This document shows positions 1 through 64,000 of a stretch of 64,000 bases of DNA, piece after piece (positions within the stretch are counted from its first letter, which is position 1; every line of letters begins with the position of its first letter). The notes beneath the pieces were generated by a model that searched no databases, was not told the origin of the DNA, and saw only the letters and a list, made by a program, of their open reading frames with translations. This stretch comes from Xylographa opegraphella. Taxonomy: Eukaryota. Location of the stretch: positions 1-64,000 of the forward strand of contig JALDZX010000025.1 of NCBI GenBank assembly GCA_022813865.1. The letters are read 5' to 3'. Made by a program: the position numbers and the translations under genes.

Positions 1-66
1 ATCGTCCACCTAAAGCTTACGTTCTAGGCGTGCTTGTGTGGTGAGTTGATGAGCCGTAACACTCAG

Positions 67-210
67 CAAAAAAATAATCAATTATAATTCATTATAATCG
101 ATTACTTTTTCAGTAATCGTAATCGATTTTGATTACAAAAAAAATAATCAAAATCGATTACTTTTATTCGATTATAATCGAATACACCTGATTTTGATTA
201 CGATTTTGAC
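67..210. repeat. AT-rich array of AATCGATT/GATTAC/GTAATC motifs with palindromes; possible non-autonomous transposon end
   Basis: Repeated AATCGATT, GATTAC and TAATC words, plus a perfect 20-bp palindrome TATTCGATTATAATCGAATA at 165-184. There is an abrupt switch to GC-rich sequence after about 212. Confidence 0.5.
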
Positions 211-979
211 TACAGGGCCCCTTGCTTTGCCTTTCACGTCGCTCCACCCGGCTAGGCCCCTAGCGTTTCTTCCGCCTCCCGCTCCCGCCCCGTTCCGCTG
301 GGAGGGGGGAGGCCCATTCCACCCCTTTTCACTCCAAAAGCCTTGGGGTCCACGAACAACCCCGTCCCTCCGCCCGCGGTTGTAGTCTTTTGAGGCCTCC
401 ACCGGATTCAACATCAAGGTCCGCGTCTGGCAATCCGCACGGCCCTTGACCCCCTCGCCACCCACGGGCCAACGGGTCATGCCGAATTGGGATCCCACGA
501 GTCCCCAACATCTCCAACGTGGGTTGAGAATGGTCGGGCAGGGCAGTGCGAGCGGAGGAGCAATGGACGATATTGCAGAGGTCATGGAAACAAGACCGGT
601 GCGCTGATGGGGGGTGGGGCCTACGGCAGGAACATAGAGTGGTAGGAGGCTGTGCACCGAGAATGTATATGTCTCGTGCAAGGTTAGTCCGTGATGACGG
701 CGATGGCAGCGGGTGTACAATCAGCAAGGCAGGGTTGCACTACGTTGATGGAGCACGAGTCGAGGAAATTATTTCAAACCCATGTAGTACATTATATCAT
801 TCGCACGGTACCTGTCAACTACAGACCAGCCATTGGGCCGAAAGAACTCTCCCCTCAACCAAGCCCGTATGAAAAGGATACAGACCACATACAACCAACC
901 AGATATATGGAAGGAAGAATACCACCACAAACCCACGACGCCCGCAACCCTCATGTATACCTTCATGAACACCACCACG

Positions 980-5188
<4,209 letters not shown>

Positions 5189-8100
5189 ATGGCGCATAAA
5201 AGGAGAATGTCGGCAATGTCGCCAGAGGTCGAGGAGCCCACCGATCCCGACGATGAGTTGATGTTCCTGTGCCTCGGGGGAGGGAACGAGGTTGGTCGCT
5301 CATGTCACATCATTCAGTACAAGGGAAAAACTGTAATGGTTAGTTCTTCATACTCTATCTTTGAGAAAGTAGCTCATTATGTGCCCTCGAAGTTAGACGC
5401 CGGCGCACATCCAGCCTTCCATGGGTTGGCCTCCCTGCCATACTTTGACGAGTTCGATCTCAGCACAGTAGATATCCTTCTAATAAGCCAGTATGTTATC
5501 ATCCTCTCCTTGTTTAGAGACCCTTGTCTCTATCGCGCGGATGAGATGCGTCGATTACGAGAATATGCGACACCTGTGCAGCTGGACAAGTGGCTTGGAA
5601 GCCGGAGTGCTCTGCAGGTGGAGATTTGCTTCAAGCCTGAATCTGAGGCGGACTGCTCTATCTCGTTGCTTGTTTATGCTGCAAATCGGGACTATGTATA
5701 CCAGCCTGCAAATACTATTACGCTTCACATCATCCAGTTCCATGTGCTGCATTCGCCGTGATCAATATTCCATTGAATTTTGTAATATGGAGAAATGTTT
5801 ACATGTGGAAGCACAATATACATGCCCCGTCTGGCGATCATGCAACACTGTTTACACAATATACATAGCTGACCGATCTGCAACCAGCTTCCACATTGAT
5901 CATGCAGCTTCATTACCATATGTGCTTGCGAAAACAAACTTTCGAGGCCGCGTATTCATGACCCATCCAACCAAAGCCATCTACAAATGGCTCATACTTG
6001 ATAGCGTTCGCGTGAGGTATAGAACGACACCATCCCTAATTTGACAAGCAATGAGTTGACCCATATTGTTGTAGCAATACATCATCGTCCTCAGAACTAC
6101 CAACTCAGCTCTACACTGAAGCAGATCATTTGTCCACGTTTCCGCGAATTGAAGCGATAGATTACTACACCACTCACACTATATCGTCTATACGTGTTAC
6201 TCCTTATCCTGCTGGGCATGTGCTCGGTGCTGCTATGTTTCTGATTGAAATTGCCGGGTTGAAAATCCTCTTCACTGGCGATTATTCAAGAGAGAACGAT
6301 CGGCATCTAGTCTCTGCGGAAGTCCCCAAGAATGTCAAGGTTGATGTACTTATCACCGAAAGTACTTATGGCATTGCCTCGCACATCCCACGGGTAGAGC
6401 GAGAAGCTGCTTTGATGAAAAGTATCACCAGTATACTCAACCGAGGTGGCAGAGTCCTCATGCCAGTATTTGCTCTCGGGCGCGCTCAGGAATTGTTACT
6501 CATACTCGATGAGTATTGGGCTCGACACCCAGAGTATCACAAGGTCCCAATATACTATGCATCAAATCTAGCCAAAAAGTGCATGGTTGTGTATCAGACA
6601 TACGTCGGTGCTATGAATGACAACATCAAGCGCTTATTTCGTGAGCGAATGGCAGAAGCAGAAGAGAGTGGAGACGTCAGCAAGGGTGGTCCATGGGACT
6701 TTCGCCATGTCCGATGGCTCAAGAATCTTGAACGTTTCGATGATGTTGGTGGATGCGTGGTACTCGCCAGCCCTGGTATGATGCAGAACGGCATCAGTCG
6801 AAATTTGCTAGAACGATGGGCGCCCAGCGATAGAAACGGGGTTGTCATTACTGGCTATAGTGTGGAAGGTACAATGGCAAAAACAATAATGCAAGAGCCT
6901 GAAAGTATCCCGGCAATCATGGGCAACAGAAGCGGAGGAGCAATAATGAGATCTCGAGGGCCAGGTGGCGACGGTGGTCCAGACACTCCAACAATACCGA
7001 GAAGATGTAGCGTGGAGGAGTTCAGCTTTGCGGCGCATGTTGATGGGGTTGAGAATCGGGAGTTCATTGAAGATATCGCTGCGCCTGTCGTTGTGCGTAA
7101 ACTTTCTTCCGACGGGCACTTTCAGTTTGTATTGAATCGCGCTAACGACTCGCTAGATATTGGTGCATGGGGAGAAACATAATATGATGCGCCTCAAGTC
7201 CAAACTTTTATCACTCAATGCAGACAAGACAACGAAGACAAAAATCTTTAGCCCAGCCAACACAGAAGAGCTACGGATACCTTTCAAGGTCGAAAAGACC
7301 GCCAAAGTCGTCGGGAAGCTCGCCCAGACAGCGCCCCCCATTTCGAACCATCCGGATGATGGGCAAGTAATTACCGGCGTTCTTGTACAAAACGATTTCA
7401 AGCTCTCGCTTATGGCTCCGGAAGATCTACGGGAGTATGCTGGTTTGACCACTACCACGATCATGTGCAAGCAGAGAATTACTCTGGGTGCCGCTGGCAT
7501 CGAACTTATCAGATGGGCTTTGGAAGGCACTTTTGGCTCTATCGAGGAGATCGGACCAAATGCACACCTCAAAGCGAACGGCACGACTAGAACTAATGGT
7601 ATTGTAAATCATAAGGATACGGACGAAGAAATCGTCAGACAGCACAAATCAATAGCATTCCTTGTTATGGGCTGTGTTATTGTTCAATACCAGGCTGGTG
7701 GAGAGATCACGATCGAGTGGGAAGGTAATGTGCTCAACGACGGGATAGCAGATGCTGTGATGGCAGTCCTTTTCTCGGTTGAAAGCAGCCCAGCAGCAGT
7801 AAAACGTAAGTCTGAGCACTTGAAGCCCGAAGCAACGTAACTGAAAAATCTAGAATCGGCAAAGCTTCATGAACACAGCCATGGTCAGGATTTGCGGAAT
7901 CCTCACGCAAATATCACCCCAGAAGAACGATTATCGCGGCTCTGTATGTTTCTTGAGGCACAATTCGGACCTTCCATAAGTCCCATCAGCAAGCCGAAGT
8001 TAGCAATCAAAAGCGAAGCAGCTCTTAAGAATCGCCTCGTCCCAAACGGCCTCAAGGATAACTCTGGTAGTAGTGAGTCAGACGAGGATGGGATTGAAGA

Positions 8101-8317
8101 CCATGCAGAGCTTGAAGCGGAGGAATTGGAAAGGCTTCATAGATTGGGTATACCTGTGCCTGGATTGGAGATCAGGGTCGACAAATATGTTGCCAAAGTC
8201 TGGCTGGAGACGTTGGAAGTTGAGTGCAATTATACAGTATTACGAGACCGGGTGAAGGCTGTGGTGGAGAGGGCAGTAGAGACAGTGGCACCACTTTGGG
8301 GACGCGAAAACCTGTGA
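5189..8317 (+). CDS. YSH1: Pre-mRNA 3'-end endonuclease Ysh1/CPSF73 (MBL-beta-CASP); exons about 5189-5338, 5393-5490, 5888-6016, 6075-7092, 7157-7805, 7854-8317
   Basis: [17 protein letters not shown] (HxHxDH, reconstituted across intron 2), [16 protein letters not shown] and FAAHVD motifs. GT-AG introns keep the frame. Confidence 0.95.
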
Positions 8318-9174
8318 TGTAAGGTCACGATGTTCGTGCCGGTATCGGCCCTCAGTTCGATAGTATTTCACACAGCTGAAGTAATGTCGATGCTGTAGTC
8401 GCTGCACAAATATCTGGGCGCGGGAAGCGCTGTGGACGTGCAGCCGCCGATAGTTGGGGTTACCACACTCATAGACAGCCCGGTAGGCCAATTGGGATAG
8501 ACAGGACTCCGGAAGGACCGAGCCTACTATTTTGCGTATTAGCGCTACGCCCCAACGCTTGATTCACTTTGTACTGCATGTAGCATGGCAGCATAGAACA
8601 CAGGTAGCATGCCGTAGGTACCGTGTGTCAAAAGGCTTACCATACCCTTTAGCGGCGATCAATCCAGTGGTAATATTAATAAGGTACTGTCTGAGGGGCC
8701 CGGCTAAGTCACAAGGAGATATGTAACGCCGAACCTGTCGAGACGAGAACCTGTATCATGAGTGAAGTAACGACCCACGTTCCACAGTTCACCTCAACTC
8801 AGGCCGAAGACGTTTCCAATCCTGGGCCAATACGCTACGGGTACTAATCTACTCTCCTAGACAGATACACCATCTTGTAGCAATGAACGATCTTCGTGTA
8901 TGAAGAGTCAAGGTCCAACAGTTTTGACGTCCTCCAGCAGACTCCGCCTTTTTCGACACTGACGCGCACCCTCCACCCCTCAACTTCATCCTCTACGTAC
9001 CCTAAAATATCTGGCGGTGTCCAACTCCATGGTTATGCTCTACTCCTTCTCGTTCGTCGCATTCATGGCAGTTTAACCCGGCTCCACAACAAAATATCCC
9101 GCAAAGCGAACAAACTCGGTGTGGGAAGGCTAAAGGCAATTGACGTTCTCAAAGTTAGACGTCGTCCATTCACC

Positions 9175-11424
9175 ATGTCTACACCTTCTACTGCTACTGC
9201 AACTCTCCCACCACATCACGGCTATTATGGCTACTCGAATCACCAGGCATACCAGTCCAACGCCAGTCTTCATACTGGCCAGGGTTCGTCACGCCTCGCT
9301 CCTTCTCAGCGAAACACCGACTACACAGATGAATACTATCCGGAACTCAGTCTAGCACCCTCTAGGAACGCAATGAAGGCAAAGCAACCTGCCAATACAG
9401 GCACTTCGGACTCGACGCCTGCAGCACACCAGTTGAAACGAGAGCGACGACCAGACTGGCACGAGTTCTATAAGAACGGCCCACCGAAGGAAATAATTGT
9501 TATTGACGATGATTCTCCACCCCCGCCGACAAGAATAGAGAACGAAATGCTACAGTATGCAGGTCATAGCGGATTGAGCAATGGCGGCCCTTCCGAACAT
9601 GCCAGTAAAAAGCGGAAAACAGGTTATGATGCTGTACCGGTCCGGCATCAGGCTTCATACTCTCACACGAATACTCCTAACTATGCAGGTTCCGGGTCAG
9701 ACACCATTTCCACGGATCGAACCACATCTTTGCAGACAACCGCCCCTACATCATTAGGTTCACACAGTGGCGGAAGCGGCGGTGCTTATGCTGAAAGTGG
9801 GCCCGTTGGGCAGAAGCGGAAGCGTGTGACCCGACAAACAACAGCAGATGAAAAGAAGCGGAAAGAGATCGAAGATGTTGGTGACGCCTACAGCTCTTAT
9901 GTTCCTCCACCGAAACCACCTATCAAAGCCAAAGAGGTCTTTGTACAGACGGTCAAAGACGTCAGTCCTTCCGTCGAGCCTGAGTACATAATGCTGACAT
10001 GTCTACAGTGTCTGCCATTTCTACAGAAAGTTGACGACGAGGATGGGCATTTTATCGTAGTGGATAAGACAGATCTCACTGAGCGATGTACATTTCACCC
10101 ACACTTCGTCTCCAATGATTTTCTCATGAACATAGATACTGATCCTTCTCACAGATCAAGTCCAGAAATTACTCGGGCAAGGAACCTTCGGAAAGGTTGT
10201 TGAGGCTTATGACAAGCGAAAAAGAACGAGGTGTGCTATCAAGATCATTCGATCGGTACAAAAATATCGGGACGCTTCTAGAATTGAGCTTAGAGTCCTT
10301 TCTACGCTGTCACAAAATGACAAGGAGAACCGGAATAAGTGTATACATTTGCGCGACTGCTTCGACTTTCGGAATCACATATGTATTGTGACCGATCTTC
10401 TTGGTCAAAGTGTTTTTGACTTCCTGAAGGCAAATCAGTTTGTTCCATTTCCAAGCAGTCAAATACAGAGCTTTGCCCGTCAGCTGCTAACTAGTGTTGC
10501 TTGTGAGCCAACCTTGCTATCCCTTTGTCTTATCTAACAGCTAACAAATTGTCAGTCCTTCATGACCTGAATCTAATCCACACCGATCTGAAACCGGAGA
10601 ACATACTGTTGGTGCATAGCAGTTACCAAACGTTCACCTACAATAGACAAATTCCGACATCATCAACCACAAATCAGAGGACGGCCCGGCAACGAAGGGT
10701 CTTGCTTGATACGGAGATAAGACTGATCGACTTTGGCTCAGCTACATTTGACGATGAGTATCATTCATCCGTCGTCTCAACCCGGCATTATCGAGCACCC
10801 GAAATCATACTGAACCTTGGATGGAGCTATCCTTGCGACATATGGAGCATTGGGTGCATACTTGTTGAGTTTTTTACTGGCGATGCTCTTTTCCAAACTC
10901 ATGATAACTTGGAACATCTTGCGATGATGGAAAGTGTATGTGGTGGCAAGATCGACACTAAGCTCGTTCGAGCTGTAATGAGCAATGGCAGAGGAAGCTC
11001 TAACCAGGCTGCTAAGTATGAATTTTTATTCTATTTTAGTTGCCGATCACTGACATCTAGTAGGTACTTTAGGAACCTGAAGCTTGATTACCCTGGCAAA
11101 GACACAACAAAAGCTTCCAAGAAGTATGTTAACGCTATGAAAGTGCTTCCTGTAAGTCGCTAACAGGCTTTAATCGTCCCAATTACTCTTATACTAAGCC
11201 ATTTATAGGACATTATTCCTCCATCGACAGTGTTCAATAAATTATTCCTAGATCTCCTTCGGAAAATATTCGTATACGACCCTAACAAGCGTATTACCGC
11301 TAAAGATGCACTGAAGCATGCATGGTTCCGAGAGAGCCTCATCGATGATGGGACCGAGGCTGCTCGGCTTCGGCGCGAGCGGGAAGCTGGCATTCAGCCC
11401 GTCGAAACCAATGCGTATCGGTGA
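9175..11424 (+). CDS. LKH1: LAMMER/CLK-family dual-specificity protein kinase (Lkh1/Kns1), 6 exons
   Basis: [33 protein letters not shown] and the EHLAMME signature. Introns at about 9961-10008, 10088-10153, 10503-10555, 11016-11062 and 11152-11208. Confidence 0.92.
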
Positions 11425-14203
11425 CCCTGGGCCCGAGGGCAGACCGGACGAGGGTCACCCGAGAGCGGACTGCAGAAAAAAGGCAACAATGCCCTTCGGT
11501 AATGAAGTAACAAGATTCTGCGGAGGCGGAAATCGAAATGTGGCCCGCTGCATCATGACTCTGTGCATAATGGGTGACGCTTTGTAGCCGTACGAGTGGA
11601 AATGAAACGGGTCCCGGAATGGGTGACAATGTCTGCCCCCTTTGTTGCAATACCATCTAGGGGCGTTGGAGGGTCGATCTACTCAATGGGACTGCTCCGC
11701 TGGTGAGGAAAATGGGTAATACGAAATGGTATGTCTATAGGATGGAGACTTGTGACTATGATTAATGCAACTGGATGCCATCACACTTACATGCTTCTCT
11801 GATCGCGGTCCAACAAATGGGTCACAGTCTTCTCAGTGGCGTATTCCAACGAATTCCACTTCGCCGTTTATAGGAAAACTGATTTTAGCACACGACTTCC
11901 AACAGGAACGTCCTGATATCATATTGTTCAGCTTGCTCACTGCACCACGTATCCGCTCCTATATGCACTTCCGCATTTGGAGGCTGCTTCGGCAATTCCG
12001 AAATGCAGACAAGCATGTAAGCGTCTCCCCTGTACGTATTTTGTATGAATCGAAGGGGTACCCGATCCTGATAACTGCCTTCTAAATGCGGCAGAGCGAC
12101 TCGCCATCAAGCTTCATGCTCTGTGTGTTCTCTAAACATATTCGTCGGGATATATATACACGTTGGCTGGCAACAAGGACTGCTGTACCTGTGGAACCAC
12201 TGTCCTAGAGATATAGTACACCCAACTGGCAAGAGACTCGTCGTTCCGCGGAATGTTAGTACATATGTTTCTGGAGAATACCTTAATTCACGACTTCTGG
12301 CCAGTATCTTTCTGCTCGATTCTCAGACATACGTCCACAGTCTCTTAGCATGGTGAATTACCACACCAGCGATCATTGTTCTGAGTTTAATTGTAGGACC
12401 GTTCAATTGCCTCGCAGAGCTCGACATGTCATCTCAGTATAGTGGATATGCTTCGGGCATATATCATATACTAATCATATAATTTACTGACATCAGCAAC
12501 GCTCCGCTATACATTACATCGTCGAGCAGCATACTTGAGATTCTGTGATTCCTTTATTTCTGACTAGGCCCGCCAGTTAGATTCATGTACTCAACCAATC
12601 TCCATGTCATATCTCTGCAAGCAATTCTCACTGTCATGTCAAAGGAGCCAGTTGGTTCTCTGAACGAAGAGGCAATACATTGAATATAAACGCCACTTCC
12701 CCAAAGGAACGCCCGTTACTCACGAATTCAGTGTTAAGCCTTGTCTGCCGTACTGAAATATGGGGAGACCCAAAATGAAGCAGCCTGTCTTTAAGTCTGT
12801 TGAGAATCGTACCGACATACCGGGGCCACCCGGTCTCAGCGCACATAAAAAGAGCGGCTCATACTACCTTTCACCCAGCGCTTGTCGGTAGCCGCGTGAA
12901 CGAAATCTCCAAGGATAAGCAGGCTATAGTGATCGATGAAGACATACTCAGAGACTGAAAGCTCTCAAGACTCGAAGTGGCGGAGCCTCGAACATCATTT
13001 GCACTCCGCACCGTGCAGCTAATTACAACAAGACTGTGCCAGAACTGAGTCTGTAAATTCTGCTAGTGACGAAACTGTGTTCTGCTGCAATAGTTTCACG
13101 CAGTCCAACATCTTTGTGGATAGGGCTTTCTCAAACTTCACCGGCATCATCGTCTTGAATTTGGAGGCTACCTTTGCAGATTATTTTGAAACTTGTCAGT
13201 ATCAGATTCCCAGGATGATGACAATACGGAAACGTGGTGGATACGCAAAAGCCCGCAGATGTCCTGGAGTTATGAATCTTGAGGACTCGACAATAACATG
13301 TAATTGACAGGAGGGTAGTGACAGAGTATGCCTGGACTCAAAACTCTCGCTGCTTGATAGCGCGTAAAGGATGGTGTTGATGTCTCGTAGGCGACTGCAT
13401 TTAATCCATGAAGACTTCCACAATATTACACTCTCCTATCAAGAGTCAATTTTGCGATACTTCATTTGCCAGCTTTCCGGTTTGGATAATGTATCCCCTG
13501 AGAATTCTGCATTTATGCCGCCGCACAATCGAAACTCCTAGTCTCAAACTGCCACAAACAATGGAAGATAGGTGCTCTGACTTGCGCGAGGTGCTATCTA
13601 ATGGTAATTACAAGTCTACGATCTCTAAAGGACACTGGATAAAAGACCCGTGACTTGGTATTCGTTTGTTGCACCCTACGTGAATTGTGTCTTGGTGCTG
13701 GATCAGTGCAAGCATTTCAGAACAGGAGGGTCTCGGTGATGTGTAATCGTCTGTGAATTGATCTTCAGGTAGACATGATTGCGATTTGGTGTGTGACTGC
13801 GAGTCGTTTATGATATGGAATAGAATTCATACCAAGATTTCGCCAATGCATAGCTCGAACAGGAATTGGTGAGATGCCTACCCGGGCATTGATGCGCTGA
13901 TAAGCCAAGTAGATAGTTAAGCTGGTATATTATTTTAATATGGGTCTAGGAGACATCAATACTTCACGGAAGGCTATCTCGTACTAATTCAAGTACATAA
14001 TTGTCAACGATTTACCATTTAGGGTTCTGGCTAATCACATGATATCGGAGAAGTACTAAGCTCTGCTCCGTGCCTACAACAGTTTAGACCTCATCGATGC
14101 TAACGGCTTGTGTCAACTGTCACGAAATTTGAAGATTCAACAACAAGGCAACGATTTCCAAATATAAACCAGGACCTCTGCCGCTGGTAAAGAGGTAGTC
14201 ACG

Positions 14204-15505
14204 ATGTCGGCATCCCTGCCAGGCAGTCGCGACTTGCCCGCTTCGCAGTATGACCTTAGTACCTATTGGGGACGAGTGAAGCAGTCTGCAGAGATCTCAG
14301 ATCCGAGGTAAGGAGACCGACATCGTCTCACCAATGCTGGTGTGGTAGATCTAGGGCAAATGCTAGCCTTTCACCCCGAGGTCCCCATACTGATGAAGAG
14401 AGATCCTAGAACACTGTTCGTCTCTTCTGCAGGTCTCGAAAATGCAAAGAAGCTTGTCTCATCGTATAAGCAAGGTCAAACTAAGTCCATGACACCAGAG
14501 CTATGGCAGGCCAAGAAGATAGTAGACTCGACCCTCCACCCTGGTGGGTCCCTTTCGTTCAGAGCCATTGAGCGCACTGACTAATTTTCAGATACTGGCG
14601 AGCCCGTTATTCTCCCATTCCGCATGTCCTGCTTTGTAATCTCCAATCTGATTGTCACTGCTGGCATGCTCACACCAAACCTCCAAGTACATCTCCCTCG
14701 TTGTAATCAACGGCATCATTGAACCCTACTTTACCACAAGCTAATGGCACTCCAAGACAACAGGCACTCTCCTCTGGCAGATCACCAACCAATCTCTTAA
14801 TGTAGCTATCAACTCAGCCAACGCGAACAAATCCAGCCCCCTCGCTATCTCGAATCTCGTACAATCCTATCTTATTGCCGTTTCCGCTTCCTGTTCCGTT
14901 GCGCTCGGGCTTAAAGCGCTTGTTCCCCGTATAAGGCGTGTCTCTCCTGCTACAAAAGTGATACTTCAGCGCCTTGTACCATTCGCAGCGGTTGCTTCGG
15001 CCGGCGCACTTAACGTCTTTCTCATGCGGGGTGAAGAGATCCGGAGAGGTATCGATATATATCCTATGTTAAGCGAGGAAGAGATAATGAGGAAGGGACA
15101 AGACGACATAGAGACGAAAAGCCTTGGAAAGAGTAAAAAGGCGGCGACATTGGCGGTAGCAGAGACAGCATTGAGCCGTGTTCTTAACTCAACGCCTATC
15201 ATGGTGCTACCGCCGTTGATACTAGTGCGGTTGCAACGCATGGAATGGCTGCGGAGCCGGCCACGACTGACATTACCTGTCAACCTAGGTATTGCTACCC
15301 ATACCCGGAAGAGAAGAATGCTGCTATTGTTATCTATTGCTGAATAGTATCTGTAGGACTGATATTAACAACCTCGATCTTCGCTCTACCCCTCGCCTTG
15401 GCATCCTTCCCACAGAGGCAGGCAGTGCAAGCCCAGAGCTTGGAGGAAGAATTTTGGGACAAGGGAGGTGAAGGAGGAAAGGTAGAGTTCAATCGGGGAA
15501 TATAG
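14204..15505 (+). CDS. FSF1: Sideroflexin-family mitochondrial transporter (Fsf1), multi-exon
   Basis: YDLSTYWGRV...SDPR, LWQAKKIVDSTLHPDTGEP..LPFRMS, WQITNQSLNVAIN, RLVPFAAVASAG, C-terminal FNRGI*. Confidence 0.9.
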
Positions 15506-17173
15506 ATAAGTTGGAAACGGCGGCCTTGCTATGTATATAAGCTTAGGATACCTGATGATTTGCACATGTAATGTGTAGGAGGAATATACCACACTTGCAA
15601 CTTTGGGAGCTCACTACTAATATATTGTATAGACTTACTCAGCAATCCTGATACGAATTGAAGTTGTCTACCACTTCTTTCTCCTCACTGTGTGAACCCA
15701 AAAGATGCTGCATGCCTTTCACCTCCATGATCAGACTCGACGTGGTTCACAAAACCAGCGCTGGGGTTATGTACGCACTTCCCTGAGTTAAGCACCTCCA
15801 GCGCCGCTTTGGTTATCAAAGTGCGTTGGTGAGCTAGTCGTTCTTAACGACAGGGCGTTCAGGAAGCCGCCTCTCCGTCATGACTGACAGTCGTCCAGTA
15901 TGCATGCTCACAGAGTCACGGATGCTCGAGGAGCAATGTCTCTCAGGCTTCCGATCCTGCTTTGTGGTTCGCACTTCGCTATCTACTATCATTTTACTGT
16001 CTATGCAGATCTTTGAGATAAGCGAAATGTGCAAACTTATCGAATGCCTGGTAAGGCATGTTGTTCAAGGGGATAGAAGGGGCTTGGAGCTTGATAGGAG
16101 ATGCGAGGCAAGGGCATGAGGTAAGCCAACTCTTCAGACTGCCTTCACGGAAAAATCTGTCAGAATGTGGTAGAATAAGGAGAAATGGCACCACGCATTT
16201 GTTTTCAGATAAGGATGTATAGGTACCGTATCCGGCAAGCTTCTCGTACCCAGGGCCAACTATACAAAACTACATAGGAAGAGATTCAATATGATTTCAG
16301 CGAATGTTGGATAAAGATCGCACGCTCCGGTTTCAACGACGATCGTACTTCTGTCATATGAAAGGCGCAGTTCCAAATGGCTGCTTTTAATGGCGGTCGC
16401 GGGCTACGCTGGTAGTATACTATATAAGGCGGTGCACAGTTCTGCTTTGTGTCGCTTTCATGGATTGTACAATGCTCTAACATCAACAGGTTTTTTAACA
16501 TCATTGTGAGATCGACCACGGTAGTTAAGCCTCGGCGGAAATAGCTTCCACTCTTGCCAACAGTGGTCTACTTTCCTGTTCTTGCTGGAGTGTGTCTCTT
16601 ATTGTGATACTGAAGATACTATAAGATCGGCGATTCAATTCGATAAAGCAAGACTTCTCTTTGTGTTTCGTATAAGGATAAGAGATCGGTAAGCACCAAC
16701 GGGTCCACGATATGCTCCTATGGCTCTATCTATATAGCCACGTTGGTGGAGTTGCTGTTTGGAAAGTTCTTCACCACCTTATCCGGGGGGGAGGTGCCAA
16801 ACCTCGAGGCCGTTGACGGAGAGTCCTAAGCGGGAAGGCGAGGGAGTGTAAATAGTGCGGTGCCCATCCATCAGAATTGCATAGGACAGTAGCAGGAATA
16901 AAACACATTTGTGAAAACGGTACAACGGATATGTGATGGTCAGCAATTCACTCGATAGACGCGCCTCGTACATTTAACAAGGCCGCGGCATTCGATTAGC
17001 AAGGGTTGAAGTAGCATAGCACAATAGTAGAGACGACCGTTTATCACGGCCAATCATTGTTCCTGCTGGCACAGGCAGCCTCATGTGTGCCTTACCAGGG
17101 CCGAATGACCCGCTGCAAAACACTCAGAAATTCATGTCCTTGCGGAACGCCATTCCAAGCAGCATGCATGCGC

Positions 17174-17187
17174 AAAAAAAAGCAAAA
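17174..17187 (-). terminator. RNA polymerase III oligo-T terminator of the tRNA-Arg gene
   Basis: The minus strand reads TTTTGCTTTTTTTT (T4 then T8), starting 8 nt after the tRNA discriminator base. Confidence 0.8.
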
Positions 17188-17194
17188 GTCTAAG

Positions 17195-17326
17195 CGACCA
17201 CGGTGCGATTCGAACGCTGTTTCTTGTAAGTATTATTTCCGATTATTCATAGTTCTGGATATTTACCACAATCTCCAGTGTATTCCACCCCGAAAACTGG
17301 CGCCTTAACCATTAGGCCACGCGGCC
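17195..17326 (-). tRNA. tRNA-Arg(UCG) with a 9-nt canonical intron (17281-17289) and a 50-nt GT-AG insert in the T-stem (17217-17266)
   Basis: The spliced sequence folds as acceptor GGCCGCG/CGTGGTC, D-stem GCCT/AGGC (loop AATGGTTA), anticodon stem CCAGT/ACTGG (loop TT-TCG-G-C), variable loop AGATT, T-stem GTGCG/CGCAC with loop TTCGAAT, discriminator G. An oligo-T terminator lies downstream. Confidence 0.9.
17217..17266 (-). other. Putative U2-type spliceosomal intron inside the tRNA T-stem (between tRNA positions 51 and 52)
   Basis: Minus strand: GTAAATATCCAGAACTATGAATAATCGGAAATAATACTTACAAGAAACAG. It has donor GTAAAT, branch-like TACTTAC and acceptor CAG, and at 50 nt matches the length of mRNA introns in this window. 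Confidence 0.8.
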
Positions 17327-17834
17327 TGACGATGGAAAAACGATACATATTTCGATCTATAATTGACAGGACCTATGTTGCCCGTAAATCCGGGCAAATT
17401 CACAACATCGTATTGTGAGGTGAGAATAATGGAGGATAAATAGTAACTAGAGCCAACCCGAGATTATGGCAGCGTTCGTAGTGCTGGGATAGTTACGAAA
17501 AAATATACAGACCCGGCATTAACGCTTAGGGTTAAGTTTAGCAGCAGGAAAGCCGGGAGTTGGTGATTACTAGTAGCTTAGCAGCGAGCTCGGATGATGA
17601 GATCTTCCAATGCTCTCCAGAAAATAGATTGGGGGCACATGCCTTGCATTGTTGGGTCTCAACAGTATACAATCGTTGCCGGTAAAGCACTGATGTGACA
17701 TGAAGTTGCAGATGGCTTCACATGTTGCATGAGCTTTTGCAGTTATACAGAAAATGCCCTGACAGTATGGATGTCGTTGTCTAGTGATAATGCCATACAT
17801 CCATGTGTATCTATCTTTACAGTATCCTCAAATG

Positions 17835-20498
17835 CTAGTCATCACTCATCGCGGGCCCCATCCCTATACCCGTTTTTCTCGCCTTCCCAATCGCTAGCAA
17901 GCACTTGCCAACGCCGTCCAAATCCCCCAGAAGCCCCACATGTCCCCTTTCAGTCCGCACCTTCCCATTCTTGGCAACTTTGTAGCCTCTCGGTAACATC
18001 GCTGCACGAGCAAGGACCACCCCATCACCGCTGGCGAATGCCAAATCGTCATAAGCGTCGGCTCGCTGGATCGATTCACGTCCAGCAACACGGGCGCCGT
18101 AAACTGTGGGCACAGATGTCGAGTAAAGAATAGAGACGGGTGGATAGTTATTTGACGATGCGTGTTCCGGCTTGAATGCGGTTTCACGCTTGAAAGCCAA
18201 AACCTCAGCGAGCGTACGTTCGAGGTAGGCCAAAGCAGCCACAAGAGGCAATGTGGAGGAGCTTTGAGGCTGCGATGGCCCCAGTTGCACGTTTGCAGGT
18301 CCGGCATAACCTTCGTTAGTTCTGGCTGCTGTATTGACGGTGTTAGATGACGGAACTGTTCGAGACGTGGTACCACCGGAGATCTTTCTTGGTCCCAGAG
18401 CCGGGAGACTCACAGCCATTGATCCCAGTAGCCCTTTCCGCTCCGGTTGGTTGATAGGAGGCAGCGCCGTGGCAATACAAGGGGAAAAAGCGTATTTCTT
18501 CCACGATTCTATGTTGAAGAAATCGACATGATATTCCTCGTTCGTCACTTTGTTGATAAAACATTGACCGCTTTCTGGTAATAGGACAAAGCTAGTTCTA
18601 AGTGTGAAGTTCACTTGTGCGGTCAAGACTCTTGAGCTTAGTAGAACCTCGTCACCACTCCGAAGAGGCCCAAGGATGTTAATACAGTGTTGGGGGACTC
18701 CGGCATAGACTACGCCCGCAAACAGGCTTGGAACCCGGTTGACCACATGTCGAGTGATAATACCCCCGAGGCTGTGGGCAATAACAGTGGCACCTCTTTC
18801 ATGTACGGGTATATCCGCTTGGTTACACGCCAGTTGTCTAAGGAATGCTTCGAGCTGTCGACTTAACAGATGAGGACTCAATCGCCAGTCATAGCCATAG
18901 TCATGTACTCTCAGTCTACCCTCTCGAGCGTTTTTACAATGTCTCAGCCTCTTTAGCAAACGGCGAGAAATATCCACAGGGCCTATGTGTGTAAGCATTC
19001 CCGACGCGAAGATGGTATTCTCCATGGTATCTTCATCTACATGTTCAAGACCAACCTCTAGATTGACCTTCCGAATATTTAAACCAACTTTGACCGGAAC
19101 CCAAAGCTGACGATGAGGTGCCTCTGCTGACCGAAGTATCGAGCCCCTATAGCCTCCCATCAATACTATATCGCCAATCAAGTGGTCCAAGGCAGTGTGG
19201 AGATTCTGATGAGGTGCTTTTGATGACGCTAGAGAATACTTTTGTCCGTAAGCGGAAGCTATTTCCTGCTCCTTTTCACGGGTCAAATTGCTGCTTCCGG
19301 GATAGCTTTTCATGGGAAAATTTGGGACAGCAGAATCGCTTGTGGTTCGTTTGTGGGTAAAGTCTGGTCGGAATGCACTGAAATTGATGTTCGATAAACT
19401 TGGAAGCTTCAACGCAGAGTCCTGGAAACTATCCTTGATCGCTTTCATCCTGCTGTTAACCTGCCCACGTACATCAACCCAACGGCTATCGTCACCCAGC
19501 GACGACACTCTGGACATCGCACTCCGCAACGGTAGCGACTGGTCTGATGCGATTTTCCGTAAGTGGACCAGTCCGCCTTGTGAATTGTGTGAACTTTGAT
19601 CCACAGCTCCGAGCTGCATGTTTGGATTTTGAGAGTGTTGCAGCTGGAGAGGAGCTGGTCGAGACGTTGAATGATCTATTTTATTGCACTTACCTGTGTA
19701 TTCTTTCTGTGCTTTGAGACTTGGCGGGCTTTCTCGCAACCTCTGTGATTTGTTATTCGGATTGAAGCCGAACCTCGGTAGGAACACAGAGTTTGACCTT
19801 CCAGAACGAGCCGACACTGGATGTACCCCATCTGTCTCTTTCTCGCCGCTGACCATAGAAGTTATGCGCGGCAACGTGAAGTCCTTGAACAAGCCTTGGT
19901 CACCCAGGCTAGGCAGACTGAAGCTTGCCCAGAAGCGCTTGATGTTTAGATCTGCTAGCATACCCGTAGGCTCGGTATATGATTGAATCTGCTCGTGGAT
20001 CCTGGGTCCAGATCTCCACGGAGATGGTAAGAGTTGCGAACCAGTTGGTGATAGTTCGCGCGAGCACGTTGAAAGGTCCATGGCACTACTGCGCAAAGGG
20101 TGCTGCAAGACTGGTCGTGTGTGCTGCTCTGCTTCTTCAGCTGTCTCGTTATCTTGCGGACCCCATCCCCACAACCCGCTGACGGCAGCGACCTTCTCAG
20201 CAGCTGGTATCGCTGGAGACGTAAGCCTCGTCTGTTCTCTCCCGATACTGACGCCCAGTATAGACTGCACGTCCTCTTCCCGTATAGTGTATTCATCGTG
20301 GCTCATTTCTTCATGATCTAATTCAACGTAATCTGACTTAATTGTAAGCGGAAGTCCATTGGAAGACATCTGGGGCGGCAGAGCTGTGAATCCTGCTGAA
20401 TCCGTATCACCACGTAAGCGTCCAAGATTTGCTGACTCCGGTAGTTCGTGCACTGGAAGTGGTGTTGAACCTCGATTTTCTACTGTTGAAGGGTCCAT
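17835..20498 (-). CDS. Uncharacterised 887-aa protein with a C-terminal LCAT-like alpha/beta-hydrolase domain
   Basis: Intronless ORF with disordered N-terminal half, GGYRGSILR, YDWRL, nucleophile elbow AHSLGG, GDGVV and a terminal His (RGHVGLL). Confidence 0.8.
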   Translation of the reverse strand: MDPSTVENRGSTPLPVHELPESANLGRLRGDTDSAGFTALPPQMSSNGLPLTIKSDYVELDHEEMSHDEYTIREEDVQSILGVSIGREQTRLTSPAIPAAEKVAAVSGLWGWGPQDNETAEEAEQHTRPVLQHPLRSSAMDLSTCSRELSPTGSQLLPSPWRSGPRIHEQIQSYTEPTGMLADLNIKRFWASFSLPSLGDQGLFKDFTLPRITSMVSGEKETDGVHPVSARSGRSNSVFLPRFGFNPNNKSQRLRESPPSLKAQKEYTGKCNKIDHSTSRPAPLQLQHSQNPNMQLGAVDQSSHNSQGGLVHLRKIASDQSLPLRSAMSRVSSLGDDSRWVDVRGQVNSRMKAIKDSFQDSALKLPSLSNINFSAFRPDFTHKRTTSDSAVPNFPMKSYPGSSNLTREKEQEIASAYGQKYSLASSKAPHQNLHTALDHLIGDIVLMGGYRGSILRSAEAPHRQLWVPVKVGLNIRKVNLEVGLEHVDEDTMENTIFASGMLTHIGPVDISRRLLKRLRHCKNAREGRLRVHDYGYDWRLSPHLLSRQLEAFLRQLACNQADIPVHERGATVIAHSLGGIITRHVVNRVPSLFAGVVYAGVPQHCINILGPLRSGDEVLLSSRVLTAQVNFTLRTSFVLLPESGQCFINKVTNEEYHVDFFNIESWKKYAFSPCIATALPPINQPERKGLLGSMAVSLPALGPRKISGGTTSRTVPSSNTVNTAARTNEGYAGPANVQLGPSQPQSSSTLPLVAALAYLERTLAEVLAFKRETAFKPEHASSNNYPPVSILYSTSVPTVYGARVAGRESIQRADAYDDLAFASGDGVVLARAAMLPRGYKVAKNGKVRTERGHVGLLGDLDGVGKCLLAIGKARKTGIGMGPAMSDD

Positions 20499-21344
20499 GG
20501 ATTATGATATAAAAGCCTCACGAGGTATGGAAATGAAAAAGTGTGTGATGGAGTCTATGAATAATCAGCGGACTGGAGAATCAGCATCGCAGCGCTGATG
20601 AATTCATGTTAGCACGCGGAATGCATGTGTGGATTGTATCGGCATGCAGGCAGCTGGCGGTCAGAGTGCCAGAGTCATCAAGGAGTCCTGTAGCCGGCTG
20701 ATCCGGTAGCACACGGAAGGAGTGGCCCCTCAGCTGCATTTTGTTGTCGGGAACGAAGCCAACGATAACTTGAAAGAAACAGAGTATCTGATTGCAGGGT
20801 GCACCTTGAACGATTGGTTAGTTTTTGTTGGATCACGACACTTGCGGCTTTGTACGTGGTGAAGGAGAAAGAGAGGAAACGGCTGTTTTGATTGATATTT
20901 CTTGTGCACCTTGTGCCAACCCCGATGTATGGAAATCCTTGGGGCCATACCAATAATGCATACTGTACGAGAAGTGCATTATAAGATGTATACTCCCGTC
21001 TTTGGGTACTACCTTTGTGTATCTACTACCTTAGTAATAGGATACCTCCGTACGGGAGTAAGGTACCGCATGTTGTTTCAGCGGGCTCGGCGGGGTAATG
21101 GCCGGAACATGACGTGTTTGTCAAAGGCCACCAAGATTTATCTCTACCAACCAATCCAAGCCAATCAGCGCCCCTGACAACGCGATGTTGGACGTGCTAC
21201 TTCTACAATCATGTGGTGTCGAGCTCTCCATCTGTCCTCCAGATACACCTATTCCTGGCACACCCATGGAAAAGTTCTGTTGTTTGATTCATCGTCCAAC
21301 GAGAGATATCGAAGGAACGCCAGCAAAAGCTTCAAAGCCACTCT

Positions 21345-23926
21345 TCATCGAAAACGAATCGACTTGTGGGCCAATGGTGAGCTACGAGAAGTATAGCCGA
21401 ACATCGTGGGGTCTCGCACCCGGCCCGCTCGAGTATAGGGCGTTTGACCGGTACAGAAGACGCAGAGATAGACATGTGTGAGTCGTTGCGGATTAGGAGC
21501 TACACATCTGACGTGCAATGATTTTTTGCAAGATTCGCTGTTCCGATTCAGCTTCATCGAGCACTCGGATAATTTTTGATACATACCACGAAACCATTTC
21601 TCCATCATTGAGAGTGTCGTGACAGATGCAACGAATGTTATTGGAGATGTTGCTCTGACTTCTCGGACTCGGTAAGTCTGGATCTGACATAGTGCTGGGC
21701 GATAGTCCGGAGAGATTGCCTGCAGTGCCCTTCTCATGCGTGTTGTGATGGCGCTGGATCAGACATGCCGTAGAGTGATTGATAGGACTGTGCTTTGACC
21801 GACCCTCCTCTTCGGACATTGACTTTTTAGCTGCTTGGCGGTCCTTCAGTACTTTGCGGAGCTCGTGCTGAGCGCTTCCGTTGCCTTCGTCGGACTCGAG
21901 TACGGTCTCGGCCTCACTAACTTCTTCTTCGACCCTAGTGTCGTTGACGTACTCAAAGTCCGTCCGGAGAGCAAGCTGATTCTGCACAAACTTGGTTCCA
22001 TGCCGTTTTTCTCCCGTTGAAGCACTGTACAAACTTGAGTTTGCATTGTTCGTAGTCTGCCAGTTCTCTGCATTACTGCTTGATATGTAGCTAGATGTGT
22101 AAGACGATTTCGACGAGTGGGAGACGGAATCTTGTGCTGAACGACCCGCTTTAGCACTCCTAGGTTTCCACGAAGAAATGTCGAAGGATGTAGTTTGACT
22201 CGTAATCATGCCGATAGTGGACTGGTTGGAAGAGGTATCGCTATCCGTATCATCAGATTCCATGCCAAGTTCTGTCAGCTCCATGCGCACGTTCGTGGTA
22301 TCGGTGCCGTCCAAAAATGGCCGTGCCTCTGTTCGGGCTCTTCCAGTGGAATCGATCGTTAGCGCCAAAGCAGTTCGACGTCGTGGATACAGTGCGTTTC
22401 CATGGAAGCGGCTACTACGAATCAGCCTGATGGGTGAAGTTCGTCGTTGACCCAAGGTGTTATCCACCCGATTGCTAGAAGATTGCTCGGAAAATTTCCT
22501 GGTATCTGAATTCGTTCGGATAGTCACGCTGTCAGTCGCACTACGGTAAAGCTTAGGCCGTTCAGGACCATCACCACGAAGCGTTTCCAGAGCAGCTGTC
22601 ACTGCCGGCGAATCGCAATCCGGCTTTCGCTTCTTTTTAGCCTTTAGTATGCCACCAAATGCTTTATCCCTCTTGGCCTCTTGGATTTGATATGCGTATG
22701 GCTGTAGAGAATCTGCGTCTACAACTCTTATAAAAGCCATAGAGGTATTCAAGGGTCGAAGGCTTTTACTAGGCGAGCTGAACAGGAGACTAGGATCAAC
22801 ACCATCGACGCTTGTTGCTTGATGCATATGACGGTCCCCTATCAGCCCAGCCGTAGAGACAAAGCCTGCTTGTGTGAAGCAAGAGCTTGCAGTATCATTC
22901 AGACCTGCCTTGGAACCAACGTCATCAAAATTCGAAAGCGACATTGAGGTCTGAGGACCGGAAGCTGAGGCATGGCTGTGAACTGAAATAAAAGGGTCAA
23001 GTGGCGGTTGTCGGGGAGTGTCGAATGGATTGGCAATGTCCGCGGAGAAGTCTATATTCATATCATCATCATCCTTCGGCTCCCAAAAAAGTCTGTTTTG
23101 TGGAAAATTAGGTGCTGTTGTTATAGGACCTGACGTTGAAAAGTCGAAGATGTCGGGAGAGAAGTCTAGGGCAGGAAACCGTTGAGGTGACGCTTCCTTT
23201 CGTATTAGTGAAGACTCGACATTTCCTACTTGTGGAAAGAGTGGCGCCGATATTCGTCGTCCTGCTGCGGCGGACTCCTGAACCAATTTTGCTACTTGAG
23301 CCTGTTGTGCCTTCCGCCTGAGCGCTGATGTGCTTGTAGGCGGTGGAGTCTGCATAGATCCTGCGGAACGAAATCCGGAATTTGCGTCCAATGCCAAATC
23401 AAAAGTAGAAGAGGTGAAGATTTCCTCAGGGTCTGTACGACATCTTTTGGCAGATCTTGAATTAGTCAAGGAGGAGGGTTGATCTGTTGGAATTCCTAAG
23501 GACAATGAACGATTTGGCGTGGCTGGCGGGTGCTGGACATGTGAGGAAATATCCGATTCAATACCTTGGTCCAATCTTGGAGTATTTTGATCCGATCCCG
23601 TTGAAGATTGTTGTATGATTGGGGTAGTAGGTATGTATGGCTGTGGTGTTTTGAGCAGGTCAGGACTTGTGGCATGAGGATCTGCAGTGTTCCATGTTAC
23701 TCGTGGATCGTAGAAACTTGACTCGGCCTTGGGAGTTTGAAACCCATTTTGAGCGAATGTTCCTGATGTTGGTGTTCTGGTCGGAGTTGGCGGCTGCCCG
23801 TGGCTGAAGCTGCTTCGCAACCCTCGTCAGCATGAATAAATTGAGTGAAGCCCCGCAATACAGTAGTGTGTTATTCGAAAGGGTTCAATGGCAAAATCAC
23901 CTGTAGACTGGCTGCTCCCAACTCAT
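21345..23926 (-). CDS. Ser/Thr/Pro-rich protein with C-terminal PHD finger
   Basis: A 775-codon ORF splices into C-I-C...C-E-S-C...H-V-R-C...C-V-F-C (C4HC3). The start at 23926 via a short first exon is inferred. Confidence 0.75.
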
Positions 23927-26807
23927 AGCAAAGGTATGAGAGGCAAGAATAGCCCGAGGGAGCTTCTCAGGTTTGTTGCTAAGCGGAGCTCACACTCAGG
24001 CGACTTCACTTCCTTGGAGTTGCCGAGTAATTGGGTCAACTCTCTAGCGGAATTGGAGGAAGAAGCATTTCTGTGAGATATATCCGTCGTAATTATTAGA
24101 GTAGAAGAACAGGAGATTCCGTTATTAGCGCCCTTGGTGTGGTGACGGGCACGGAGTGTTTTGTGCAGCTCGGTGGCCAACGACGGTGCGGTGATTGCAG
24201 ATTAACGCAGTTAACGCTCGCTGCAACAGGGAGGTTCTGCACTTTCCGCAAGGAGCCTTGATTGATGAAAGTACCGAAAGTGGCAGCAGGATAGCCTTAT
24301 GGATAGACTAGCAGCTGAATTGAAACCTCAAACCTCCAGGGGCCCAGATGAAGCTGTGCGAGGGAATCGAGTCACACTACTGAAGTGAGAATCTCCTACG
24401 TTCTCAAATTGGTGGGGCCAAATAAACCAGGAGCAGTGCCAATACCAGTAACAGCTGAGCGGATGAGCCGCGGACGGCGTAGAAAACGAGGTAACGTAGT
24501 TCCTAATTCCACGGATGACAACCAGTGCTACCATTTTGGGTAGCAGGCACGCTCCAGCTGACTGGCCAATAGTTCTTCCATGATCCGTAGTCGCACGGGT
24601 CAGGGAGGCCGCTCGGCTGGGTCGAAGAAGCGAGGCTTAATTTCCATTGCCGTCCAGCCATCGATGATTACACTTCCTTATCTGCAAGATTCATGCCTGC
24701 GCTGACTATCAATAACAAGGTATTCCTTGCAGAGCAGCCTGCACAAAAAAAGAGATCTGCCGTCCGTCAGCTTGCCCAAGTCCTCCCTTGGCATGGCCCT
24801 TGACCATCGTTTTTATAGATAGAATAATAGCGACCTACTTTGTATCATGAGATATCCAGATTGTCCGTCAAACCATGCACGAAAGCTGGCCCTTGTTTCA
24901 CCATGCTTAGGTGGACTGAGTCATACTTTCCGTAAGGCAGCTAGCTACTTTAAGATCCTGCAAATGCCAAGCAGGACTAGGCTGATCCTACGAGCTTACC
25001 TCCTTACCTTACCGTACTATTACGGAAGGTAAAGGTAGCTTAGTAGCTAGCCGGGCTTGCCAGTGTCTTCGCACGAGTGACCACTCATGGCACAGCAGGA
25101 CCGTGCCGTGACAAAACACTCACCACACCATTCCGTAATCTGTAAAGCAGGGAAGACAACAGCAGCTAGACTTCTATTATACAGGTACCTCCGTAGACTC
25201 TTGAATGAAGCGCTCAGCACTGAAACGAAGAAAAACTACTCTATGGAACTACCCAGATCTACAGAGGGAAGCTCTGGAATGTACATGAACTGATCTCGTA
25301 CGGTGTATATGCCGATGCTGGTGAAATACAGCACAGCGTCCTCAGAGTCTTGACCATGGCCTCCGATTCGCAGGACCCTGCCCAGTACCTCTTACAAGAC
25401 CGCTCCTCTGTGACCAGGAGGCATCTACATCAGACACTTTCCTGCTTCCTATCTCCAGATTGACTATCTATGACGATCCACGATGCTTTAGCACTGTTTG
25501 GTTCGCCACCTGTCATATCCTTAGCTGCGTACCTGACGACCTTGTGGTCTTTGATTGCCGTGATATTGCTCTTCACGATGGCATACTGCTTATCGGTACA
25601 TGTCCTAAGCAACCTAAGGATGCAACATTCAGCCTCAGGAGTCGCAACACTTCATCGTTGATGTGGAAGCAGAAAGAGTTTATATTGCGCTGTACGGAGT
25701 AGTGACTTTGATATGGTATGTTCATCGTGGAACTTCGACTTCACTACTGTAGTGCCGTAAAATTGGCGGAGAGTATCGAGCAGCTACAACGTAGTGAAAT
25801 ACGAAGAGATGGCAACATGCCGGAAAAGAGAACACAGTGTAAGTTACAGGAGGAACCAAAGTTATGAAAATTCACTGTCTCCCACAAGCCATGTAGTATA
25901 GATATTAATATAAAGGCGATAACACCCATGAGAAAATATGGAAGCTTTCCTTAGGACTCGGATAACATATACAACCCGGCGTCGCCTGCTCTTACAAGTG
26001 AAAGTAGGACGGACTTGCGTAAACGTCTGCGATTTTCAAGGGAAGACGTTCTTGTGTAATAGTCGATCTTGGTAAAGGAATCGTTGATATGTACGCGGTG
26101 ATGGATGGGCACTACGTAGACTATACTCCCTACAAGTTGTATAGGTAGCTTATACATTAGGTACGGTGACGAGCACTGTGCGGACTCAAAATTAGCTTCT
26201 CCCTACCTTACCTTCCATTATGAGATGACCCGCTTCCTAGCTGTGGGCAAGTGATCCTGTCGTGAGATTATCGTTATATTACAGATTCTGGACGTGTCTC
26301 TAGTGCCGTAAGGTTGAAACAAGCGCAAAATCATGTATTCGGACTCCGCGGTCAACCGGTCCGCTTAAGCAGCAATTACTACCTTGAGAGAGCAGAGCTG
26401 GCTATAGACAATTAGTCCCGGTTGCCTTCTATGTACATCTACGATATTCGCTTGAAATTGAACATATCGTCAGGCATGTAAAGCCCGGAAGCACGGTGGC
26501 TTGATATGGGATGGGAAGGTCTGCTGTTCGCATATCCTAATTATCCGCTCGACAGCAGAGAACTGGGTAGCAAACTTAGCTCGAAGGGATCACGACCTAC
26601 GCGTGCTGGCATTGGTATTACTCGAAGTGCCTCTCGTTCTGTGTGTAGCATTGCTGACAACGTGCATGTAGATTTATACAAGGCAAGGCTGGAGCTGTTC
26701 ATTCATGACCAGAGTAGTGCAGGAATCTTAACAAGATTATTCGTTACGCCTCGTGACTTAGCCAACACCTAGCAGGCTCGCTTTACCATTTGACGGTACA
26801 CTGGAAG

Positions 26808-27801
26808 ATGAATGACGTTAGGACAAGGAAGCAAGTAAAGGATACTAGGCAGGCGATGGCAAATCCTGGAGGAGTAGACCACAGATCCAAAGAGAATATA
26901 TTTCTCTTCTACCCCAATATAATTGGTGCGTTCGGATCATGAGTGAGTACATAAGTACCTACGGCTAATATGCTATATATCTAAGGATATTCTCGGATTG
27001 TTCTTGCAATCGCTTCCCTATACTATATGCCGTTACATCCAAGGACATGTTCTCTATTATACAGCATATCATGCCTGCTTGATGCTCTAGACGGTTTTGC
27101 AGCCCGATACTTTGAGCAGTCGACTCGCTTTGGTGCAGTCCTGGACATGGTCACAGACAGGTGCACAACAGCATGTTTACTTGTTTTCCTCAGCTCTGCC
27201 TGGCCGAGATGGTCACTCCTATTCCAAGGACTCATAAGTCTGGATCTAGCAAGTCACTACATGCATATGTTCGCGACCTTGACAATGGCTGGATCAGGGC
27301 AGAGCCACAAGAAGGTGGACCAGAGCAGGAGCCGAATATTGCATCTCTACTACACTAAGAAGGTTTTTCCCCTACATTTCACGTGCATTATAGGCTTCCA
27401 GCTAACAAAGATCTTAGAGCGTTCTCTTTGCCTTCTGCGCATTGAATGAATTGTTCTTCATAGCCCTCTACCTCCTTTCCTTCTCTTCGCCGACCTTGTC
27501 TCCATCATTATTACAGCCCATTCCAAATGCTCCTGGCTCATCTTTACAACCAGGGAACCCAGCCCATCCTCCAGCATTTTCCCTCTTTCCCAATCCTTAC
27601 AGTGCCGGCGCTTTGGAACTGGCACGCGCCAACAAGATGGACAGCTTTTGGCCATGGGTAATTGCTGGCATCTCATTTCCAGTGATGGCAGGAAAACAGT
27701 TTATCAATATTGTACAGCTCGTGAAAGCCAGCAAATGGTTGGCAGAAGGCGACCTTGAGCTTAGACGAAACCAAGGCTTACCGAAGGAGAAGAATAAATA
27801 A
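26808..27801 (+). CDS. PIS1: Phosphatidylinositol synthase (CDP-alcohol phosphatidyltransferase)
   Basis: ENIFLFYPNIIGYSR, DALDGFAARYFEQSTRFGAVLDMVTDR and LDLASHYMHM. Introns at about 26926-26985 and 27363-27418. Confidence 0.93.
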
Positions 27802-28332
27802 TTGAACACCTTGTTAAAGCCTCTCGAGGCCCCACGCTATCTGGTAAAGACAGATTCGGAGTGCAATATGTCGTCTGCCCACGTGACAAACTGGATGTCT
27901 ATTATGAAAACCTGTAACGAGAATTATTTTTGTCTAAAGCTAAAACTCAAGTTCCGCTAGTTCTCATGCTCGTTCAAAAGTCCAAGCACGTGAGAGAAAT
28001 ACATGGCCTTCAAATGTGCTTCAGCGAGTGGCCATTAAATGCCAAAAGATTCTCAGTCTACAGGGACGCACGGTATTCGTTTTCACCGTAATAAGTGTAT
28101 ATCTCTGAATGCAACCTCCATATGGGATGCTTGGACCCTTGCGAGTCCGTGTTCGCTTACCTACATTAAGGTATCTACCTACTTGTACGGAGTACCTTAC
28201 GTAGTTAGCGCTACAGGTTTGTCGTTAGTGCAGAACAAATCCGTCCGACAGCACATCATGAATCAGGTTTGAGGTACGAGCAGTGTACGACAACGAGACT
28301 GGCAATGATAGCCCAGTGATGGAGAAGAAGTC

Positions 28333-30045
28333 ATGGGTAGTAGCACGCCTAGGGCGTGTGGATTGCTACTTCGTATCTGTCGTTGCAGGTCCGAAGTCGC
28401 GTTCCCTTCACCTGAACGATTGTTCCACGATTATTTTGTAACGCATCTTCCATCCTCCTCGTTGCATCCAGATTCCCGCTCTGCCCATCATCAGCTTCCT
28501 CGTGCAGCATCCAAGCCGCACATACCAACTTCTTCTCGAGAAGCGTCTCCTGCACCTGTCGCGGGTGTATCGAGGGACACCACAGTTGTGCGCATTCCTC
28601 TGCGGAGTGCCAAGCACCACTTCGGGGTTTCAGTGTCAAGAGGCACTCGACCATATAATGAGGACACATACCAAGCAGGTGTCATCGAGGTACCGGCGTT
28701 TGCTAAGCAGAGCGCAGTCAGTCTTACGAGAGCGCCGTCATCAAGTCCACTTCAAGCATATCGAGAGGAACAGAGAAGGAAGCAAGAGGAACGAAAAGAT
28801 CTAGATGACAAGACTAGTGCAGAAGCTACATCGGCTGAGGGGGCCAGCGGAGATCCCCAAGTGTTCTATTTTGGAGTCTTTGATGGTCACGGTGGAACAG
28901 AATGTAGTGATTTCCTCCGGGAGAGTCTGCATGAATATATTGAAGATGCCGCTCGGAAGTTTCATTTGAAGTCTACACTGAAATACTCGAAACTCCAACC
29001 AGTGGATGACGCAACGAGGCACTCGTCTCCTCTGGAGCATCGTCCAAGACATGATCCTGCCGATGAAAAGCCGAAGCATGCACCACCGTTACCCAGCACG
29101 CCAGCTTTGATACAGAGCGATGAGCCTCAGCTTGCCAGTGCTTTAGAAGATGACTTAATAAAGAGCTGGCGTACTCTGGTTGGTGGTTACTTCCGCCGTT
29201 TCAAGCCGTCGGCTTTTTCAGCCCTGGAGAGCAAATCAACGACTATGTCAACAGTTCTAACTTATGCGTTCCTACGCGCTGACCTCGACTTTATTGAGGC
29301 GCAGGTTAGGAAGACGGATTTGGAGTCCGATTCGGTGGTATCAGATGCACCATTGAACGCTTCCGACGTTCTGGATTCTCCTTCTTATCAAATCGGTGGC
29401 CCGAAGCGCTTCAAGGGTGGTAGCACATGCTCCGTTGCGCTGATATCAACTCCCTCTCCCACACCGTTTTGGCATCCTGCTAGTCCGTCCACCTTAATCG
29501 TTGCTCATGTTGGCGATACGCGAATTTTGCTGTGCAAAACGCTGGACGGCATTGCAGCTCCTCTTACGACAGATCATCACCCTAGCAGTTCTGGTGAGGG
29601 TGAGCGACTCCGGAAGTACGCGGCCACATTTGTTACTGACTCATTTGGCGAGGAAAGGATGAGTGGGCTTGCCAACACTCGAGCATTTGGAGACATGCAA
29701 TCGAAGAGACTGGGCGTTAGTGCGGAACCAGAAATCCGTAGGATAGAGATAGCGCCTGCTGAGTACTCATTCATAGTGTTGGTCAGCGATGGTATCAGTG
29801 GGACTCTTGCGGATCAAGAGATAGTCGACATTGTCAAGGAGGCGAAAACACCTGAGCAGGGATCCAAAGATGTAGTCGCATTCGCCACGGAGGTAAGTAG
29901 CGAGGGTGACAATGCAACCTGTCTGGTTATACGCCTCGGAGGGTGGGAAAGGAGAATGGAGGGAGGCCTTGGGAGTATGGTAACCAAGGAAAGTAGGGAG
30001 TGGAGAAAGCAAGAAGCCACTGTTCCTCGGAGTCGGCGAGACTGA
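28333..30045 (+). CDS. PP2C-family protein phosphatase (Ptc6-like, probably mitochondrial); start uncertain
   Basis: RPYNED, FGVFDGHGG, GSTCSVA, AHVGDTR, LANTRAFGD, LVSDG and DNATC PP2C motifs. Confidence 0.88.
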   Translation: MGSSTPRACGLLLRICRCRSEVAFPSPERLFHDYFVTHLPSSSLHPDSRSAHHQLPRAASKPHIPTSSREASPAPVAGVSRDTTVVRIPLRSAKHHFGVSVSRGTRPYNEDTYQAGVIEVPAFAKQSAVSLTRAPSSSPLQAYREEQRRKQEERKDLDDKTSAEATSAEGASGDPQVFYFGVFDGHGGTECSDFLRESLHEYIEDAARKFHLKSTLKYSKLQPVDDATRHSSPLEHRPRHDPADEKPKHAPPLPSTPALIQSDEPQLASALEDDLIKSWRTLVGGYFRRFKPSAFSALESKSTTMSTVLTYAFLRADLDFIEAQVRKTDLESDSVVSDAPLNASDVLDSPSYQIGGPKRFKGGSTCSVALISTPSPTPFWHPASPSTLIVAHVGDTRILLCKTLDGIAAPLTTDHHPSSSGEGERLRKYAATFVTDSFGEERMSGLANTRAFGDMQSKRLGVSAEPEIRRIEIAPAEYSFIVLVSDGISGTLADQEIVDIVKEAKTPEQGSKDVVAFATEVSSEGDNATCLVIRLGGWERRMEGGLGSMVTKESREWRKQEATVPRSRRD

Positions 30046-30783
30046 TCTGGGTCGAAGATTTTAGTTCACGTTCTTGGTAGGGTCCTGCATACATAATAGC
30101 ACTGATCTAAAGGTCTAAGCCAGCTTTCACCTGTTTGCCATGAGGCGGTGTGGATCATGAGCATGAGTTGCCTCTCGTCCTACCGGAATCGCTGTAATGA
30201 ATGTAGTGCTCGGGGCGGAAAAACTCACGGAAACGGCTGTAATTTCAATATCGATAGGAAAAGCTTTATAGAAGATCTAGCAAGACAAGAATCAAGTTTG
30301 CAAGGCCCCAGCGTTCAGCCGTCTCCTGAGACCCTTTTCCACTCAACTTTTAGTATCTCTATTAGCTAACCCGTTGTTCTACTTTATTGAACCTCCCTCT
30401 CGGCTGGTGGCCTGACATAACTATTTCCTGCACGTAGCCTCTTATTTACTGTATATTCCCACAAGAAAGAGTGTTTGCAAATCGGAGAGGAGGTGGTCCT
30501 CGCAGCCTTATGGCCGACTTATCAATCGTGGCTAGTCAGAGCTGTACCCTTTAAGACATTCAGACACTACGTAAGTTCCATCGCAAGCATCGAGGGGCAT
30601 CATTGATTTCCTGATGCGAACAGTTAAGACTTCGCCTATTATCTTCAAGCACAATCTGTTTGGGAAGTCATAATCCCGTCTTTGTCCACAAATTACGCCT
30701 ACCTTTTTCTCTCGTATCGACGACTTCAAAGTGAGTATCGTCGTGAAACCACTTGTGGTGCGGCAAGTTCGCCCCAGTTCGTG

Positions 30784-33733
30784 ATGGAGGCCTGGCAGCC
30801 AGACCAGGAGCAATTGAGGCAGCTCGTTGGATATCTTCGAGATTCGCTCAGCGGACATGACCAAAATGCTCAGAAACATGCGTCAATGGTACAAAAATTT
30901 TCTTCAAACCGCCTGCTTGTACACATTTTGCACAGTTCCAGTTGTGGCTGACCACTTCGACCAATAAACAGATGCTTTCGCAAGCCAAGTCATCACCTGA
31001 TATTACCAACTACTTAACGTACATTCTGTGCAGCCTGCCTACTTCGCTCAATCTCAGCCAGGAGAACAGTCATCTTGCCCGTAGTTCTGCTGCAGTCAGT
31101 CTCAAGAATATCATAAAGACTAGGTACCGTGCAATACCACCAGGAAATCTAGCATACATACGGCGCTCACTTCTTTCATGCCTTGAGGATTCCAGCTCCC
31201 AAATTCGAAATTTTACTGGCAATGTCATCACAGAGTTGGTCAAACAAGGAGGTGTGCTCGGGTGGCCAGAAGTCTTTCCTGCGCTTTTATCGTTGGCGGG
31301 AAACGATGCGGGAAGCGTGCCTACTCATACACAAGAAGGGTCTATGAATGCTTTATCCAAAGTCTGCGAGGACAGTAAAAAGTCGCTGGACAGGGACTAC
31401 CAAGGACACCGACCACTCGATGTGATCCTCCCAAGGCTTCTTCAATTGACTGCCAGTCCTCTTCCCAAAGTGCGAGCGTTGGCATTGGAGAGCATCAACA
31501 TATTCATCCCCCAGAAACCTGGTGCCTTATTACTACTGATGGACCCGCTTCTATCACGACTTTTTCAGTTGGCACATGATTCGAGCGATGATGTCCGCCG
31601 GTATGTTTGCCGCTCCTTTGTTCAACTTGTGGATGTTCAGCCAGAAAAGATTCTACCTCATATGGAGGGACTGGTTAATTATATGATATCGCAACAAAGA
31701 AATACGGACGACCCTGAGTTGGCCCTTGATGCCGCCGAATTTTGGCTCTCCATCGGTGAGCACAAGAACCTTTGTTCAAGTTTGGGACCTTATTTGCCAA
31801 CAATAATACCATGTTTGCTGGAAAGTATGGTGTACGGCGATGACGATATCGCACGGCTGGAAGGGGATGCAGATGACGCAAATGAGGAAGATAAAGCTGA
31901 AAACATTAAGCCACAGTTTGCCAAATCGAAAGGAGCCAGAACTGCTAACAATGGACCTTCAACTAAGAAAGACATAAATGGGGTCATTGGAAGTGCGTCA
32001 CTTGACGATGGCTTAGATGAGGGGGAGATTGAGGATTATGGTGATGAGCCTGAAGGGGCCAATCCAGAAGATGAGTGGAATCTACGCAAATGCTCGGCCG
32101 CCGCTCTTGACGTCCTCGCAACATTTTTCCATCAGCCAGTCTTTGACATCACCCTTCCGTATCTTAAGGACAACCTTAATCACCCGGATTGGCCTAACAG
32201 AGAAGCTGCTGTACTTGCTATTGGTGCTGTTGCTGATGGTTGCATGGAGGTGGTTTCTCCACATTTACCCGAGCTCATACCATACTTGATATCCTTGTTA
32301 CAAGATTCGGAGCCGGTAGTAAGACAGATTACTTGCTGGGCCTTGGGCCGGTATTCGAAATGGGCGGCCTATCTTCCAGATGAAAGGGCTAAGGCGTCGT
32401 ATTTCGAACCAATGATGGACGGGATTTTGAAGAAGATGCTGGATCGTAACAAGTCTGTACAGGAGGCTGCTGCTTCTGCATTTTCGAGGCTGGAAGAAAC
32501 CGCGAAGAAGGAACTCACACCCTACTGCAAGCCCATCATTCAACAATTTGTTCGATGTTTTGAGACTTACAAGGATCGCAATATGTTTATACTATACGAC
32601 TGCGTGCAAACTCTTGCTGAGCATGTTGGGCCGGCTCTTTCTGAGCCAGAGCTCAACAGACTTCTTGTGCCTGCCCTTGTTAATAGGTGGGAAAGCGTGT
32701 CCGATCAATCGCAGGAACTCTTCCCTCTTCTGGAGTGTCTATCGTATGTTGCCACTGCTATGGGTGAGTCTTTCGCACAGATCGCAGATCCGATATTCTC
32801 AAGGTGTATAAGGATAATACATCAGAATCTACAGGAATATTTGCTTGCCGCCAGCAATGAGGCAATAGATTTACCTGATAAGGACTTTCTGGTCGTGAGC
32901 CTTGATCTTCTCAGCTCCACAATCCAAGCCTTGCCATCGGCAATGAGCAACGAGCTTGTCGCAAAATCTCAGCCGAGAATGTTTGATCTCTTGCGTTTCT
33001 GTATGGAGGATCCCAGCAACGATGTTCGACAGTCATCTTACGCACTCCTCGGGGATTGTGCTGTCTATGTCTTTCCTCAGCTACAGCCAGAGCTTCCTGC
33101 GCTGATGCCGATTTTAATTCAACAGCTTGATCTCGATGCGATGCCCGACGAGGAGGCCGAATCTGCCTTTAGTGTTATCAACAACGCATGTTGGTCATGC
33201 GGTGAGATTTCCCTACAACACAAGGATGGTATGGCTCCATATGTGGAACAGCTATACGAACGAGTCTTCAATATCATCAGTAACCCGGGAGTACCATCTT
33301 CCGTCAACGAGAATGCAGCTATCGCTCTTGGTCGGCTCGGTCTGCACTGCTCAGAGGGCTTAGCACTTCACCTAGCGGAATTTGCGACCTTATTCCTTCA
33401 AAGCATTCGACCGGTCGATGATACCGATGAGAAAGGTCAGGCTTTCCTGGGCCTGAATCGGACCATTGTGAATAATCCGCAAGGGATGGAAAGCTGTTTA
33501 CTTGACTACTTCAGGGCCACTGCAGCCTTCAAAAACTTCCGGGAGGATGACCTGAAGGAGTCATTCCAGCAGGTTCGTGCTTAAACACTTCCACGCCATA
33601 TCGGTGCTGCTTTTTGCTAACAATTGCGGAGGTACTAATTGGTTACAAAACAATGATCCCTAACTTCGGTGGGTTCATCGGTCAACTCTCTGCAAAGGAT
33701 CAACAAAAGTTGCACAATATATACAATGTCTGA
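30784..33733 (+). CDS. KAP104: Transportin / importin beta-2 (HEAT repeats); exons 30784-30888, 30972-33572, 33632-33733
   Basis: HEAT-repeat sequence, acidic H8 loop followed by EWNLRKCSAAALD, and QITCWALGRYS, NNACWSCGEI and ENAAIALGRL motifs. Confidence 0.92.
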
Positions 33734-36700
33734 ACTGGAGATTTAGGCATGGAGAGGCCAAGGCGGCACCTTGTCATTTCACGTTCCCAATGACGCATGG
33801 CAGTTGGAGTAGGGCAATTGTGTCACTGCGTCCTGCTTGAAGACGCTTTCGAAACAGATGGAACAAGGACGGTGAAAATCTTTGAATTTGACTGCTATCT
33901 ATGGCGAGTAGCGGTATCATGGTTCCCGCATACCTTATACCGGCAAGAAGAACCATGTCAGGTAGCCTACAGGCAATCTTACATATCAGCGGCGGTTGTG
34001 TAAATAGTCGTGATGCGATCTAGCGTTGGAACACGTCGGCTCAAAGTGGACTGCATGGGATTTCAGGCACTTGCACGAGGTGGCTGAGCTCGGGATTTGG
34101 CGAGCAATAGACGGTGGATGTGTTCGTAGCATAGATGCAGCAGCAACGAGCTTTGGTCGGAGCGGATGGGTTGTCCGCCAGCTTTCACACTGTTCCGTTC
34201 GTTGTGCAATCCCTAATCATGCAGCTCACCCGATCAGCCGAAACGCACGCGAGATGCTTTTGCTTCCGTCCTTTACTCTTGGCTGGGTTGGCCGTACGAC
34301 ACCGAGTGCCCGCATGCGTGTCTGCCCGTCCCGGCTCCCAAGTGCTGAAACTGCCAGTGCTGCATGCCAGCGGGTACATTGCCTCGTGTGGCATGCTGCA
34401 GGGCGTACAGTTTGAGGCGGATGCTTCCCTGATAGGCAAGTTGGGTGGATGTGGTACACTCTTGGAAAACCGGGCTGTTGAAGGTCGAGTTCGAGAGTAA
34501 AGGTATGGACTCGGCCGGTCGATCGAGTGTGATCATGGACTCAACCGCTCGAGCATGCCAGCCCGCCCGTGGTGTCGAGTCGAATTTCAGCATCCGATCG
34601 GGCTGGTCATAAGTACATGATTCGTAGGGCCTCTGAATCCAACCTTTCGCGCCGAAACTGAGAAATTACGCTTTCGGGGTAGGGCTTAAAAAGATAAGCG
34701 AGGGCGGTGTCGATCAAGTTTGCAAGCTACGAAGCATCCTGCTCAGTGCTCAACAGTCCGCGTAGCTTGGTTTCGGGTTCTTCTGGGCCGACTGTTAGCC
34801 GTCTCCACGCTCTTCCTTCGGCGTTCCCGAGTGGCCTTTCCGTTGTAACGAAGCAGGATTTACTTGCTGGGAGCGGATGAGTGCTGGGGTGGAACCAGGA
34901 GTCGACGCAAACTAGTCATGGAGGATGAGGAGTTTTCTTCGCGAGGATAAGTCAGCGTCAGCCGGGTATTCCTGCTACTCTTGCGTGGCCCGAGCCGTTT
35001 TTAGGAGGTTGCTTCTGGAAGATATCTCAGGTAAGCTCTGCGGGTGTGGCTGCATCAGCACGGATCAGGTTGTTCCTTCCGGTTCGACATTGATCGAGTG
35101 TAGGTTCTTATACAATAATATCAGCTGGGTGGTGTACGACCTTGATTCGGTAAGTACAGAATCATCTCTTCGTCTCTAATCATAGCTGCCACGACGTCAC
35201 GTAATCGTTTCACGAGCTTCAAGGGCTCCTTTCTGGCAATACTGTGAACATCATGTTCGAACACAGGAACAAGCGTCGTCGCGATTGTGAATAAAGGTCA
35301 TCATACCATGGCAGTTCAATTCAGGCGCGTAATTTCGCGACCCAATATTCATACCACCAAGCGTCCGGGATAAGGACGATAGACGAATTGGTTGCAGGAC
35401 GTTCTGTTCTGTTCTAAAAGAACGATTCCTTGGCTGAAGAGGTTCAGATTTTCTCTCGAGCGCCTGGTTCGCACAGTCCGAGAGATGTGATCGAGTTGCT
35501 GTGAGCTAAGCTCGACATGCAGTCGATTTCCAACATCCAGTCTCTCCCACGCCCACAAGCCCCACCATTCACCTGTAGAATTGAAATAGAGCTCGTCCTT
35601 TACAGCTGACCTCAGCTTGGGATGGGGATGGAAATTATCCATGAAGACTGGCCGGCTCAATTCCCACCCTGGACGGCCAAGGGCGAATCAACAGTCTGAA
35701 GGGTGTAAATCGGAAGGAAGTGAGGATAGCAAGGGGTAAGAGGCAGCCGGTGGCATGATGCTCTAAATTTTGAAGGATCAGTCTTCAAGGGTCGACAACG
35801 GCCAGACAACGGAGCAGGAAAAGGTGTCCTTTCAAAGACAGCTTGGGCAGATGATACGCAACTTGCACGATCCATATTGCGGTGTATCAGAGTACAGCAG
35901 GCAAGGCCTATTTCTGAGCTCTATTGTTGGCTCGAGGGCGCCTATGCGAGTCCGGTAGACTAGAGAAAGAGGTGACAGTCGGACATGGCGTGATGCAAGG
36001 GGTATTGGCAATGACATGGCATTCCAATGCGGTTCATGGCCACCGTCACACCGCAGAGGACGGCGAAGCCTTTCCATGGCAAGCTCGCGAGTGCTCCAGC
36101 AAATGGCAACATGTTGAGACATGCACGACTCACGGGCAACGCCCACGAGACGAGGCCAAATGTAGAAGCTTGGCGTGCGGCGAGCGCTCAGCTGAGTCAG
36201 ACCCCACCGACTATACAATACCTTACAGGACTTCATCGGTTCGCCGTCGCGGGCATCGCCGACAATTAGCAATGGAGCAATGGCCGACTACGACGGTCCT
36301 GTGACACGATCTGTCTCCCCATCCGTCCGTGGGAGGAGAGTTGGCGACGATTCGCTGTATCGGTGCTTGGGTCGAGCATCGACGGCAGTCCCGTCACGGA
36401 TCGGGTTCTCGTGGAAGGCACATGACCGATGAAGCCGTGGCTGGCGCATGGAAGCAGGCACGGCTGTCACGTTCGTATGCTGCAGCACCGAATCCGTCGT
36501 CCTCGACACTGAGCGACGAAGCGTGTTCTTTCGTCCGCCCGATGTCGCTATTTTTATCTCCAGGGTCCTCGCTCGCTTCCGAGGATGCGCTAGTCCTAGG
36601 GCGGGGGAGGAGGGTCGACGTCATCCATCACCGCTGAGGGATACCCAACGTCCAAACGACAACGAGCCCATGCAATCTTTGGAGGCTTTCCAACGGAAAG

Positions 36701-37904
36701 GACGAAGAGCTGAAAAGCTCGTGTACGATGTCGGAGCTCCCCATCGAAGGATGACAGGGGAGATGAACTACGAGAGTAAGGTAGGGAGTACATGGCAGGT
36801 ACTCCTGCTAATCTGCATTGGCAGCGACGCCGCCAGATGTTAGACCGGAGACGGGGCTGGGAAGGGCGATGCACGCAGGCTGACTGATCTCCTACCTTAA
36901 GGTACTGTTGTGGATTCGGGAAGAAGGACTGTCGAATGCTGCACGGAATAAGCGGACCATGTAACGGACAAGCGGGCGACTGCACCTGTTGGTACCGTTG
37001 GGCCTTGGCAGCTCGGCTGCTCGGCTGCGTGGTGCGAACACGGATAGTACGGAGTATACCTTACAACAGGTAGTCAAGGTACCTTGGGTACTGCGAGGTG
37101 GTGGTCACAACTCATATTTCCTCGCTTTACCCCGACCTGCTTTCGGGGCCAGGTAGGTACTGCATACGGTACCTTTCCTCACAGAGCAAGGTACCTACTT
37201 TGACTGACCCTACATGACTGCCACTTTGCGCAATGGTTCGGGAGAGGCTAGGACGGAAGAGGCGTAGCGAATCGAAGGCGGTCGATGCAGCTAGTAGGGC
37301 GATGGCCCATGCGGCTTTGAGGACCAAAATTAGAAATCACATTACTGTGTACCTACAACCTACTACTGTGGTAGCAAGCCCGAGACGGACGCTGGATGGA
37401 GGGATGCCGGAAGGGGGCTAGGTGCCCGAGCAGGGGTCTGCCACGCTAAGGGTTGCGAGCCTAACGCTGACCCCTGCAGCCGGGAAAAGGCCGCCACGAC
37501 TCACAACGAACGACAACTTCTTCACTTCCTGCCCCTTCCACCAATCACCGGCCACCGCTCCAAACTCTCTCTCGTCGGCTGCCCTCCGCCCACAGCCACG
37601 ATCAAGCGCCTCTTACGAACGTCTTCTTCCCTCTTCTCCGCGCAACCGGACGGACTCCATGCGAAAGTCGTGCGGGATGCTTTTCTCGCAACGCCCCCGA
37701 CCTCCAGGAATGGATCATGTACTACCAAGACCAAGTATACTATCAACCCAGATACTGCTTCAAACTCCCGCCCACCTCGACGTCTGGAAACACGACCCCA
37801 CCGTTTGGGGGGGAGTGAGACAGCCTGCCCTCTGCCTCCTGCTCTGCTCGCATCCTCGCCATCCTCGCCGTTCCCTCGTCCCCTTCCGGCTACGTCGGAC
37901 CACT

Positions 37905-37952
37905 CTCACGCCCTCACGCCCTCACGCCCTCACGCCCTCACACTCTCACGCC
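37905..37952 (+). repeat. Tandem repeat (CTCACGCC)x6, one copy variant
   Basis: Read directly from the sequence. Confidence 0.9.
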
Positions 37953-38870
37953 CGGTGGCCTGTTCTGCCCAATCGCCGCTGGCTTGGGGGTCATCGTCAC
38001 ACCGATACAGGGCTATGTCATCTCGCGTGGCCATGCTCTGTTCGTACGTAGTAGTTCCAATCCACCCCGCAATGTTTTCCCTCCTTCGCCCTTAGCACAC
38101 CTTTTCCCTCCCACGCTCTCCTCCTTCCTACCTACCTTTCAACCCCACCCCACCCNCCCCCCCCGTCCCCCAGGCCTGAGGTCAAGCCTATCTGAGCTCA
38201 AGCCCCATCGCTCAAGCATCTCACCGTCGGGAAAAAGCCACTCAGACTTCTCTCGACCGCTCCCGGGAAGCTGAGGACTATTTTCAGACCCAAGTCGCCT
38301 CGCTAGCGCATTTGGCCGATGTTGCTTCAAACGTCCATGTAACGGTGTAACGACATGCCTGCCTTTCTTACATATTCCCTCCCTCGCTCCCGCTTTCGCC
38401 GCGTTCCATCCTCCCAGATGACCGGATATTAATCACATTCGCTTTTGGTTTGTGCGTCTCTGGAAGCTCCACCTCTCGTTCACGGCAGCTGCAGAACTAC
38501 ACTCTCGTTGATAAAAGTCCCTCGCTTTGGTTGATGTTTTGAAGAACCTCAGCCCCAATATATCTACCTTCGTTCCAACCGCCGCCGTATACGTTCGTTA
38601 CTGATCGGTCTCGTTTCCCTCGCACCGGTCCACCGTGGAGAGACTCCGAACCAGTCTATCGCAGTTCTGCACCCGTTCGATTTGCAAACTTGATCGAGCT
38701 ACAGCGCTACCCGCTCTGGCCCCGAAACTTGTTCGAGGCCCTCCGACTCCCAGCTTGCTTTTCAGCTATAGCACCATAGTACCTAGCCAAAATCTTCTTT
38801 ACCGTCTCACTGCGATCGCGGAGATTCGTCGGTTTTCATTCTTCTACTTTCACCAGCCAGTCCGGCTCGA

Positions 38871-40915
38871 ATGGCCGGCCCCGGTGGAGGACCACCTCGC
38901 AAGAGCCACACAAAGTCCAGAAAAGGCTGCAAGACGTGCAAGAAGAGACACATTCGCTGTGACGAGTATTTCCCTCAATGGTAAGCAAGCTGACTCGTCC
39001 GGTGGCATCTATATTCTGCCCTGGCAACGGATTCACGGGCAGGCCACGGTGTGCTGACTAGAAAACTAGCCGGAACTGTACCAAGCATAACTGCAGGTGT
39101 GATTATATGGACAACCCATCGCCAGCCGACGAGGCCCCACGAAGCCCGAAAGGACCGGATCTGTTATGGACCCCCAGTATCGAAGACGAACTCGACGCCT
39201 GGCACCACACCGGCGTCTTTCCCTTTCCCGTACTCGGATTGAGAACGTATGACCAATTCCGGAGTCTCTCGAAAATCGAGCTTCGCCTGATCCACCATCT
39301 GTCAAGCGTGTATCGTGATCTACAACGACTGGAGATGATGCACTGCATCGCATGGGTTGAGATGCTTCCGATGTAAGATCCTGGCTGCTGCTCCGCAATC
39401 GGCCGCGATCCTTCCCCGTTACTGACTGGCTACAGCTTCCTCGATACGGCGGCTGGATATGACTTTGTGATGAGTGCGATTCTCGCCTTCTCTGCCACCC
39501 ATCTCGCCTCCGTGACAAATTCGGTGGAGACCAAGAACTTGGCTTACCATCACCGAGGCGTTGCGCTGAGTGGCCTACACGGCGCAATTGGCAACTTCTC
39601 CGAGGGCAACTCCGACCCAATCTTGGCCGCGTCGATTCTCTTGTCTTGGCAAGCGTCGGATTGGTAAGCAACGCCGCCTGAGGGTTGCGTCCCAGCATGC
39701 GTTGACTCAAAATGCTGACCGAACCTAGGGGTGGTTGGACATCTCTCATGCAAGGCATCTCTACAGTACGTTCCCGGATGAGCAGGAGGGGAGCGTGAAA
39801 GGAGGCTAACCCTGGCCTAGGTCCTTTCGTCGATGGACGCGTGGAAGGGGAACTCCAGACTTGCTCTTTATGTTGAAAACAATGTGCTGTTCCAGCCAAG
39901 ATCCTTTGCTCGACCTTCGGTGGCCACGACGAATGTCCCACTCCTACCGGAAGATGATAGATCCTTGCAACAAGCGATCGATGCACTACAACGAGTACAG
40001 AAATACCTCGCAACCTACCATCAGCTACGTGCTTGTGTGGAAGATGTGCTCCAGTCCGCTCGAGACATCGAAGGCTACTCCGCTACAATCGCAGCTCCAC
40101 AGCTGTTCGAGAAGCTACAGGCCCTCCGTTCTCGGCTTCTCTGGCTACCAATTGCTCTCTCCCAGAGAACCGAGAATTTAAGCCTGAATCTACTCGTCAT
40201 TGCGCATCTTTACGCTGTCGGTTTGGCTATAGATTCATCCATTCCGGAACTCAACGGAGCCGCCTTTGGTGTTCTTGTTACCGCACCTATTGAGGAGATC
40301 GACCGAAAACTCCGCTTCAGCCAATCCCCAATGGTGCAACAAACCTACCATCCCCAGATCGCGGAGATGATGCAGTTTCCGCACGAATTGGCATCGAGAA
40401 CTCGCTTCTATCATCTCTCGGCCGTTTCCTTGTCAGATGCCTTGCAACCGGGTCCCCAAAGTCCGTTCGGCTTTCAAAGCCTTCGCATCGATTCTGCTCC
40501 TGGCACACCAGGCTTCCCTGGAATATTTCCTATGTTTTTGAATCGTAGCACCGAAGATCTTAGCGTACCACCTTCGCCTTTCCTCCTCCATCAACCCTAC
40601 AACAATACTCCGACCTCCCAGCGCCATTCTCAGACCTACGAACAATCAAGCCGACCCATTTCCATCCACGAGCACCAAACCTATGGCGGACCCAGCTTCA
40701 CCGGAGGTTCTCCTGCTTACTCTGCATCATACTCCCCTGCCCCTACATTCGTCGAGGACGAACATAGCTACAACCTCGAGGGGTATTCGGCGGACTATCA
40801 CGGCGGGTTTGTGACTCCTACAATATGGACGGAAGACTTAGGACCTGACTTGCCATTCAGGGACTATTTGCACGACGAATCTCGCGAGAAAGGCAAGCAT
40901 CGCCGCATTTCATGA
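38871..40915 (+). CDS. Zn(II)2Cys6 transcription factor (Upc2-like N-terminus); exons 38871-38980, 39070-39372, 39436-39663, 39729-39765, 39821-40915
   Basis: The spliced N-terminus is MAGPGGGPPRKSHTKSRKGCKTCKKRHIRCDEYFPQCRNCTKHNCRCDY, followed by the fungal TF middle region MSAILAFSATHL...AASILLSWQ. The zinc-cluster exons are not in the ORF track. Confidence 0.9.
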
Positions 40916-41702
40916 TTAACGACAGTGTCACGAGCAGGCATATTCACCACCATTTGAGATTCGACATTTTCCACGTTCATCATTTTTCTTTTTGACATGG
41001 CCTGTCGGCACACGGAGTAATTTAGCACGATATTACACGACTTGACAAAACCCTGCCGCTCTTTCTGGGAACCAACGGCGTGCCTTATATCTCGAATTTG
41101 GGCTGTTTTTCACACGGGCGTAGATGGGGGTGGGGCGGCTATCTCAAAAAGCGATCTCCTGTTTCCTTGACTCACGAACGACACGGTCACGGTAGTGGTG
41201 TGCGGGTTGGATGCAGCACAGATCAGAATTCCTCTTTTTTCCCACAAGCAAGCGCGGCGTCTGGGGCAGAGCATCTGAGCATATTGTAGCATTTTAGCGT
41301 CTGCGTTGCCTCCACGTCACATCTCATGTGCTATCATAGTTAATATGTAATCCACAAGCCTTTTGTCTCCAAACACCATGATGCATCGTACTTGCCATCG
41401 AGCGAACGATATTATATCCACCACGTGGTACGACGGGGACCGTCCCCCTTCCCTCCCACCGGCGAATCAAAGATGCTATCCCCATCCGAGCATGTCCACC
41501 CGCTCTGCTAGCCCTACCTCACCGCCTCCCCTTCCGCGGGCCTTTCCCGACTGACGGGAATACGATCTCTCCATCTTCAGCTGAAGAAGCCATTGCCCCC
41601 ACGCCCTCGCGCCCCAGTCTCCGTCCCTCTTCCCAGCCCACTACCCATAGCCCATCCTAGCCATCTCCCTCGTTCCAGAGGCTCTCATCCCCCGACCCCG
41701 GG

Positions 41703-41703
<1 letters not shown>

Positions 41704-41765
<62 letters not shown>

Positions 41766-41822
41766 NNNNNNNNNNNNNNNNNNNNNNNNNNNNNNNNNNN
41801 NNNNNNNNNNNNNNNCCCCCCC
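41704..41822. other. Poly-C tract flanking a 50-N assembly gap (41766-41815)
   Basis: 62 C before the N run and further C after it. Confidence 0.95.
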
Positions 41823-42086
41823 TTCTCGCCAAGTCCCACTAAGCCACCGTCGACCGGGCCCAAACTCGATATGCTCGCCACCCGGCCAGTAGCTGGCTCG
41901 GACACGAACGACACGCTGGCATCGTATCGTATTCCGTTTGTCCCTGTTTCACGCACCCCCCGCCGGCCGGCCTAGACAGGAGTCTTCGTATCTCCCTCCC
42001 TCCAAGGCCCCCAATTTGCTTGGCCAACACACTGCCTGCGGACGAATTGGGCGGTTGTGGCAGATGTTTGGGCGGTGGGGGGGAGC

Positions 42087-42107
42087 TGTGTGTGTGTGTG
42101 TGTGTGT
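42087..42107. repeat. (TG)10 microsatellite
   Basis: Read directly from the sequence. Confidence 0.9.
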
Positions 42108-43231
42108 CCCCTGTTGTGGGATCGTTTCGACAGCATTAGTTCTGAGCTTGTGGGTCTGCTGCTGTTGGGTCGGGTGTTAGGATGGTAGGGATGGGACGAG
42201 GGGAAGGGAGTGTGTTGCCTGCTTTAGTGGCGGTCGAGGAAGGGGGGGGGGGGTGATGGATGTGGATCTGTTACTTTAGCTCCTTGATGTTTGTGGTTGA
42301 TGCTGCGATGTGGAACGGAGACTTTGATGGATGGTGGGTCAAGTTGTAGTCTGGGCCGTTCATGGCCTGGGAGGTGCATCGAGTGGAGTGTTACTGTTGG
42401 GCCTTACGGCGTGCGTGTAGGTTGTCTGCGACAGAGCTGCGTCTGTACTTCGGCTGTGCTGTTTCGTTCAAGGTGGGCAGCGTCCATGCGGGGCGAGCGT
42501 GCAGGAGCGTTGGAGTGAGTGGAGTGGGTCCTGAGGTGCGTTTTAGCATATGTGCAAGCAGAAAGTGGAGGGAAGCCCTTCGGGGTAAATGGGGGAGCTG
42601 AGGTGGCAAGAGAGAGCTTGCGGGGAACAGGAAGGTGAGGCGATGGGAAAGTGCAGTAGAAATGGGAATCTGGTGTCGGGCTGCAAGGCAGGGGAGAGAG
42701 AATGCGGGACGGGACCCCTGGCGATGCACGGTGCGAGTGGGAATATGACGAGGAAGGCGTGCAGACGTGCATGTTGGGTGGTCAGATCACTGTAGTGTGA
42801 GAAGAGACCTCGAGTGCGTGCTCAACTGGTGGAATGGGCAGGCCAATCGAGACGGGAACAGCTGCATAAGGGGGTGAAAGTGACGAGCGGCAGGCTATTC
42901 AGGTAAGTAAAGAGAGAAAGAGAAAGCGCGTAGTACTATGGCCTCGTAGGGGTGGACGGCATGGCGGTTCGTATGAGCCGGCTGAAGATCCAATGATTTG
43001 CTTCTTGGCGGGGATACATCAAGAGGATTGACATTGAAGACCCATGGTTCCATCCAGTTGAGCTGGAAGCATAAGGTAGGCTGCGGCACTGTCAATGGCC
43101 TTTGCCATAGATGATGCTGGAGACGGCAAGTAAGGCGGCAGAAGTCACGATGCCGCTTCGTCCCTTGACCAGCCGCCGGGTCTCGACTGGACGTCCGGAT
43201 GGTGATGACAGCGTCTGAGCATGTGCACTAT

Positions 43232-43269
43232 AATCTAGACTGCTACAGAATCTAGACTGCTACAGAATC
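43232..43269. repeat. Direct tandem duplication of 17 bp (AATCTAGACTGCTACAG x2)
   Basis: Read directly from the sequence. Confidence 0.9.
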
Positions 43270-44021
43270 GTTGACGTGCATACGGTGAACTGATAATCGG
43301 CGGAATATGGCGCTGGTGTTGCGGTAGCTCGTGCTGGTCAAGGATTAAAGACCGTCGAGGGGTCCGGATGTGACGAGATCATGCCTGAGCAGCACGCAGT
43401 ATCGAATTGCACATGGCCAAACTTAATCTAACCTTGACGGGAAGGATCAAACAGGCTCGAATACGAGGTGTGTGGCTTGCTGTCGGCGACCGTCAGAGAA
43501 AAGATTGGCGGTGAAGGTGTGGGCTCTAGCGGAACTGGGAATCGGAGAGGATGGTTGGCTCTCGAAGTATAACAGGGGATGTGATGGAGGCTGCATATTG
43601 CCCATGCAAATTGTCGGCCAGGTCCATTGAAGGAGCAGAGCTGTCTCGCGGTCAATCATGGCGCCATCAACTATAGCTTTCAAATGTAGCAAGACGCCCA
43701 TTTGCTGTACAGTGTCACGAAGTGTTATGAAAGCCCACTCCTTAGGATCGTCACATAAGTACAGGCAACCCAAAGAAAGCCGCAAACGATCTAGGAATGG
43801 AGTAGCTGTGTAACAAATGCAAGAAGACTTGCATGCAAACAGAAGCGAACGCGCAAGCCTTGTTCTATAAACGCCGCAAACCCCAAGACTGTATGAGTAT
43901 GAAAAGAGACGCTCGCACATGTTCATATCGACCCTTATCAAGGGATTGCTCGGTATCCTCAAGCCCTGCAACAGAAGCATACGGAACGCGCAAGCAAACT
44001 TACAGTCGATCTCTCACTAGC

Positions 44022-46189
44022 CTACACCCAGATCTCTCCTCCCGCCTTCGAGAGCACGAACTCACATCCAAGACCGACCTTCCTCTCCCACTCGATCAGC
44101 TGCATCAAGATGATCTCTCCCGGTGGAGTTCCATCCCTCAATGTGTCCTTGACGTGGATGATGACGATCTTTACGCCTTCGAGAGCTTTTGGCTTATTCG
44201 TTGTCAACTGAGTCTCTACTTCAAGCACAGGTACTGAATTAGACGACGTGGTCACTACTCTGTGATTACCACTGCGTGCGTCATTTGCTAATTTGTCGCG
44301 ATTCGTGGCTGCTGTAGGTGTGATTGCTTGAAGCGGCGAGTGGTCAAGGTCCGGAGGAAAGAGCCTTTCGGTCCTTTCGAGAGGACTCGAGCTGCGACTT
44401 TTACTCCCAGCATCCGATCGTGACCATTTAGAGTACGGTGTCCTGCCGCGTTGAATATCCTGATAAATACTAAGGCCGTTGCTCTGACGCTTCCGTTTCA
44501 GCTTTGCAGCTTCCGCTTCCAAAGAAGTATCAGGGCTACCAAAAGACTTTTCGGCTGCGTCGTCGTCGTATTCAATCACAGTGCCTTGTCGAACAACATT
44601 TACCTTCGCAGCAAGCACTTCGAGCTCCGCAATGAGGTGCCTCGGCGCCAAGTGCCCGAACAGCGTCTCATCGGATTGGGAATCGTCATAGGAGCACTCG
44701 ATAAATATAGCGGAGAGTAATCCAGCAGCGATTTTTGGTGCCGCGTCCGCCCACACGCGTGCTGTGCGCGGAGAGAGAGATATGGTGTCCGGCTCCACAT
44801 CACCAAAGATGAGAACTTCGTGACCAGTCTGCTCGTCGCGGATGAAGAAAGCAGAACTGTCGTAGATATAGACACTATCGAGGCGCGAAGCGGGATCGCT
44901 AATGCTGTTCCGTCGATGATCGATGCCAGCTGGAGGGGGGATTGCATATGAAGAATCACGACGAGTAGAATGGTACTGCTGGTCCGGGAGCATGGGAGGT
45001 ATGCTACTACCACGATGTGAATGAGGTTTCATACAGTGGCCATGAGAGATGCTCCAGGACTTGACAGCCAGGCCATCGCAAAGCTCGATGAAGCCTTTAC
45101 CATCGCCGGTGCCCAGGGCAACATTGCCGCCCTCTACGAGCCGCATGTAGGAGACAAGACCCACACCGCCTTCTTCGTCGGACAGGTTAGGCCAAATGAC
45201 ATCATTGAAGATATGGTCTTTGATGGCGTTGATCGTCGAAGGAAGTGCAGCGACTTTCTTTGGCCTCGAGGTATGCTGGAAGGAGGCTGTATTGACAGCG
45301 AAGCCGGAGAGATGATCCAGGTGCGGATGTGTGATGAGGTAAGTAGAAATCAGATTACGCAACAGGTAGGAAGCGTTTGCTCTGGCTGACTCGTATGGAA
45401 GGATGAGACCACTGAAAGGTCCAGTGGTGAGCACGAGCTTTGGAGTTTGCGCTTCCCCCTGAGCTTGGGCAGGAGATTTTCCCACAATGCTGGCGCTTCC
45501 CGAGACATGGCCAAGATAGCCGGCGATCGGAGTAGGATAAGGAGAGACCTCTCTGGTACCGTTGCCTTTCTCAACACCATTCCGCTTTCGGTTTTTCTTT
45601 AGTTTCCGGGCCTGCTGCGGACTCGAGTCGGGCTGCTGCTCCACGGGGCTGATCTGAGTTGCGAACGGTATATGTTGCTCCAAGATTCTGATAATGGCGG
45701 CAAGATGGGTCCCAGCATCCACAGCCAGGATTGAGCCTCTAGCCCACTGCGTGGCTGTTGAGCGGACAAGAAGACCCGTCACGTTATCCTCACTCGGGCC
45801 ACCACCCGCGCCCTATGCGGTGTTCTGTTAGCATCCGTGTTTCATACGGAACAAACGCTCTTGAGGCAAGCTTGTTGAATACAACTCATTCTGCAGAATT
45901 CAGGAATGATAAAGAGGACCAAATGCGAGCAAGGGAGCAAACGCGACTTGGAACACGCGCATCGAGCCCGGGACACGAGCGGCCGACAGATCTACATGAG
46001 AGTTGCACGACATAGTAGATCATCTGTAGACCTACATTGAGTATTCAAGTAGACGCATATGCCGCGCAAAAGGTGCGAGTCTGAAGACTAGATACTTACC
46101 AACACTATAATCTGGAACGCTGGCGATCTGCCGTCTCCTCCCTCACCACTCCGCGGCCCACTCCCCGAACTACCCCCCTCCCCATCCAT
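44022..46189 (-). CDS. PDE1: Class II (low-affinity) cAMP phosphodiesterase; exon 1 46100-46189, intron 45813-46099, exon 2 44022-45812
   Basis: FQIIVL|GAGGGPSEDNVTG, LAVDAG, THPHLDHLSG (HxHxDH), IFNDVIWPNL, FGDVEPD and FIECSY...LFGHL motifs. Confidence 0.92.
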
Positions 46190-46956
46190 CGGGACCTGAG
46201 CTGGCCGACGCCCAAGCCAAGCCGCGTCTTGCTAGCCGTCGGTGAAGGTGCTTTTGCTTCAGACAACCTCAGTGCCACGGGGTTCAGTAGCGGTGAGACG
46301 GAATATGCTATTGGCCGAGACGCTGCTGCATCGGAGATGCCGGATTTAGGAATAGCTGCCTTCTCGTGGAAGAACTGCTGCATGCACGTAGCCGGCAAAA
46401 CATGCACGAGTTGGCGTCAGCCTCACCATGAGCGCTCTCGTTTGATCGAGCGTGGAGCGGGCCTGGCGAGCGATCTGGAGAGAACTGCGACCGGTGGAAC
46501 ATCCGAGACGAAGGATCTTCCACCCGCGGCGCGCTTACAGCAGATAGCAGCTGAGCGCTGAAACGGCCCCCAACTGCGCTTGCACATCTCCAGGTAGCCG
46601 TCGCCTCCGTACCACACCATCTACGTTATGCTGCGAAATCACTCAAACGGGGTGCGGAAGACAAGGTAAGCGGTGGCATGCACAGTACGGCCCGGGTCGG
46701 GAGATCAGCTATTGGCAACCTACAATTCTTCAGTACGTCACGAAAGCTCTACGTGGACGACCATGAGTATCTGTTCCGCTCTCCATGATCCATCATGAGC
46801 ATCCCCAACGCCGCGCGAAGCGATCCACCTGACCATATTCACAACATCCCTTTGACTATCCTGTCCCCCCAGCCATGACCGCCTAAACAACACCAAAGCA
46901 GTGCCCCAGTCCTCCACGCTATGTAGCTTACGACCAATCGTCAATATATTGCTTCG

Positions 46957-48616
46957 TCATCTTTGCACATCATCCCGTCCCTGCTGCTCACCATCCGCGT
47001 CCTGCTCATCCTCCGTATCCTCCACGTCCTCCTGCTGCCCACGTGCTCGCGTGCTTTCCTGCGCGACGGCGTAATCGTAGCTAGGGACTGGCGGCACGGG
47101 AGATCTGGCACGTAGCATCGGCCGGTCCTCTCCGGATTCATCGCTGCTCCGTCGACTGCCATCTGGACTGCTGTATTCGGGAGGCGGCGCCAAGTAATCA
47201 TGACGGTCCACTTCCATTTCCTGATCTGATATCTGCCTTTGCTCTCCATTGGAAGCTCCGTGGGCAGTTGCACTGCGACTCGTCCCCTCCCCGATGTCTT
47301 CATGGGATGGTATATGTACCAGTTGAGCCAGCGAGATGTCGGTCAGTGACCGGACTGGGCCGGGACTGGTCGGTCCACCAAGCGGTCCGTACCTGCTTCT
47401 CGATCGTCCGTGTCCAGGTCCAGGATAGCCTGCATGAGGCGCTTGTGTGCTGTCACGTCCCGCCTCTAATAATATGCTTCCCTGCTCACTTCCATATGGT
47501 GGTGGTGGTGCAAGACTTCCAGTCATCGGAGCAAGACCCCATTTTTTGACATTGGCTTCTATGAAGACAAATCCGCTTTGACCGAAGTTCACATGAACAG
47601 TACACGGGCCATTCGCGCCGACGGTGGGAAAGAAGTTCTGTGATTTCATTGCATGCACCACGTCGTCTAGCTTTTTCCCATTGCGTGTGAAGAATACAGT
47701 GCCGGTCCGAGGTCGGTAGCCAACACCAACGACATCGCCTTGTAGATATTCGGGGCCGTAGACGATACCGTTGAAGGGTTGATTAAATCGCCTGTGACCG
47801 CTAGACGTGTATGCGACAGAACATTTGTGCCACCCTAGCCTTCAGTGAGTCAAGTTCGACAAAGCACAGTTGGCTCTACTTACCGGGAAGACGAAACAGT
47901 GGATATGGTTTGGTTGTGACGCCGATGCTTATCAAAGTGGACTCCGGTTTGTCGTAAATCTTAGACTCCCAGTAGTAAACCTCGTTTTGCTTCGGTATCG
48001 GTAAATTGCTTTGCACACTGCATGCCGAGTCGAAGAATTCGATTTCCGTCCGTCCTTCGACAAAGCAGTTTGCAATCTCCAATTCCGGCTCAAACTCCCA
48101 CGCAGATACCCCCTTCTCTTGTATAGCTAAAAATTGGGATAACGATATGTCTGTTTGCATGGTCTCAGGAGGATTGTGCTGGATGAATGCTAAGTTGGAC
48201 ACACATTAGATCCAAGTCCCATGACCTCTGCAGGCTCAACTACATAGTTCAAACGCACCTTTTGCTCTCAGATACTCCGCCCGCTGTAAGTCGTCCATAG
48301 TTTCCAAAGCTTCAGCCTCCTCCTTCGCAAAAGCCTGCTCATCGTCATATTGGCCCGGCCGTCCCACTCTGTCCAGTATTATGCGCCCTCGGCTTGTATA
48401 CTTGAAGAAATAAATAAGGGCGAATATGAGAGCGACGAGGCCGGCCGAACCAAAGGCAGAGAGGATCCCAATGAGGATACCCTTACCAGTGGAGCCATCA
48501 TTATTGCGGATGCTGATGACAATACTTGTGGCCTGGTAAGGGACTTGATCATATGGTACTCGTGGCGTTTCGAAGTACGGGGAGTATGACGCTGTGAATG
48601 TTGATGGTTTGGCCAT
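46957..48616 (-). CDS. SSH4: SPRY-domain membrane protein Ssh4 (Rsp5 adaptor-like), 3 exons
   Basis: N-terminal TM helix, IQEKGVSAWEFEP, YYWESKIY, KPYPLFRLPG, HVNFGQSGFVFIEANVKKWGLAP, and PY motifs (PPPY, PPEY, PSY). Confidence 0.85.
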
Positions 48617-49137
48617 GAGAATCTCACTGCAACGAGAATAGTCGCATCGGTGGTGCTTTAAAGGTTACTAAATGTGCTATGAGTGAGGATGCTGGAGCTC
48701 AACAGTCCATAGATATTGACTGCTGTGGTGCGATTACGCATTAATGCCAGAGGTGCCAGAGGTTCGTGTGGGGCGACGGCCTAGATGCGGATGCGGAACA
48801 ACTACGCCAGCTCGAGGAACTATAACTACTCCGTAACCGCGCCTTGTTTGAAGCCTGGGCCGACTACAGGGTATCTACAGAGGACTCTCCCCAGACCCAA
48901 TAATAGCCTCTGAGGTCACTTGAATGTTTGACATCCTCTTGAGTTGATCTCTGCTCTATGTACTTAAGTTCGATATTTACTATCGCATGATTGATTCCCT
49001 CCTGAGGGATAAAAAGCCAACCGCGCATTGTGCGGCTGATGAGTTCGCAGCACGTGACGGTATCAAATCATGATACCTTGCGTGGATCCAGGTCATTCAA
49101 TTGTTGAACTCGACCTATTTACAGACGATCCTAGAAC

Positions 49138-50261
49138 TTACACCTCCTCCTCCTCCTGGTGGACTCCCTCTTTCTTCTCTCGTTCCTCCAGTCTCTTTTG
49201 CGTCTTGCCTACAGCTTCTTCGACCCATTTCTCGTATGCGGCTCCTCCCGCCTTCAATTTCTGCCTCACGACTCCCTTTAGCACTTCACTCACGAAACCA
49301 ACAAAGTTATGTCTCCTGAGCGCATTCTCCCACTGCCACGCGTTCCGCTTTTGCTCTTCCCTGTATAAGAAATCCTGATCACCGATCTCTCTTGCCCGTA
49401 TCCGTAGATCCCGCACCATGGCTAGAAGGTTGAATCTTATCTCATTTGCCGGATACCTTTGGATTCGACGCTGCAGAACTGGAATGACTTTCTCAGGAAA
49501 TTGTTCGAATGTGGAAGGGCCATGGGAAATGGGCGCGGGTTGCAGGCCGTCAAGCTCGTAAAGTATCCCGTTTATAGGCGTGTAGGCAATGAAGTGGTAC
49601 ACATCATCGTCTTCACTAGCTGTACGTTGCGTTTCGTCAATAAAGGGCGAGGAGCGAGCGAAGGAGTTGTGGACGTCTCTGATCAATTCTGAGTTGGATA
49701 AAGCTTCGCCTCGCAGCTGTGCGTTTCATGTCAAGACGAATGTCCGCGTCCGTAACCACTGTCAAAATAGCATACCTCGGCTGGAAATGCTCCTGTAAAT
49801 TCCCTAAAGTCTCGTAGCTGGTGGCCTATATCTATCTCTCCATCTTTGTTCAATAGTACTGACAGCAGAGCTTGTGTTCCACAGGCGTTCTGGATTGTCT
49901 GCGAAGCAAAGAATAAATTCTCGGCAGCTTCGTAGTCGAATGTACCGTCTTTGGGGGCTTCTGTCGGTCGTTCGTTGGTCGGATACTTAAAGAGGAATAT
50001 CACTCCATAGACTGGACTTGAGGCTTATGAGTAAGAGTTCAAAGTGGGAAAGGAAAGAAGTCCACAAGTACCTCTGCTGCTTGAGGTAGACTGCATCTAA
50101 AGCAATGAGCTCTTCGAACTGGACATTCTTTACTCCCAGATTGTCGACGAGGTAAGTGAAAACACCCTGCAGAGCATCGTAAGCAAAAGGGTGTTTCGTG
50201 AAGAAAACTTCTTCCAGAGGCGTACAGCGTCAGATTCAATGGTATTCCATCCTCCGGACAT
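49138..50261 (-). CDS. UCH2: Ubiquitin C-terminal hydrolase UCH37/UCH-L5 (Uch2), multi-exon
   Basis: WNTIESDAGVFT, QTIQNACGTQALLS (catalytic Cys), YHFIAY...LYELDGL and C-terminal ENALRRHNF. Confidence 0.9.
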
Positions 50262-50555
50262 ATCTTAACCTCTCGACGCGCTGCAATTGCTTTGAGAATA
50301 TGGCGGGCGCAGCTAGAACCCGCCTGTTATACAAAGCTCTCGACCATTGGAAGTAGGGTTATCTACGTAGTGTTGGGTCTAGGCTGATCAAATGCCGCTA
50401 CGGCGGTGTGATCTATCTTTTATCGAGCAAAACCTTGACGACGATCCACGAAGCGTGAGAAATAGACCATGGCTACATTCTAAGATCCGAAATGACACAT
50501 ATATTGACAGGCTTTCGTATAATCGCTCAGAAGCACTCTTACTGCAATCATCAAC

Positions 50556-53500
50556 CTAAGCCCATACAAGCTTCTTGAGACTATGTCCCAGCTGTTCAAA
50601 AAGGCCTGTACTCTTTCGTGCCTCCGCTAAGGAGATGATATTTCCTTCTTCCACAATCCCGCTAGTCTCCCTCACCAGTCCTTCACGAGTTACCACCCTC
50701 CTTCCAGCCAAAGCATCGCCACCGATTGCTTTTGCAATCTCTTCACAGATCGTCTCTACCATTTTTTTCTCGGAAAGATCTTGTCGTTCACTTCCATCCC
50801 GGTTCATAGACGCGAAGCTCGAATCTGCTGGAAGCGCTTTGAAAGCAAGACTTTTGAATTCCGTACTTTTGTCAACATCTTTGAGATTGGCCTTAACATT
50901 CGAATCGTTTGGAAGATCGGTTGACGCAGAGGAACCTTCGAGGTCGCATGCATTAGTCATTCTCTTCTGCAGATCTCCGACCGCTTCATCGTCTGGACCA
51001 TGTGGATCACCAGCGCTCTCACGCTCTGCCTCTGCTCGTCCTCCACCTTCCCTATTTCTCCTTGCCTCGTCAAACTCCCCCTTCCGTGGCGCGACCGCAG
51101 TACTCAGACTTCGTGTGTTGATTCTTGCCACGTCCTTCTGCCCCGGACGATATCTGACAACAAATCCCACATTTCTCTCCTCATCAGTCTGCGCCGCCGC
51201 CAGTGTGGAAGTAATGTAAATGCCTTTCATAATTCCCACAATGCTTTTCAATTCTACTCTCTCAAAACCTGCTACCTTCTCTATGTTCCAGTCGAACCTT
51301 ACCGCATAAATCGCGGTATTTGTTAATAGCAGCACGATTTCCTCGAATGGGAACGTACGCAAAGTGTTTGGATCCTTAGGGCAGAGCAGTGTCCAGCCTC
51401 CTAGGAAGTCCTCATCCTGATCCGCTATGACGATCTTGGAAGAAGTATCAATCGCGCTTTGACGTACTTTTCGCATCGACATGGCCGGATCGCCACTCAT
51501 CATATCAGCTTCAAAGTCGCTGAATACGCGATCTGTAACTTTCCCCAGGAGAAAATCAATGACAGCCTGAGAGAAGTAGTCGTTCACAATGTTGTTGAAA
51601 TAGCGGGAGAGTGTCAAGCCAAAGTCATTGATTGCGCCACGATAATCACGTTTGCGTGTACGAGTATAGTCCCCTTTGAGAGCAGCAGTAGACGAGTACT
51701 GCTTGGAAATGGCATCACCATTATCAGCCCAGAGCGTATTAAACCACTGTGTTGAATTATCGGCTTGCAGGCGTAATGTGATACCTTCGGAATTGAGTTG
51801 CTCCTCGAGCGATCTTTGACCACAAGCGCTTTGAACGACATTGGTTCTATCCAGACAATCCATACAGTTCGTACGGAGTGCGCCAGATTGACCACGCTGA
51901 ATCTTGCCATCCTTTTCAACTGTGGTACCGAATTCGCTGATGATAGAGCCAATGGAGTCAATGAGAATGCTAACGTTCTCAAATTTCATCCCCCTGCATA
52001 TATTATGGAAGTCGAACCATTCGAACCCCAATTTTACACCGTTGATACCGTTTTCGTTATTGAGCTCAATGGTGTGCTTTTCGTACTCCTCCCCAATCTT
52101 GGCTTCGACGCCCTGCTTATCAACAAGGAGAACCACTTGGACATTACTATATGTATTGATAAGATTCGTAAAATGACGCCTGAACGCCGCACGATTCGCC
52201 TCATAAGAATGCTGTAGAAAGGGAACTGGTTTGAATGAATATGGCGATTGTGTAAAATATAACGGAATGGATCCCCTGACCTGAGTGAAAGAATGTATAC
52301 GTCCTGATGGGCTCCAAGAGGGCACGGATAGAATCTGCTCTGTTTCAACATAGTTGGCCGTGTCGCCTTCACTGTCAATACCACGTCGTAGATAGCGAAG
52401 CCCTGGTCGAAGAGTTGACCTTCGAGAGACGAGGGTAATCAGGAAGTCTCTCGTCTCTGGTGAAGCACGGAAATCGCGGGCTGATGAAGCGTTGTTTTGT
52501 AGTTGAATTATTTCTCCAACATTTTCTGTTGCCGCTACCATGCTTCGACTCGGGTCTTCAGATTCGGTATTAACCGTGAAAGCACGCTGCCCGACGAAGC
52601 CCTGCATGAGAGGAAGGACAAAAGAGTGCTGCCCTGCATCTATAAAGGAGGAGGCCAAATGGCGGTTCCAGAAATACTATCTGGACATCAGTAGAAGCTG
52701 CTTTCTACGGTTATGCTGCTTACCAAAGAATCCACTGATTTATGTAGCGGAACATCGGAATTTTTAGTCTGGACTGTTCCTAGTCTCCGGGTAATATCGT
52801 AATCGTATGAGAAGTAAAAACTGCGGGAACTGAGCAGCATCTTCGTGGTTTTCAATAGTTTTGGTGTCAAGTTGTCAGCGACGATTGATGGGTCTGTTGG
52901 TGCTTCCTTAATCTCTTGCCGTTGATCTTGCTTATCAGATGCTATAGTAGGAACGTCTGGAGAGTCTTCGCTTGCCACTGTACTCTTTATGCCAGACGCT
53001 TTTCGACTCTTATACCCAGATCCCTCGCTGTTCGCTTCACTCATACCTTGCATCCGCCTCTTTTCCACACTCCAGCCCCTTTTGGAGAACCATTTTTCCG
53101 CAAATCGCCCATACTGACCTTTCCTACCAATTACGTCCTGCACAACCGAACTGGTCTTTTCAACAGTTCCTTGGCTAGCAGATGCTTCCGATTTATCGGC
53201 TTCTGGCGTATGAGGAATTGTTGGATCATCATCCTCGTTATTGGAGACCTGATCAGGCTTTGCATCCTCATTCTCATCCTCCGAAGTGTCACTATCACTT
53301 GTAAGTTCGGCTGAAACACGACTGGCAGCCTTTTTGGAGTTGGCGTTGTTGAGCTCTATGGCCTTCTGCGCATCTGATTGCGAAGACAGTGGGATGAGAT
53401 CGACTCCAGTTATAACATAAACAGGTTTTCCTCGGATCTGTGCAACCTGTTGACGGCCAGATATTGAAATCAAGTACGACGATGACGCGACAGTAAAGAG

Positions 53501-53760
53501 GCCTGTGGATGAGGAGAATTAGGAGTCTATACTGTGCTCAACATTAAGTTCACGGGGAAAGTACCAACAATGCCATGAGCCTCAAGCGTCTGAGCACTTT
53601 TACTATTATCCGCTTGAGTGTCTGCTAAGGAAATAATAGAATTTGTTCTATAATTGATCTGAACAGCGGCACCGGGGCGTTGATTTCGCAGCGGGCTTGG
53701 TTGCAGCAGAATACCGTCAGCCGCTGCAATAATAATTAATTTATGTACGAGACCCGGCAT
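50556..53760 (-). CDS. Sac1-homology phosphoinositide phosphatase with hSac2-like C-terminus, 3 exons
   Basis: FYFSYDYDITR, PLMQGFV, RYLRRGID, QVRGSIP, catalytic RTNCMDCLDRTN (CX5R) and LWADNGDAIS. Confidence 0.9.
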
Positions 53761-54586
53761 ATTATTTGATCAAGCTTATGTGCATTATGTGTGCATTACG
53801 AAGAGGATCCTCATTGCGTAGGTATTTGGAACGTTTTCAAAGCTCTATTTACTCTACTGCTTGTATCTACTGTAATGACGTAGGTAGTCTCTAGATTCAT
53901 GTTGCCGCATCAAACACAAGACGATGAAAATCACGAGGGCAAATCATGGGATTGGTTCCGGCACATTTTGAGTGTCTGTCTCATACCAATTAGGGCAATC
54001 CAGTACAGAAGGACGCTAGAATATAGCTTGAAAATACAATCTACCCTTGGTACCTTACCCACTGCACTGTAATATGATACCTACCTACCTTACCTATCTA
54101 CACAACTCACATTTATGCTAGACTACTTCGACGTCTCCGTTGCTACCAAATACATCGGTATTCAGCGTGTACCTCTCTCAGTTTAGACGTCTGCTATGGG
54201 GTTGGCATACCGCATATGAAAGATCAAATGCATTTGTACAGGTTTCATCCTTCCCAATGCAACTATGAACGCCGATAGTCATTCCATATCATCACCACAA
54301 ACGTTGCCAGATAATTTCTCCTTCAGCTTACATGGGTATAAGTTTGAAGCCCTATAGTCGGTACAGAATATACCCGTGTGTCAAATCCCCTGATGCTGCA
54401 ATCAATAACGCCCCCATATGCATGTTCGCATTACCAGGTTAGTCTCGTACCAATCCCCAGAAGCGTGAATAACTGCTTCCGTCCGCCTACATGTTCATTG
54501 AGCTCCGAAGATGTAACAAACACAGTCCCTAGTTACCAATGCTCGGTAGTCCCGATCCAACATGTTGAGGATTGAGGAAGCCAAGG

Positions 54587-55896
54587 TTACCGATTGTGTT
54601 TAGTCGATAATATAGACTTTCCATTCGCGAGCGCCTCCCCATTACCATGCCGGAGTCCATTCATTTCTTCTTCGCTGTCTTCTGCCAAATTAGAAAGTCC
54701 GAACCCGCCGTTCTCGACGTCGTATGCATGAATAAGAGCCTCGCGATCTCCCCGGGGGCTTCTTGGACTGAAGCCAACGCTTCCGGAGCTCAGACGCCGA
54801 GGCTCCATGCTTCTCCTAGATTGCATACTCCGCCTAGTCTGTATGACAGCTATACCATCTGTTGGCACACCATCGATACTTTTACCACGTAGTAGTTCAT
54901 GGCCGTCCGGATCCGCGGCCGAAAGATTGAGTAAGTAGACGCCTGAAAAGATAATGAGGAAGCCGCAAAGTAACGAGACGGTGTTGACCGTATCCGTGGT
55001 GTTGAAACCCTGGAATAGAATGAAGGAGGCACAAAGCACAGCCGTTGTAAATGTGACATAGTATAACGGATTGACACTAGTTACACGTTAGTGAGTATCA
55101 ATTGGGGCGACACAGTATACACACATAGATTGAGAGAATTGATTTAATGCCTTATTGAAATAATTCAACTGGGTCAATATCGAGACGACAACAACTATGG
55201 CAAAGGCGTACGTTGACGGATGCGTAAACTGATTATTTCCGTTTATTGTCAATTTTAGTGCTATGCCAAAGGCCTTGACAGACATAACAGATACAGATCC
55301 GACTGTTGCACACACAGATAAGTAGTAAAGAGGATTTCTTTTGCCGTACTTCGGGCAGATCTTGTAGATCATGACGAACGAGAAGACCGCCACGAAGACG
55401 CAATATGCCAAAAAACCTACAGAAACTGTGAGCAACTGTTATCAAGAAAGGTTTCATTTATGAGCTAACCGGGTTGGATCGCGTAATCGAGTATCTTGTC
55501 AACGGTTTCTACAGGCTGGTCAGGAGGCGCATGCGACGCTATAATTACCGATCCCAACAAGCATATGAAGCAGCCCATCTTGCCCAGTTTTCCAAGTCGC
55601 TCTTTCAAGAAGTATGCACCTAGCACTGCACCAGATAGTACACTCAGGGCTCCTAATGGTGTAACAAGAATTGCAGGTGCGAAGGCATACGCGGCGAAAT
55701 TGGCGACCTCGCCTATACCCATTGTGAAGATTCCTGCCCACCATATCGGACTCTTGAAATATTGATGACCATCACCTTCGAAGCCATGACGCTCAGTGGC
55801 ATCTTGAAGCCCTTTCTTTGCGATGACATAGCTTGAGCCTATGGCAAATGACGAAGCAATAGCCAGTAATAAGCCAACATATTTGTCCTCCAGCAT
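54587..55896 (-). CDS. NIPA-family (DUF803) Mg2+ transporter, 3 exons
   Basis: GEVANFAAYAFAPAILVTPLGALSV, QLNYFNKAL and VNPLYYV motifs, with multiple TM helices. Confidence 0.9.
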
Positions 55897-57231
55897 CGCG
55901 TGTATGCCTGCCCTTATGTTTTGCTATCTTAGCCCAAGCAGTGTATCGCGCCTGAGCGGGTTCCCTAAATGGCAATACCTTTACCAAGTCGAGATCTGAT
56001 ATGTGCGTGAAAAAGTGATCTGGTCGCAGACATGTGCTGGTCGACTCCCCATACAGCCTTGGACGGAATTGATTGCGAGTCTTCGCAAAGTACTTGTAAC
56101 TGCTGGAAGTGAATGGTACGACCTCGTGTAGGTTGGTCGTTCAGAATTGTAGGTTGAGCGTTTGGATTTGCATCTGACAATATTTAGACTGTTTGCGCTG
56201 GTGGTCAAACACAAATTACAATAGTCTTCAATAATGATCCTCTGAGGACGCCGGCTTGCGAGATATTTGGAATTGGTAGGACAATGATCGTTATCCTGAT
56301 ATTGCGAGACGTATGCATAAAGTTGAAGGGGTTGGCGGTTGATCTAGCTTAGTCATTGGAATTTGAGGCTAGCTTCGGAAATTTACCTTTGTAAGTTAGG
56401 TAAGTTAGGTTAGGTTCTCAGACGTGGCGTACTAAGCCCCTATAGGTTAGTGCAAAATCTCGAAGCAAACCTTCATGTACCTCCGTACCTGATCTCGAGA
56501 TTATGAGGCTCCGTAACGTAAACCGTTCTTCAGGCTATTTTCGCCAGAAAACGCACAGATACCAACGTTATGCAGCATTAGAAATCATTGAGTAGCGGCT
56601 GGTAGGACAAGTCTAAAAATATCTCAAGTACCTGAGCAACGAATAAATTAGATAATACATTTGTCTAGTCCGCCTTGACGTTGTATTGTATGAGTCTGGT
56701 CAGGGCTAGCAAAATAGTTTCACTTAAATACATCAACCTTAGCTGATGACCCCTTCCGAGCACCTCAAATACCCCAGTTTCCAGCATTACGCCAAAGCTA
56801 ATATAGAGTAGGTAGCCATGGATCCAAGCCCTAGAAATCCACACTTTCTAATGTACATAGAATCCGCTCAAATTCGAGAAGGACTGGAGCCGCGCGTCGG
56901 GGTCCCTCCAACTTTTGTCTATACCTACCACACAAAGTAGCACAATGGAGGAGAGAAGGCGAAGTAGAGGAGCGCGAAAGAATGGAAAGTGAAATGGAAG
57001 CGGGTGTAGAACACTGAGGGGACCTACGGTTTATTGACCTACCTCTACATGCATTATTTGTGGCGACGCTTTCGAAATACTTTACGCGTCGCATAAAGAT
57101 GGCCTTCCAGCGGGTTCTCGGCTCCTGTGGAAGTGTTCATAGCAAAGTATGTCAGAACCAGAAGCTTCGAAGGAGCAGGCAAGGCGGAAGAAGGACTAAA
57201 GTAGTTGTTGCAAAGCAATGTAGGAGGATGT

Positions 57232-59915
57232 TCATGCAGATCGAACGCGCTTCACGTCAGCTTGTTACAAGTTAGTCTTGTGACTGCCACAGATCTTGCT
57301 CGTGGCCCCATACCTTGTAAGTCAACTTCAGGAGACAAGTTGGCATCTTCTTCTCCTCGTGCTCGCTTCAGAGAGTCATGTTGAGATAATGGAATTGGGG
57401 GAAGGCTGTGGTTGTCTTCAATTGAATGGCTTTCTGTGCTCAGGATATCTTCGTTTTCATCCGCTTCGCCAAAGTCGTCGAAGTCGTCGTCGTCGTCGTC
57501 GTCGTCCTCGCCGAGGCCTTCGTTTTGGTTCTCTTCCTCGTCGCCGGTGCCTTCGTCTTGGTTCTCTTCCTCGTCATCTTCCTCATCCTCATAAGTAATC
57601 TCGTTGTTGTCGATAGCCGAGACGCTAGCGCTATTCTTCCTCTGAGAAACCGGTGTACTTGGTGAGTTAGCGGGTCTGCTTAAGCCTGCGGTATGGTTCA
57701 TTACGCCTGACAGCAGATCCGTGGATCCTTCAGAAATATTGGGCACTGTTGTGCTGAAACTTCTGTCATCAACTCCCTCGTAACTTGCCTCCCTGGATTG
57801 GTATTCATCTTGACTAGTAATAGTCAAGCTGTCCGCTTGAGCCTCACCATGTGCAACATCAGAGGCATCTCCTCTGAGAGTGGATGAGGCTGCAGAAGGT
57901 ACCTGTGGCTCCTTCTCTTGACCCTCGTAGTCAGCGTCTCCATCGTGGGATTTCTCGTTGAAGAAGGCGCCGAAGATTTGTGCTTCAACCGTATGAACGC
58001 TATCTGACTTGTTGGGCTGTGCACTTCCTAAAACATGGTCGCTGCCACTCTCCACGGCTATCGAATCGATACTAGTGGACGTGGGTACTTCTCCCAAATA
58101 ATGAACCCCAGCATTGGGATGCTGGTCCTGGTTATAGTCGTCCGAGTTGGCTTGGGTCATGGTTGGGTCTTCGTTCCGAGTCTTGATCTCAATATTCTGC
58201 GCGTTGTTTGGGTCGTGAAGCAGTCGGTCCAAGCTGCTGGCAATCTTATCACTTCCATCGTCCGCTTCAGCCACAGTACTCCTTTGTCCAATCCACTTCT
58301 CAGGCTCCTCTTTCGTCCTCGGTACTTTGTCTTGCGATTGCTCATCGTCAATTTCTGTTCGCGACTCAATGACTTCCACCGAGCTTGGTAACACAATATC
58401 AAGAAAACCTAAACCTTCCTCAACAGCGTTGTAGAGGTACTGTAAACGATATGGCAGACTAAGCTTCGTGGTTAGTATCACATGAAGTGGATCGGGATAG
58501 TGCATCCCATCGTTATGTTGCAGCTGTAGATATAGATTCATTATCTGTAGTAAGCTAAAGGTAGATGCTTCTGAACATGTCTGAAAAGTGAACATTAGCC
58601 AGCTCTACGTATGAAACAAAGATACCGTTCTTACCTCAGAGATATCTATGCCCAAGGGAACGATTTTGACCTCCAGTTCATCATGTTCGCCTATGCTATC
58701 CGCTAGAACCACCCTGCAAGCTCCAAGCAATGCTCTTATGCTTTCTTTAGCTATCGATTCATCCTGAAGAAAATAAGTTGCTGAATGCTTTTCAGTCTCC
58801 TCATGCGGAGGAAATAGTGATATCTCGTTGTCTTGATAGACCACAATCACTGGATGAAGATTGATTAGATCCTGATTTTCTGCATCATGTGCAGGGCCGG
58901 CATGCTGCTCTTGTTCGACGTGATCACTGGAAACAGAGATCAGGGGATCGTTAGCTGAGTCTGTATCCAAGCTTTGGTGAACAGAATTTCCTTCTTCGAG
59001 TACATCATGAGACAGGGTTTCGATATCGTCACTATCATTGAGCCCTCGGAGCTCGGATGCTATAGTAAACGGAGCCGTAGGCGTCGGAGTTCTATCAGGG
59101 TCACTTGTGGCTGATTCGTGCTCGCTTGGTGTATAGAAACGCTTTTCATTATCCTTTATATTGTCGCCAGAGTCCTCTTCGATTGGGGCCTCCACTGCAG
59201 AAGACTTTTCATCCCCATGGTCTGGACCAGAAAGAAACTCGATATGACCTTCGAGTAGTTCTGCATTATTAGCCTCTGCGTTCCGGTTCGAAGAACTGTA
59301 AGTGCTGGTTGGAGATTTATTATCCTGCGCGTTATGCGACGGGTCCTCTTCATCTGCGTTTAAGTTGCTTGTTGTGAATAGTGCTTCGTGGATAGGTTGA
59401 AATCCAACATCATCGTCTCCACGAGGCTGTATAAGGGGGCGGTCACCGCTTTCAAGGAAATTTTGTTCAAAATTTTCTGGCAGCTGGCTCGATGAAACGT
59501 TATGAGAGTCCAAATCTTGTTCTACATGGTTGGCAACACTGCCTGATTGAGACATAGTATCATCTGCATCTACCAAATCTTCATCATCAACGAGAATATC
59601 AAAGCCGGTGGCATCATCGAAACCGCTTTGCGCGTAGATTTCCGGTGCGTCCGCCATCGGCTGTGGTGTTCCTACCTCATCTACCATTTCATCATCATTA
59701 CCATCCGGCTGACCATCGTAGTCCTCCATGAAGTTGGTGCCTTCAAGCATATAGTCATCCTCCTGATTGAAAGGAGATTTCCCATCCAAACCAAGATCGA
59801 TGTCGATATCCTCCTCATCTAACAGCCTTTTTTCGAAGTCCATGGAGAGCTCCATGGGATCTTCTTCACCAGCTGGCCCCAGAGCAGAGATATCTGAGGC
59901 TTGTAAAGAGGTCAT
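57232..59915 (-). CDS. Acidic, largely disordered hypothetical protein, 3 exons
   Basis: ORFs of 436 and 447 codons joined by an intron. The central block HPVIVVYQDNEISLFPP...YLQLQHND looks conserved, there is a poly-Asp/Glu tract, and the last exon ADVKRVRSA* has a basic NLS-like end. Confidence 0.75.
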
Positions 59916-60575
59916 GGCGAGATAATATGAGATCCGTTGGGGATGTGCGCGATGCTCATGATAGGTATACTCGTGGATCCCAAATGTGCAAGATCATAAG
60001 TTTTAGGGCAGCTGATGGGTTATGACTCAGGTCCTTGTCGCTTAGCTATATCCTCGACTATTATCCTTGCAAGTCGGAGAATGTTTAGAGTGAGCTGAAA
60101 GTGAAGTCGGTTTGATCTCGACGTGTGGCAAGGTAGGTCATTCGGATAGGCCACGAGAAAGGAAGTGATTAACGTGAAGCAGGTTGCGAGAACAGTTTGA
60201 AGTTGGCTCGAAGTTGACGGCTCTCCAGAAGGCTATAGTCGTAGTATTCAGAAACAGGCGTTGAGAATGGAAGGAGAGATACCAATCTTCGGAAAATGGA
60301 CGAGGGCAAGTGTCTACCTTACGGTCTTGTCGCGAACTGAATCGCGCTAAACAGGGACCTCCGCAGTAGACTCAGGGACTACTGCCGGATCAGTGTTAGT
60401 TTTATTACAGTGCTGGCGTTAGCTTCGATATTTCAGACCACATATCAAATGTCCAGTGCTGAAGCTGCCCCAGAGCTGGGTAGCGGAAATGTTTACAGTC
60501 TTCGTTTTCTAGCATTCCTTGATCCTGAAGTAAAGTCACAACTGGGAACTTTGAAATTTCTACCTCTCAGACACA

Positions 60576-62331
60576 ATGGTTCGGCACAATGTGAAAGTTG
60601 AAAACTGGAGCTGACATATCCTAGGTGGTGCTTGCCGCTTCGATATGTACCCGTGGGGGAAAAGCTGTTCTTTCGCGTCAATTCCGGGAGATATCCAAAT
60701 CAAGGATTGAGGGGCTTCTGGCATCATTTCCTAAGCTTGCAGACTCGGGTACTCAGCATACCACCGTGGAACAGGACAATGTGCGCTACGTTTATCAACC
60801 GCTCGATGAGCTCTATATGGTCCTCATCACGAATCGGCAGTCAAATATATTACAAGATATCGATTCTCTTCACCTCTTCGCCCAAGTGGTTTCTAGTATT
60901 TGCAAGAGTTTGGACGAACGGGAGATACTTCGCAATGCCTACGAGCTTTTAAGTGCTTTCGACGAGCTGGTCACCCTTGGCTACCGGGAGAATTTATCGA
61001 TAACCCAAATCAAAACGTTTCTTGAGATGGAAAGTCATGAGGAAAGGATACAGGAGATCATATCCCGGGTTTGTTACGCTCTCTTAGCACATGTTAAGAA
61101 ACCATCTCTAACGTACAACACCAGAACAAGGAGCTAGAAGCAACGGAGGAGCGAAAGAAAAAGGCAAAGCAACTTGAACTACAACGCAAAGAGATGGCAC
61201 GTAGTGGCAGAAATGCTGCACCGCGAACCCCTTCATATCCAACATACACTCCGCCAGTCCGCCCCACGGTCCCCGACACTTACGATAGTTATGAAGCTGA
61301 GAAGAATAAGAGTTTCAAGTGGGCAGTACTTCTCTTGCACATCGATCTCCGCTGATTTCACATTAGGACCTCCATTTCGAAAGGGAAAGGGATGCAGTTG
61401 GGCAAAAAGTCCAAAACTACCGACATGTTTGAGCGCGTTCGAGGCGACCTTGGGGCCCAGGCCGAGGAATCTGCTCCACTCGTCTCCAATACTCAGCCCA
61501 CGACGACGTCGCAAAAGCCTTCGTCGGCTCGCAATTCGACATCGTTGGATAGAGATGCTATACAAATAACTGTCGCCGAAAAAATCTCCGCCAAGCTCTC
61601 GCGGGAAGGAACACTAAAGTCCTTTACCGTCAAAGGCGATCTACAACTCCGTATTGGAGATCCATCGTTCACAAAAGTCAAACTCGATCTTACCGCCAAT
61701 GCTAACAACGGCACGCAATTTCGTCCACATCCCAACGTGGATAGGGCACTATTTACAAATTCAAAAGTAATCCAGCTGAGAGATACATCTCGAGGATTTC
61801 CAGCGAATAACCCGGTTGGTGTTTTGCGATGGACCTCCGATCACACCTCCGAGTCTGCAGACATCCTACCTATAACTTTCACCGTATGGGTGAACAGGGG
61901 CGCAGATGAAGCTTGGACGGTCACCGTAGAATACGATCTGACCGGCGGAGATAGCCTGCGTGATGTAGCCGTAACCATACCTTATGCAACAAGCGAACCG
62001 GCCGTTTCCAGCTTCGACGCCATGTACGAAGTGACGGGAGACAGCCTCGAATGGACCATCGGCCCCGTTGACGAGTCCAATCCGTCCGGGTCATTTGAAT
62101 TCGAGGCGCAAGCGGAGGACGAAGCAGAATTCTTCCCAATGAAAGTCAAATTCTCGAAGAGTAAGCCATTCGCAGATGTCGATGTGAGTTTGTACTCGAT
62201 TCCGCACTCTGGAGTCTCTACTGATGTCGCGTCGCTGGCAGGTCTTATCGGTCACTCTGCTCGACATGGATCAAGACATCTCGTTCACGAAAGAGATCAA
62301 GTCGGTGGCGGACTCCTATATAATCGAATAG
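60576..62331 (+). CDS. RET2: Coatomer subunit delta (delta-COP)
   Basis: M|VVLAASICTRGGKAVLSRQF, RYVYQPLDELY, MESHEERIQ, GKGMQLGKK and a mu-homology domain. The first coding exon is the ATG alone (intron 60579-60624). Confidence 0.93.
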
Positions 62332-63533
62332 GTGCTCACACCAAGAATGATAATATACTGTTTTCGAGTGATATCTACTGTTTTGTCAACGTTCACCGTT
62401 TTGAGCATACGCATATTTGACTGCAAGTTCCACGACACCCGAAAGCGCCCTTGCCACAAGTAACCGTATAACACGTGTACACAACCGCCTTTCTCGTTTA
62501 CGATATGTAAAGCACGTGTGTTCTCCTAGCCTTATAGGCCTCCCGTAAGGAACCGGCGTAATGACCTAACTCGGCTTTCTGTAGTAGGTTAGTGCGATGT
62601 ACTGGACATATACACCTCTGCAAGGCACGTTCTACATCAACTTCCTTGGATCACCCCCCCTTTCCATCTGACAAGAATATGGTCGACATTCTTGCGTTCG
62701 CTGATAGGAATTAGGGGTCGGATGTTCGCAACTGGATATTGAGAGTGAGGTGTACGGGGAGTAGTAGGCCGAGAAGACGCCTACAAGGTATTGAAAGATG
62801 CCAAAAAGCAGCGTGGTAAGTGGGGAGGCTGGGTCGAGGGATGGCAAGGCACACGCTGTTTCAGTGGCCAGAGAGGGAAGGATGAAGGTTGGGACTTGGA
62901 GGCCATGGTGAGCGAGAAGGAAGTGGGAGCAGTGGAAAGTGGCTCCGTGGTGCGGAATAATTTGTAGGATATTGTGCATGGGGTGGAATTCGAAGGCAGT
63001 AGAGATAGTGGTGCGCAAGGATATAGATTACCTTATACAAGCGGTTCTTCTGCACAAGACTTCAAAACAAGCCAAAGCGTGCTGCGAATTCCGTACAAGC
63101 TGGATTACAAACATGAATGATGAGTACAGCCAAGAGAGTGACCAACAATGCTGGAGATGGTGAAAGTGGAAGATCGCGGAATGGATTCTTCCAAAATACA
63201 CGACAATCTGTAGGTTGTTCGATAAGCGGGTAGACTAGGGGCCTGCCCTAAGGCAAGCATTACTACAAGTAGATGCCTTACCTTAGTACCTTAGGTAAAA
63301 TATCTGACCTAGGTACAGTACCTTAGTTGCATCAACGAACAGTGCTGAGCATGTCTCACCTGTCAAATTATAGCGTGATTGCCACTCCCGACGCCCCAGC
63401 TCCTCAACAACCTAAGGTCGCTAATCGTTATACTAGACTAGTTTTATGGCAGACTAGCACACTTCCACGCTCAAGAAGCAACGGGCAACATCCAATTCTA
63501 GAGCAGCACCTAGCTAGAGCTTCTCACGGCAGC

Positions 63534-64000
63534 ATGGACGTTGACAGCGGTTATGATGACTCGCAACTCAGCCTCAATTTGCTGGCCGACAAGGTGGTGC
63601 ATCAGCCCATTAAGCTCGATACTTTGGTATACTGTCCCACCATGGATCTCATCGCGTTGGCCACGTTTGATGAGCAGGTACATGTCTACAGGCTGAACGG
63701 ACAGCGAGTGTTTGGTATCTCAAACAAGAAGCCCGATTGCAGCGTCCGGCAGCTGCGATGGAAGCCTAATGGTCAGCGCTGATCATAGATATCGTGGTGC
63801 TTTCGGTGTCGGCTCGCTGAGTTGATTCCAGGTCAGATAATCGCGATTTCATATAGTGACTCCTCTGTATCGCTCATAAGTGCTCAGACTGGAAAGTCCG
63901 TTCACCAGGTTCAATATCGAGAACATACGGGGAGCAAAATCTCTTGTTTAGCGTGGGGCTTGAATTACACCGACGCCGAAGAGACCAGAGCACGTTTAGA
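63534..64000 (+). CDS. APC4: Anaphase-promoting complex subunit 4, 5' part (runs off the window)
   Basis: YCPTMDLIALAT...VYRLNGQRVF...LRWKPNG|QIIA is typical of the APC4 WD40 N-terminus. Intron at about 63772-63831. Confidence 0.85.

Follow-up and report, generated by a model that had tools for sequence, protein, structure and literature searches.

The 64-kb stretch of DNA analysed here, termed the window, contains a tRNA-Arg(UCG) gene that is interrupted twice, by a 9-nt intron in the anticodon loop and by a 50-nt insert in the T-stem. Its sequence signals make a spliceosomal-type intron the best reading of this insert. It appears likely, and is proposed here with moderate confidence, that the locus is a working nuclear gene whose precursor would need the spliceosome first and the tRNA endonuclease second, and the mRNA-splicing machinery is probably needed for tRNA-Arg(UCG) maturation. 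The features of the locus and of its surroundings are the following.

17195..17326, minus strand: tRNA-Arg(UCG) gene, recognised by ARAGORN after in-silico removal of the insert and by Rfam RF00005, with 21/21 stem pairs
17290..17326, minus strand: exon 1, tRNA nucleotides 1-37, with the A box TGGCCTAATGG at 17319-17309
17281..17289, minus strand: 9-nt intron GGTGGAATA of TSEN type at the 37/38 site, between G37 and C38
17267..17280, minus strand: exon 2, tRNA nucleotides 38-51, comprising the 3' strand of the anticodon stem, the variable loop and the first 3 nt of the T-stem
17217..17266, minus strand: predicted 50-nt spliceosomal-type intron between nucleotides 51 and 52, within the 5' strand of the T-stem
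17195..17216, minus strand: exon 3, tRNA nucleotides 52-73, with the B-box core GTTCGAATC at 17215-17207
17174..17187, minus strand: Pol III-type terminator downstream of the gene, comprising T4 (17187-17184) and T8 (17181-17174)
17356..17362, minus strand: TATA-like TTATAGA, -36 to -30 from nucleotide 1, read from the sequence
14204..15505, plus strand: sideroflexin gene with four introns, in many fungi the conserved neighbour of tRNA-Arg(UCG)
17835..20501, minus strand: gene with a single exon whose 887-aa product belongs to no known family (P0205 at 100% identity and coverage)

On the minus strand, nucleotide 1 of the tRNA lies at 17326, the discriminator G73 at 17195 and the anticodon TCG at 17293-17291. 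When both intervening stretches are removed, the stems comprise 19 Watson-Crick and 2 G-U pairs with 0 mismatches, the anticodon stem being CCAGT/ACTGG. The elements that define a functional Pol III tRNA gene, namely a cloverleaf, an A box, a B box and a T-run terminator, are all present, and the A box and B-box core fit the consensus. The TTATAGA element is a possible upstream promoter element. The canonical 37/38 position of tRNA introns is occupied by the 9-nt intron, while the 50-nt insert lies at 51/52. The sequence-only reading had placed the A box upstream of the insert and the B-box core wholly downstream of it, and had described stems of Watson-Crick and two G-U pairs only, an insert free of terminating T runs, a T8 terminator after the gene and a separate 9-nt intron at 37/38. 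These features are all borne out, with a longest T run of 2 in the insert, the additional T4 in the terminator and a one-base shift of the small intron in ARAGORN. Its further view that the gene looks functional is supported by the perfect stems, by A and B boxes that are both intact, by the T-run terminator and by the lack of T runs in the insert.

ARAGORN reported no tRNA in the whole 64-kb window and none in the intact locus. Cutting out the 50 nt in silico yielded a tRNA-Arg(tcg) with a 9-nt anticodon-loop intron, and cutting out both the 9-nt and the 50-nt stretches yielded a plain tRNA. The ARAGORN placement of the 9-nt intron is one base off relative to 17289-17281, and the latter is preferred because it restores the G37-C38 of intronless relatives. 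Rfam RF00005 matched 17195-17326 (minus strand, model positions 1-71) with 28.9 bits and an E value of 0.0015 in a 1.5-kb search, the two stretches being modelled as 12-nt and 61-nt insertions. The score of the uncut locus falls 0.1 below the gathering score of 29, and at the gathering threshold the Rfam tRNA model had no match in the window. No second tRNA was found within the 64-kb window by ARAGORN, Rfam or the intron-removal scan described below, nor by Rfam at E up to 10 over 11500-16600, near the sideroflexin gene.

The insert (17266-17217) begins with GTAAAT, ends with ACAG and contains 28% G+C, compared with 46-57% in 4-kb windows. Its borders were set by the tRNA structure, not by motif, and they slide by one base only (alternative GG..CA), so that the GT..AG borders typical of spliceosomal introns are one of two readings. 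A candidate branch site is provided by the YTNAY motif CTTAC at 17230-17226, whose A (17227) is 10 nt away from the 3' border; this motif fits YTNAY but not the fungal CTRAY. Among random 45-60-nt segments of the window, 1343 of 2,000,000 displayed GT..AG with YTNAY located 8-20 nt from the 3' end, a chance rate for this architecture of about 7 in 10,000. The insert adopts no stable fold (-0.9 kcal/mol). A group I or group II self-splicing intron was rejected, as the insert measures only 50 nt and lacks a stable fold, against the hundreds of nucleotides of a ribozyme core, and no Rfam intron family was detected in 16500-18000 at E up to 10. Looked at as a possible mobile intron-like element (introner or MITE), the insert has no second copy elsewhere in the 64-kb window, where the next best match covers 16 nt, and no direct repeat was noticed on its flanks.

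Ten mRNA introns predicted in the window, by homology or from a deposited gene model, served for comparison. Four belong to the sideroflexin gene, mapped by homology to P0007 (102, 48, 70 and 68 nt), and six to SMC5, where they fit exactly the deposited model P0121 (55, 52, 52, 47, 48 and 83 nt). Their lengths thus span 47-102 nt with a median of about 53, a range that includes the 50-nt insert, and in length and composition the insert resembles the mRNA introns of its own genome. Their 5' ends are only loosely alike and read GTAAGG, GTGGGT, GTACAT, GTATTG, GTCAGC, GTAAGC, GTACAT, GTAACT, GTCTGT and GTATGT, seven of the ten sharing the GTA of the insert. A CTRAN-type branch motif is present in nine of them and CTCAC, comparable to CTTAC in lacking R at the third position, in the tenth. 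The 3' ends are YAG in 9/10 and AAG in 1/10, the insert terminating in CAG. From its sequence the insert has the anatomy of the genome's own mRNA introns, though its branch motif is not of the commonest kind.

Comparable genes were sought in metagenome contigs. The exact 28-nt 5' half of the window gene had no match in these contigs, and a looser pattern, consisting of nucleotides 8-26 plus NNNNNNTTCG, retrieved 55 tRNA-Arg(UCG) loci. Nucleotides 8-26 of exon 1 and TTCG (nucleotides 33-36) agree with this pattern, and the exon 3 region is identical to locus L018 over 26/26 nt (window 17192-17217) and to L045 over 25/25 nt (17193-17217). ARAGORN called 51/55 loci as tRNA-Arg(tcg), some with a 7-14-nt anticodon-loop intron. 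Each of the four loci it missed, which represent three distinct genes, is interrupted by a GT..AG insert of 53-55 nt that has CTAAC at 11-12 nt before its 3' end.

L023: 53-nt insert between T55 and C56 (T-loop), GTTCGT at the 5' end, CTAAC with its A 11 nt from the end, AAG at the 3' end
L028 (L049 identical): 55-nt insert between G7 and T8, GTCAGT at the 5' end, CTAAC at 12 nt, AAG at the 3' end
L032: 54-nt insert at the 7/8 site, GTTAGT at the 5' end, CTAAC at 11 nt, CAG at the 3' end

L028 and L049 are identical over 1873 nt. Anticodon-loop introns are also present in L023, L028/L049 and L032 (9, 20 and 12 nt, respectively), and all three genes display 21/21 stem pairs once the inserts are removed. 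The borders of the L023 insert are uniquely fixed by the tRNA sequence. In none of the interrupted genes does a T run within the insert exceed 3. As the pattern demanded intact nucleotides 8-36, inserts located there could not be found, and 4/55 is therefore a lower bound. An intron-removal scan of the window and the 55 loci, in which 12,654 GT..AG candidates with a branch-like motif were each run through ARAGORN, returned 39 rows. Seven of these belong to the five interrupted loci already described, and the remaining 32 to loci whose tRNA-Arg(UCG) is intact, so that no new gene was recovered. A junction at nucleotide 26 in L006 and L019, the only such row type inspected, proved to be an artefact.

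L028 and L032 are from distinct organisms, their inserts and flanks being unlike, and share the position of the insert. They differ at acceptor pair 6:67, which is A:T in one against C:G in the other, and at T-stem pair 49:65, which is G:C against C:G, both changes being compensatory. The change at 6:67 falls in the 7-nt first exon, a stretch that has meaning only once the insert is removed, and the short exon is therefore under selection to pair with the 3' end. The claim of the sequence-only reading that the insert is of spliceosomal type gains support from these three further distinct genes of environmental fungal DNA and their compensatory changes. Other comparisons concern presence and absence. 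Once its two inserts are taken out, L023 has exactly the tRNA sequence found at the intronless loci L001, L020, L043 and L046. The relatives of L028, L007 and L014, have no 7/8 insert; their 5' flanks are collinear with that of L028 up to G7, and they share its 3' trailer with a hairpin and a T run, so that the 7/8 insert is a clean presence/absence difference between orthologous loci.

An origin of the inserts by tandem duplication of the gene's own 3' part was considered and found unsupported. In a MAFFT alignment the L023 insert fell with its first part opposite the 3' exon and the trailer of L001, but local alignments did not rise above shuffled sequences (448/2000 and 1801/5000), and the outcome was the same for the window, L028 and L032.

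The proteins encoded in the window are fungal, and its host is a lichen-forming Lecanoromycete (ascomycete), either X. opegraphella or a species very close to it. The sideroflexin ORF displays 91% identity to a protein of Xylographa pallens and the SMC5 piece 100% identity to a protein of Xylographa opegraphella. The sideroflexin gene adjoins tRNA-Arg(UCG) in 11/55 metagenome loci, where the two are divergent and 120-600 bp apart; in the window they are convergent and 1.7 kb apart. This adjacency, found in the 11 loci and in the window, indicates that the window gene sits in a conserved neighbourhood. The taxon of L023 was assigned solely by tRNA identity to loci with a window-like sideroflexin gene next door, and Pfam identified no family in the three ORFs flanking L023.

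These data bear on whether the window gene is alive. It could instead be a disabled gene that suffered a recent intron-like insertion, from a mobile introner, repair filler or a reverse-spliced intron, which is not or too poorly removed, decoding being left to another copy or to an inosine-bearing tRNA-Arg(ACG). In six long ORFs of the window arginine is encoded most often by CGA (59/290), a codon that such an inosine-bearing tRNA-Arg(ACG) could read as well if the genome contains it. The dependence of CGA decoding on the spliceosome that the sequence-only reading suggested would hinge on the number of UCG genes. The splice signals of the window insert (GTAAAT, and CTTAC instead of CTRAY) are the weakest among the four interrupted genes, weaker than those of the metagenome cases, and the intronless twins of L023 occur in other assemblies. 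According to a review (PMC4090602), non-canonical introns in eukaryotic nuclear tRNA genes were generally supposed to mark pseudogenes. The exons, however, are free of defects, with all 21 pairs, both boxes and the terminator intact, the gene lies within the conserved sideroflexin neighbourhood and no other tRNA was found in the 64-kb window. In addition, four independent genes are alike in anatomy, and two of them share the insert position together with compensatory exon changes, which dead genes would not keep. Disablement of the window gene is therefore considered rather unlikely.

Removal of the 50-nt insert by a protein enzyme is a further alternative, in which the tRNA splicing endonuclease would recognise a bulge-helix-bulge motif, as in archaea, Cyanidioschyzon merolae and nucleomorphs. 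TSEN is already needed for the 9-nt intron, and some algal tRNA genes have non-canonical introns excised from the D- or T-arm (PMC4090602). A home-made test, unvalidated on known cases, nevertheless revealed no 4-bp helix with 3-nt bulges at any of the four inserts, the best score being 2/4 central pairs for the window insert and 3/4 for the other inserts. The lack of a stable fold in the window insert also argues against such a substrate, as does the occurrence in all four inserts of GT..AG together with YTNAY/CTAAC at 10-12 nt, signals that cleavage by TSEN would not require. Endonuclease cleavage of the large insert thus seems very improbable.

A Pol II route is another alternative. The transcript, arising by read-through from the 887-aa gene or from a promoter of its own, would be spliced co-transcriptionally like any mRNA, and RNase P and RNase Z would afterwards release the tRNA. 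The 887-aa gene lies upstream on the same strand, its stop only 509 nt away from the tRNA. In the genes interrupted at 7/8 (L028 and L032) the A box is located 54-55 nt further from the first exon than usual, an observation that counts against the proposed Pol III route. A displaced A box is awkward for start-site placement guided by TFIIIC, and the widened gap would suit an upstream promoter better than TFIIIC-set initiation; a TATAAAAAATAAAA block is present about 45-58 nt upstream of the first exon of L032. In contrast, Pol III-type T runs follow closely in all interrupted loci: 5/5 interrupted loci and 47/56 genes overall (the 55 loci plus the window) have a T>=5 run no more than 60 nt beyond the 3' end, whereas 2149/20000 random 65-nt stretches contain one. 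The A and B boxes are intact, the T runs of the inserts do not exceed 3, and in most relatives the tRNA gene is a stand-alone unit, divergent from the sideroflexin gene at 120-600 bp. Taken together, a Pol II origin of the tRNA is distinctly unlikely.

Under the preferred reading of a working gene matured by the spliceosome and then the endonuclease, RNA polymerase III, directed by the internal boxes, would transcribe through both introns. The distance from the A box to the B box is stretched by 59 nt in the window gene, and stretched distances of this type are tolerated by TFIIIC. Both introns stay at T runs of 2 or less, and nowhere in the gene is a run longer than the TTTT found in the anticodon arm. 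In the nucleus the spliceosome would then release the 50-nt intron as a lariat branched at the A at 17227, restoring the T-stem and the elbow of the tRNA. Only then would the folded, end-processed precursor be exported, after which tRNA splicing endonuclease and ligase would cut and join it at 37/38. The order put forward in the sequence-only reading, spliceosome before TSEN, is reasonable: in S. cerevisiae and S. pombe TSEN is described on the mitochondrial outer membrane, outside the nucleus (PMC10485636), and a nuclear spliceosome step would accordingly precede it if the same location applies in Lecanoromycetes.

In the textbook account of eukaryotic tRNA maturation there is one type of intron, at one site, removed by a protein enzyme. 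No description of spliceosomal introns in tRNA genes was found in a literature search whose coverage excludes most subscription journals; the phrases "spliceosomal intron(s) in tRNA" had 0 occurrences in the literature searched, and the word stem "spliceosom" had 0 occurrences in the text of the tRNA-intron review PMC4090602. The present analysis contributes the T-stem case in a lichen fungus, three more distinct tRNA-Arg(UCG) genes interrupted at two other sites, the covariation across an insert and the orthologous loci with and without the insert. At about even chances, spliceosomal introns are recurrent and selectively kept in ascomycete nuclear tRNA genes, having been gained repeatedly (at nucleotides 7/8, 51/52 and 55/56 of tRNA-Arg(UCG)), and some tRNAs would mature only by way of two unrelated splicing systems in a fixed order. 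If the inserts are spliced, the spliceosome acts on a Pol III tRNA precursor, and the supply of tRNA is dependent on it. Gene finders would then miss real tRNA genes, as ARAGORN does with 4/55 loci and the window gene and Rfam by 0.1 bit, and fungal tRNA sets would be under-counted. The set of non-coding hosts (U1, U2, U5, U6, U3 and rRNA) would likewise widen to tRNA, which bears on the origin of new introns because tRNA lies outside the spliceosome core. The orthologous pairs L028 versus L007 and L023 versus L001 provide clean cases of intron gain or loss. In lichen fungi, such tRNA introns may, together with the ectopic introns of rDNA, act as a brake coupling the capacity for translation to that of the spliceosome.

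Close in position are the tRNA introns of archaea, Cyanidioschyzon merolae and nucleomorphs, which according to PMC4090602 occur outside 37/38, including in the T arm; one tRNA gene can have several introns, often with a canonical one among them. The window gene resembles them in the position of its insert and in its combination with a canonical intron. Bulge-helix-bulge introns are, however, defined by their fold and cut by the tRNA endonuclease, while here no such motif was found and the borders and the candidate branch motif are of spliceosomal type. In kind of intron, fungal U6 snRNA is a close precedent. The spliceosome is reported to remove an intron from the transcript of the sole U6 gene of S. 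pombe, which is made by Pol III, and many fungi have U6 introns that bear canonical signals (Canzler et al. 2016, cited in PMC5855946). As in the window gene with its candidate branch site, a short GT..AG intron with a branch site lies inside a small structured Pol III RNA gene, and these introns are species-specific, vary in position and are otherwise not conserved. The present host differs in being a tRNA, with a second intron for a different enzyme system. A tRNA is no component of the spliceosome, and proximity to its catalytic centre therefore cannot explain the insertion. The hosts of spliceosomal introns listed in PMC5855946 are U1, U2, U5, U6 and rRNA, tRNA not being among them. Fungal U3 snoRNA genes also contain spliceosomal introns, at few characteristic positions and mostly inferred by computation (PMC5832005); they are likewise small non-coding RNA genes, but the host RNA is another one and there is no second, enzyme-spliced intron. 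Finally, the rDNA of lichen-forming ascomycetes carries spliceosomal introns (Bhattacharya et al. 2000, cited in PMC8527467), among them a 57-bp intron in Cladonia grayi, and yeast correctly removed such an intron from Pol I rRNA (PMC8527467). Both systems combine a lichen mycobiont with an mRNA-type intron in a gene that Pol II does not transcribe or, for the tRNA gene, probably does not. They differ in that the rDNA introns reside in rRNA made by Pol I, whereas the present intron resides in a Pol III-type tRNA gene whose internal promoter it splits.

Two further metagenome loci, L028 and L032, carry tRNA-Arg(UCG) genes that are split between nucleotides 7 and 8 by a GT..AG insert of 54-55 nt containing a CTAAC branch motif; a third, L049, is identical in sequence to L028. 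Exon 1 of these genes comprises just 7 nt, and the A box is displaced 54-55 nt downstream of its usual position. The 5' flanks of L028 and of two other metagenome loci, L007 and L014, display a conserved block, TCGTAT..ATAAGC, located about -45 to -20 from nucleotide 1. The distance separating this block from exon 1 is equal in the presence or absence of the 7/8 insert, and the block may constitute an upstream promoter element. The 3' trailers of L007, L014, L017, L034, L039, L028 and L049 contain a conserved hairpin, GAAGC.TAGCTTC, positioned after the tRNA 3' end and before the T run.

A different site is interrupted in the following metagenome gene:

about 1536 down to 1402 of the locus, minus strand: tRNA-Arg(UCG) gene of L023

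Here a 53-nt GT..AG insert lies at 55/56, within the T-loop, and splits the B box itself, and an intron of 9 nt is located in the anticodon loop. Removal of both leaves a sequence identical to that of the intronless genes L001, L020, L043 and L046.

The acceptor stem of the window gene is shared with eight metagenome genes (L003, L018, L024, L026, L029, L041, L045 and L054), all of which have a variable region with one additional T (AGATTT). Three of these, L018, L045 and L054, also possess exactly the T-arm of the window gene and differ from it at three pairs of the anticodon stem, all fully compensatory.

In distantly related fungi, tRNA-Arg(UCG) adjoins a sideroflexin gene, as observed in the window (sideroflexin gene at 14204-15505) and at 11 metagenome loci (L003, L007, L020, L024, L025, L026, L029, L041, L043, L046 and L047), in nine of which the sideroflexin gene retains 65-68% nucleotide identity across most of its length. 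The two genes are usually divergent and separated by 120-600 bp. Those of the window converge at a distance of 1.7 kb, a difference suggestive of a local rearrangement. The window also includes a protein-coding gene:

17835-20501, minus strand: single-exon gene encoding an 887-aa protein, no Pfam family

This protein, matched by P0205, has more than 1000 homologues, chiefly in lichen fungi and metagenomes. Judging from the names of the protein matches, homologues of sideroflexin and of P0205 carry locus tags that are two apart in Lambiella, Toensbergia, Circinaria and Loxospora, all of them Lecanoromycetes, so that the pair flanks a single annotated gene. The window has its tRNA gene at the corresponding place, and the intervening gene of the four other Lecanoromycetes might be the orthologous tRNA gene.

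Follow-up and report, generated by a model that had tools for sequence, protein, structure and literature searches.

A candidate mRNA-type intron in the T-stem of a fungal tRNA-Arg(UCG) gene

An interrupted tRNA gene and its surroundings

The whole stretch of DNA considered here, 'the window', is 64,000 nt in length (64 kb). At positions 17195-17326 of its minus strand lies a structurally complete tRNA-Arg(UCG) gene, one that is nuclear and that belongs to an ascomycete-like fungus. This gene occupies a spacer, poor in ORFs and some 2.4 kb in length, which separates two convergent genes, and its start is found 509 nt downstream of the stop codon of one of these, i.e., of the gene for an 887-aa protein, which is encoded by the same strand (Table 1). 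A relaxed search with RF00005 found no further tRNA, whole or partial, elsewhere in the 64-kb window.

Table 1. Position and basis of the features of the interrupted tRNA-Arg(UCG) gene and of its two neighboring genes within the window
Feature	Position	Strand	Basis or remark
Sideroflexin gene, exon	14745-15344	+	Pfam SFXNs, E = 4.7e-64
Gene for 887-aa protein	17835-20498	-	Without a Pfam match; protein atlas: LCAT-like hydrolases of Ascomycota, score 0.97
Whole interrupted tRNA-Arg(UCG) gene, 132 nt	17195..17326	-	Rfam RF00005 full-length; ARAGORN after deletion of the insert; homologue alignment
Exon part 1, tRNA positions 1-37 (acceptor 5' strand, D-arm, anticodon stem 5' strand, U33, anticodon UCG, G37)	17290..17326	-	G37/C38 assigned via homology to intronless locus L001
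A-box-like internal promoter element TGGCCTAATGG, tRNA positions 8-18, intact	17309..17319	-	Direct reading
9-nt anticodon-loop intron GGTGGAATA, position 37/38, canonical TSEN (endonuclease) type	17281..17289	-	ARAGORN intron call
Exon part 2, tRNA positions 38-51 (C38, anticodon stem 3' strand, variable loop AGATT, T-stem nucleotides 1-3)	17267..17280	-	Direct reading; stem-pair check; homologue alignment
50-nt GT...AG insert between T-stem positions 51/52, candidate spliceosomal-type intron	17217..17266	-	Direct reading; deletion test; homologue alignment
Donor-like hexamer GTAAAT	17261..17266	-	Position +5 is A, versus G in 15/16 curated local introns
Branch-like CTTAC, with 10 nt after its A	17226..17230	-	One base off CTRAY
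Acceptor-like CAG	17217..17219	-	Direct reading
Exon part 3, tRNA positions 52-73 (remaining T-stem, T-loop TTCGAAT, acceptor 3' strand, discriminator G)	17195..17216	-	Direct reading
B-box-like element CGTTCGAATCG, uninterrupted, within exon part 3		-	First base is the first base after the 50-nt insert
Pol III terminator-like trailer, T4 and T8 runs, 8-21 nt 3' of the gene	17174..17187	-	Direct reading

The mature tRNA, as predicted from the sequence, is 73 nt long with its discriminator G counted. The minus strand from 17326 to 17195 had previously been parsed as a tRNA in which every stem other than the interrupted one is intact. The letters are exactly as then given, and the cloverleaf indeed consists of standard pairs throughout (21/21, two of which are G-U). 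Apart from the 50-nt insert, that is, no defect is seen in the structure, promoter boxes, or terminator of this gene. The term 'A-box-like' here is relative to the consensus TRGCNNAGTGG, with both A-box and B-box consensus sequences being a matter of general knowledge. Relative to two intact homologues, L001 and L004, which are loci from a metagenome scan considered below, the exons differ by one D-loop base and by one compensated 31-39 pair. L001 is an intronless tRNA-Arg(UCG) gene. L004, also tRNA-Arg(UCG), possesses a 9-nt intron at the same 37/38 place as does the window gene, but one of different sequence. All of the complete homologous metagenome loci display T runs of at least 5 within about 30 nt downstream.

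Standard tRNA finders had been expected to overlook this gene, and they do. ARAGORN called no tRNA across the whole native window, whether or not anticodon-loop introns were allowed, and Rfam at its gathering thresholds returned no match for the interrupted tRNA gene. At a relaxed threshold RF00005 instead matches 17326..17195(-) exactly, over model positions 1-71 of 71, with 28.9 bits versus a gathering score of 29. Two local inserts are opened by this alignment, a 12-nt one at the anticodon loop and a 61-nt one at the T-arm. Deletion in-script of 17217-17266 results, as had been anticipated, in ARAGORN calling tRNA-Arg(tcg), along with an intron of 9 nt in its anticodon loop. Deletion solely of those 9 nt still leaves ARAGORN without a call. 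The 9-nt intron is found at 37/38, the place of canonical tRNA introns, while the 50-nt insert, at 51/52, is not. On the explanation considered best below, the gene would bear two kinds of intron, one of the anticodon-loop type and one, the 50-nt candidate, of mRNA type.

The insert as compared with local mRNA introns

Alignment with the intact homologues L001 and L004 was used to set the register of the insert, which has ...GATTGT(G) on its 5' side and (G)CGTTCG on its 3' side. Excision is ambiguous by 1 nt, as removal of 17218-17267 gives an identical product. The original prediction, that removing exactly 17217-17266 rebuilds the T-stem GTGCG/CGCAC, consequently stands with regard to the stem, which is restored, but not with regard to 'exactly', since the register shifted by 1 nt does the same. 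That alternative register is not GT-AG, however, and its intron score is -18.4 bits. ARAGORN was tried as well as a test of register, on 735 deletion variants generated in-script, but was uninformative: 294 were accepted, with leftover bases absorbed into the variable arm. The spliced junction that is predicted for the window gene joins AGAUUGUG to CGUUCGAAU.

All three of the signals ascribed earlier to the insert, i.e., a GTAAAT donor, a CTTAC with its A 10 nt from the 3' end, and a CAG acceptor, are found as described. Located precisely between the A-box-like element and the B-box-like one, the insert contains no T run longer than 2. Its composition is 50% A (25/50) and 28% G+C, with local introns being 16-40% A.

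By 'local introns' are meant 16 mRNA introns of the window. Fourteen of these were curated by ORF-joining evidence, and the other two, both from UCH37, were added since Pfam Peptidase_C12 continues across them and the frame after splicing is open. They range in length from 47 to 69 nt. The insert at 50 nt is typical in this regard, as had been claimed, though the range then offered for mRNA introns here, 48-55 nt, was too narrow. Donors possess G at +5 in 15/16, the exception being GTACTT, which is homology-supported; branch motifs are CTRAY-like, with 7-16 nt following the branch A; and acceptors are YAG in 15/16, with AAG the exception. A donor without G at +5 thereby occurs locally, as does an acceptor of AAG, among UCH37 introns 1 and 2. 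As to UCH37 intron 1 (50225-50167), the GCTTAC noted previously at 50179-50184 is present and is the only branch-like motif of that intron. CTTAC, that is, would be the branch candidate also of a homology-supported mRNA intron within the same window, which speaks for reading the insert as an intron.

Scores combined position weights for donor, best branch, and acceptor, with local introns scored leave-one-out. Against a local consensus donor of GTRNGY, the GTAAAT of the insert earns 2.9 bits, to which CTTAC adds 4.5 and CAG adds 4.4, for 11.8 bits overall under the 16-intron model. This is inside of the range of the local introns (6.0-20.1 bits) but at its low end, under 14/16. Segments of the window, as a null, reach at least this score in 35 of 127,602 50-mers (about 3 in 10,000), and in 20 of 471 if only GT..AG 50-mers are considered. 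Under a model built from the 14 ORF-curated introns, the insert scores 9.65 bits, which is less than all 14 training introns (11.7-20.3), with 72 of 127,602 random 50-mers and 7.6% of GT..AG 50-mers scoring at least as high. The insert is, in other words, a plausible but weak intron. Its statistical weight comes mostly from its GT..AG boundaries and its length, and given GT..AG the remaining signals are only modestly unusual.

The insert from a different perspective might represent filler or otherwise fragmentary DNA of 50 nt that begins with GT and ends with AG by accident, having no link to the spliceosome. Such chance resemblance is consistent with the 4-8% of GT..AG 50-mers which score as high, with an atypical richness in A, and with the 1-nt ambiguity in register. 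Those just 35 in 127,602 random 50-mers nevertheless argue against it, a count for which doubling to allow for two registers alters nothing, as too does a length typical for local introns. A far better intron mimic, furthermore, is found at another site in an independent tRNA-Arg(UCG) locus, as described in the next section. Mere chance, all told, would seem to be quite improbable.

Two additional ideas as to what the insert could be were rejected. The first is an antisense intron: a plus-strand GTAAGT at 17226-17231 is just the branch-like motif, ACTTAC, in reverse complement, plus-strand boundaries are CT..AC, and overlapping ORFs are short only. The second is an origin as a repeat or transposon, since no other copies occur in the window or in the metagenome loci, the two inserts known (see below) are dissimilar, and no target-site duplication is seen beyond 1 nt.

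A tRNA intron need not be an mRNA-type intron, and the insert could represent instead a non-canonical tRNA intron, i.e., one whose removal falls to the tRNA splicing endonuclease together with ligase, or to an unknown endonucleolytic route, with introns of archaea, Cyanidioschyzon merolae, and nucleomorphs serving as model. The gene indeed already relies on that pathway for its 9-nt intron. The fungal tRNA endonuclease is held to measure from the mature domain, however, which cannot form so long as the T-stem is split. The insert alone folds at -0.9 kcal/mol, that is, it is essentially unstructured, and no helix joining its two junctions was predicted, either with free folding or with cloverleaf-constrained folding of the precursor. 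Nor was a bulge-helix-bulge motif found: The junctions display a single weak 4-bp pairing, UUGU/ACAG, without the flanking 3-nt bulges, although the 4-bp junction-helix scan is crude, giving many chance hits, its positive control included, and so is weak evidence against such a motif. Introns of this non-canonical type do resemble the insert in occurring outside of 37/38, D-arm and T-arm included, in being present more than once in some genes, and in being missed by standard tRNA finders (PMC4090602, in the passages drawn upon here). Their mechanism, where known, on the other hand involves a bulge-helix-bulge and the splicing endonuclease, with lengths from 3 to a few tens of nt and with no GT-AG or branch (passages of PMC4090602). 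The insert has the opposite properties, and the presence in two independent cases of a GT start, an AG end, and a branch motif has no bulge-helix-bulge rationale. Removal by endonuclease thus can be viewed as very improbable.

A second interrupted tRNA-Arg(UCG) locus

A metagenome scan that employed the 22-nt 3' exon as its pattern returned 10 loci, all identical in this exon and in the G preceding it owing to the pattern having been used for the search. A scan instead with a 27-nt 5'-half pattern returned 0 matches. Besides L001 and L004, the 10 consist of one intronless locus as seen in three related genomes (L003, L009, and L010), a truncated contig (L006), two tRNA-Arg(CCU) loci (L007 and L008), and two tRNA-Arg(UCG) loci, L002 and L005, which carry a 49-nt insert in the D-arm, between positions 12 and 13. 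None of the 10 carries the T-stem insert of the window gene, which counts against the splicing model set out below. Among runs of the source study, the locus is covered by the probable source run only (1/3), and no orthologue was found in the two others at 80% likeness, just unrelated, uninterrupted tRNA relatives.

The insert of L002 and L005 reads GTGAGT...(T/C)TGAC(N10)...CAG and is found in the sense orientation. Its register is unique, as a shift of one base in either direction breaks the match with the intronless paralogue; in their exons, L002 and L005 do not differ at all from intronless L003, L009, and L010. Scored with the intron model of the window, i.e., that of a different organism, the insert receives 19.0 bits for L005 and 15.4 bits for L002, levels which are reached respectively by 1 and by 2 of the 127,602 null segments. 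T7/T8 terminators are present 3' of both genes. Between L002 and L005, which come from two assemblies, 15/822 sites differ (98% identity), with two differences in the insert, one of which turns TTGAC into CTGAC, and 0 in the exons, though with only 15 differences over 822 nt this zero carries no statistical weight. As it is common to two genomes that are approximately 2% apart, the insert of L002/L005 is real and is older than their split.

The inserts of the window gene and of L002/L005 share no sequence, and so are independent events. Both are in sense orientation and of local-intron length, and each opens with GT, closes with CAG, and has its branch motif 10 nt before the end. With two unrelated inserts possessing the same signals at two non-canonical positions, neither chance nor an intron of endonuclease type looks likely. 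Neither insert turned up a further time across the 64-kb window and the 10 metagenome loci. One of about six orthologous groups, as recovered by the scan with that single 22-mer, carries an insert of the L002/L005 type. With this independent case, intron-type inserts in tRNA genes are seen to recur, and in another lineage. By form and by origin, then, the window insert very probably is a spliceosomal, i.e., mRNA-type intron, so far as this can be judged from sequence.

Splicing or decay, and the precedents

To say what the insert is by origin is not to say that it is removed. The explanation which we consider best, while granting it somewhat less than even confidence, is that of a GT-AG, U2-type intron in sense orientation that the spliceosome removes. 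Transcription, presumably by Pol III, would proceed from the intact A and B boxes and end at the T8 terminator; with the insert lying between those boxes and lacking T runs of greater than 2, it would be compatible with such transcription. The unfolded T-arm would then expose GUAAAU, the branch region, and CAG, and the spliceosome would excise the 50 nt as a lariat. Only upon that excision could the T-arm and L-shape form, presumably to be followed by end processing and by endonuclease removal of the 9-nt intron. That the insert is spliced out to give a working tRNA in this manner, with spliceosome first and endonuclease next, is a model held tentatively, being somewhat less probable than not. 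As for how the intron arrived, most likely this would have been via reverse splicing or via transposition of an intron, the target being a gene with high transcription, just as has been proposed for introns of U6 snRNA and of rDNA.

In favor of function, both interrupted genes are otherwise flawless, and the window insert sits between the promoter boxes without a terminator-like T run. Against function, the signals of the insert are weak (A at donor +5, a branch motif off of CTRAY) and its composition is odd, while for L002/L005 the A box is split and intronless paralogues are present. Pol III transcripts generally are held to be poor substrates for splicing, which counts against the model. 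So too does the possible dispensability of tRNA-Arg(UCG), i.e., where ACG/ICG and CCG isoacceptors exist. In favor of the model, fungal spliceosomes are known to act on U6, a Pol III product, and on Pol I rRNA (passages of PMC5855946 and PMC8527467).

The main rival to a spliced tRNA is a dead or dying copy. Here a genuine spliceosomal intron would have inserted, whether through reverse splicing plus reverse transcription or at an R-loop, with the resulting transcript unspliced or too poorly spliced, so that what is seen is a young, undecayed pseudogene for which other genes supply the function. Decay of this sort accounts equally well for the intron-like form of the insert, and would be in keeping with the weakness of the window insert's signals. 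It likewise would be in keeping with what is seen with L002/L005, i.e., an A box that is split by the insert, intronless paralogues of identical mature sequence beside these loci, and no measurable constraint between the two (those 15 differences in 822 nt). The intronless L009, particularly, was found in the same assembly set as L005, implying that the interrupted copy may be dispensable. Many fungal U6 introns, too, are without proof of expression and splicing, going by what is said of them in PMC5855946. Harder to reconcile with dead copies are the flawless exons and terminators of both interrupted genes along with the intact promoter boxes of the window copy. In addition, an insert in one of approximately six orthologous groups would represent a high standing frequency were each insertion to kill its gene, and the insert of L002/L005 predates the split of two genomes that are 2% apart. 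On balance, a dead copy is a real possibility, only slightly less probable than a spliced tRNA.

Precedents for an mRNA-type intron within a non-coding RNA gene do exist. The closest are the introns of U6 snRNA, as found in Schizosaccharomyces pombe and in further fungi (Tani and Ohshima 1989, 1991; Canzler 2016; for a review, PMC5855946). In the passages of that review drawn upon here, these have as host a small non-coding RNA with internal Pol III promoter elements; they are short and, beyond a branch site and 5' and 3' splice sites that are canonical, unconserved; and they are lineage-specific insertions, at varying positions, for which reverse splicing is the proposed origin. The candidate tRNA intron resembles them in these regards, though with splice signals that are weak. 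It differs in that a tRNA is a host not known to touch the spliceosome's active site, and it has a dedicated intron system, such that one tRNA gene would need both splicing systems. In S. pombe, moreover, U6 splicing is proven and the U6 gene is single-copy (PMC5855946), whereas the intron of the window tRNA is a candidate.

Among ascomycetes, both those that form lichens and others, spliceosomal introns are known as well from rDNA (Bhattacharya 2000, cited by PMC8527467 and by PMC5855946). Lichen rDNA introns are removed from Pol I rRNA by the host spliceosome, including following their transplanting into yeast rDNA, as parts of PMC8527467 describe. The likeness is one of lineage, i.e., ascomycete, and of an mRNA-type intron residing ectopically in a structural RNA gene outside of Pol II transcription. 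A tRNA, however, is a 73-nt product of Pol III rather than of Pol I. Copies of rDNA also are homogenized, so their introns must be spliced, while tRNA copies are independent and an interrupted one can be dead.

A third comparison is with the introner-like elements of fungi and algae, which are short (<200 nt), non-coding, newly gained, and supplied with their own splice signals (PMC11146597, in the portions relevant here). Reverse splicing of introns into R-loops of transcribed genes is proposed there, with introns landing in sense orientation, and R-loop insertion of introners would similarly place them in the sense direction of transcribed genes, which is the orientation of both tRNA cases. 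Introners nonetheless are recognized as multi-copy families within protein-coding genes, while for the inserts here no further copy of either was found within the 64-kb window and the 10 loci.

In the open-access literature, no published instance was found of a tRNA gene with a spliceosomal intron. Within the passages used here of a 2014 review of tRNA introns, there are zero mentions of the spliceosome, and eukaryotic non-canonical introns are limited to nucleomorphs and Cyanidioschyzon merolae (PMC4090602). Corresponding passages of a 2023 review of tRNA processing (PMC10275265) and of a 2025 paper (PMC12530127) present the intron types as separate, and the non-coding RNAs with spliceosomal introns which are named in the portions consulted of the U6 review are U6, U2, U5, U1, and rRNA, with tRNA absent (PMC5855946).

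The candidate described here would extend mRNA-type introns in non-coding RNA genes to tRNA. It is possible, though we would consider this doubtful rather than probable, that some ascomycetes possess working tRNA genes with spliceosomal introns at D-arm 12/13 and T-stem 51/52. The spliceosome by this same doubtful reading would process tRNA precursors, and tRNA-Arg(UCG) would need both splicing machineries in sequence. If the inserts are spliced, then they would represent a new class of substrate for the spliceosome, with one 73-nt RNA dependent on a pair of splicing systems that are unrelated to each other. Should they not be spliced, then they still would be rare and direct traces of the arrival of spliceosomal introns in genes other than those for mRNA, traces which bear on how introns are gained, i.e., by reverse splicing or by R-loop insertion at highly transcribed genes. 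In either case, counts of fungal tRNA genes may miss genes such as these or mislabel them as absent, and a class of introns that is hidden from standard tRNA finders, if true, could be widespread.

Interrupted and related tRNA-Arg genes in metagenomes

Ten metagenome loci (L001 to L010) match the 22-nt 3' exon of the window tRNA-Arg(UCG) gene, and two of these, L002 and L005, carry tRNA-Arg(UCG) genes which themselves are interrupted. Here the insert is found instead in the D-arm, at positions 12/13, is 49 nt in length (GTGAGT...(T/C)TGAC...CAG), and splits the A box. The mature sequence of this tRNA is common to L003, L009, and L010, all of which are intronless. The final 22 nt of the window tRNA-Arg(UCG) are also seen with a different isoacceptor, that is, with the tRNA-Arg(CCU) of L007 and L008, two metagenome contigs which agree at all 212 bases read on and beside the matching segment.

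Features considered
Feature	Location	Strand	Remarks
Interrupted tRNA-Arg(UCG) gene	L002:399-527	-	metagenome assembly
Interrupted tRNA-Arg(UCG) gene	L005:296-424	+	metagenome assembly other than that of L002
Near-perfect hairpin	window 107-174	+	AT-rich, 21% G+C
Spacer	window 15350-17830		~2.4 kb, between two convergent genes
887-aa protein	window 17835-20498	-	single exon
Single N	window 38156		assembly gap
Run of 50 N	window 41766-41815		assembly gap
UCH37 intron 2	window 50071-50017	-	

Surroundings of the window gene

The spacer contains no ORF of more than 97 aa and, the tRNA aside, no Rfam match; it seems long versus the tight ORF spacing found elsewhere in the window. The neighbouring 887-aa protein has no Pfam match at 1e-3. 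A protein atlas nevertheless groups it, with very high confidence, with Ascomycota LCAT-like hydrolases, and its C-terminal half possesses a GxSxG-like motif, AHSLGG. The hairpin near the window start has an Rfam mir-392 match below threshold (35.3 bits vs. a gathering score of 62; E = 0.0033). It probably represents a palindromic repeat and not a microRNA.

Splice signals on either strand and in UCH37

Read on the plus strand, the 50-nt insert of the window gene contains GTAAGT (17226-17231), i.e., the reverse complement of its ACTTAC branch-like motif, which demonstrates how a donor consensus, seen from the opposite strand, mimics a branch site. In UCH37 intron 2 the signals depart from the consensus (donor GTACTT, acceptor AAG, branch candidates CTTAC/CTCAT); the intron is nevertheless required by Pfam continuity along with an open spliced frame. 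The spliceosome of the Xylographa opegraphella genome seems to tolerate weak splice sites.
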